The notes under the pieces were generated by a model. It did no database searches. It saw only the letters and a list, made by a program, of their open reading frames with translations, and had not been told where the DNA came from. The translations under genes and the position numbers were made by a program. This document shows, one piece after another, positions 1 through 26,049 of a stretch of DNA of 26,049 nucleotides. The stretch spans positions 1 through 26,049 of the IMG/VR virus record IMGVR_UViG_3300006139_000005; one strand, written 5' to 3'. Source of the stretch: a virus. Its lineage: Duplodnaviria; Heunggongvirae; Uroviricota; Caudoviricetes. Positions within the stretch are counted from its first letter, which is position 1. Every line of letters begins with the position of its first letter.

Positions 1-438
1 TTTTTTTTGGAGTTTTGCATTGGAGTAAAAAAAAGGGGGCCCCCCCCCAAAGCCGCCCTCCCCACGTTTTGGAAAGTCATATTGATAAAATTTATACCCG
101 TCACCATATTCCACAAGTTCAGGCAGATTCTTTCCCGTTGTAACAAGGGACTCGCTTACACATCCACCAGGGTTAGGGTCAGTTAGGTTGACCACAACCA
201 TAACCCCACCCTTGGCACTTCCTCCCACAATCTCAATATTGTATGGATCACCAAGCCCACCATACTCACCACGTCTACGATACATACGAGGGGTGTAGAC
301 TTTATAAACGACTTCATAAATTGTAGCGGCTTCTTCGTCCTGCACTTCTTTGAAAACCTCATTACTCATGGCATTATCAACTTTCTGCATCAAATTCTTA
401 TTTGCTACTGCCAGAGCTTCACGAATGGTCATTCCCAT
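1..438 (-). CDS. Phage protein, 3'-truncated by the window edge; possibly a tail-completion (HK97 gp10-like) protein
   Basis: Not in the ORF track because it has no stop. SD AGGAG lies 8 nt before ATG at 438 and the frame is open to base 1 (MGMTIREALAVANKNLMQKVDNAMSNEV...YTPRMYRRRGEYGGLGDPYNI...). The product is a guess from position. Bases 1-60 look unreliable. Confidence 0.65.
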   Translation of the reverse strand, partial: MGMTIREALAVANKNLMQKVDNAMSNEVFKEVQDEEAATIYEVVYKVYTPRMYRRRGEYGGLGDPYNIEIVGGSAKGGVMVVVNLTDPNPGGCVSESLVTTGKNLPELVEYGDGYKFYQYDFPKRGEGGFGGGPPFFYSNAKLQKK

Positions 439-456
439 GCCGCCATCTCCTTAAAG

Positions 457-1077
457 TCAATTTTTCTTGCTTTCGTACAACTGGAGCAGTCCTTTCAAAA
501 TTCCGCCCTCGTCCAAACCTTTTGTCACTTCGGACAACTGCCCAGCAAATTCCATCAGATTGCTTGCATCAACGCTCTCTACCTTGGCATTCAGTGTTTC
601 AATCAAACCACGCAGAGAACTGTCCAAAGTGCTGGCGCTAATAATACAGCTCTTCTTCCAGTCAATCGCTAAATTGCACAAATGCACAAGTTCACCCATC
701 ATAGCTTGATACTCGCCGTTTTCCAGGCTGTCAAGATCCATTGCTACATACAGGGCGTTCATAGCCTCAATATCCATCAAACTGCCGCCGTCCTCACTCT
801 GCTCGTTTTTGAGAGTCATAATAGGGACGTTGGTACACATTTGAAGAATAGTGGCCCGTAGCATAGGCGTCACATATTCTGGACGGAAATTACCCGCCAC
901 ATCAAAACAGCCAGATAGCAGCCGATTGATAAATGTAGTCTTTTCAGCCACTGTCAGTGAAGTTTTGATTTCAACATCAAAGGAGCTATCTCCAACCGGA
1001 AACGATACATCTGTGATATTAGCGGCTTTCCGCTCCTTCAAAAAGGTCTTAATGGTGTTCACAGCGATTTTCTTCAT
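457..1077 (-). CDS. Hypothetical phage protein in the tail region (206 aa), possible assembly chaperone
   Basis: Strong SD (GGAGG) before the ATG; packed tightly between co-oriented genes; no motif recognised. Confidence 0.75.
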   Translation of the reverse strand: MKKIAVNTIKTFLKERKAANITDVSFPVGDSSFDVEIKTSLTVAEKTTFINRLLSGCFDVAGNFRPEYVTPMLRATILQMCTNVPIMTLKNEQSEDGGSLMDIEAMNALYVAMDLDSLENGEYQAMMGELVHLCNLAIDWKKSCIISASTLDSSLRGLIETLNAKVESVDASNLMEFAGQLSEVTKGLDEGGILKGLLQLYESKKN

Positions 1078-1095
1078 TATCGTGTTCCTCCAAAT

Positions 1096-1821
1096 TCATT
1101 TCATTTTCATAGCGAACCCATAAGTTAGGTCATCTGCGTGCTGGCTAATCCAACCGCGATAGTTTTTCTCTAAGTGGCAAACAGCGGTACGCTCATCACC
1201 GTCAAACCACTCCATATATGGAACAAACCCAGATCTCTCTGGGTTTGAAAGCAAGTCATTCTGTCCGTCGTGACCAATCACAATAATTTTGCAACTATCG
1301 TGAACTCTGGTCAGCACTTTCTTTAACTCGTCAAAATAGAAATTCTGCGCTTCATCAATGATTACGACCTTGTTCTCAAAATTTGTACCACGAAGAAATG
1401 TGTGCGTCAGACACTCGATATAGGCACTTTGGTATTTCTCGTTGACCGCACCATCATGGAACGCAGTGTTACGATTTACTCCAATTTTTGTTAATGCCTC
1501 ATAAAACGGCTCAAAATACGGTTCAGACTTCTCTTCGATAGTCCCTTTCAAATACCCCTGCTTTTGCTCCTGAGTAGGAGAGGCAATATAAACAATGCCA
1601 TTACTTCTACCATACTCATAAAGAAGATTTGCTGTAGCTGTAGCAATCAAGGTCTTACCCGTTCCAGCTTTTGCGTTACAGAATACAATCAGCTTATCCT
1701 TATTCCAGATTGCGTCTCGAAACGCCTGTTGCTGTTCGTCCAGTTGCAAGCCATAAAACGGATGCTTAGAGAGAGTTATTGGAACATCATAAATATCTGT
1801 ACCTGTATTATTCCGTGCCAT
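1096..1821 (-). CDS. phoH: PhoH family P-loop ATPase
   Basis: Walker A NAKAGTGKT, then FLRGTNF, Walker B VIIDEAQN and IVIGHDGQND, all typical of PhoH. SD AAGGAG supports ATG at 1821 (the track starts at 1830). Confidence 0.9.
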   Translation of the reverse strand: MARNNTGTDIYDVPITLSKHPFYGLQLDEQQQAFRDAIWNKDKLIVFCNAKAGTGKTLIATATANLLYEYGRSNGIVYIASPTQEQKQGYLKGTIEEKSEPYFEPFYEALTKIGVNRNTAFHDGAVNEKYQSAYIECLTHTFLRGTNFENKVVIIDEAQNFYFDELKKVLTRVHDSCKIIVIGHDGQNDLLSNPERSGFVPYMEWFDGDERTAVCHLEKNYRGWISQHADDLTYGFAMKMK

Positions 1822-1833
1822 ATTTTTCACTCC

Positions 1834-2481
1834 TTAAAGAATAGTATCAATATCGGTTACAATTTCATCGGCAATGCCAAGCTGAATCATTTCCTCGCTG
1901 AACATAAACCAATCCCTTCTGTAGTTCCGATCATACACTTCCTCCGTAATTCGAGTGCTGGACAGAATGTACTCTTTCATCCGTTTTTCCAACTCTTTTG
2001 TAAATTCAAGATTGTCCAGCATTTTGCCGATGCTACCGATTGTGCCAGAAGATCCATCGTGAATCAAACAACTGGTATGCGGAAAGATAAACCGTTTATG
2101 ACCAGCCATAAGTAATAGGCCACCAGCACTATACACCCGCCCCATTCCAATGGTATAAACAGGAGTCTTTGAGAGTTTAATCATGTCGATGATATGAAGT
2201 ACCGTATCCGCACTACCGCCATCAGAATTGATAAAGATTTTAATGGGACTGCGCTTTTCGATAACGACACCCTTATCCTCTTCATTCCATTTCCTAATGT
2301 AGAGTGCAATATCAATAGTGGTATCATCAATCAGATCATTCCAAAGAATTTCCCGCTTTTTCAACCGTCGATAAAATTCAAGCAACGATGGATCTGGCAG
2401 CAAATCATCCATCAGAGCCTGAACATCTTGAAATTCATCCTCAAACTCGCATTTGACGCCATTCTTCATATTTGTACTCAT
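1834..2481 (-). CDS. clpP: ClpP-like serine protease
   Basis: INSDGG, catalytic Ser in YSAGG, His in LIHDG, Asp in RDWF, and the C-terminal GIADEI, all typical of ClpP. Confidence 0.9.
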   Translation of the reverse strand: MSTNMKNGVKCEFEDEFQDVQALMDDLLPDPSLLEFYRRLKKREILWNDLIDDTTIDIALYIRKWNEEDKGVVIEKRSPIKIFINSDGGSADTVLHIIDMIKLSKTPVYTIGMGRVYSAGGLLLMAGHKRFIFPHTSCLIHDGSSGTIGSIGKMLDNLEFTKELEKRMKEYILSSTRITEEVYDRNYRRDWFMFSEEMIQLGIADEIVTDIDTIL

Positions 2482-3011
2482 ATCTTTTCTCCTTTTGAAA
2501 TAGTTAGCTTATTCACAACGAAATGACCAATGCAAATCGCATCAGATAAATTATCATTCTCAGTTTCAATTCCAAAGTTATCTTTTACAAATTGCATAGA
2601 AAGAACCTTAGAAGATGTCTTTTCACTTTTGTCAATCTCAGTTACTTTCGACTTGATTTCTTTGGTAGTTCTCCCTCTTGCTTTGCAGAAATTTTGCCAT
2701 TGCGTTGGTGCTACAAGACCATAAAGGTATTCGTTTTTCTCACACAAATTAACGAGTACGCCTTGCAACTGCGCCAATTTCTTAAACGATTGAACATTTT
2801 TTCTTAGCTGAATGTCCTCGAAGAAAACAGCACTGATGTTATGCGTATATATTACTTCACCTATCAACGCTTCAATGTGCAAAATTGCCTGTTCAAATGT
2901 ATAGTTTTTATTATCATAACTCCATGTACCATAATCGAGCAGAGCCTTTTTCTCATAATCAAAAACGGCCCAAGCACCGTGTCTGGCCTGGTCAACGGCC
3001 AGGATATTCAC
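2478..3011 (-). CDS. RuvC-like Holliday junction resolvase
   Basis: ILAVDQ, VFFED, APTQWQ and DNLSDAICIG give the RNase H-fold acidic residues. SD GGAGGTG supports GTG at 3011. Confidence 0.8.
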   Translation of the reverse strand: MNILAVDQARHGAWAVFDYEKKALLDYGTWSYDNKNYTFEQAILHIEALIGEVIYTHNISAVFFEDIQLRKNVQSFKKLAQLQGVLVNLCEKNEYLYGLVAPTQWQNFCKARGRTTKEIKSKVTEIDKSEKTSSKVLSMQFVKDNFGIETENDNLSDAICIGHFVVNKLTISKGEKI

Positions 3012-3032
3012 CGCTGTCACCTCCAAAAGCGA

Positions 3033-3060
3033 AAAAAGGAGGGCATCAGCCCTCCTTTTT
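3033..3060 (-). terminator. Intrinsic terminator, potentially bidirectional
   Basis: Perfect inverted repeat AAAAAGGAGGGC-4 nt loop-GCCCTCCTTTTT with A/T tails on both sides, just downstream of the 3078 stop. Confidence 0.8.
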
Positions 3061-3077
3061 CTTTTTAGCCCTCTTCT

Positions 3078-3440
3078 TCAGCCATCTTCTTTACCATCTT
3101 CATCATTATCTGGAAGTTGGATATCCGTCAACTCTCCAGAACTCGGTTTCTTCTTAGAAACCAACTTTTTTGCCCGACTTTTGCCGGCTACTGAAGCGTT
3201 GATTTCATCAAGAAGTTTCTGAACGCTTGGGATATAACCACTTGTTTCCCGAATATCTATCCCACGCTTGCATAGCGCATCATACGCCTTTCGAGCATCA
3301 TGGTCACTCTGATACTCCATCAGCACGCCAAGGATATAGTAATGATCTGCCGTGTCGGTGAGAGCACGCCAGCTATGAACCTTTTCACAGGAATAGCAAT
3401 ACTCGTACTCTGCACCGCACACCTTACACAGACGCTTCAT
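3078..3440 (-). CDS. Hypothetical protein with an N-terminal CxxC...CxxC zinc-binding motif
   Basis: CKVC...CYSC near the N-terminus; directly downstream of the tail tube gene. Confidence 0.75.
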   Translation of the reverse strand: MKRLCKVCGAEYEYCYSCEKVHSWRALTDTADHYYILGVLMEYQSDHDARKAYDALCKRGIDIRETSGYIPSVQKLLDEINASVAGKSRAKKLVSKKKPSSGELTDIQLPDNDEDGKEDG

Positions 3441-3443
3441 TGC

Positions 3444-4241
3444 TTACACGCCCACGCCAACTGCCTTGCCGACGAGAATATAGCAAAGCTCTTCCTCCTC
3501 GGAGCAGTAATCCTTCATGGCAGAAATGCTGAATGGGTGAGTCCCCTCGGTGGTCAAATTCAGGCTGAAGTTGTTGTCCAACTTACCCTTGGAAATCACA
3601 ATGGTGATTGCCGCAGTAATACCACACACATCCTCTGCCAGAATCTTGGCAATGTACTTAGCGTTCTTATTGAAAGTCTCAGAACTGTCAGTTACACGTA
3701 CAGCCTCATCAGTCTCATACTGGTACAGAACACCAACGCGGGTGCCAGCGTAAGAAGCAGGCATAGTAATGACATTGCCGGTAATCTGAGCATTTCCATC
3801 TTCGGTGCCCACCTCAATGGGATCACCCAAAGACTTATCTTTATTGATAGCGTAAACAACAGTAGGCGTCACCAGTGGAGTATAAGCCATGGTAGCTTTC
3901 TTGTCGGTGCCATCGTCCACAATGGTAATAACCTCGAAATCCTCACCTTTGATTTTCTTATCTGCGGTTGCGACCTGCACCTCAGTACCCAACTGAGACG
4001 CCATCAGGCCAAGCTCCAGCTTGGAACTCTCACCGGACAGAGTAAAGCCCTTTGCGGTATCAAAGCGGGAAATCAGGATGCCACGCTCGTCAGTCTTATC
4101 CACAGACTCACCAGTAAACTCGGCCTGCGGGCTTTCAATGTTACGAAGCACCCAGTTCACCATACCAGATTCCAGATCAACCTCTGTCAGACGGAGGAAT
4201 CTGTTAATGACAGCGCTCTTGATATCAAAAGTTTCAGCCAT
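3444..4241 (-). CDS. Putative major tail tube protein (SPbeta YomU-like position)
   Basis: Beta-rich acidic protein of ~265 aa located after the neck genes. SD supports ATG at 4241. Function is inferred from size and position. Confidence 0.6.
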   Translation of the reverse strand: MAETFDIKSAVINRFLRLTEVDLESGMVNWVLRNIESPQAEFTGESVDKTDERGILISRFDTAKGFTLSGESSKLELGLMASQLGTEVQVATADKKIKGEDFEVITIVDDGTDKKATMAYTPLVTPTVVYAINKDKSLGDPIEVGTEDGNAQITGNVITMPASYAGTRVGVLYQYETDEAVRVTDSSETFNKNAKYIAKILAEDVCGITAAITIVISKGKLDNNFSLNLTTEGTHPFSISAMKDYCSEEEELCYILVGKAVGVGV

Positions 4242-4274
4242 AATAAACCATCCTTTCCTTGTTGCCATTGAACG

Positions 4275-4994
4275 TCACTCAGACATCCAATCAAGCTCTT
4301 TCTTATTTATCTTTTTCGCATCAACACAACCACTATAAATTCCAAGCATTGTGAAATAATAATGATCGCGCTTCTGCATACGTGTCAAACCGTCCATAAA
4401 AACACCAATCGGCGCATCCCAAACGGTATCCCAGCGAAATTGAGATCCTGGCATATTAGTCAAAGAAGAAACCAGCGGTTTCAGCATAGATACAAACGGC
4501 TTATTTGCAGCGTCTTCTCGATCATCACGGTCAGCCTCAATCATAATATCTCTGGTATAATCGTCATACGGTTTTACCACATTCTTTTTGAACATATGGA
4601 TGTGCCGTAAATAGTCGGTTAGCAGTTTATAAACCGCTCGATCAATAACAGTGCCATCTTTGTTCACAAGCACAAAATCATTGAGGTTTTTTGAAATCAT
4701 AGGCTGGAATGACGCTATATCCAAATCGCCAAACAGTATCTTCGTGTCGCGTTGTTGGATTGCCTTGAATGTAGACACAAAAAGTTCGTATTCGTCTACT
4801 GTATCCCAATAAACACCCATAGCGTCCCAAATTTCTACCTTACGATCAGCAGGTGTTGCGCAAATCGTCTGTGCAAGTCCAAAATACTGCTGCTCTCCAT
4901 ATTTGTGAATTTCTCGTAAAGTTGGGTTTCTAACCTCGATTTTCGGCGTGATCTTATACACATCACCAGTCAGTGCAACCAGATCGTCAATCAT
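4275..4994 (-). CDS. Phage tail-region protein (YomV-like position)
   Basis: 239-aa ORF whose start overlaps the upstream stop; ends YSGCVDAKKINKKELDW. Confidence 0.65.
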   Translation of the reverse strand: MIDDLVALTGDVYKITPKIEVRNPTLREIHKYGEQQYFGLAQTICATPADRKVEIWDAMGVYWDTVDEYELFVSTFKAIQQRDTKILFGDLDIASFQPMISKNLNDFVLVNKDGTVIDRAVYKLLTDYLRHIHMFKKNVVKPYDDYTRDIMIEADRDDREDAANKPFVSMLKPLVSSLTNMPGSQFRWDTVWDAPIGVFMDGLTRMQKRDHYYFTMLGIYSGCVDAKKINKKELDWMSE

Positions 4995-5488
4995 AACAAG
5001 TCTGCACTCCTATTTCTTTCGTGAGTGATATACGGGATTTGCCAGCCAGAAAACCCATCATTAAATTGAACCTCATCAGCCGTACTCAATGCAATCCCAC
5101 CCAGCCCAAACAAAGGCTCTTCCCCGTTATTCAAAATACGATCCACCTCATCTGCCAACAGGTCAGCTCTCGAACCTTGCAGCAAGTCAATTTGATGTTC
5201 GTTACAGATGATATAGACAGTAATTGCTGTCTCCTTCACCACATTCGAGTCGGTATATACCACACGACTTCTCATCGTGATAAAGTTTTTATCTACCTGT
5301 TGTGTGCCAGGGACGTAAAAATGGGTTTTGATAAGTGATGCCGCAGGGCTTTTGCTTCCCGTTTTTATATTTTCAAAATCAACCACATTGTTTCCTGTAT
5401 TACAAAGCAAATTTACTACTGATTGACTTTGTAACAGCTTTTTCCTCAAAAGACTCTTTTGCCGAATGATTGCATCAAAATGCGGCAT
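4991..5488 (-). CDS. Putative tail terminator/neck protein
   Basis: SD GGAGGTG supports ATG at 5488; size and position fit a tail terminator. Confidence 0.6.
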   Translation of the reverse strand: MPHFDAIIRQKSLLRKKLLQSQSVVNLLCNTGNNVVDFENIKTGSKSPAASLIKTHFYVPGTQQVDKNFITMRSRVVYTDSNVVKETAITVYIICNEHQIDLLQGSRADLLADEVDRILNNGEEPLFGLGGIALSTADEVQFNDGFSGWQIPYITHERNRSADLL

Positions 5489-5502
5489 ACGTATCACCTC
5501 CC

Positions 5503-6558
5503 CTACCAGTTCACGATTTGAATTTTGATTGTAGCCTCACTGTTTAATTCATCACTAATAGCTCGAATCTCTACCTGTTGTCCAATATTCAAAATATTGT
5601 CAGAAGCTATAAGCGTAATTGTACCAGCAGTATCATCTCTCAATGTAACAGCTCCATCCAAAAGGTTACATTCCAGTCGGTACGAAAACAAAGTAATTGC
5701 ATTCCCGTCAGCATCAATGCACGATACTCTGATTTGCTTCTGCTCTCCAGCAGCAATCGTATAATCACCGTCTAAGTCAGTCAAGGTAATCGTTCCATTT
5801 GAACCACTTTCGTTTTCTGTGCCACCAAATTCCTTACAATAATAGCCGGCAATCATTTCCTCTCGACTATCAGTTGCTTCATCAAACTTATCCTCCAACA
5901 CAGCCCATTGAATCAGCCCATCGTTATAGTGCTCTGCTCCAACTGCATAAGAAACAGAATCAACCCTTGTAATCTTATATACAGTCGGCTGAACCCTGTT
6001 TTTATCCATAATAAAACGAAAACCATCGTCCAGCAAAATTGTCTCTTCATTATATGGAAGATAAATTAAATGCTGGTCTTCACCAACATCTACATTTGTC
6101 TTTTCTGAAACGCCCGTGCCATACTGCGTGCTGTTTGTGCTGTATACAGGATATTCCACAATTTCACCTGTCAACGGGGACAACAGTCGAATCGTGTGTT
6201 TGCACTTCCACATTACAGCTTTCTCATAAATGCGGTTATTGTCTGGAAGCGCACTTACCATCCAAAGTGTATTATCATACTTCACATACTGCCCGCATTT
6301 CAAAATGCCAATATTGCAAAGAATTTGCCTCACAACCGTGCTGTTATAAACGTCGCTTGTCTTTTGCTGAACAATAGCTCTAACTGACTGTGGAATAGAT
6401 ACTATGGTTTTGTCGTAAATCAAAACATTACACCCAATGAAAGAATCAAGAACCTCTTGAAATCCATCTTGTCCATACGCCCAAAACTCATCATCCTCAA
6501 AACCACTATTAAATAAGGGGCGTGTCATTCGATACCAGTTTCTGGATTCTTCTGACAT
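5503..6558 (-). CDS. Putative head-closure/neck protein with a beta-rich, possibly Ig-like C-terminal domain
   Basis: SD GAGGTG supports ATG at 6558; follows the adaptor-position gene. Function is inferred. Confidence 0.6.
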   Translation of the reverse strand: MSEESRNWYRMTRPLFNSGFEDDEFWAYGQDGFQEVLDSFIGCNVLIYDKTIVSIPQSVRAIVQQKTSDVYNSTVVRQILCNIGILKCGQYVKYDNTLWMVSALPDNNRIYEKAVMWKCKHTIRLLSPLTGEIVEYPVYSTNSTQYGTGVSEKTNVDVGEDQHLIYLPYNEETILLDDGFRFIMDKNRVQPTVYKITRVDSVSYAVGAEHYNDGLIQWAVLEDKFDEATDSREEMIAGYYCKEFGGTENESGSNGTITLTDLDGDYTIAAGEQKQIRVSCIDADGNAITLFSYRLECNLLDGAVTLRDDTAGTITLIASDNILNIGQQVEIRAISDELNSEATIKIQIVNW

Positions 6559-6569
6559 ACAATCACCTC

Positions 6570-6974
6570 TCATCCATATGCGGGTTCTTTTTGACGGTGA
6601 AGCAACCTTTCTACAAGAGCAATCTGATCATCAAGTTCTTGCTTTGTTACACGCTTCGTTGCATCTTGCCCTGTCACTTGAACATCTTTTGCATAAATAC
6701 CATTTAATGCCATAACTCTGCTAAGTTCCCTTTGCAGATATGACACATAAATCATTTGTGCAAGAGTACGCACAACACTCCTGTCAAGTTTCTTTGAGAA
6801 TTTTTCTTTTTTCTCGTTATATTCCAAGTCACAACCGATATTCAGCTCGTAATCAGCTACTGCTGTAGAAAACCATTCTCGCTCTAACCCCTCCTGTATT
6901 TCAAACTTGGTTAAAGGCATGGAATGGAACTTTTTCACAACTTCTTCATATGTTGTTGCCTTATTCTTCGCCAT
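6570..6974 (-). CDS. Putative head-tail adaptor
   Basis: Helical ~134-aa protein, second gene after the capsid gene. SD supports ATG at 6974. Confidence 0.6.
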   Translation of the reverse strand: MAKNKATTYEEVVKKFHSMPLTKFEIQEGLEREWFSTAVADYELNIGCDLEYNEKKEKFSKKLDRSVVRTLAQMIYVSYLQRELSRVMALNGIYAKDVQVTGQDATKRVTKQELDDQIALVERLLHRQKEPAYG

Positions 6975-7000
6975 AGCCCACACCTTCTCCTTTCTTAGAA

Positions 7001-7471
7001 TCAAACGGTAGAGGTATCAGCCAACTCACGCAAAGCGTCAACTTTCCAAGCCTCAGCCTCATCAGAGCCAGCTTGTTTTGCAAGTTCAACCAGCATCTTC
7101 TTTTCTGCGTCAGTTTTTACCATCGCTTGAAGCTGCTCATTGAATTTGGCCTTTGTACGAATCGCCAGCAACGCCTTAACAGCCTCCAAATTGAGCAAAG
7201 TAGGATCTTCCGTCTCTACGCTCTCCAGTCCAAAAAGCTGTTTGCGCTGTTCATCATTCACAATCTGGATACGTGCATGGTTCCCCATACCATCCGTACC
7301 AGTGAACATCTTGTTTCCAGTTTGAATTTGTGCCAAAACCTCCTCAAAAGACAGCAATGGATAGTTTTTTGCATTAGCTGGAATCTCAATATCACCCTGT
7401 CCAGCTTTGCGCCAGAATGAAAGAGGCCATGAACACAAATTGTTTACCAGAACATTGTTATTCGCCGTCAT
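7001..7471 (-). CDS. Phage head-region protein (YonA-like position)
   Basis: SD AAGGAG supports ATG at 7471; first gene after the major capsid gene. Confidence 0.65.
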   Translation of the reverse strand: MTANNNVLVNNLCSWPLSFWRKAGQGDIEIPANAKNYPLLSFEEVLAQIQTGNKMFTGTDGMGNHARIQIVNDEQRKQLFGLESVETEDPTLLNLEAVKALLAIRTKAKFNEQLQAMVKTDAEKKMLVELAKQAGSDEAEAWKVDALRELADTSTV

Positions 7472-7497
7472 AACAATTCTCCTTGTCATTGAAAATT

Positions 7498-7520
7498 CGG
7501 GAGGGGTAATACCCCTCCCG
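7498..7520 (-). terminator. Hairpin after the major capsid gene, probably a leaky terminator
   Basis: Perfect 9-bp stem CGGGAGGGG-5 nt loop-CCCCTCCCG followed on the minus strand by AATTTTC, an imperfect U tract. Confidence 0.7.
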
Positions 7521-7539
7521 TTTTGATTTAATTCGCCAC

Positions 7540-8646
7540 TTAAATGGCAGGAACCTCAAAATTGGTGTCGGAAATCAGACCAATCTGATCCTCCATACCC
7601 TCAGCAATACCAGCGCCAAGCTCCATATCGAAGCGGGTCAGATGCTGACGGGTCACAATGTCATCGCCAGTCATTGTGGTCATACCGCCACGCAGGAAGA
7701 CCTGCAATGGGGACACAGCGCCACGAGGCAGGAAGAACAGCAGACCCTGTGGCATATACATAGCATAATCGGTTCCATCGGTATTCAGTTTAGTCCAGTT
7801 GATTGCGTTTGGAAGCTCAGTCACAATAGCGCCATTATACATATTCACAAGGCCAGTTTTACGGATCTCCTCAGCGACCACAGTGTTTGCATAGCGAACT
7901 TCGTCAGCCGCCAACAACTTAAAGCCAGCAAAATCGTTGAACTGGGACACTACACTGTAATCGCCAGCAATATTGACCTTACCGTACCGGCGCATAGTCT
8001 TCAACATATTGTCAACGCCTGTCTTGGTAATACCACTGGACTCTGCAAAATGCTTGACACCCTTTGCGTTCTTCAAGCCATTATACAGAACGGTCATCAC
8101 ATAGTAAACGGCCTTGTTCTGCATATCAGTCTGCACCTGGTTCATACCCTCGGCAATATTACCGTCAAAGTTACCGCTTTGAAGTTCACGGTAATCAACA
8201 GCAAAACCAGAAGAAATAGTCTGGGTGCCGATAGGATACTCACGCCATTTGTAGGCCGCAAACGGCACATCGGCACTGGAAGCCTGGAACCGAGAATCAA
8301 TGCTCTCATAGTTGTAGGTCTTCATCATTGGAGCCTCGTGATATCCGATCCGACGATAAGTACCCATAAAGTCAAACAGGCGAACGGCCTCCAAAAGTTT
8401 TGGTTCGATTGCAAAGCGGATAATGGTATTGATCTCGCTCTGTGCGGCATGGTCGCCAGCCAAAGCCTTAGAAGACAGCTCTTTCAGAGTTGCCACGGAC
8501 TTGTCCAAAACCTTGGCATCCACATCGGGTTTCTTACCCGCTGCGAGAGCAGAAAACACCTCGACAACGGGAGAGTTCTGCTTGACACGTCCAGTATCAA
8601 TGTCGGCCTGAGCATTGGACATATTGATTTCGTAAATCGTGCTCAT
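7540..8646 (-). CDS. Major capsid protein (YonB-like)
   Basis: 368 aa, strong SD, third gene after the portal and followed by a hairpin. Function is inferred from size and synteny. Confidence 0.75.
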   Translation of the reverse strand: MSTIYEINMSNAQADIDTGRVKQNSPVVEVFSALAAGKKPDVDAKVLDKSVATLKELSSKALAGDHAAQSEINTIIRFAIEPKLLEAVRLFDFMGTYRRIGYHEAPMMKTYNYESIDSRFQASSADVPFAAYKWREYPIGTQTISSGFAVDYRELQSGNFDGNIAEGMNQVQTDMQNKAVYYVMTVLYNGLKNAKGVKHFAESSGITKTGVDNMLKTMRRYGKVNIAGDYSVVSQFNDFAGFKLLAADEVRYANTVVAEEIRKTGLVNMYNGAIVTELPNAINWTKLNTDGTDYAMYMPQGLLFFLPRGAVSPLQVFLRGGMTTMTGDDIVTRQHLTRFDMELGAGIAEGMEDQIGLISDTNFEVPAI

Positions 8647-8664
8647 TATATTCTCCCTCCTTCA

Positions 8665-9132
8665 TTACTGCACACGGATAACGGCCAGCAGGCCAAGACC
8701 CATATATGCAGTCTTCTCAATAACCTCAAAGTACACCTTGTAACCAGTTGCATCAGCGGTCTTAGCGATTAGACCATCAGTGCCAAACACCAGCTTGTCA
8801 CCAGCGGCCAGACCATCATAGTCGCCGTCCTTGATCTCGTACTTCGCAAACTCAATCTCCAGATTTGCAACACTGGTCAGATCGTCAGCACGGACACACT
8901 CGCCCTTCAAAACATCCAGTGTTTCACTGAAATTGTGCATCTCAGGCTTATCGTTAATATTGGTAACGATGCGGTGGCAAGCCTTAGCCTCTGCATCATC
9001 AGCGGGCAAGCTGGCTGTCTTTGCGACACGATCCAGAATGACACCCATACCGACCTTCAGATCGGTGGTCGCCTTGCAGTATCCAACATTCTGAACACCC
9101 TTGGCGAAAGCTCCAATCGTCTTGTATTTCAT
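8665..9132 (-). CDS. Capsid-associated/decoration protein (YonC-like position)
   Basis: 155-aa beta-rich ORF between the protease/scaffold and capsid genes; good SD. Confidence 0.6.
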   Translation of the reverse strand: MKYKTIGAFAKGVQNVGYCKATTDLKVGMGVILDRVAKTASLPADDAEAKACHRIVTNINDKPEMHNFSETLDVLKGECVRADDLTSVANLEIEFAKYEIKDGDYDGLAAGDKLVFGTDGLIAKTADATGYKVYFEVIEKTAYMGLGLLAVIRVQ

Positions 9133-9151
9133 TGTTACATACCTTCCTTTC

Positions 9152-10348
9152 TTAGAATACGTTTACTTCGCCATCATCATTTTCCTGTTTTGGACTATCT
9201 GTGATAGCGAAAACGTCAATCTCGTTTGTGGCGTTCGTCTCAGAGATGTGGTTCTCACGAGACACACGCACCATTTCGGTACAGATTTTTCCGACAATCG
9301 TGTTAATCTCTACACTTCCAGGATTGGCATTGAATGCGTCGATCTCTTCCTTGGCGATCGCACGCTGCTCCTCAGTATAAGGAGCCAGGGCAGCATTCAA
9401 CTCGGCAATGGCACTCTCATTTTCCAGAGCGGCAATTTTACTGTTGGCTTCGGCCAGACCAGCCTCAGCAGCTTCTTTGGCAGCATTAGCTTCTGTCAGA
9501 CCAGCCTCAGCAGCTGCCTGAGCCGCATTTGCCTTTTCAAAATCAGCTCTCAGCTGGGCAATCTCAGCTTCCTTGCCCTTGATGTCCGCCTGGAGCTGGG
9601 CGATTTCAGCATCCTTCGCCTCAACCTTTGCCCAATATTCATCCCATTTGGAATTGGACTCAGAAACAGCGCCAGAGACGACCGCCATCAATTCGTTCTT
9701 CAGCTTCTCATCCATTTCGATTTCCTCCTTTTTTTGCTTTTTATTATTTAACTCCATCACGATAGCGGCCTCATCAGCCGGTTTGATACTCAAAATCGCA
9801 TAACCGCTATAATCATAGATTTGCGGCACGCGTCCTTGATCTTTCCAACCGCCGGAGTAAATAATGTGTCCGTCATGCTCGGCCTTTCCCACAATTTCCA
9901 CAGATCCTTTAATTGTAGACTCTTCCATGTGTTCTCTCAGCCAAGCCACAAATTTTGGATAGCGCATTTCGTCCAAAGTACCTTCAGCAACTAATACACG
10001 CTTCGTCACTCCGTCGATTTCCACACTATCTACATATGCCTTATCAAAATGCCCAACCATTGTTGCGTCTTCAAACAACGGAAGATTGTCCCGTGTCCGA
10101 ACCTCAGTCATTCCATGTCCATACGGAATATCCCGATCACCAGTTAAAAATTCAGCAACGATGGACATTCCGATTACTGAATGAAGATTCTCTTCCACAT
10201 ATGGCTCCAACCATGAGATCCCGTTCTCTTGCCATTGACTATCATCGGTAAAAATCTCGTGCAAGATCACTTTGATTGGACGCCTACCTGCAATGTTACA
10301 TTTGCTGGAAACTTCATATCTTGGGGTAAAAACTCTCTCACCGTACAT
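9152..10348 (-). CDS. Prohead protease/scaffold (YonD-like)
   Basis: N-terminal globular domain (PYGHG, GSVEIVG) plus an A/E/K-rich coiled-coil C-terminus; lies between the portal and capsid genes; SD AGGAGGTG. Confidence 0.7.
   Translation of the reverse strand: MYGERVFTPRYEVSSKCNIAGRRPIKVILHEIFTDDSQWQENGISWLEPYVEENLHSVIGMSIVAEFLTGDRDIPYGHGMTEVRTRDNLPLFEDATMVGHFDKAYVDSVEIDGVTKRVLVAEGTLDEMRYPKFVAWLREHMEESTIKGSVEIVGKAEHDGHIIYSGGWKDQGRVPQIYDYSGYAILSIKPADEAAIVMELNNKKQKKEEIEMDEKLKNELMAVVSGAVSESNSKWDEYWAKVEAKDAEIAQLQADIKGKEAEIAQLRADFEKANAAQAAAEAGLTEANAAKEAAEAGLAEANSKIAALENESAIAELNAALAPYTEEQRAIAKEEIDAFNANPGSVEINTIVGKICTEMVRVSRENHISETNATNEIDVFAITDSPKQENDDGEVNVF
9455..9515. repeat. In-frame direct repeat, 19 bp with a 42-bp period
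   Basis: cagaccagcctcagcagct at 9455-9473 and 9497-9515 encodes AAEAGL twice within the coiled coil. Confidence 0.8.
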
Positions 10349-10361
10349 TTTCTTTCACCTC

Positions 10362-12035
10362 CTACGTATCTGAAGGAGACGGACTTGCGTTACCGTTATT
10401 GGCATTTGTTGACTCTGTGGCAGGGTTTACAGAAAGATCTCCTGTACTCTTGTCAACATCACCATCTGGAGCATCTTTGCCCGTAACAGTGAACGAAGTC
10501 TTATGCACTGGATAACGATTTTCAAAATCCTCTTCCAACTCATAATCCATCAAGGAAAGATAATCGTCGGCGTTGATTCCAGTTGAAGCAATCCAAGCAA
10601 GCAAACTACCCTTACCACGCGCATAGAGGTCTGAGAAAAATTTGACCTGTTTTTCTCTATTGACAAACGTAATAGGGAGAACACGAAACTCAATTCGATA
10701 ACTGCCATCCCGAATTACGTTATAGTTCAAACACTTATTCAATTCCTCAACAATCGCCTCAATCCATGTAAACACATTGTTCGCAACAATCTCCATGTTT
10801 AATGTCGCTGTAGCATAGTTGCCAGTAGAACTTCCACTCAAAGCAGCAGAAGATATTCCCAGATCTTCGTTTACATCTTCCTTGATAGCGTTCTCGTTTT
10901 CCTCATCAAGCAAAGAAATATCAACTGGTAAGCTATCCATTTTTGTACCAGCGGCCAAAGAGAAAAATGCAATACCAGCAGAATTGGTGCGTTGAGTCAA
11001 AGCCTGTTTCACAGTATTATGCTGATTTTCCTGCTGTTTCTGAGACAACGCAGATGTCCCCTTGTCCTTACCCTCTGGGAACGTCTCATAGTAAATTTGG
11101 TTGTTTACCTTATCAAGCACACGGCGTTTCGTATTGACAAAATACTTTGCATAATCAATATCATCCAAAGCGGCCACGGCAAAAGGGACGCCATATGGAT
11201 CGTTTTGACCACTTTTAATTTTTGTCACTATGGTTTTTTTCCAGTCCAAACGCAGCCATGTTGCTCCACTTTCAAAAGCACCATTGTGATACTTCACCCA
11301 ACCATCTTGAATTTGGCGTGGAAACCCACTCAATTTGCGTTTGCGTTCATTTTCTGTCATACCATCAAAATACCGTAGGTCAAATGCTACCTCGTAGCAG
11401 TTGTTCCTACGGCCAATAATCCTCACATATTCGATGGGAAGAGAAATGACAACTGTGTTAATACCGGCTGAGTTAATATCGGTAATGCCTTGAATATCCA
11501 AATCAGTCAATGCTATGCGACGGTCAACAGGAACAGTTCTTGTCTCCATGTAGCCAACGTACATACCTTCGTTAGCATTATGAAAAATAGCGTCTCGGAT
11601 TACCTCTTTGTATCGCATAGACCGAAGAACACTATTCATACGATCAGAACTGGTACGATACCCCTTACGCTGCACACCTGATTTCTTTGGCCTTGCAGTT
11701 ACAATATAGTCCAGTGAGTGAAGACTTGTCAGAGTGTCGATTGCTGTTCCAACTGTACCATTGGAGTAATATGCCCAATGTGCCCAACGGCGTAGCTCAG
11801 TAATATATCGCATCGGCTCTTGTGCCATTCTGACTACTTGTTCTGTAGAATATGGCGCTTGCCCCTTGCTGGTTTGCGAAACAATATTCATATATACACC
11901 AAGCTGAGTATTGAACTCATGCAAAACCGCGTCCATCGCTGGTGCAACTGCGTTCTGCTCTGATACCATTTGCTGTGATTCACTTGATTGGGTAATTCGA
12001 TTCCACCATGCACGGATTTTTGATTCACCTACCAT
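10362..12035 (-). CDS. Portal protein (YonE-like)
   Basis: 557 aa, directly after the terminase; portal-like PYGVPF motif; SD AGGAGGTG. Confidence 0.8.
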   Translation of the reverse strand: MVGESKIRAWWNRITQSSESQQMVSEQNAVAPAMDAVLHEFNTQLGVYMNIVSQTSKGQAPYSTEQVVRMAQEPMRYITELRRWAHWAYYSNGTVGTAIDTLTSLHSLDYIVTARPKKSGVQRKGYRTSSDRMNSVLRSMRYKEVIRDAIFHNANEGMYVGYMETRTVPVDRRIALTDLDIQGITDINSAGINTVVISLPIEYVRIIGRRNNCYEVAFDLRYFDGMTENERKRKLSGFPRQIQDGWVKYHNGAFESGATWLRLDWKKTIVTKIKSGQNDPYGVPFAVAALDDIDYAKYFVNTKRRVLDKVNNQIYYETFPEGKDKGTSALSQKQQENQHNTVKQALTQRTNSAGIAFFSLAAGTKMDSLPVDISLLDEENENAIKEDVNEDLGISSAALSGSSTGNYATATLNMEIVANNVFTWIEAIVEELNKCLNYNVIRDGSYRIEFRVLPITFVNREKQVKFFSDLYARGKGSLLAWIASTGINADDYLSLMDYELEEDFENRYPVHKTSFTVTGKDAPDGDVDKSTGDLSVNPATESTNANNGNASPSPSDT

Positions 12036-12049
12036 AAGCCCTCACCTCC

Positions 12050-13852
12050 TTAGTTGAACAATGTTACATATTCATATTCTGAACTATCCGAAAACAGATC
12101 CTGCTCCAAAAGTTCAATAAAATAGTTGCCATAAGAGACAGACGTATATCGGTCTTTACGTGCTCCAGACTTTTCTTCAATCTTAATAAGCCCCGTTTGA
12201 TTTTGCACAGTATACTCCAAACTAATCATCTCATTGATTAGAGCAACAGTCTCCAAAAATGGACGTTCGTAGAAAAGCTGTGTCTCCACATCTGCGGTCG
12301 CATAATCTGGCACAAACCGTTGCAGTTCCTCAACGCCCTCTTGGTTTGGCACCATCAACTCAATCATTTTGCTGTTCAGAGTATTCTTCATGCACACCGC
12401 AATCCTGCTGTTGGTTTCCAACTGTGCTTTGATTGAAAAGACAACCTCTTTTTGCCCAGCAATTACAATACGAGACTTCAAATTGTCATCATTCATACAC
12501 GTCCACGGCTCATATTCAACATTGCGCTCAACATCATAGAGCACCTTCGCCAATGCGTCATAAATAGCAATACCTGCGTTCCGTGTATCCAGAACACAGT
12601 AATCAGCATCGAAGTCTGTGAAAAGCTGTTTAATCCGAATGGCCTGCTTGGTTGTCTCAAACTCTGTCTGAGGCTCCATATACAGCACTTGCCGGCGATA
12701 ACCTTGCTTCACCTCAACATGATCACCATTGACATCAGAAGTTTTGTATTCCATACTCTCAGGAAGTGCGCGGATACAGCAAAAAATTGAGTTATCGTTG
12801 CTATCTCCACCCTCTGTCGCAATATCGCAGGCAACAATACGAATTTCTCCTTGCTGTCTTGGAATTGCAAATGGGTTCTTTGCTCTCGTAAGAACGTCCT
12901 CATTTTTCCTCGGATAAAATGGTCGTTTCAAGCAACGGTTCTTGTTAAGCATTTCATATGTGAAATAAGCATGGGCGTTTTCTGCAATCATTTGGTTTTC
13001 ATACTCGATTGCCCAGGCAACACTGTCGAGCTTATTCCGCTCTTTAATAAGAAACGCTCTCGGCTTGATTGCGTGTTTCAAAGAAATGCTGTAATCCATT
13101 CCGATAATGATAGCAGAATCTTTTTCCAGCATATCCTTAACTATAATCTTCATCAAATCCCACATCCAATGGTTTTTGTACCATGCGGAACTAATGTAGA
13201 CCTCTTTCGGTTCCTCAATCAAAGAGCCATATTCTTCATATTTCAGAATACATGGCACTTGCCGAACATATAGGAACGGAGAAAGAACCGTATCAATGAT
13301 ATTCTTCAAAATCATACGGAACTCTTCGTAAATCATAACAGTAGCACGATGTCCACGGGCGTTATCATTAGCCGGCACAACGATAATAGAACTGCCGTTG
13401 CGGAAAAACACCTCAATTTCGTTTTGATTATCCCTGATACGTTCAATTTCTTCCTGCAACAAAGGAGAACGAGGCAAAATCTCTTTCTGAATTTTTTCAG
13501 AAACAATCAATTTTGCCTGACCTTTTGTTGCTGAAGCCACAACGATTCTTGCACCAGGCCGCAGAATTGCTTCCTTACAAGCGTATATTGCGATGATAAA
13601 GGACTTGGCGGCGCTTCGTGCTGCAACAAGGCAAATACTCGGATAAATGTCCATTAGGAACAAGATAATGTGCTGATAGAGATGGAGCGTGATTCCAAAA
13701 TAATACTGAACAAATCGGCTTGGATTTCTCCTCCAAAATGTTATCCAGTCCATCAGTTTTTGGACTCTCTGTGGATCTCCCAAATAATTGGACGAAGAAA
13801 AATGTTCATGCAAATGACGTTGCCGCTCATCCATTACCTTTTCATACTTCAT
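12050..13852 (-). CDS. Terminase large subunit (YonF-like)
   Basis: Walker A-like AARSAAKS, Walker B RGHRATVMIYEE, coupling motif YISSA, and nuclease aspartates in IVACDIA, VLDTRN and RKDRYTS. Confidence 0.9.
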   Translation of the reverse strand: MKYEKVMDERQRHLHEHFSSSNYLGDPQRVQKLMDWITFWRRNPSRFVQYYFGITLHLYQHIILFLMDIYPSICLVAARSAAKSFIIAIYACKEAILRPGARIVVASATKGQAKLIVSEKIQKEILPRSPLLQEEIERIRDNQNEIEVFFRNGSSIIVVPANDNARGHRATVMIYEEFRMILKNIIDTVLSPFLYVRQVPCILKYEEYGSLIEEPKEVYISSAWYKNHWMWDLMKIIVKDMLEKDSAIIIGMDYSISLKHAIKPRAFLIKERNKLDSVAWAIEYENQMIAENAHAYFTYEMLNKNRCLKRPFYPRKNEDVLTRAKNPFAIPRQQGEIRIVACDIATEGGDSNDNSIFCCIRALPESMEYKTSDVNGDHVEVKQGYRRQVLYMEPQTEFETTKQAIRIKQLFTDFDADYCVLDTRNAGIAIYDALAKVLYDVERNVEYEPWTCMNDDNLKSRIVIAGQKEVVFSIKAQLETNSRIAVCMKNTLNSKMIELMVPNQEGVEELQRFVPDYATADVETQLFYERPFLETVALINEMISLEYTVQNQTGLIKIEEKSGARKDRYTSVSYGNYFIELLEQDLFSDSSEYEYVTLFN

Positions 13853-13854
13853 AC

Positions 13855-14826
13855 TCACTCCTCCGATCCAGAAAGGTTAAACTCCTTATCCATTTCTTTA
13901 GAGCCAGTCAGAAGATTGTTCAAAGGCCGTGTCATAAATCTGGTAATATATTCTCTCAAATGGTCGTAATCGGCATAGAGCTTCTGATCCTTGTAGAAAT
14001 CGGCCGGACAATGCTCTTCAATATCACGAATCATCACGCCCAAAGGACTCAGCTGCATTTCCGATTCCGCCTTTTTCTTTCTATCCTCAATTTCTGTTGT
14101 AGCAGCCTCAATAAACGCTTTATAAGAATTGGCAAGAGCACCAACGCCAGCTGCTCCGTTCCTAACGCTATTTTGCAGATTTAGCTTCAAATAACAAATA
14201 GAAACATAAAGTTCATCTTGCCGTTTATCCACAGGGGCACCACAGCGCTCTACCCAACTGTCATACTCGCCTTGCAATGTATCATAATCACTATCTGAAA
14301 AACCAAGCCCAAATCTGCGAATTACATCAAGATTTACACTGGTATCATCAGTATCAGATGCTTCATTTGGCATCTCGGCCTCCGCTTCAAATCGCCGCAC
14401 AAGTGTGTCTGAATAGGTAGAATCTTCACTACTCTGGCGAATATTTAACTTTGAAAAATATCCGCTCATACGATTTCTATTTGCGCTAATCTTTCGTGCA
14501 GCTGCCCAAGCCGTTTCATTTACGCAAAGATCAATAATTTGACAGACACGTTCCATAGCAGCATCCTCATCCTTATCGAAAAATGCTACATTCTCATCAA
14601 ACATCTCAGCTACACATTTTTTGCAGTACACCACATAGCCATTATTCCCTTTGAACAGTGGAGACTTAGACACATTGAAATTTCCATCCTGTTTCGGATA
14701 CTTATGACCACAACGGGGACAGCGATACACTTCATCGCTCACAACACGCGGCTCTGCTTCACTTGGCTTTGCGTCTTTATTAACTTTTTGTGCGACTGTT
14801 TTTTTCAGTTGTTTCTTTGCCGCCAT
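13855..14826 (-). CDS. Zinc-finger protein, candidate terminase small subunit (YonG-like)
   Basis: CPRC...CKKC motif; directly upstream of the large terminase; SD AAAGGAGG supports ATG at 14826. Confidence 0.65.
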   Translation of the reverse strand: MAAKKQLKKTVAQKVNKDAKPSEAEPRVVSDEVYRCPRCGHKYPKQDGNFNVSKSPLFKGNNGYVVYCKKCVAEMFDENVAFFDKDEDAAMERVCQIIDLCVNETAWAAARKISANRNRMSGYFSKLNIRQSSEDSTYSDTLVRRFEAEAEMPNEASDTDDTSVNLDVIRRFGLGFSDSDYDTLQGEYDSWVERCGAPVDKRQDELYVSICYLKLNLQNSVRNGAAGVGALANSYKAFIEAATTEIEDRKKKAESEMQLSPLGVMIRDIEEHCPADFYKDQKLYADYDHLREYITRFMTRPLNNLLTGSKEMDKEFNLSGSEE

Positions 14827-14849
14827 GCTGCGACCTCCTTTCAAATATG

Positions 14850-14883
14850 ACAAAACCTCAGCGATTCTAAGCCGCTGAGGTTT
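14850..14883 (-). terminator. Intrinsic terminator closing the RNA island
   Basis: AAACCTCAGCG-9 nt loop-CGCTGAGGTTT followed by TG, ~20 nt downstream of the last tRNA. Confidence 0.75.
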
Positions 14884-14902
14884 CAGTCATTATGATATTT
14901 TG

Positions 14903-14978
14903 TGGTGCGCCAGAAGGGACTCGAACCCTCGACCTACCGCTTAAAAGGCGGTTATTCTACCAGCTGAATTACTGGCAC
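14903..14978 (-). tRNA. tRNA-Lys(UUU)
   Basis: Cloverleaf; anticodon arm ACCGC-CTTTTAA-GCGGT; CCA encoded. Confidence 0.95.
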
Positions 14979-14988
14979 ATATGTATAT

Positions 14989-15054
14989 GAGACACTACCT
15001 GGTTTGACAGTCAGGATTTGATTTTGAAGTCAAATAAATTGCTGTACGTGTCTC
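14989..15054 (-). ncRNA. Stem+ACAGCAA element, copy D (skipping-rope-like)
   Basis: GAGACAC-GTACAGCAAT...GTGTCTC; one of four copies. The family name is from recall and unverified. Confidence 0.55.
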
Positions 15055-15056
15055 AA

Positions 15057-15275
15057 GGTACACTTTCTCAGGCTCACAAAGTCCCGTTGCGGTATACAAG
15101 CGCCCCGCCTCCTGATCGGGTTGTCGTGTTGCTCTCCACGATGTCACAGTTACTATCGGTCTGTATTCCGTCCGACTTTCACGGAGGGGAGCGACCCCGC
15201 ATATTGTTGCTTACCCTTCCTCATATGTACTCCGGGCCAGAGCTGCGCGTTCTTTCGGGACTACGAGGATGTTCC
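15057..15275 (-). ncRNA. Unassigned structured RNA, ~220 nt
   Basis: Closing stem AGUCCCG/CGGGACU (15256-15262 with 15080-15086) and several internal hairpins; no credible ORF. Confidence 0.55.
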
Positions 15276-15276
15276 G

Positions 15277-15369
15277 TGGCGGCGGAAGTAGGACTCGAAC
15301 CCACAAGCCATTCATCACGGCCAACAGTTTTCAAGACTGCTCCCCGCACCTACTGGGGTCAATTCCGCC
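15277..15369 (-). tRNA. tRNA-Ser(UGA)
   Basis: GCAGT-CTTGAAA-ACTGT; long variable arm; G73; CCA encoded; atypical D-arm. Confidence 0.9.
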
Positions 15370-15372
15370 ATA

Positions 15373-15461
15373 TGGTAGGGGAGGTGGGAGTTGAACCCAC
15401 TCAGCGCATAAGCGCAACGATTTTACAGACCGCCCCGACTCTCCAACTTCGGCGCTCCCCT
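15373..15461 (-). tRNA. tRNA-Tyr(GUA)
   Basis: GCGGT-CTGTAAA-ATCGT; long variable arm; CCA encoded. Confidence 0.9.
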
Positions 15462-15473
15462 ATACGTATATTG

Positions 15474-15802
15474 TAAAAGTGACTCCGCTCCCAGCCTCAC
15501 CACACACCTTTACGCTGTGCCATATTGCCACCACAACTCAGCCTCATGTGCAAAGCCGTAGTCCTTTCAGCCTTTCTATCGAGGAGCAGGGGGATTAGTG
15601 TTTCCCGTCTTAGTCTACCAAGGATTTCGATGTAACAAGTACACCACACTTGCGGCTACGGCCCAGGCAGATTTCAGCCTACCTTTGGTGCTACAACGGC
15701 ACCTAACCGCTATTTCTTTTACGCCCAGTCACTCCATCATTGAAGGCCACCTTGGATTCCGTGCGCCACTCACACACGTGATATGTTATCTCAATCGGGC
15801 GA
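15474..15802 (-). ncRNA. Unassigned structured RNA, ~330 nt
   Basis: Long-range stems and many hairpins (see findings); GC-rich; no credible ORF. Confidence 0.55.
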
Positions 15803-15803
15803 T

Positions 15804-15879
15804 TGGAGCTGACACAGAGACTTGAACTCTGAACCTATTGCTTACGAGGCAACCGCTCTACCATTGGAGCTATGTCAGC
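15804..15879 (-). tRNA. tRNA-Thr(CGU)
   Basis: GTTGC-CTCGTAA-GCAAT; CCA encoded. Confidence 0.93.
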
Positions 15880-15882
15880 ATT

Positions 15883-15956
15883 TGGCAGGGGCTGAAAGAC
15901 TTGAACTCTCACCAACAGTTTTGGAGACTGTCATGCTACCATTACACCAAACCCCT
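15883..15956 (-). tRNA. tRNA-Trp(CCA)
   Basis: ACAGT-CTCCAAA-ACTGT; A1-U72 pair; G73; CCA encoded. Confidence 0.93.
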
Positions 15957-15959
15957 ATA

Positions 15960-16035
15960 TGGCGACCTCGGCGGGTTTTGATCCCGCTACCTCCAGCGTG
16001 ACAGGCTGGCGCTCTCCCGATTGAGCTACGAGGCC
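15960..16035 (-). tRNA. tRNA-Asp(GUC)
   Basis: CCAGC-CTGTCAC-GCTGG; T-loop is ATCAAAA (A54); CCA encoded. Confidence 0.9.
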
Positions 16036-16038
16036 ATG

Positions 16039-16115
16039 TGGTGATGCCGGAGAGGTTTGAACTCTCAAATTCCGCCTTGAAAGGGCGGTGACTCTACCAA
16101 TTCGTCCACGGCACC
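16039..16115 (-). tRNA. tRNA-Glu(UUC)
   Basis: CCGCC-CTTTCAA-GGCGG; CCA encoded. Confidence 0.93.
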
Positions 16116-16120
16116 ATATT

Positions 16121-16357
16121 CTATTCATTCCACGGAATCAAATCATCAAGGTCAAGTGGAGAATTTGCTGTTGCAATCTTGATAAAACCATTCTCTGTAA
16201 CTTTCCAAAGAGTAAATTTCATCTTTTCTAAATTCTGACTAATCTGATAGTTCAGCCCATTCTTAGTTGTGCAGGACACACCTGGCCCATTTTCAGAAGA
16301 CGGAATCTTCTTTACAATCTTTTCAGATACATCTTTAACCACAGCAGACTTCCGCAC
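16121..16357 (-). CDS. Small hypothetical protein inside the tRNA array
   Basis: SD GAGGTG 9 nt before GTG at 16357; the ORF fills the gap between the two tRNA-Glu genes. Confidence 0.65.
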   Translation of the reverse strand: MRKSAVVKDVSEKIVKKIPSSENGPGVSCTTKNGLNYQISQNLEKMKFTLWKVTENGFIKIATANSPLDLDDLIPWNE

Positions 16358-16379
16358 CGTAAACAGCACCTCTTTTCAT

Positions 16380-16456
16380 TGGTACTCCCAGCGAGGCTCG
16401 AACTCGCATTGCTGGCTTGAGAGGCCAGCTTCCTATGCCAATTAGAAGATGGGAGC
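16380..16456 (-). tRNA. tRNA-Glu(CUC)
   Basis: CTGGC-CTCTCAA-GCCAG; CCA encoded. Confidence 0.93.
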
Positions 16457-16461
16457 ATATT

Positions 16462-16536
16462 TGGCAGGGGTGACTGGACTCGAACCAGTGATGCGGGAGT
16501 CAAAGTCCCGTGCCGTAACCGCTTGGCTACACCCCC
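16462..16536 (-). tRNA. tRNA-Gln(UUG)
   Basis: CGGGA-CTTTGAC-TCCCG; G73; CCA encoded. Confidence 0.93.
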
Positions 16537-16545
16537 ATATTAAGT

Positions 16546-16622
16546 TGGCACGCCAAGTAGGACTCGAACCCACGGCACAGAGATTAGAAATCTCTTGCTC
16601 TATCCAACTGAGCTATTGGCGC
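16546..16622 (-). tRNA. tRNA-Arg(UCU)
   Basis: AGAGA-TTTCTAA-TCTCT; CCA encoded. Confidence 0.93.
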
Positions 16623-16625
16623 ATA

Positions 16626-16700
16626 TGGAGATACCGATAGGATTTGAACCCACGATCCTGGGTTTGCAGCCCAGAGCCTTACCATCTTGGCTACGGTATC
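16626..16700 (-). tRNA. tRNA-Cys(GCA)
   Basis: CTGGG-CTGCAAA-CCCAG; U73; CCA encoded. Confidence 0.93.
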
Positions 16701-16816
16701 ATAACGGGCCTAACAGCGTGTATCGTTGCCTTACACAATCACTGTTCCCGCTCTTTTGACAGAGCGTGTCAGGGTTTCTGGTTTGCCCTCCGCCTACTAT
16801 AAACCCTTGTTCGGCT

Positions 16817-16903
16817 TGGTGCTGGTGGTGGGAGTTGAACCCACACACTGTTGCCAGTAGCGGATTTTGAGTCCACCGCGTCTGCCAATTCCACCACACC
16901 AGC
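16817..16903 (-). tRNA. tRNA-Leu(CAA)
   Basis: GTGGA-CTCAAAA-TCCGC; long variable arm; CCA encoded. Confidence 0.95.
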
Positions 16904-16912
16904 ATAAATTAC

Positions 16913-16976
16913 GGGACACATTTTTGAGCTATCAATTAAAAGTTGATTTCATGTGTGAAGTTGCTGTTAGTGCCCC
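16913..16976 (-). ncRNA. Stem+ACAGCAA element, copy C (skipping-rope-like)
   Basis: GGGGCAC-TAACAGCAA...GTGTCCC. Confidence 0.55.
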
Positions 16977-16979
16977 TTG

Positions 16980-17055
16980 TGGAGTGGGAAACGGGAATTG
17001 AACCCGCAACATCCGACTTGGAAGGACGGCGCTCTACCAGTTGAGCTATTCCCAC
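16980..17055 (-). tRNA. tRNA-Gly(UCC)
   Basis: CCGTC-CTTCCAA-GTCGG; U73; CCA encoded. Confidence 0.93.
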
Positions 17056-17210
17056 AGATAATCAACTCGCAGCGTTGATCATGCTGCCAACTCTCCGCTG
17101 TTGGGGCGCGGCGGTTTCACTTGAAACCTGCTTAAAGTTTTCACGGCCAAATGTGAACATTTCCATTTCCCATTAAGTTTACAGTCTCTTCTCTGTTTGT
17201 GGGACGGGCC

Positions 17211-17286
17211 TGGTTGCGGGGGTGGGACTCGAACCCACGATTTCCAACTTATGAGGATGGCGAGATGACCACTTCTCTACCCCGCA
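17211..17286 (-). tRNA. tRNA-Met(CAU), initiator-like acceptor stem
   Basis: TGCGGGG/CCCCGCA-ACCA; anticodon arm CCATC-CTCATAA-GTTGG. Whether it is fMet, elongator Met or Ile2 is uncertain. Confidence 0.85.
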
Positions 17287-17362
17287 TTATATAGACGGTT
17301 CTAAAAACAGAATCGGTGTAAACACCAACATCTTGGAAACTCCCCGTCATGTTTTGAGCCTC

Positions 17363-17438
17363 TGGCTGGCCCGGAGGGACTTGAACCCCCGACATACGGA
17401 TTAACAGTCCGCCGTTCTACCAACTGGACTACGAGCCA
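17363..17438 (-). tRNA. tRNA-Asn(GUU)
   Basis: GCGGA-CTGTTAA-TCCGT; G73; CCA encoded. Confidence 0.95.
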
Positions 17439-17454
17439 ATATTTTAATTTTTAC

Positions 17455-17555
17455 GAGACGCATCAATGAAAAAAGTGAAAATAGGAAATGTCTGTGCAAG
17501 ACTAAAAAATTGTAAAATTTGATAGAATTGTTTTTGAAATTGCTGTTAGCGTCTC
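17455..17555 (-). ncRNA. Stem+ACAGCAA element, copy B (skipping-rope-like)
   Basis: GAGACGC-TAACAGCAAT...GCGTCTC enclosing a long AU-rich loop. Confidence 0.55.
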
Positions 17556-17558
17556 AAC

Positions 17559-17618
17559 GGGACACGTTTTCTTCTTTTACCCAAAAAAAGTTTTTGTTGA
17601 GATTGCTGTTAGTGTCCC
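17559..17618 (-). ncRNA. Stem+ACAGCAA element, copy A (skipping-rope-like)
   Basis: GGGACAC-TAACAGCAAT...GTGTCCC. Confidence 0.55.
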
Positions 17619-17622
17619 AGAA

Positions 17623-17696
17623 TGGTAGAAGATGTCGGACTCGAACCGCTATTCCTACTCCCAAAGCAGGCGTGTTACCATTACACTACATCCTCT
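17623..17696 (-). tRNA. Atypical tRNA-Pro(UGG)
   Basis: CCTGC-TTTGGGA-GTAGG is a Pro-type arm, but the T-stem has two mismatches and the acceptor starts with A; CCA encoded. Confidence 0.7.
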
Positions 17697-17699
17697 ATA

Positions 17700-18116
17700 T
17701 GGTGGAGCCGGCGGGAATCGAACCCGCGTCCGAAATTCCTACATGAACAAGACCTTCTTACGCAATAGACGATTTTTCAGCGTTGCTTTTCAGCGGGCGC
17801 TTGCGATACCGTCAAATCTGTCCCAGGGCGCACAATGGTTTGCACACCTCCACCACCTTGTCTCTTTTAGCAGTAACAAGGAAAACTGCGCATTTGGACG
17901 TATCTTTACCTCATACATTCACCCGTCCAGTAGGTATGTCGTTTTGGAATCCTACCGTCAATCAGGCGGCAACCCTCTCAGCCACAAAAGCAGCAAAAGC
18001 GGGGTGGATCATTACAACAGTTTCAGAGTTGTCATTTCATTTTTTGTATGCCTTTAGGCGGTCATCTACCTGCGAGTCTTGCACTCTCAAAACCCCGTCG
18101 AATCCTTTACGGCCCC
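17700..18116 (-). ncRNA. ssrA: tmRNA
   Basis: 5' GGGGCCGTAAAGGATTCGAC; 3' T-arm GCGGG-TTCGATT-CCCGC then CGGCTCCACCA with G3:U70; internal tag frame ending GCC GCC TGA. Confidence 0.95.
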
Positions 18117-18143
18117 ATATGAAGTTGTCAAAGTGCCTATGCG

Positions 18144-18219
18144 TGGTCGGGGCAGAAAGAATTGAACTTCCGACATAACGATTATCAGTCGTGTGCTCTA
18201 CCAACTGAGCTATACCCCG
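18144..18219 (-). tRNA. tRNA-Ile(GAU)
   Basis: CACGA-CTGATAA-TCGTT; CCA encoded. Confidence 0.93.
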
Positions 18220-18334
18220 TTATCAACCGTGCGTCCGTAGAACCTCATCCATGGCTGATAGGCTTCTGACAGAGATAGCAGCTAAGTAATGAGCTGAACC
18301 ACACAAACGTCAGCATAGCCAACACGGTATGATC

Positions 18335-18410
18335 TGGTGGAACCAGGGAGGATTGAACTCCCGACCTCCTGCTTGCAAGGCAGGCGCTCTACCAACTGAG
18401 CTACGGCCCC
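18335..18410 (-). tRNA. tRNA-Ala(UGC)
   Basis: CCTGC-CTTGCAA-GCAGG; G3:U70; CCA encoded. Confidence 0.95.
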
Positions 18411-18434
18411 GTATCAGCGATTTTGTTCGCTACT

Positions 18435-19051
18435 TTGAAGAACTTAATCTCTCAATCACACTTATTACTGGGTCTTCACCCTACCTCCATTATCTTCTTT
18501 GTTGTTCCGCCACCAGGGAGACAAGTCTGAGCTTTGGGGAGCGACCCCTAACTTCTTGCCCCAGCGCATCAGCGCCATATCCTGCACGGGATTGTCTACC
18601 CGCAAATTTCACCGTTCATTCAGAAAATTTCATTATTGACCTGTATAGTCTACATACTTTCAAAATGAAAAGATGTTTTCAATCTGTCCTACGGCTACTT
18701 TAACCAGCGACTTTCGTTATAGCCGAATTTCTTCGGCATCAAGACAGAAGCACATTATTGGTTTTACCTCCGTATAATCGGCTACCACCCCGATATACTG
18801 CAAGGCTTATTCTCCACATGGAGCGTCTATTGCTGCGCCCGAAAGTTCTGTGCGTTACAAAGCGACAACTCTTAGCGACATACGTTTTTCTTGGCGGTTT
18901 CCGCCTCCTCGCCCTGCATCGCTGCATGACGACGATCCTCCCTGCAAGGTATCCCTCGCAGTTCCTACCGAAATTACCATATGCCTCGGAGTGCTGACAC
19001 ACTTTGTTCACCGAGTTAGTAATAAGCATGATTCAAAGATTAAGTTTTCAA
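18435..19051 (-). ncRNA. Large structured RNA, GOLLD-like (ROOL is the alternative)
   Basis: The two ends pair over ~31 bp and there are many internal hairpins. The 3' half has motifs I recall from GOLLD (CUGAAUGAACGGUGAAA, GGGGUCGCUCCCC, CUCAGACUU, GGGUGAAGACCC). The setting in a phage tRNA array fits both families. Confidence 0.72.
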
Positions 19052-19057
19052 GGAACA

Positions 19058-19133
19058 TGGAGCTGATGACAGGGGTCGAACCTGCGACCTACTGATTACA
19101 AATCAGTCGTTCTACCAACTGAACTACATCAGC
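19058..19133 (-). tRNA. tRNA-Thr(UGU)
   Basis: ACTGA-TTTGTAA-TCAGT; CCA encoded. Confidence 0.95.
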
Positions 19134-19159
19134 ATTGATTTTGTTCGTCGCTATGGTCA

Positions 19160-19188
19160 TACTATACCACAGGTTTCAGTGGATGTCA
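19160..19188 (-). promoter_or_regulatory. SigmaA-type promoter for the RNA island
   Basis: TTGACA-17 nt-TATAGT on the minus strand, with TG just upstream of the -10 box; ~26 nt before tRNA-Thr. Confidence 0.85.
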
Positions 19189-19209
19189 ATAGCGACGAAC
19201 AAAATTTTT

Positions 19210-19527
19210 TTATTTTTTTTCGGTTTTAGCCAGCAAGCTAAGTTTGTTGGGGTTTTGTGTCTTCACAGCGTCTTTTAAGTTGTCACCAGGACGAAATACC
19301 ACAACCTGGTAATCATCTATCCGCTTTTGCTCTCGTGTATGGATATCACGGACAAGGCTTCCCTTTCTCTTCTTCACTTCAAAAGTCCCGAACCCTCGGA
19401 TTGTTACCTTTTCTCCCTTAGTCAGCGCCTCAGCAATGACGCGAAACACATCATTGATAACAGCTCCAGCCTGGTTCTTATAGTAGTCCATCTCAGACAA
19501 TGCAAGGACAAGATCGTTCTTGAGCAC
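19210..19527 (-). CDS. hup: HU family DNA-binding protein
   Basis: GEKVTIRGFGTFEVKKRK and VVFRPGDNLK signatures; SD AGGAGTGA supports GTG at 19527. Confidence 0.9.
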   Translation of the reverse strand: MLKNDLVLALSEMDYYKNQAGAVINDVFRVIAEALTKGEKVTIRGFGTFEVKKRKGSLVRDIHTREQKRIDDYQVVVFRPGDNLKDAVKTQNPNKLSLLAKTEKK

Positions 19528-19537
19528 AAAATCACTC

Positions 19538-20764
19538 CTAACCAAGTTTAATCTGATAATAGGCATCGGCACCAATTCCAGGTTTGAACACCATCATCAG
19601 TTGACCAGGCGTAGAATACAACCGCTTTCCATTTGCGTATTCATCAGTTCCACAAAGGCTTCTGACGATCATACTGTCAATTCCAAGTTCTTCAAACTCT
19701 TCCTTGTGGTGTTTATCGGCAAGAATTACATAATCAATTCCAGAGCCGTATTTCTTTACAAAGAGAGTATTCAATGTTCTACCAGCGTTTTTCACACTGT
19801 CAAGATCGCCATGTGTAGCGCAGATTTGATATCCACACACATTAAAATATAAGAACTCGTAATACTCCGCCTCTGGGAATTGCACATCGCCTCTGTCGCC
19901 CAACCGCTGCTCCAGCCACCAGGGAATCAAGCGCTCCATGTTATCAGCATGGATGCTATCTTGCTTATTCTGCACAGTGCGCAGATGATTCCCGTATGTA
20001 GCGTGTACGACGGTTTCTTCTACTGTGTCCGCTAAGGCATTCACTGCCTGAGCAATAATTTCAGAGACTTGCATCACCTGGTCACAAACAAGTTCTTCAG
20101 ACGCTACTCGTGCGCTGGTATGAATGGCTCCATGGGCCATATCGCCAAGCAGAAGGATATGCAGTTTGCGACATCTATGCAGCTTGATTCGCTCAATCGC
20201 AGTCTCTACTAAATGTTCTACACGGCGGCGACAAACCTCTGTATTATACCGTTCCCAAATATTATCCGTTGTCATTCCGTAGTGCCAATCAGCAAATACA
20301 ATGACAGCTTCATTATCGTCATAGGTATAAACAACCGACTTATCTACACACAACGGTTCAGTCTCATTTAGGATATTTGCAGCCTCAACAAGACGATCTT
20401 CCAGATTCTCAGATCTACCAATCCGATCTACCAATTTGTTGAACTCACGTCGTTGATCAAAGAATCGTTTTGCTTCCTTCCTTGCCTCTGCAATCTTCAC
20501 ATCCAGTTCAGAAAGATACGCCTCTTTGTCAGGCCGTCCATCAGCAGCATATTTGCGCTTAAAATATTGCGCAACAGCATAACCAGAGTATGGTGTGACA
20601 GACACCGCTTTTCTGAGGCTGTCGCGGTGACAATCCAGTTGAGCCGCCTCTACAATATCTTCCCAATCCAAGTCGTCCGGTTTCTGTTCCATCTTAATCT
20701 CGATGAGCCGAAGACCATACTCATAAAGATCCTCCCCTTCTTTTCGTTCATACTTTGGGTTCAC
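19538..20764 (-). CDS. Calcineurin-like metallophosphoesterase (YonJ-like)
   Basis: Metal-ligand motifs DWH, GD, GNH, HGD and DKHH; SD GAGGTG supports GTG at 20764. Confidence 0.8.
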   Translation of the reverse strand: MNPKYERKEGEDLYEYGLRLIEIKMEQKPDDLDWEDIVEAAQLDCHRDSLRKAVSVTPYSGYAVAQYFKRKYAADGRPDKEAYLSELDVKIAEARKEAKRFFDQRREFNKLVDRIGRSENLEDRLVEAANILNETEPLCVDKSVVYTYDDNEAVIVFADWHYGMTTDNIWERYNTEVCRRRVEHLVETAIERIKLHRCRKLHILLLGDMAHGAIHTSARVASEELVCDQVMQVSEIIAQAVNALADTVEETVVHATYGNHLRTVQNKQDSIHADNMERLIPWWLEQRLGDRGDVQFPEAEYYEFLYFNVCGYQICATHGDLDSVKNAGRTLNTLFVKKYGSGIDYVILADKHHKEEFEELGIDSMIVRSLCGTDEYANGKRLYSTPGQLMMVFKPGIGADAYYQIKLG

Positions 20765-20772
20765 GAATAGTT

Positions 20773-20967
20773 TCACCTCTCTTCTGACGGCGGCAAATTT
20801 ATTCGCCGTTCAATCGTCAGCGTAATATCGGGTACGCCATCCCATCGTTTTAAGATTTCAGTAATGCTAAATGAACTTACACCGTCCCGATGGAACTCAG
20901 TCAAAGTTCCATCGGAGCAGTCGATCATAGCATTAGTATATTGCTCTCGCTTTTCCTGAAAGGCCAT
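20773..20967 (-). CDS. YonK-like small protein
   Basis: 64 aa; the pattern TE...EILKRWDG..ITLTI....LP resembles SPbeta YonK as I recall it; directly upstream of the YonJ-like gene. Confidence 0.65.
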   Translation of the reverse strand: MAFQEKREQYTNAMIDCSDGTLTEFHRDGVSSFSITEILKRWDGVPDITLTIERRINLPPSEER

Positions 20968-21200
20968 TAGTTTTCACCGCACTGTTTCCTACGTGCCTCA
21001 CGCAAAGCGTGTTGCCGGTCAAACTCTTTCACGCGATCTGCGGCAGCAGAGTTACTATGAGCAATGGCCCGCATCAGCTCTTCGCTCTCTGTGCAGAAAT
21101 AATGGTGACGTTTTGAACGCTGCTTCATAGTGCGTGGATACGTATAGTTTGGGTACAGCTTTGCCAAAAGCATTTTCTCTTCTTTGGTAATCGAGATCAC
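20967..21200 (-). CDS. Small hypothetical protein
   Basis: SD AAAGGA supports GTG at 21200; its stop overlaps the next ATG. Confidence 0.65.
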   Translation of the reverse strand: MISITKEEKMLLAKLYPNYTYPRTMKQRSKRHHYFCTESEELMRAIAHSNSAAADRVKEFDRQHALREARRKQCGEN

Positions 21201-21363
21201 AAAACTCATCCTTTTCAAATAAATTTGAGGGCTATGCTATCTCCCTCATAATTTGACCAAAAAAATTGAATCGCTAACCGCCGAAAATACTCGTCGGTTA
21301 GGCATGGTCGTTTCAGAATTTTTCGACCGAAAAGCAATAATTTTTGCTCGTTTTTGTATGTTT

Positions 21364-24198
21364 TTAATAAATGCAATTCACAAGGTTTGGTGGAATCACC
21401 ATAGACTTTTGAAAACGGAATCCATAAATTTCAATACTTCCTGCCGCATTCTCATCTTCCGTCAGCACAGAAATTGGTGTACGACTCTGCTCAATCAAAT
21501 CAATAAAGTTTTGATTTGGTAAAGAAAACAAGGCATAGAAAAGAGTTCTGAAAATATCCTTATTGGCTGGATCTTCGATTGCAAGCAACAAATGATATGC
21601 GGTATGCCAGCTCAACTTAATGTTTTTTACATAATCAAGATATTCTTGCCGCACTTCATTAACCAGGATAGCTTTACTATAATTATCCAAATCCTCATTC
21701 GTTCCATTCCATATCGCTTGAATCTTAGTTCTCATATCTCGAACAATCTCCAACACACGATTTACCTGCGAATATTTCACAGAATGAACAGAATGATCTT
21801 TGCCTTGAACTAACAATGCAGAAAATGGAAGAAATTCTCTTTTCGCACCACCAATTCTGAACGCATTCAAGCTATGCTGCAAGTAATCCATTGTTGTATT
21901 GTGGAATTTATAGTTCTTTCGATCACTGTCGTAATAGCCTTTCATACGGGCGATCTTACCCAAGAAATTTGGTTTCACCTGTCTACCGTCATCATCCCTT
22001 ACCTCATGCTTTTTTCTTAACCGTTTGATTTCTGCAACGCTATCCACCGCATACTCTCTCTTGGCCTTGTCAATCTCGATATTGCTCAGTACATCCAGCT
22101 GGGCAATTTCACAATACAGCTCTTCAATATCCGTAAAGCTCTGGCCGCTATTCAATGCGTCCCACAGTTTCGTATTCAGCTCTTGAGAGAGATTGACAAT
22201 TTCACCAATCTTATTGACTGAGGTTTTAATATCCAAGTCGGCCTGGTCAGCACAGGTATAGTGACGGACAATTTTCTTAGCATCAACCAGACTGGTTGGC
22301 ACCAAGAAACGGTGATAGTTACGCTCTGCTGCACCAATCAAGATAGGATTATCCGTCAGCAGCATAGTGTCAGAGTCAAAATCGGCACCAGAAAGCCGGA
22401 ACAGTGTGTTTTCCTCAATACTGTTGATGCACACGATCTCATTGGTTAAGTTGAAAAACTGTTCTACTTCATTATTTTCTCGATTCTTTGCCAAAAGAAT
22501 ATTCCCCATCGTCACATGAGGACTGCGAGAACCAAGAATTGTTTGATTGAACCGAAACCGTTTGCTGTAAATGTTCCCAGTTCCAATCTGGCTTGTACCA
22601 TCGAACTTTCCAACAGATGCAAAAAGCATCTCCATTGGATTTCCAAGCAAAGTAGAATAGTTGCCGTCAACAAGAATATGACCTCTCCGTATATCTTTCT
22701 TAAACGCTTTACAAATATCATGTTTGAAATCGTCATACAACTTAGTCTGTGCGAACCTATCTGTAACACCAAGCATTTGATAAACAATGTCATTCGTCGA
22801 TGGAGCGGCAGTTAGAGGCTTCTCTTCACCAGCATAACGAATATGATATCGCAGCACAGCAGGGTCGGTTTGAATCATACGCAGGTAGTCCAATGACGGC
22901 CTAACCAACAGATCAACCTCTTCCTGGGCCATCTGTAAGGTATTCAGAAGCTGATAGTGAATCTGAACCATTCTCCCACCAAAGAAATCTGTCGGCTTTT
23001 CATACTTCACCACACCAAAATCGCCGTCGTCTTCCAACAGTCGCAGCCAATCTTCCAGAGTACCAAATTTCACATATTTAATACTGCTTGGTGTTGTAAT
23101 CACTTTGATTTCATTCACAGATTTTGCAAGAGTGAACCCATTCAACTGCGAGACTTCTGTAATTCCTTGCTCCGCAAAGAAATTCTGGATATTGCAGTTG
23201 AAACAGGCCGACTTAAAGAAACGGTTACGGAGCAAAATCATACCATGTTGGTTATACTCCGCCATTGCGCTCTTGTCGATAAGAGACTGACCATCCCAGA
23301 TGCTATTCTCCACTTCAACATCCTCTGGTTTAGAGGACAGCCATCCATCGTCGCCAAGCCGTGTCGCAATCACTTTATCTTTGAATGTACTTGTAAAATC
23401 ATCAATCACAAGGAAACTTTCAGGCCGCAGTTGAATTGTCCCGATAATGCTGCTCAATGTCAATGCAATGTACGCCTCGAATCCAGCAAGATCCATTTCC
23501 TGCCCTTGACGAACACGTAAGCCACACTGCTCCCACTTGTGCATACGAGGGTAAAGTTTTTCGTCAATAAACAAACACTTACCGACCCGCCCACTGCCCG
23601 CAGACCGCTTAAACCGCTGAAAGTGGATTCCATCGCAGTCAAAGCCATCGTGATACAAACGGTCACGAAGTTGGGCAGCAGTAAATAGAACCTTCATGTT
23701 CTTCCCCAACTTGTAAGCGCCATCTTCAAAAACGAACAAGGAACCAAGCACAGACGCTGCAACCGGATTGTTTACTGGTTCATCAATCCGCACTGCAATC
23801 AACTCTCCATCTTTTATACAGATGCTATCCACAAGATCCACGTCACTTGGCAAATATCCATATTTGATATATGTCTTGTCGAAGAAGCGATTGAACTCCT
23901 TGATGCTGTACTTGAATGTCACATTGATAACACGACGGCAAAATTCCTTCCCTCGTTTGCTGAATGTGAAATCCATTCTGCGATAAACCTTCTCATAGAT
24001 TTCACGCAATTTGATTAAGTCCAAGCTGTAATCCAGCGTATTTATAAACCGTTTGGTATTAAACTCCCCATGGTTCTCTCCACCACTATACCGCACGGTA
24101 TACCCTGTGCAACGGCTATTGGAATAGTTAGACAAAAACAAATCTTTTGCATCCGCAGATACAATATACACTGAACCGTTAATAGGACTACCCTCCAT
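21364..24198 (-). CDS. yonO: YonO-type single-subunit RNA polymerase (RdRP-like double-psi barrel family)
   Basis: RFKRSAGSGRVGKCLF, RSPH and catalytic RLSGADFDSD. The start is uncertain (ATG 24198 or ATT 24183). Confidence 0.85.
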   Translation of the reverse strand: MEGSPINGSVYIVSADAKDLFLSNYSNSRCTGYTVRYSGGENHGEFNTKRFINTLDYSLDLIKLREIYEKVYRRMDFTFSKRGKEFCRRVINVTFKYSIKEFNRFFDKTYIKYGYLPSDVDLVDSICIKDGELIAVRIDEPVNNPVAASVLGSLFVFEDGAYKLGKNMKVLFTAAQLRDRLYHDGFDCDGIHFQRFKRSAGSGRVGKCLFIDEKLYPRMHKWEQCGLRVRQGQEMDLAGFEAYIALTLSSIIGTIQLRPESFLVIDDFTSTFKDKVIATRLGDDGWLSSKPEDVEVENSIWDGQSLIDKSAMAEYNQHGMILLRNRFFKSACFNCNIQNFFAEQGITEVSQLNGFTLAKSVNEIKVITTPSSIKYVKFGTLEDWLRLLEDDGDFGVVKYEKPTDFFGGRMVQIHYQLLNTLQMAQEEVDLLVRPSLDYLRMIQTDPAVLRYHIRYAGEEKPLTAAPSTNDIVYQMLGVTDRFAQTKLYDDFKHDICKAFKKDIRRGHILVDGNYSTLLGNPMEMLFASVGKFDGTSQIGTGNIYSKRFRFNQTILGSRSPHVTMGNILLAKNRENNEVEQFFNLTNEIVCINSIEENTLFRLSGADFDSDTMLLTDNPILIGAAERNYHRFLVPTSLVDAKKIVRHYTCADQADLDIKTSVNKIGEIVNLSQELNTKLWDALNSGQSFTDIEELYCEIAQLDVLSNIEIDKAKREYAVDSVAEIKRLRKKHEVRDDDGRQVKPNFLGKIARMKGYYDSDRKNYKFHNTTMDYLQHSLNAFRIGGAKREFLPFSALLVQGKDHSVHSVKYSQVNRVLEIVRDMRTKIQAIWNGTNEDLDNYSKAILVNEVRQEYLDYVKNIKLSWHTAYHLLLAIEDPANKDIFRTLFYALFSLPNQNFIDLIEQSRTPISVLTEDENAAGSIEIYGFRFQKSMVIPPNLVNCIY

Positions 24199-24526
24199 TC
24201 TGAACCAGAACCAGATCACCATACCAGAACAACCACTTAGGTTCTTCAGCAAGTTCGACTATCGCAGAAAAACCATCATTGCGTTTCCGATAAAGACGGA
24301 CAGTGAAAACCTTATCACGAGAGGATTCCACAAACTCCTTATACTCTTCAGTTGTGTGTGCATAATCACTACGGCTTACAATACGGTCTACATCCAGTCT
24401 TACTTTATTGCCATCCAGCAAATGATTTTCAATTTCCTGAGAGAGCTTATTAAGTTTGTCTGCTGCATACTCTCGTGCGGTTTTCCCGTGTTTCTTCTTA
24501 AAAGCCCTACGTTGCTCACGATTCAC
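24188..24526 (-). CDS. Hypothetical phage protein
   Basis: SD AAGGGG supports GTG at 24526; N-terminus NREQRR. Confidence 0.7.
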   Translation of the reverse strand: MNREQRRAFKKKHGKTAREYAADKLNKLSQEIENHLLDGNKVRLDVDRIVSRSDYAHTTEEYKEFVESSRDKVFTVRLYRKRNDGFSAIVELAEEPKWLFWYGDLVLVQNGG

Positions 24527-24716
24527 TGTCAAACATCCCCTTATCAGAATAGTTGTTAATCATATGTTGATACTCTTCGGTGTTTTCTTTCAAGATGCTG
24601 GAGTAGTAATCCTCATTATCTCCAGCATCATCAGCTGGCGTAAAGTCAGAGCAACGCCCTGGACACTCCATGCCACACTGATCTTTCCAAATGCACTCTT
24701 GACTCGCGGTGTTCAT
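24516..24716 (-). CDS. Small Cys-rich hypothetical protein
   Basis: SD AAGGAGG; four Cys in C-x4-C-x3-C-x3-C. Confidence 0.7.
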   Translation of the reverse strand: MNTASQECIWKDQCGMECPGRCSDFTPADDAGDNEDYYSSILKENTEEYQHMINNYSDKGMFDSES

Positions 24717-25042
24717 CAGCTACCTCCTTCCGTTGTCACCGCTGCGCCAGCTTTCCTTAAATCCTCTAAACGCTTCTGTCTCGCTAATTCAAGTCTTGCT
24801 TTTGACGCCGCTTTTTGTTCTGCTGTTAAGTTACTCTTTTTCTTTGGTCTAATTTTCAGCCAATCAGCTGGGAGGCGAACCAAAATACTCCCATCTTTGT
24901 TTACATACCGAATATCAACCTCATCTGGGTGCTCCTCTTTCAATTTCCAAATGAGTTTAATCCACTTCTTTTCAGAAGTAGAAAATGTAGCAGTTTTATC
25001 ACCAGAGATATGATCCCATCCTGTCTCTTTGAAATCATCCAC
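24716..25042 (-). CDS. Hypothetical phage protein
   Basis: SD AGGTGGTG supports GTG at 25042, just after the helicase stop; basic C-terminus. Confidence 0.7.
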   Translation of the reverse strand: MDDFKETGWDHISGDKTATFSTSEKKWIKLIWKLKEEHPDEVDIRYVNKDGSILVRLPADWLKIRPKKKSNLTAEQKAASKARLELARQKRLEDLRKAGAAVTTEGGS

Positions 25043-25043
25043 C

Positions 25044-26049
25044 TCAATCACCACCTTGATTTTGTTCGTCGCTTTCCAAAGAAGAAAGCTCAAGCAACCA
25101 CTTCTTCAGCAATTCCCTCATACGCCTACTCGGAATATACACCCAGATTTCCTTGCCGTCCCGAATTGCAGAACGCCAAATCCACTGGATCATCTCACCC
25201 AACGCATATTCCTCTTCTTTTACCTCAACACCATGATCGAGGAAATAATTTTTTAGCAAAGGATGATAAAAGACATTGACACAGTACGCCAAGTGATCTC
25301 TATTTCGGTATGCGTTTGTGGCCCTAATGTTGAATGAAAGGAAGCCTTTCGTATAGCCTTTTCCTTTCAATATATCTTGATAATCAACAAACACAGTCCA
25401 CAGGTTCTGACTTGTAGGAGAAGCAAAACGATTTGTAAAAACATTAACCAAATTATTGCGCATTTGCTTGATTAGTGGAGATCCCTTTGCTTTTTTTGCC
25501 CTATCATACCAGGACGCAGATAGGCTTGCATATTGCTCGCCAATCTTATTCAGCTTACTATCTTCGAGAATATGGATTTTCTCATGCAGAGTTTTCACAT
25601 ACTCTGGAATATGTGGCTGGTCGCAAAAATGATATTCACCACTCTCATACATAGTGCCAATTTGCTGTATCTCAATGCCATTCATATCAAAGTAGTATTT
25701 CTGAACCTGTGCATCAAACATATAGGTCAGAATAATAACATCTTTGAAAGCGTGAAAAACCTCAATGGGGAACAGCCAGAGTAGCAGGCAATCATTGTAG
25801 AGAATAACATTACCAGTCATGCACATATCACGCAGATCCTCAAATCTGCCCTCATAGTCTTCCTTGACCCACCGCACACGACAATCATCGTCAACTTCGA
25901 TCATCTCAGCACGTAGCATCTTCAAATCCTTTGGGGAAATTTTGATAGTCTGCGCCACCTGGCATACTTCATCCAAAATGAGCTTATAAGCACCATCTCG
26001 GATTAGTTCAATAGTTTCGGTGGTGTATGTCTCAAATAGTGCGTGGGTG
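25044..26049 (-). CDS. SF2 (DExD-like) helicase-like protein, 5'-truncated (YonV-like position)
   Basis: The frame stays open to the right edge: ...THALFETYT...YKLILDEV (Walker B), then ILTYMF and EMIQWIWRSAIR. Confidence 0.7.
   Translation of the reverse strand, partial: THALFETYTTETIELIRDGAYKLILDEVCQVAQTIKISPKDLKMLRAEMIEVDDDCRVRWVKEDYEGRFEDLRDMCMTGNVILYNDCLLLWLFPIEVFHAFKDVIILTYMFDAQVQKYYFDMNGIEIQQIGTMYESGEYHFCDQPHIPEYVKTLHEKIHILEDSKLNKIGEQYASLSASWYDRAKKAKGSPLIKQMRNNLVNVFTNRFASPTSQNLWTVFVDYQDILKGKGYTKGFLSFNIRATNAYRNRDHLAYCVNVFYHPLLKNYFLDHGVEVKEEEYALGEMIQWIWRSAIRDGKEIWVYIPSRRMRELLKKWLLELSSLESDEQNQGGD

Follow-up and report, generated by a model that had tools for sequence, protein, structure and literature searches.

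The window analysed here, a stretch of 26,049 nucleotides from a Caudoviricetes record (IMGVR_UViG_3300006139_000005), carries on its minus strand an array of 19 tRNAs, a tmRNA, a ROOL RNA and a protein-coding frame, among which lie about nine other conserved folded RNAs, including four copies of one hairpin (Table 1). The organization described in an earlier sequence-only reading, with tRNAs, tmRNA, a large RNA, repeats and folded spacers between a promoter and a terminator, is confirmed. An HU gene (PF00216, 1.1e-22) lies upstream, and a phrog_3314 gene, the large terminase (TerL) and the portal gene lie downstream, placing the island between HU and the packaging genes as had been stated. 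Dozens of related viral contigs have this island ahead of TerL with its tRNA order unchanged, as do five Clostridia genomes, among them one complete chromosome; related phages and prophages of mouse-gut Clostridia share it. The cassettes between the tRNAs differ from phage to phage.

Table 1. Features of the array in the direction of transcription (positions in the window)
Feature	Position	Strand	Remarks
Inverted repeat, perfect, 16-17 bp, around promoter	19138-19205	.	read from sequence
Promoter TTGACA-17 nt-TG-TATAGT	19161-19189	-	11/12 matches, extended -10
tRNA-Thr(UGU)	19058-19133	-	CCA encoded
ROOL RNA	18435-19051	-	RF03087, Rfam match 18451-19039, 381.9 bits, gathering score 99.1
tRNA-Ala(UGC)	18335-18410	-	
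spI	18220-18334	-	multi-branch fold; covariation
tRNA-Ile(GAU)	18144-18219	-	
tmRNA	17700-18116	-	RF00023, 92.7 bits, gathering score 47
tRNA-Pro(UGG)	17623-17696	-	
ACAGCAA-handle hairpin 1	17559-17618	-	stem GGGACAC/GTGTCCC
ACAGCAA-handle hairpin 2	17455-17555	-	stem GAGACGC/GCGTCTC
tRNA-Asn(GUU)	17363-17438	-	
spG, 76 nt	17287-17362	-	covariation
tRNA-Met(CAU)	17211-17286	-	
spF, 155 nt	17056-17210	-	nine helices, three pseudoknotted
tRNA-Gly(UCC)	16980-17055	-	
ACAGCAA-handle hairpin 3	16913-16976	-	stem GGGGCAC/GTGTCCC, one G-U pair
tRNA-Leu(CAA)	16817-16903	-	
spD, possible structured RNA	16701-16816	-	116-nt spacer
Four-tRNA run	16380-16700	-	spacers 3, 9, 5 nt
tRNA-Cys(GCA)	16626-16700	-	
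tRNA-Arg(UCU)	16546-16622	-	
tRNA-Gln(UUG)	16462-16536	-	
tRNA-Glu(CUC)	16380-16456	-	
Small protein gene, 78 aa	16121-16357	-	AAGAGG ribosome-binding site
Four-tRNA run	15804-16115	-	3-nt spacers
tRNA-Glu(UUC)	16039-16115	-	
tRNA-Asp(GUC)	15960-16035	-	
tRNA-Trp(CCA)	15883-15956	-	
tRNA-Thr(CGU)	15804-15879	-	
spB, large multi-domain RNA family	15462-15803	-	342 nt; covariation
tRNA-Tyr(GUA)	15373-15461	-	
tRNA-Ser(UGA)	15277-15369	-	
spA core, widespread phage RNA family	15059-15200	-	~140 nt; covariation
ACAGCAA-handle hairpin 4	14989-15054	-	stem GAGACAC/GTGTCTC, linker GT
tRNA-Lys(UUU)	14903-14978	-	final operon gene
Intrinsic terminator	14851-14885	-	14-pair stem then T-run

The array begins with a near-consensus sigma-A/sigma-70-type promoter, the sole strong match within 14500-19700 (5.2 kb), which is kept in 11 related loci; the downstream arm of the inverted repeat enclosing it is transcribed as leader. 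The terminator is likewise the only long one in this interval, is kept in close relatives and lies immediately before the next gene's ribosome-binding site. The single promoter at the right end and single terminator at the left end, as previously proposed, are thereby borne out.

The tRNAs (14903-19133, ARAGORN) represent 17 amino acids, with none for His, Phe or Val, and all 19 encode their 3' CCA, exactly as had been read. Eight tRNA-tRNA junctions measure 3-9 nt, and the enrichment of T at position -1 (16 of the 19) fits bacterial RNase P. The tmRNA, also anticipated, begins 27 nt past a tRNA CCA and itself ends in CCA, 3 nt ahead of tRNA-Pro; its tag, read from the sequence, is (A)DNSETVVMIHPAFAAFVAERVAA, and relatives have similar tags (ARAGORN).

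The large RNA that had been called GOLLD-like is instead ROOL: Rfam matches model positions 1-574 of 574 at 381.9 bits, and GOLLD is unmatched at E<=1. A terminal stem of ~33 bp widens the element beyond this match (fold z = -6.7), and the RNA begins 6-18 nt past a tRNA CCA. Expression was followed in metatranscriptomes through Logan contigs, which carry neither RNA ends nor strand. In contigs from three studies the depth of ROOL is 60-690, compared with 2-5 for the neighbouring genes. For an RNA with a promoter in common with tRNAs, such an excess implies that it accumulates separately after transcription. The covered part (18485-19012, about 528 nt) leaves out the terminal stem and matches the mature ROOL of Lactobacillus salivarius, 507-526 nt by circular RACE (PMC5643018), as though the RNA were trimmed further, inside the terminal duplex. 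Contigs also cover spB (three studies), spA, tmRNA and hairpin 2, while those crossing tRNA-passenger junctions have a depth of 2-4, no deeper than the flanking genes, and could be DNA carry-over.

The remaining spacers were tested for covariation in alignments of relatives, against controls in which the pairing partners were slid. Compensatory changes across the related islands support five spacer RNAs (115, 155, 76, about 140 and 342 nt) and the hairpin family. The absence of conserved structure in relatives, named with the earlier reading as grounds against it, was not observed, as most spacers covary. For spI, 99.3% of cells are paired in 14 sequences versus at most 45% when slid, with compensatory changes in 11 of 30 pairs; its fold, ~103 nt long, spans about 18226-18328 and has a 7-bp closing stem, and its covariance model (R1) matches inside the prophage island only. 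In spG (10 unique sequences) the values are 99.1% versus at most 31%, with 7 of 11 pairs compensatory and the stretches CAAAACAUG and GUUUUUAGAAC conserved, and in spF (16 sequences) 92.2% versus at most 42%, with 22 of 44. The nine spB sequences show compensatory changes in 19 of 75 pairs, together with the gain or loss of whole hairpins. For the spA core, 17 of 36 pairs are compensatory among nine relatives; its motif recurs in 109 viral contigs, an occurrence new here, and 42 sequences below 90% identity give 97.3% paired cells versus at most 48%, with 12 of 26 pairs compensatory. The 58 nt on its 5' side (15219-15276) are seen in this phage alone; a decayed tRNA-Phe was tested as their origin and rejected. 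Taken by themselves, the two largest new spacers have minimum-free-energy z-scores short of significance (-0.84 and -0.46).

The conserved structured RNAs beyond the hairpins number four or five: spI, spG, spF, spB, the spA core and perhaps spD, for which five unique relatives provide only two compensatory pairs. The passenger structures start 0-7 nt past a tRNA CCA, close to it as earlier noted, and end 3-16 nt ahead of the next tRNA. The broader statement that self-closing RNAs occupy nearly every longer spacer stands for the five covarying spacers, which are conserved among phages with TerL 66-85% identical, is thinly sampled for spD and fails for the 264-nt spacer at 16116-16379. The latter was considered as an RNA and rejected, as it contains a gene for a 78-aa protein whose stop codon lies 5 nt ahead of the next tRNA and whose frame stays open in relatives, with its protein sequence conserved, at differing places in the array. 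Its homologues of 76-79 aa form 83 protein clusters, all annotated as hypothetical, and Pfam and PHROG searches with the protein gave no match. The arrays of relatives hold more protein cassettes, including an HNH-like gene, which makes the transcript in part a messenger.

The four repeated elements seen previously are copies of a hairpin (repeat family D11) in which a 7-bp stem is followed by ACAGCAA, with G-C/A-U exchange at five of the seven stem positions. A DUF2828/DUF7788 protein of 519 aa is also encoded in this phage genome, 41 kb from the operon's hairpins and on the opposite strand, and the 1.4 kb directly upstream of its gene contain seven ACAGCAA words on the same strand versus 0.58 expected, several of them within tRNA-like bodies. 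DUF2828 is present in all five host genomes with a related prophage. When the AlphaFold model of the protein is compared with the PDB, each of the 13 best matches is a Ro60/TROVE protein that aligns over its full length (E 1e-8 to 4e-4), for a model of middling confidence (pLDDT 74.5; TM 0.44-0.56); the Pfam TROVE profile is unmatched by any protein of the phage. Taken together, the seven upstream modules and the predicted fold suggest that the hairpins are probably Y-RNA-like partners of this Ro60-like protein and most likely dock on it as Y RNAs do on Ro60, a link newly proposed here.

The spB family points to another facet of RNA metabolism. In other phages it occurs either within tRNA arrays or beside RNA-repair genes, an association also new here. 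Homologues outside tRNA arrays lie 0-3 kb from the repair genes, on the same strand and in three different gene orders; the neighbours are a kinase-phosphatase-Rnl1 fusion, a kinase plus Rnl1, RlaP with a CCA-adding enzyme and a Thg1-like protein, or an Rnl2-type ligase. The family may work with, or regulate, tRNA-repair enzymes. SmpB, RNase III, RtcB, Rnl1, the CCA-adding enzyme and RlaP were looked for in the present phage record (88% complete) and none was found, so any repair link of spB in this phage rests on host enzymes.

These features are best accommodated, with moderate confidence, by one operon (14851-19205) whose passengers are released by tRNA processing and serve translation and RNA quality control, in a phage that is temperate and has mouse-gut Clostridia as hosts. 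A precursor of ~4.3 kb would run from the single promoter to the single intrinsic terminator. Host RNase P would cut each tRNA 5' end and so set the 3' side of each passenger. CCA-encoding tRNAs are poor substrates of RNase Z, so another endonuclease must cut between the CCA and the next passenger; a host enzyme of this kind, followed by 3' exonuclease trimming, would free the CCA ends and the passenger's 5' side. Closure of their own terminal helices within a few nt of the cuts would let the passengers survive. The tRNAs and tmRNA would keep ribosomes running, and the operon as a whole would act as a supply-and-maintenance kit during phage growth. We infer the single transcript, the enzymes and their cut sites, the protein-RNA binding and all biological roles. 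Release by tRNA maturation, already suggested in the sequence-only reading, probably occurs, as it fits the anatomy (one promoter and terminator, T at -1, self-closing and covarying passengers) and the high level of ROOL. The suggestion is qualified by the mRNA portion and by the spB and spA families, which also occur in mRNA operons of other phages, away from tRNAs; tRNA punctuation would thus be a convenient route of expression, not a required one.

Alternatively, the passengers could act mainly in cis, as aids to processing or as insulators: they would give the tRNA precursor its spacing, folding and protection, prevent neighbouring tRNAs from misfolding, offer nuclease entry sites or block Rho, rather than serve as trans-acting RNAs. 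Their position exactly between tRNAs, their self-closure and the division of the array into tight junctions (about 3 nt) or single discrete modules would be expected of such elements. Nevertheless, long unpaired stretches in them are highly conserved, the pseudoknots exceed a spacer's needs, the spB and spA families are known without a nearby tRNA, the ACAGCAA modules cluster at the Ro60-like gene, and ROOL assembles into cages of its own (PMC12286853), which together make a purely local role unlikely.

A slightly less probable arrangement is that passengers such as ROOL, spB and the protein gene are served by promoters or terminators of their own and that the tRNA flanks are incidental. It would agree with weak 9/12 promoter-like sites inside the island (e.g. 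17538-17509 and 18035-18008), with a hairpin and U-run in spG that could be a partial internal terminator, with the expression of spB homologues elsewhere without tRNAs, and with relatives in which ROOL directly follows the promoter. Yet such internal sites number seven versus 5.8 +/- 2.9 in shuffled sequence, which is no excess, and none surpasses 9/12; one of them falls inside hairpin 2, whose interior is unconserved in relatives, and the gaps of 0-7 nt between CCA and passenger leave promoters no space. A reading of the spacers as remnants in decay, such as dead tRNAs or scars of recombination, and of the hairpins as DNA recombination sites that shuffle cassettes, is very improbable and for the covarying RNAs largely refuted: the array is mosaic even among phages with identical TerL, an HNH-like gene occurs in relatives' arrays and one hairpin of a relative encloses a tRNA fragment, but 92-99% of pairs are kept by compensatory changes across phages, the stem changes are solely G-C/A-U exchanges with G-U intermediates typical of RNA helices, the 5' part of spA is no decayed tRNA-Phe, and contigs indicate that the elements are transcribed.

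The account of one operon with release by tRNA processing, if true, would mean that a single promoter together with tRNA processing yields an entire set of phage RNAs about which little is understood.

To judge from its sequence motifs, the island is built as one transcription unit, in which the tRNA genes and the other RNAs lying between them (the passengers) share an orientation, a promoter and a terminator and are tightly packed. ARAGORN finds 19 tRNA genes, which serve 17 amino acids and leave out His, Phe and Val; the 3' CCA is encoded in all 19, and T occupies position -1 in 16 of them. Scans for promoters and terminators returned a single strong and a single long site, respectively. Weaker promoter-like sites occur no more often than they do after shuffling of the sequence, and the strong promoter and the long terminator are conserved in relatives. 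Upstream, the HU gene ends close to the island, and downstream follow a phrog_3314 gene and the genes for the large terminase and the portal protein. A sequence-only reading had proposed the same set of CCA-encoding tRNAs, one promoter, one terminator and a location between HU and the packaging genes, and these points stand. As a whole that reading is upheld with two corrections, namely that the large RNA is ROOL and that one spacer encodes a protein. The Rfam scan which it had suggested, run over 14700-19400 at E<=1, named tmRNA and ROOL but none of the spacers; beyond these and the tRNAs, only tRNA-caused artefacts appeared.

Positions of the features discussed, in the window unless another record is named
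Feature	Position	Strand	Remark
tRNA genes (19)	14903-19133	minus	
Promoter, TTGACA-17-TG-TATAGT	19189-19161	minus	sole strong site in the promoter scan
Inverted repeat around the promoter	19138-19205		
Shortened copy of the repeat arm	18416-18432		
ROOL	18451-19039		
ROOL terminal duplex	19051-19018 with ~18470-18435		
ROOL contigs, joint span	18485-19012		contigs end at 19010-19013
spI	18220-18334		
tmRNA	17700-18116		
tmRNA tag frame	17962-18033		
ACAGCAA hairpin 1	17559-17618		
ACAGCAA hairpin 2	17455-17555		
spG	17287-17362		
spF	17056-17210		
ACAGCAA hairpin 3	16913-16976		
spD	16701-16816		
78-aa protein gene	16121-16357		in spacer 16116-16379; AAGAGG ribosome-binding site; not an RNA gene
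spB	15462-15803		
spA spacer	14979-15276	minus	holds a core of ~140 nt, ~15059-15200
ACAGCAA hairpin 4	14989-15054		
13-nt hairpin of spA core and ROOL	15186-15198; 18536-18548		
Intrinsic terminator, 14-pair stem and T-run	14885-14851	minus	sole long site in the terminator scan
DUF2828 gene	G000 60290-61849		larger phage record, outside the window
DUF2828 gene with upstream ACAGCAA modules	G000 58860-61849		loci L240, L241; outside the window
Cassettes of relative L043	2792-3604, 4351-5280, 6551-6910, 8145-8519		protein genes
6A RNA of relative L062	5639-5687		
spB neighbour, kinase (Pnk)-phosphatase-Rnl1 fusion	within 0-3 kb	same	
spB neighbours, kinase (Pnk) and Rnl1	within 0-3 kb	same	
spB neighbours, RlaP and CCA-adding enzyme	within 0-3 kb	same	in one case plus a Thg1-like protein
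spB neighbour, Rnl2-type ligase	within 0-3 kb	same	
Loci with spB beside repair genes	L094, L104, L106, L107, L111		

A perfect inverted repeat of 16-17 bp surrounds the operon promoter (transcribed arm AGCGACGAACAAAAUC), and a shortened copy of this arm, AGCGAACAAAAUCGCU, forms a small hairpin between ROOL and tRNA-Ala. The repeat and its copy could be an operator, could signal processing, or could be a scar left when a cassette was inserted.

The window is part of a viral record of 117 kb which is 88% complete, and the sequencing runs containing the phage are mouse-gut metagenomes. A terminase-based search recovered 79 related viral loci and five bacterial genomes: a Butyricicoccus MAG, two 'Clostridiaceae' (one of them a MAG), 'Bacterium D16-76' and the complete chromosome of Clostridiales bacterium CCNA10. 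The related prophages in these five genomes indicate that the phage is a temperate phage of Clostridia. By blastn against 50,697 deposited phage genomes, the island gave scattered tRNA matches and no relative. Among the related loci the same island lies upstream of TerL with its tRNA order unchanged, and each gap between tRNAs either measures about 3 nt or is occupied by one discrete cassette; the assignment of cassettes to gaps varies even among phages with identical TerL. The larger cassettes of the relatives are protein genes (DUF6273; HNH-like). Those of one relative, L043, encode a DUF6273 protein after ROOL, proteins of 309 and 119 aa without assigned function, and an HNH/endonuclease VII-like protein, which could explain the movement of cassettes. 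Rfam at E<=1 left the spacers of seven relatives unnamed, save for one 6A RNA (RF02925, 47.3 bits), which a more distant relative carries inside its tRNA array.

The large RNA between tRNA-Thr and tRNA-Ala had been described as GOLLD-like. Rfam gives no GOLLD match in 14700-19400 at E<=1, and ROOL (RF03087) accounts for this RNA in full, scoring 381.9 bits against a gathering score of 99.1 and covering model positions 1-574 of 574; the ROOL of relatives scores 384-406 bits. In the predicted fold of its spacer (z = -6.7) the two ends pair in a terminal duplex of about 33 bp. In three metatranscriptome studies the ROOL contigs share one end and jointly span about 528 nt, and by contig cover the abundant RNA is without this duplex. 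The mature ROOL of L. salivarius measures 507-526 nt by circular RACE and is very abundant in that species (PMC5643018). These observations hint weakly at removal of the terminal duplex, so that the mature RNA may fall short of the Rfam model span. The cage structure of ROOL is known (PMC12286853), and its co-transcription with tRNAs was already suggested by Weinberg et al. (PMC5737381). The island agrees with this literature in having a full-length ROOL in a phage, beside tRNAs and at high RNA abundance. It differs in that the unit contains about eleven RNAs besides the tRNAs, ROOL among them, that ROOL carries an additional duplex seemingly missing from the abundant RNA, and that GOLLD is absent.

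The tmRNA (RF00023), which had also been recognized from the sequence, scores 92.7 bits against a gathering score of 47; it begins with GGGGCCG and ends in GGCUCCACCA, its tRNA-like domain finishing in CCA. The tag frame comprises 23 codons encoding (A)DNSETVVMIHPAFAAFVAERVAA, with VAA as the last residues and a stop codon after them, and ARAGORN finds homologous tags in relatives. A tag of 23 residues is unusually long, and its IHPAF...VAA core is conserved in the relatives. SmpB (PF01668) was not found in the phage record (88% complete), and the partner of this tmRNA is presumably the SmpB of the host.

The sequence-only reading also placed structured RNAs in nearly every longer spacer and suggested a comparison with relatives for covariation. 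Such a comparison reveals compensatory pairs in the spacers spI, spF, spG and spB and in the core of the spacer spA, which bears out this part of the claim for these RNAs but not for the spacer that holds a protein gene. When spA (298 nt) and spB (342 nt) were folded as single sequences, the z-scores were insignificant, and structure was therefore judged from covariation, using as controls alignments in which the pairing partners were slid. The fold of spI is closed by a 7-bp stem; 99.3% of its cells are paired over 14 sequences, versus at most 45% when slid, with compensatory changes in 11 of 30 pairs. Its covariance model matches solely the prophage island of two host genomes, with no match in 150 other genomes of the host order. 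Nine helices, three of them pseudoknotted, make up spF (92.2% of cells paired versus at most 42% slid; 22 of 44 pairs compensatory). For spG, 99.1% of the cells are paired across ten unique sequences, 7 of 11 pairs being compensatory; the pattern used to scan for it has 16 specified bases and gives about the number of matches expected by chance, and only those confirmed by nhmmer were used. The spacer spD, found in only five relatives, may hold a structured RNA.

A pattern derived from the core of spA matches 109 viral contigs (loci L147-L213), many of them from far smaller gut phages. Compensatory changes affect 17 of 36 pairs among the relatives, and in 42 sequences less than 90% identical 97.3% of the cells are paired, versus at most 48% slid, with 12 of 26 pairs compensatory. 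A tRNA lies no more than 300 nt upstream of about half of the copies. A D12-methyl RNA (RF02950) lies nearby in 7 of the 10 small loci checked, all but one of these seven also having a tRNA or tRNA-like match, and in both loci compared by coordinates the core is flanked by the tRNA-like element on one side and the D12-methyl RNA on the other. The family is absent from Rfam 15, and on the ten small loci Rfam gave only the D12-methyl RNA and one sub-threshold group-II fragment (28 bits). The stretch GAAAGUCCGG, which prompted a comparison of the core with RNase P RNA, is a local covarying hairpin, and the 5' 58 nt of spA, considered as a decayed tRNA-Phe, have no similarity to one. The spA core and ROOL have an identical 13-nt hairpin, GGGGUCGCUCCCC; among the spA relatives its stem covaries and its loop is kept as UCGC/UCAU, and its sharing could be due to chance or to a common tertiary-contact motif.

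The protein gene among the spacers encodes 78 aa in a frame that is conserved at the protein level in relatives, its position in the array differing among them. The family comprises 83 clusters of hypothetical proteins, one of which occurs on 736 contigs, and conserves the motifs ENGPGV.CTT, FTLWK and IATA.SPLDLD.LIPW. It has no Pfam or PHROG match.

The spacer spB holds a large RNA. Over nine sequences 19 of its 75 pairs are compensatory, and some members have gained or lost entire hairpins. A long-range pairing, AGUGACU with AGUCACU, which the sequence-only reading had drawn for it, is not kept in diverged members of the family. Pattern scans recovered spB homologues in other phages. Some lie within tRNA arrays, two of these finishing 1 nt before tRNA-Lys(UUU); the remainder have no tRNA nearby and are instead accompanied by RNA-repair genes on the same strand within 0-3 kb. 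The gene orders are of three distinct kinds, and the link between spB and repair genes is thus unlikely to be an accident of a single lineage. Two of the loci, L094 and L107, also have a Band_7/SPFH gene upstream. Phage RNA-repair toolkits are reportedly the subject of Iyer et al. 2021, and no description of an RNA component of such toolkits was found in the literature searched. The spB homologues adjoin genes of these toolkits (polynucleotide kinase, Rnl1/Rnl2, RlaP, CCA-adding and Thg1-like), whereas the phage studied here keeps spB and has none of the neighbouring enzymes in the 88% of its genome at hand. More broadly, no SmpB, RNase III, RtcB, Rnl1, CCA-adding enzyme, RlaP or Pfam TROVE was found in this 88% complete record.

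Four repeated elements had been noted in the island, and the four copies indeed have a common layout, consisting of a 7-bp stem (RRGRCRC), two linker bases, ACAGCAA, a variable A/T-rich interior and the 3' half of the stem, with total lengths of 60-101 nt. In relatives, G-C and A-U exchange at five positions of the stem, and positions 5 and 7 are constantly C-G. A possible protein partner is encoded elsewhere in the same phage. The DUF2828 profile detects a DUF2828/DUF7788 gene of 519 aa, and the 1.4 kb directly upstream of it contains seven ACAGCAA on the same strand, versus 0.58 expected; several of these modules stand in for the anticodon arm of tRNA-like bodies. Each of the five host genomes that carry a related prophage also has DUF2828. 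Pfam TROVE has no match in the phage genome. Compared with the PDB, the AlphaFold model of the protein (pLDDT 74.5) has only Ro60/TROVE structures among its 13 top matches, which align along the whole length at E 1e-8 to 4e-4 and include the Ro60 of Thermus phage phiLo, Xenopus and human Ro60 and Deinococcus Rsr. No paper describing RNA binding by DUF2828 came up in the literature search.

Y RNAs have a stem of their 5' and 3' ends around a large variable loop and measure about 80-130 nt (PMC4201824). The hairpins take this form, with a covarying 7-bp closing stem that is shorter than classical Y RNA stems, a variable interior and 60-101 nt. The YrlA model (RF02553) finds nothing at the hairpins, its lone match (21 bits, E=0.48) lying over tRNA-Pro and the tmRNA end, and they are therefore described as working like Y RNAs and not as members of the family. 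Other readings were judged from the repeats themselves. Integron attC sites would require R''/R'-type pairing, which does not form with TAAC within the stem and GT outside it; a sigma-54 promoter fails on its GG-GC spacing and on the GG missing in many copies; the arms stand 40-100 nt apart, unlike those of a CRISPR repeat; rrn boxA offers a partial resemblance only, and a dead tRNA is contradicted by the lack of D and T arms. The ACAGCAA hairpins are candidates for RNAs that work like Y RNAs, with the Ro60-like DUF2828 protein as their candidate partner, as judged from a structural model. With the known Ro60 systems (PMC4201824; phiLo Ro60, PMC12135203) they have in common that they are small RNAs of 60-100 nt in which a closing stem surrounds a large variable interior; many copies of the module adjoin the gene of a protein with a predicted Ro60-like, ring-shaped fold, and some of these are in tRNA-like bodies that recall the tRNA-mimicking YrlA. 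The hairpins differ from those systems in that the protein is DUF2828/DUF7788 and not Pfam TROVE, that YrlA does not match, that the conserved feature is the 7-bp stem followed by single-stranded ACAGCAA, and that four copies belong to the tRNA operon, at a distance of 41 kb from the gene for the protein, the seven sister modules lying directly upstream of that gene.

Expression was followed through assembled metatranscriptome contigs placed on the region. ROOL reaches a depth of 60-690 in three studies, versus 2-5 for the flanking genes and most of the island, and spB is covered in three studies at a depth of 3.6-16.7. The tmRNA, spA, hairpin 2 and the protein gene have low-depth cover, partly by contigs from relatives; low-depth contigs over junctions and flanking genes are indistinguishable from DNA carry-over, and parts of the island without contig cover are uninformative. 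A depth of 1,000-2,000 in the bin 18271-18521 is due to a 52-nt tRNA-Ala contig of other organisms.

The passengers are plausibly released by tRNA processing of one precursor, a reading which is partly supported. A single precursor would be cut into pieces by the tRNA-processing enzymes of the host, RNase P setting the 5' ends of the tRNAs and thereby also where each passenger stops on its 3' side. CCA disfavours RNase Z, which is unlikely to be the 3' enzyme here since all the tRNAs encode CCA; an endonuclease other than RNase Z would cut after each CCA, and the closing helices would shield the passengers from exonucleases. The prevalence of T at -1 and the excess of ROOL over its neighbours hint indirectly that passenger ends arise from RNase P and 3' tRNA-processing nucleases. 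Two passenger families also occur outside tRNA arrays, which suggests that tRNA flanks are convenient for expression and not required.

Systems of this kind are already known. The tRNA cluster of T4 includes co-transcribed stable 'species 1' and 'species 2' RNAs (rnaC, rnaD), of unknown function, which are freed by host tRNA-processing enzymes, and ROOL and GOLLD occur in tRNA islands. In T4, and probably in the present phage too, tRNA genes are transcribed together with small stable non-tRNA RNAs, yet T4 has 8 tRNAs and 2 passengers, compared to 19 tRNAs, tmRNA, ROOL, about nine other RNAs and a protein gene in the island, whose passengers belong to other families and whose host is a Clostridium-type Firmicute with another set of RNases. 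The best reading is that the island probably represents the T4 design on a larger scale, in keeping with the co-transcription suggested for ROOL. Punctuation by tRNAs is also found in mitochondrial polycistronic transcripts, the tRNA-miRNA units of MHV68, plant tRNA-snoRNA genes and the E. coli tRNA spacer 3'ETS-leuZ; in these systems the tRNA structures attract RNase P and 3' nucleases, and the intervening pieces become functional RNAs. The logic of tRNAs in a polycistronic precursor is the same, but the products there are mRNAs, rRNAs, miRNAs, snoRNAs and a sponge RNA, whereas in this bacterial virus they would be large folded RNAs.

Clusters of tRNA genes in phages are usually read as aids to codon usage or as spares against tRNA-cutting defences. 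A bolder and rather doubtful proposal is that the operon serves as a vehicle for a coordinated phage RNA arsenal, delivered from one tRNA-studded precursor. The ACAGCAA hairpins would act as decoys or adaptors arming a so-far undescribed Ro60-like DUF2828 particle, spB as a cofactor, guide or sensor for tRNA-repair enzymes, and both would be joined by ROOL cages and uncatalogued ribozyme-grade RNAs (spF, the spA core and spI), jointly defending phage translation against host tRNA-cleaving immunity.

The present analysis indicates that one tRNA transcription unit can carry about eleven other RNAs, most of them from conserved families outside Rfam 15, and it is this scale that the island adds. 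Two unknown passengers gain testable candidate partners, DUF2828 in the same phage for the ACAGCAA hairpins and the ligase, kinase, CCA-adding and Thg1-like enzymes in other phages for spB, and ROOL, whose cage is known and whose function is not, is given a genetic context that is both defined and conserved. Cultured Clostridia carry related prophages (Clostridiales bacterium CCNA10, Clostridiaceae strain 9 and Bacterium D16-76), so that expression, processing and knock-outs can be studied directly. Engineers already use tRNA arrays for the expression of many guide RNAs, and if release by tRNA processing holds true, the island would be the richest natural bacterial example of this design.

Follow-up and report, generated by a model that had tools for sequence, protein, structure and literature searches.

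The ROOL and GOLLD RNAs form cages whose structures have been solved. In the cryo-EM structure of ROOL (RF03087), loop L18 makes bridge B6, a symmetric intermolecular Watson–Crick kissing interaction between the same loop in two chains (PMC12286853). L18 comprises five nucleotides (563–567) on the closing pair 562–568 and belongs to P18, which follows P17 and precedes the last hairpin (PMC12286853 Supplementary Table); according to Kretsch et al., it is too conserved for covariation analysis (PMC12286853). GOLLD (RF02032) also has a symmetric kissing loop, L21a, with covariation between GC and CG dinucleotides. Oligomers have further been shown for two conserved RNAs of less than 200 nt, manA (RF01745) and EGFOA (RF02955), in the case of manA through kissing loops (bioRxiv 10.64898/2026.07.01.735769). 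Here we describe an uncatalogued accessory RNA family of gut phages that is smaller than first proposed and is unrelated to ROOL except for the kissing-loop module.

The window, by which we mean the whole stretch of 26,049 nt that was analysed, is part of the record of a 117-kb virus. Its minus strand carries an RNA operon of 19 tRNAs, a tmRNA and a ROOL RNA, with a DNA-binding protein gene on one side and terminase and portal genes on the other (Table 1). The phage tmRNA, at 17700–18116 (92.7 bits), was missed by ARAGORN. Between tRNA-Thr and tRNA-Tyr lies a 342-nt spacer (15462–15803) with no tRNAs and no Rfam match, which is kept in the related loci L002–L005 and is likely to be another structured RNA.

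Table 1. Features of the RNA operon and of the core RNA, in window coordinates
Feature	Position	Strand	Basis
Sigma-70-like promoter of the RNA operon	19161–19189	−	11/12 match; consensus match only
ROOL RNA (RF03087)	18451–19039	−	381.9 bits; L18 hairpin 18536–18548 is the shared 13-mer
tRNA-Ser(UGA), upstream neighbour of the core RNA; 3′ end at 15277	15277–15369	−	
Upstream module M1, closed by CCUCGUA/UAUGAGG, outside the core RNA	15219–15269	−	Kept in L002–L005
Core RNA, conserved, ~143 nt (the gene itself)	15057–15199	−	Homologs, covariation, clean absence in L002–L005
H1 hairpin; UCGCU loop, with symmetric kissing proposed via G15192–C15191	15186–15198	−	Stem 100% paired, compensatory changes
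H2 hairpin, T-loop-type loop UGAAA plus 2-nt bulge GU	15171–15185	−	3/4 pairs compensatory
H3 (15170–15157) plus putative pseudoknot ACAG 15164–15161/CUGU 15149–15146	15146–15170	−	H3 100% paired, one compensatory pair
H4 hairpin, loop GWRAGCAA-like	15124–15141	−	3/4 pairs compensatory
H5 hairpin, conserved purine-rich loop	15104–15120	−	98.6% paired, one compensatory pair
H6 (15097–15092 with 15063–15058), internal loop, H7 (15086–15069), YGWGA loop motif	15057–15097	−	
Downstream module M3, closed by UGAGACAC/GUGUCUCA, carries ACAGCAA repeat	14988–15056	−	Family D7
tRNA-Lys(UUU), downstream neighbour	14903–14978	−	
Terminator-like hairpin at operon end	14851–14885	−	Consensus match only

The original prediction placed a structured RNA of about 220 nt after the tRNA-Ser and described it as a possible mini-relative or partner of a GOLLD-like RNA, with which it shares an exact 13-nt hairpin. 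All of the strings quoted in it are present, on the minus strand: AGUCCCG from 15262, CGGGACU from 15086, UCCUCGUA from 15269, UAUGAGGA from 15225, UCCGUGAAAGUCGGACGGA from 15185, and UCGUG and CACGA at 15141 and 15128. The 13-mer GGGGUCGCUCCCC was confirmed at both of its sites, 15198–15186 and 18548–18536. The large RNA is, by contrast with its proposed identity, ROOL, since the model of the conserved GOLLD 3′ domain finds nothing in the 117-kb record at E ≤ 1. In the Rfam ROOL consensus, the 13-mer falls on a conserved element, the UCGCU hairpin of the model, which helix order and loop length map to L18. Of the proposed tertiary-contact or protein-binding module, the contact part is thus backed by a published kissing loop, and the protein-binding part is weighed below. 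Kinship with ROOL ends at this hairpin: the ROOL model gave no match to 15057–15276 at E ≤ 5, and model R1 of the new family matched ROOL over only these 13 nt (E 0.4), so the smaller RNA is not a mini-ROOL. By chance, a shared 13-mer arose in 0.16% of shuffles when only the large RNA was compared and in 8.5% when the whole window was; in each of the two RNAs the stem varies on its own, so the exact identity is partly coincidental.

Comparison with related phages, retrieved through the adjacent gene, divides the 297-nt spacer from tRNA-Ser to tRNA-Lys into three modules. In L002–L005, where the adjacent protein is 99% identical, positions 15214–15276 and 14988–15056 are kept and the 157 nt between them (15057–15213) are swapped for 5 nt, leaving the core RNA cleanly absent; in more distant phages, ~15057–15199 is present after unrelated upstream sequence. 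The gene is therefore ~143 nt, gained and lost as a cassette, and the 220 nt are two separable modules rather than one unit. The stem AGUCCCG/CGGGACU, which had been thought to close the RNA, spans two different modules and lacks conservation: even a loose complement in the 120 nt upstream was found in only 7 of 98 homologs, the window included, and the CGGG of CGGGACU pairs locally with CCUG. The helix UCCUCGUA/UAUGAGGA of the original prediction is supported. The core RNA occurs once in the 117-kb record, and L231, a contig of independent origin, matches the spacer at 99% identity, so the window copy is no assembly artefact. The near-identical phages with and without the core RNA offer a natural comparison for function.

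The flanking modules are separate from the core RNA. M1 has a closing stem of 7–8 bp with pair-preserving changes in L002–L005 and is present only in the window's phage lineage; other lineages have a different three-way module at this position (for example, L006 at about 912–998). M3 shows compensatory changes in L002–L005 and L310, and its family D7, a stem plus an ACAGCAA repeat, has four copies on the minus strand (14988–15056, 16949–16977, 17528–17556 and 17591–17619). A protein reading was also considered and rejected: the antisense 152-aa ORF at 15018–15476 would be frameshifted by the net loss of 152 nt in the near-identical phages, and on the element's minus strand the ORF check found no ORF of 60 aa or more covering it.

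Searching viral, metagenome and genome collections by pattern recovered 101 distinct full-length homologs, a set with many near-copies from one group of 40-kb phages. They come from gut viral and metagenome contigs and from genomes labelled Oscillospiraceae, Dysosmobacter, Hominicoprocola, Gemmiger and other Clostridia, and the window copy is ~60% identical to most of them. Nine diverged homologs (type B; L068, L096, L315, L320 and others) share the 5′ domain and have a diverged 3′ half; by eye, helix order seems kept, with H4–H7 seemingly retained. Copies consisting of the 5′ domain only, fused to other modules, exist as well. An Rfam scan of the 219-nt element returned no match at E ≤ 5, and none of the homologs matched an Rfam family over its cut-off. 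No homolog was found by BLAST against GenBank phages, and against 151 order-level genomes model R1 returned only its seed genome and weak partial matches. Among the papers searched there was no description of the RNA family or its longer motifs, and these motifs were not found in the first 200 of the 408 supplementary files of Fremin 2021; with those sets checked in part, a prior listing among the ~10,000 Fremin 2021/2023 candidates is possible. With covarying homologs and no Rfam match above cut-off, the claim of a structured RNA of no recognized family holds, and that this is a real structured RNA is highly probable. A widespread gut-phage family is thereby added, with a covariance model ready for use.

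The fold emerges from the alignment itself. RNAalifold, unaided, gave seven nested helices identical to the named structure, in the 5′ to 3′ order H1 (UCGCU loop), H2 (UGAAA–GU), H3, H4, H5, H6 and H7. Across 36 MAFFT-aligned sequences, 96.3% of cells in this structure are paired and 18 of 34 pairs show compensatory double changes, including all seven pairs of H6; H7 is 98.6% paired. No shuffle of 500 reached this covariation and slid controls were at most 42% paired; kinship inflates pair counts, and the slid control retains kinship. About 50 positions of the RNA are invariant, many of them in loops. A single strand of the 219 nt folds no better than its shuffles (z = −0.10 for the minus and +1.12 for the plus strand), so the evidence is comparative, not thermodynamic. 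The predicted minimum-energy fold of the window copy (−47 kcal/mol) buries the 3′ strand of H1, compared with −33 kcal/mol for the consensus helices; tertiary contacts must therefore cover the difference if the consensus forms.

Two such contacts can be proposed. The loop of H2 is of T-loop type. The second base of its bulge and the base that ends the H7 loop combine as C–G, U–G or U–A in 98 of 101 sequences, suggesting that the two make contact over a long range; in the window, U15175 may pair with G15073. The H3 loop plausibly forms a pseudoknot, with moderate support: ACAG/CUGU in the window is replaced elsewhere by CAGG/CCUG and GUAG/CUAC, and the cross-pairing control was weak. Two further helices had been predicted. 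UCGUG/CACGA is supported, and UCCGU/ACGGA is better drawn as two elements, first the T-loop hairpin UCCG-UGAAAGU-CGGA and then a helix of its own. A pairing of CGCUCC in H1 with GGAGCG in the H5 loop was discarded, as H1 varies while GGAGCG is constant.

Homologs conserve the H1 hairpin, and its loop varies in a restricted manner. UCGCU is the loop of ~87 of ~125 distinct 5′ domains. Symmetric kissing predicts that adjacent loop bases covary between palindromes, and targeted loop scans were therefore run. Position 3 was other than G in ten viral contigs, eight with AU, one with AC and one with UC, the single-change loops being UCACU and UCUCU; where G3 was kept and position 4 was not C (four contigs), the loop was always UCGAU, in which UCGA is palindromic, and the copies were all 5′-only. 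The targeted scans found no GU intermediate, and position 5 varies singly. Copies with AU are present in the sister lineage of the window, among the 120-kb phages and among the 40-kb phages. They are not a single clade (p-AU 7e-68; at least three changes forced by well-supported branches, in a tree built on 140 columns), although they could stem from few events spread by recombination.

The loop is also replaced as a whole. In five homologs (L022, L023, L181, L189 and L219), H1 carries GACG, a two-base-pair kissing tetraloop (PMC5874298); as cited there, the GACG tetraloops of the gammaretroviral SL-C and SL-D hairpins kiss through two G–C pairs (Kim and Tinoco 2000), a likeness at the loop level only, the RNAs being unrelated. 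Among the scanned loci, ROOL P18 has GACG in seven distinct Rfam-verified hairpins and again in L189, and UAGCU in six sequences, so that Rfam-verified L18 interchanges UCGCU and UAGCU with GACG as H1 does. The H1 loop falls in this L18-type self-complementary class (UCGCU/UAGCU/GACG). With its GC-to-AU changes, and with GACG swaps that ROOL L18 mirrors, H1 is very probably a self-kissing plug of the same kind; that it acts as a kissing loop we regard, from comparative evidence, as probable. The family thus provides natural compensatory variants of an L18-type loop, GC to AU, and GACG in both RNAs.

We propose that the core RNA, which keeps a seven-helix fold and is inherited as a discrete cassette, is a compact stand-alone RNA of ~143 nt that self-associates through H1, a model we rate as somewhat better than even as a whole. 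It would be transcribed with the tRNA operon and freed by processing of the neighbouring tRNAs; its operon position points to a discrete RNA. The bulge of the H2 T-loop would pair with the H7 loop, probably together with the H3 pseudoknot, to compact the molecule, and H1 would then kiss H1′ symmetrically through a central self-complementary dinucleotide (GC, AU or CG), as in ROOL L18. The predicted outcome is a homodimer or small homo-oligomer, homotypic pairing being the simplest reading; that pairing is mainly homotypic we put at slightly above an even chance. As to role, a stable multivalent RNA scaffold or decoy late in infection is the likeliest we can name, and a tentative guess. At 143 nt, the RNA is an easily made test molecule for phage RNA self-assembly.

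Several alternatives to self-association were weighed. The RNA might instead be monomeric, its H1 loop binding a protein or docking internally as a recognition or stability motif, which we consider unlikely. The dominance of UCGCU is what such a motif might show, and the hairpin GG-UNGCN-CC also caps at least one further unrelated phage-array RNA, as a protein handle might. A sequence-reading protein, however, leaves the GC-to-AU double changes and the palindrome-keeping GACG swaps unexplained, and ROOL employs the same loop from RNA to RNA. Among 101 distinct full-length sequences, moreover, the AU state has no correlate at any alignment column within the RNA, so the loop's partner is not internal. 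A broader reading, in which one interchangeable kissing plug (UCGCU/UAGCU/UCAUU/GACG) runs through several unrelated gut phage operon RNAs, with the core RNA self-assembling and also cross-kissing ROOL or other array RNAs to form mixed RNA-only assemblies or to regulate cage closure, seems to us just as unlikely.

A slightly less probable alternative is that the core RNA is a heterotypic partner of ROOL, its H1 kissing L18 so that it docks onto or caps half-cages. The two loops are identical in the window, both RNAs carry UCGCU in L008, L009, L014 and L026, and both carry GACG in L189, which fits cross-pairing too; as a symmetric loop cannot distinguish self from ROOL, incidental cross-kissing is plausible where both are present. 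Their distributions, however, are independent: ROOL was not found in the 125-kb record G172 or in 18 records of ~40 kb that carry the core RNA or just its 5′ domain, nine of which are near-complete and have the full RNA, and the complete 138-kb ROOL phage G174 is without the core RNA, as are L003, L004 and L028. Where both RNAs occur, their loops can mismatch (UCGCU versus GACG in L022, UCGCG versus UCAUU in L024). An obligate partnership with the large RNA is contradicted by these observations, and a dedicated one is unlikely. L189 is a chromosomal or prophage locus whose RNA (1501–1638) has a shortened 3′ half and whose ROOL lies at 240–795.

Less probable still is that the element is a cis-acting spacer that aids processing or stability of the tRNA polycistron and is never a free RNA. 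Of 159 full-length loci, 114 have their start no more than 150 nt from the 3′ end of a tRNA or tRNA-like sequence (65 no more than 25 nt), 5′-domain-only copies exist, and mouse-gut RNA contigs, which are uninformative on ends or level, show no sign of accumulation. Deletion of the core RNA nevertheless leaves the neighbouring tRNAs intact, its neighbours vary among phages, and the invariant positions exceed what a spacer needs. In the mouse-gut RNA run X2 (Logan contigs), a 202-nt contig covers 15116–15317 at a depth of 2.4, like protein-gene contigs, whereas ROOL contigs (18485–18913) have depths of 233–688 and are high in two runs, X2 and X7; genes cannot be ranked by contig depth, and RNAs shorter than 200 nt frequently drop out, which makes the depth at the core RNA uninformative. 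The ROOL depths are consistent with strong ROOL expression, a level that contigs cannot prove.

A decayed or rearranged known RNA, either group II intron domain I or raiA, is highly improbable. In some homologs group-II-D1D4-4 scores 12–28 bits, below its cut-off of 49 and owing to the T-loop hairpin, and most homologs, not the window copy, share a 13-nt hairpin word with Clostridial raiA RNAs. But the window copy has no domain I match, no domain V match lies near any copy scanned, and no Intron_gpII (domain V/VI) match lies in the window or homolog loci. A search of five carrier genomes with the raiA model came back empty, as did one of 14 raiA loci with model R1, and strong covariation indicates ongoing selection on the core RNA's own fold.

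The core RNA can be set beside described RNAs as follows. It shares with ROOL (PMC5737381, PMC12286853) the location in phage tRNA arrays, the identical L18-type hairpin, the UCGCU–GACG interchange and a GGUGAAA motif; it differs in size (143 nt versus ~580 nt), in its independent inheritance, in the lack of model similarity past the 13-nt hairpin and in having one evident kissing loop where ROOL has many bridges. GOLLD, also located in tRNA arrays, differs in size and fold. Because manA and EGFOA oligomerize, they are the nearest functional precedent for the behaviour predicted here, although their helix layout is unlike that of the core RNA. Tested directly, the EGFOA model gave no match over its cut-off and none at the element, and scans with all families, run on the window region and on homologs, gave no manA match. 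The core RNA family resembles raiA (RF03072; PMC12968392) in a UGAAAG motif followed by a CGCAGGCAAAACG hairpin, whose loop is pseudoknotted in raiA (P3b/PK1) and plausibly so here; equivalents of the closing P1, PK2 and P4–P8 were not seen, and raiA has no H1. The cobalamin riboswitch model (RF00174) gave no match. FMN and cobalamin riboswitches contain a T-loop/pseudoknot module, which the proposed H2–H7 contact resembles, in which the bulge of a GUGAAAGU-type hairpin pairs with a distant GAGCC-like loop; the core RNA lies between tRNAs rather than in a gene leader and has no expression platform.

Several further observations were made at related loci. A tandem pair of H1–H2-like units, with loops UCGCU and UAGCU, occurs at L031:5874–5933, and in 40-kb phages a D12-methyl RNA (RF02950) lies ~110–140 nt downstream of the core RNA (L037:1438–1501 and L058:532–595). 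In L379, a tRNA match (1955–2026) falls inside a ROOL match (1600–2195), so that a tRNA appears to be embedded in ROOL. Finally, a second unassigned RNA family has a GG-U(C/A)GC(U/A)-CC hairpin as its 5′ start (L004:6900–7050, also L096, L097, L197, L205, L229, L251, L279 and L313); in L003 and L004, which are without the core RNA, this family comes after the tmRNA, at the place taken by tRNA-Pro in the window.

Follow-up and report, generated by a model that had tools for sequence, protein, structure and literature searches.

An RNA gene within a phage tRNA operon

The window analyzed here, i.e., the whole stretch of 26,049 nucleotides, covers the initial 26 kb of a gut-phage record, 117 kb in length, in which terminase and portal genes are present. 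Its minus strand bears a 4.3-kb cluster of 19 tRNAs, a tmRNA, a ROOL RNA and a further structured RNA of 330 nt, which fills the gap between tRNA-Thr(CGU) and tRNA-Tyr. The first-pass annotation had assigned a non-coding RNA to 15474-15802 in this gap; the flanking tRNAs stand as it described them, and its 3′ limit needs correction, as 15474 cuts into the last helix, which runs to 15471. The principal features of the cluster are:

19161-19189, minus strand: putative operon promoter (TTGACA-17-TATAGT with an extended TG; 11 of 12 consensus positions matched; called by consensus match only)
18451-19039, minus strand: ROOL RNA of the same operon (Rfam RF03087, 381.9 bits)
17700-18116, minus strand: tmRNA of the same operon (Rfam RF00023, 92.7 bits)
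15804-15879, minus strand: tRNA-Thr(CGU), the upstream neighbor, with its CCA end 3 nt ahead of the 330-nt RNA
15471-15800, minus strand: the 330-nt structured RNA (delimited by homolog alignment, pair counts and covariation scan)
15373-15461, minus strand: tRNA-Tyr(GUA), the downstream neighbor, starting 9 nt past the last helix of the 330-nt RNA
14851-14885, minus strand: putative operon terminator with a 14-bp stem, after tRNA-Lys (consensus match only)

Positions within the RNA are numbered such that position p corresponds to window position 15803 - p. No genome searched, its own 117-kb record included, has more than one copy of the RNA, and a covariance model of the 3′ domain finds neither a second copy in the window nor a match within ROOL. 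Around the operon promoter, an inverted repeat at 19138-19205 encloses the promoter, and a gene for a 121-aa DNA-binding protein (PHROG 379) ends just upstream of it.

Homologs and sequence conservation

We gathered homologs through a neighboring protein and by scanning collections of viruses, genomes and metagenomes for motifs; chance matches to the exact patterns were numerous and were weeded out by a profile search. The resulting 99 full-length matches (some contigs counted twice) correspond to 62 distinct sequences with a median length of about 340 nt, the shortest natural members spanning 245-271 nt (L181, L208 and L143), and 31 representatives with less than 93% identity make up the structural alignment. 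They come from phages and prophage-like contigs, the named hosts being Oscillospiraceae, Lachnospiraceae and other Clostridia. A blastn search with the 330-nt RNA against 50,697 annotated phages returned no match, the 3′-domain covariance model had no match in a sample of 149 further genomes from the host class, and the exact 5′ motif occurs in four of 401 genomes, of which two are the known copies and two are unsupported by the 3′-domain model. Among the 336 positions of the alignment, 54 show no variation and 79 are conserved in 30 or more of the 31 representatives; the conserved unpaired ones are mostly A, as expected if such residues were to take part in tertiary packing.

Covariation and secondary structure

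An unbiased test of every column pair against a tree-based null recovered 12 pairs at E<0.05, every one of which is Watson-Crick compatible. A 68-pair model is 97.7% paired across the 31 representatives, with slid controls at about 40%, and two-sided changes are seen at 41 of its 68 pairs vs 21.8 in shuffles; the shuffles take no account of relatedness, and the same sequences served to build the model, making the tree-based scan the stricter evidence. Judged by this covariation, the 330-nt RNA is a real structured RNA with a predicted architecture of four pseudoknots and optional peripheral hairpins, and the homolog and covariation analysis proposed as a check by the first-pass annotation has come out in its favor. 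Its proposed check by folding energy has not: single-sequence folding is no better than shuffles (MFE z = -0.50), perfect helices of at least 7 bp number two in the 330-nt RNA vs 1.8 expected in shuffles, and energy-based folding is without signal for this RNA and for most homologs. Since the four pseudoknots are invisible to the energy model, we regard this null result as uninformative and accept the RNA because the covariation outweighs it. The same energy result and a 75-codon plus-strand ORF (15598-15825) could be cited for a chance structure or a small protein gene; this reading is refuted by the two-sided changes and slid controls and by homologs whose length varies from 245 to 483 nt, in which indels occur freely and no reading frame is maintained, and its probability is negligible. 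The predicted helices are:

15723-15800, minus strand: 5′ domain, a junction closed by P1 (15800-15797 with 15726-15723; positions 3-6 with 77-80)
15796-15780, minus strand (positions 7-23): P1a, an almost invariant hairpin of the 5′ domain
15778-15760, minus strand (positions 25-43): P2 hairpin of the 5′ domain
15771-15765 with 15483-15477, minus strand: pseudoknot PK2, 7 bp formed by the P2 loop (100% paired in the 31 homologs; two-sided changes at four pairs)
15755-15750 with 15623-15618, minus strand (positions 48-53 with 180-185): pseudoknot P3, 6 bp, crossing P1 (93% paired; four pairs with two-sided changes)
About 15748-15727, minus strand: P4, a variable hairpin of the 5′ domain
15710-15704 with 15658-15652, minus strand: stem of the P5 domain, which also holds P5a and the variable arm P5b (covariation scan, pair counts)
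15703-15687, minus strand: P5a, a strongly covarying hairpin (stem 15703-15699 with 15691-15687)
15696-15692 with 15475-15471, minus strand: pseudoknot PK3, 5 bp between the P5a loop and the extreme 3′ end (99.4% paired; two-sided changes at four of five pairs)
15610-15609 with 15598-15597, minus strand (positions 193-194 with 205-206): PK4, 2 bp crossing P7, kept by all 62 sequences
15606-15604 with 15592-15590, minus strand (positions 197-199 with 211-213): P7, 3 bp, likewise kept by all 62
15485-15589, minus strand: 3′ arm comprising P8, P9, P10 and P11 (covariation scan, pair counts)
15589-15582 with 15492-15485, minus strand: P8
15572-15569 with 15496-15493, minus strand: P9
About 15562-15530, minus strand: P10, an optional hairpin that about a third of the homologs lack
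15519-15501, minus strand: P11 hairpin with an invariant UAAAGG

The motifs quoted in the first-pass annotation are all present where it placed them, and the homologs separate its pairings into conserved and unconserved ones. Its CGCCCG/UGGGCG stem is P1, whose 4-bp core is 96.8% paired across the 31 homologs and changes from C-G to U-A in eight of them; in the adjoining P1a, the pair A8-U22 becomes G-C in 11 of 31. Likewise, its GGUGC/GCACC hairpin is P5a. The AGUGACU/AGUCACU stem, suggested to cross P1, shows 58% pairing over the homologs, and its 3′ strand (15483-15477) goes to PK2 instead; the first-pass annotation was right in recognizing a long-range pseudoknot at the 3′ end and wrong in the partner, which is the P2 loop. 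The long-range stem GGCCGUAG/CUACGGCU is 39% paired, with its 3′ partner lying inside the optional P10 hairpin, leaving one of the three long-range stems put forward conserved and two not. GUUGUG/CACAGC fares no better at 43%, CACAGC being part of another, covarying hairpin, and AGGUAG/CUGCCU folds locally within a variable arm that is beyond the reach of the alignment.

The unpaired cases of P3 look like alignment slips in short divergent members. PK3 includes a pair (109-330) that is significant at E<0.05 in the tree-based scan, and the 3′ end is buried in two consecutive pseudoknots, PK2 and, directly thereafter, PK3. A variable hairpin separates the P5 domain from the small PK4/P7 knot (15590-15610), which surrounds a near-invariant GAAACA. 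Across the 62 distinct sequences, three different compensations occur at the first PK4 pair and one at P7; accordingly, PK4/P7 is likely the fourth knot, as judged from the alignment, and is weaker and less secure than the other three. In the 3′ arm, the top covarying pairs are 219-313, 220-312, 232-309, 285-301 and 286-300.

Comparison with known RNA families

Searches with Rfam 15 over 14850-15900 at E≤10 and across 18 homolog loci at E≤5 detected no match to ROOL (model threshold 99.1 bits, about 580 nt), and GOLLD and all other Rfam 15 families gave sub-threshold chance matches only at the window locus and the 18 homolog loci. This was a further check proposed by the first-pass annotation, and together with pattern tests it confirms the lack of RNase P, SRP, group I and group II hallmarks noted there. 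ROOL has been described near tRNAs in phages and prophages, with function unknown, and its authors warn that tRNA proximity may merely reflect co-transcription (PMC5737381). Both ROOL and GOLLD occur near phage tRNA islands (PMC5737381; 10.1101/2024.12.08.627333) and assemble as RNA-only nanocages by cryo-EM, and the functions of ornate RNAs are poorly understood (10.1101/2024.12.08.627333). The current family resembles them as an ornate multi-pseudoknot phage ncRNA near tRNAs and sometimes outside prophages, and in the window ROOL even shares its operon; a comparable location is seen in 12 of the 31 representatives, which is a matter of shared context and not of membership. In contrast, its median length falls short of the 581 nt of ROOL and the roughly 800 nt of GOLLD, and its sequence and topology are unrelated to theirs, with no model match either way.

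Bacterial RNase P RNA is of similar size and also has a tRNA context, and in both RNAs a pseudoknot helix near the 3′ end is followed by one nucleotide and a terminal helix. However, the 330-nt RNA is without a 5′-3′ closing stem, GAGGAAAGUCC or a bulged U: an RNase P-like terminal P1 is absent, as the 3′ end pairs with two internal loops, and in PK2, which has no bulge, the U is paired and covaries and the adjacent G-C changes to U-A. None of the 62 sequences has CR-I and CR-V (P4 with its bulged U) by exact match, and the 11 CR-V look-alikes with one mismatch are scattered internally, with none at the 3′ end. The R/S elements of group I introns (forming P7 with its guanosine site, beside the 3′ strand of P3) are found in none of the 62 exactly and in one with a single mismatch, and an R-like stretch near 15617-15605 varies freely in the homologs. 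The domain 5 pattern of group II introns (AGC/CGC triad), including circularly permuted forms (PMC8637638), likewise has no match in the 62 sequences with up to one mismatch and none in Rfam, and neither type of intron is suggested by the setting, as the copies are always intergenic, with no gene interrupted, and the empty sites are AT-rich spacers. Consensus helix 8 of the bacterial SRP RNA is found in none of the 62, again with no Rfam match.

Theta ribozymes, which have a minimal HDV-like fold, provide a precedent for ribozymes beside phage tRNAs, and they recall the 330-nt RNA in being pseudoknotted, directly 3′ of a gut-phage tRNA and opened by a conserved G in the first helix (PMC10879173). 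They differ in having their cleavage site at the tRNA 3′ end (PMC10879173), and the RNAs of the current family are several times their size, with helices in a different order and, as a rule, no tRNA directly upstream. In line with this, a nested double pseudoknot of the HDV-like/theta type, with G1 at the tRNA 3′ end and a catalytic C in J4/2, is not found: the helix order differs, Rfam gives no match, and a tRNA lies upstream in a minority of the copies.

Phage T4 species 1 and 2 (rnaC and rnaD) are stable, dispensable non-tRNA species of about 120-140 nt, with function unknown, which are cut from the phage tRNA polycistron by tRNA processing. Compared by description only, they are similar to the current family in being dispensable non-tRNA RNAs of a phage tRNA polycistron and differ in size from its 245-483-nt, four-pseudoknot members. 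Of the candidate RNAs of Fremin et al. (PMC10690425, PMC8040213), the viral ones are 29-151 nt (PMC10690425) and might match at most fragments of the family; among the 408 files of the microbiome paper, the first 200 contain no match to the RNA motifs. Nor were the motif strings found in searchable papers, a scope outside which paywalled papers and theses fall. A conserved covarying family with no Rfam 15 match and with motifs absent from searchable papers agrees with the new large ncRNA class envisaged in the first-pass annotation, and we conclude from these comparisons that the family is uncatalogued, with a predicted new fold in the known ROOL/GOLLD niche.

Several short resemblances were considered and rejected. 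A 10-nt complementarity of the RNA 5′ end to the D arm of tRNA-Asp would arise about 0.5 times by chance, and this part of the RNA already forms a covarying hairpin of its own. In the look-alikes of a 12-nt 16S rRNA stretch, the group I R element, the 11-nt tetraloop receptor, kink-turns and, at the base of P5, the domain 5 triad, the required bases vary across the homologs.

Genomic context and distribution

In 12 of the 31 representatives, a tRNA is found no more than 300 nt away, and these copies occupy several distinct places in the arrays; 13 are near RNA-repair genes, and six have neither in their available flanks, several of these loci being short. The repair neighbors include a Pnkp-like kinase-phosphatase-ligase fusion, Rnl2-type ligases, RlaP, a CCA-adding enzyme and Thg1, and the gap between the end of the RNA and a following gene for the Pnkp-ligase, the Rnl2-type ligase or RlaP is 18-59 nt in three lineages or more. 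Assuming that repair genes are roughly 2-3% of genes and that there are about 12 independent placements, three such placements are unlikely to have arisen by chance (p near 0.003, a rough estimate). The context labels switch several times along the RNA tree, whose deep branches are poorly supported, and the gene downstream of the RNA varies between homologs. At locus L173, where the RNA adjoins ordinary bacterial genes, it ends 2 nt ahead of a 12-bp terminator, and the same hairpin is present in L183 and L192; the terminator right after the RNA of L173 therefore points to a stand-alone gene, contrary to a leader role.

The RNA is an accessory that phages can do without, and RNA ligase, Thg1 and ROOL are not obligate partners of it, because few relatives carry it, remnants are common, and ligases are as common without it. 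Specifically, two of 22 large records chosen by terminase similarity carry the RNA, with ROOL in 16 of the 22, and ROOL is found in only two of 14 records carrying the RNA; as many records are incomplete, absence counts are floors. RNA ligase is encoded in 17 of 20 related records without the RNA vs 11 of 14 with it, and Thg1 occurs in records of both kinds; in the 117-kb record, the 330-nt RNA is some 47 kb from the ligase gene and some 78 kb from the Thg1 gene. On these genome-level co-occurrence counts, we rejected an obligate partnership with any of the three. One phage lineage displays 20 deletion remnants of three kinds vs six intact copies. Three distinct internal deletions are discernible in L056, L061, L068, L158, L174 and others, two of them at 5-6-nt direct repeats; the seeming retention of the 5′ hairpin in the remnants is an artifact of the search pattern. 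Where relatives lack the RNA, the empty sites are plain AT-rich spacers, and the RNA always lies between genes.

Proposed role and alternatives

We tentatively posit, at somewhat less than even probability, that the 330-nt RNA is a stable trans-acting RNA cut from the tRNA transcript, contributing to tRNA upkeep as a decoy or scaffold that binds protein. It would be co-transcribed with the tRNA operon from the promoter predicted by consensus signals at 19189-19161 and be released by host RNase P and the 3′-trimming enzymes that mature both flanking tRNAs, as the distances of 3 and 9 nt to these tRNAs and the known course of tRNA processing suggest. The transcript would then adopt a compact core of four pseudoknots, to which peripheral hairpins may be added, as the covarying pairings predict. 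Its stability is suggested by the buried 3′ end, which, locked in two consecutive pseudoknots, should withstand exonucleases. By its gene context, it might bind proteins either as a decoy for host RNA-cutting defenses or as a scaffold for RNA-end enzymes, with the invariant P1a hairpin, GAAACA and UAAAGG as candidate binding surfaces. A role in the tRNA-supply and RNA-repair effort of the phage appears most likely, as guessed from context. The trans-acting role is favored by the conserved fold, the operon signals, the terminator-ended L173, the 12 of 31 representatives near a tRNA, the adjacency to repair genes, the invariant positions and the niche common with ROOL and GOLLD; against it are the lack of an obligate partner, the six of 31 with neither context, the dispensability of the RNA and the chance that tRNA proximity reflects co-transcription.

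Alternatively, and in keeping with the ribozyme option of the first-pass annotation, the RNA could be a new large ribozyme class that cleaves, ligates or processes the ends of tRNA or its own transcript, its invariant core being the active site and the neighboring Pnkp, ligase, RlaP, Thg1 and CCA enzymes handling its ends. Its size, conserved multi-pseudoknot core, variable peripheral insertions and 54 invariant positions fit published criteria for sophisticated biochemistry (PMC5737381), theta ribozymes supply the precedent beside phage tRNAs (PMC10879173), an invariant G opens P1 behind unconserved sequence, and RNA-end enzymes are repeatedly adjacent. However, known catalytic motifs are absent by Rfam and by pattern in the 62 sequences, an upstream tRNA, which most copies lack, is at no fixed distance and of no fixed kind, and genes are never interrupted, the empty sites being plain spacers. 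Moreover, the same ornate traits characterize ROOL, GOLLD, raiA and OLE, for which, to our knowledge, no catalysis has been shown. We therefore hold catalysis in general to be doubtful, and a more specific form, in which a new large ribozyme acting on RNA ends would cleave, join or circularize tRNA-operon transcripts alongside phage RNA-repair enzymes to counter host tRNA-cutting defenses, to be unlikely. A protein-free homo-oligomer, i.e., a cage or dimer akin to ROOL, GOLLD and OLE with the invariant A-rich loops as intermolecular contacts, strikes us as rather improbable, and would be compatible with the trans-acting decoy or scaffold. The operon and niche common with ROOL, the RNA-only nanocages of ROOL and GOLLD (10.1101/2024.12.08.627333) and the conserved unpaired A-rich segments argue for it, and some pseudoknot pairings could be intermolecular, a distinction that covariation cannot make; yet the RNA is about half the size of ROOL, shares no sequence or model similarity with it, and its alignment is without a conserved self-complementary loop.

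Placement 18-59 nt upstream of the starts of Pnkp-ligase, Rnl2 or RlaP in several lineages could also indicate a leader that regulates RNA-repair genes in cis, either riboswitch-like or by sensing a protein. This is very unlikely, as the RNA is followed by a tRNA in the window and in another 11 representatives, and by a non-overlapping terminator in L173, L183 and L192; in addition, the downstream genes vary, and a conserved switch pairing was not found in the homologs. Slimmer still is the case for a selfish or relic element, i.e., a non-autonomous mobile RNA of no benefit to the phage: its patchy distribution, several genomic positions and frequent deletion would fit, but there is a single copy per genome searched, with no ORF or flanking repeats, and the structure is under strong purifying selection.

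The family bears on why phage tRNA islands carry ornate RNAs such as ROOL, GOLLD and T4 species 1 and 2, and as a lead, its recurrence beside three kinds of RNA-repair enzyme is more specific than what ROOL and GOLLD provide. Few ncRNA classes of bacteria and phages measure 250-500 nt and hold several pseudoknots, and major ribozymes are among those that are well understood. The family is an accessory of a minority of phages, with a known range that is narrow and mainly in phages of Clostridia; it offers a covariation-backed model and a natural 245-nt minimal member small enough for direct catalysis screens, SHAPE and cryo-EM.

Other elements of the tRNA arrays and flanking regions

Within the tRNA cluster of the window, an 82-codon minus-strand ORF with no PHROG match lies between two tRNA-Glu genes (16121-16369), and repeated elements with a short stem and ACUAACAGCAA, none at the Rfam gathering score, occur between tRNAs at 16913-16976 and 17455-17618. 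A second ORF-free spacer on the minus strand, from tRNA-Ser to tRNA-Lys (14979-15276), holds another conserved RNA with no Rfam match, which has a short hairpin in common with the ROOL of the same window. It is cleanly missing in close relatives (L004), and its homologs in other phages sit between tRNA-Phe and tRNA-Lys.

Small ORFs resembling homing or restriction-type endonucleases are lodged between tRNA genes in L023 (599-1011 and 1183-2029), L024 (6860-7279) and L014 (6453-6889), one of those in L023 seemingly inserted in the second-spacer RNA. In L173 (1222-2650), L192 (1361-2900) and L183 (1272-1640), the minus strand has a 0.4-1.9-kb ORF-poor, GC-richer stretch upstream of the RNA, with four repeated extended -10 boxes (CATAAT with TG); it lies next to YitT and P-type ATPase genes and has no Rfam match, and is possibly a chromosomal island of several RNAs lacking Rfam matches. 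In L059 (3845-4130, minus strand), two copies of an element of roughly 58 nt precede the RNA, and related phages have the element at several places. Finally, the variable P4 arm of the L032 homolog has an inserted hairpin module (120-240), which also precedes the second-spacer RNA in L008 (7560-7650) and L014 (7566-7660) and suggests module exchange between RNAs of tRNA arrays.
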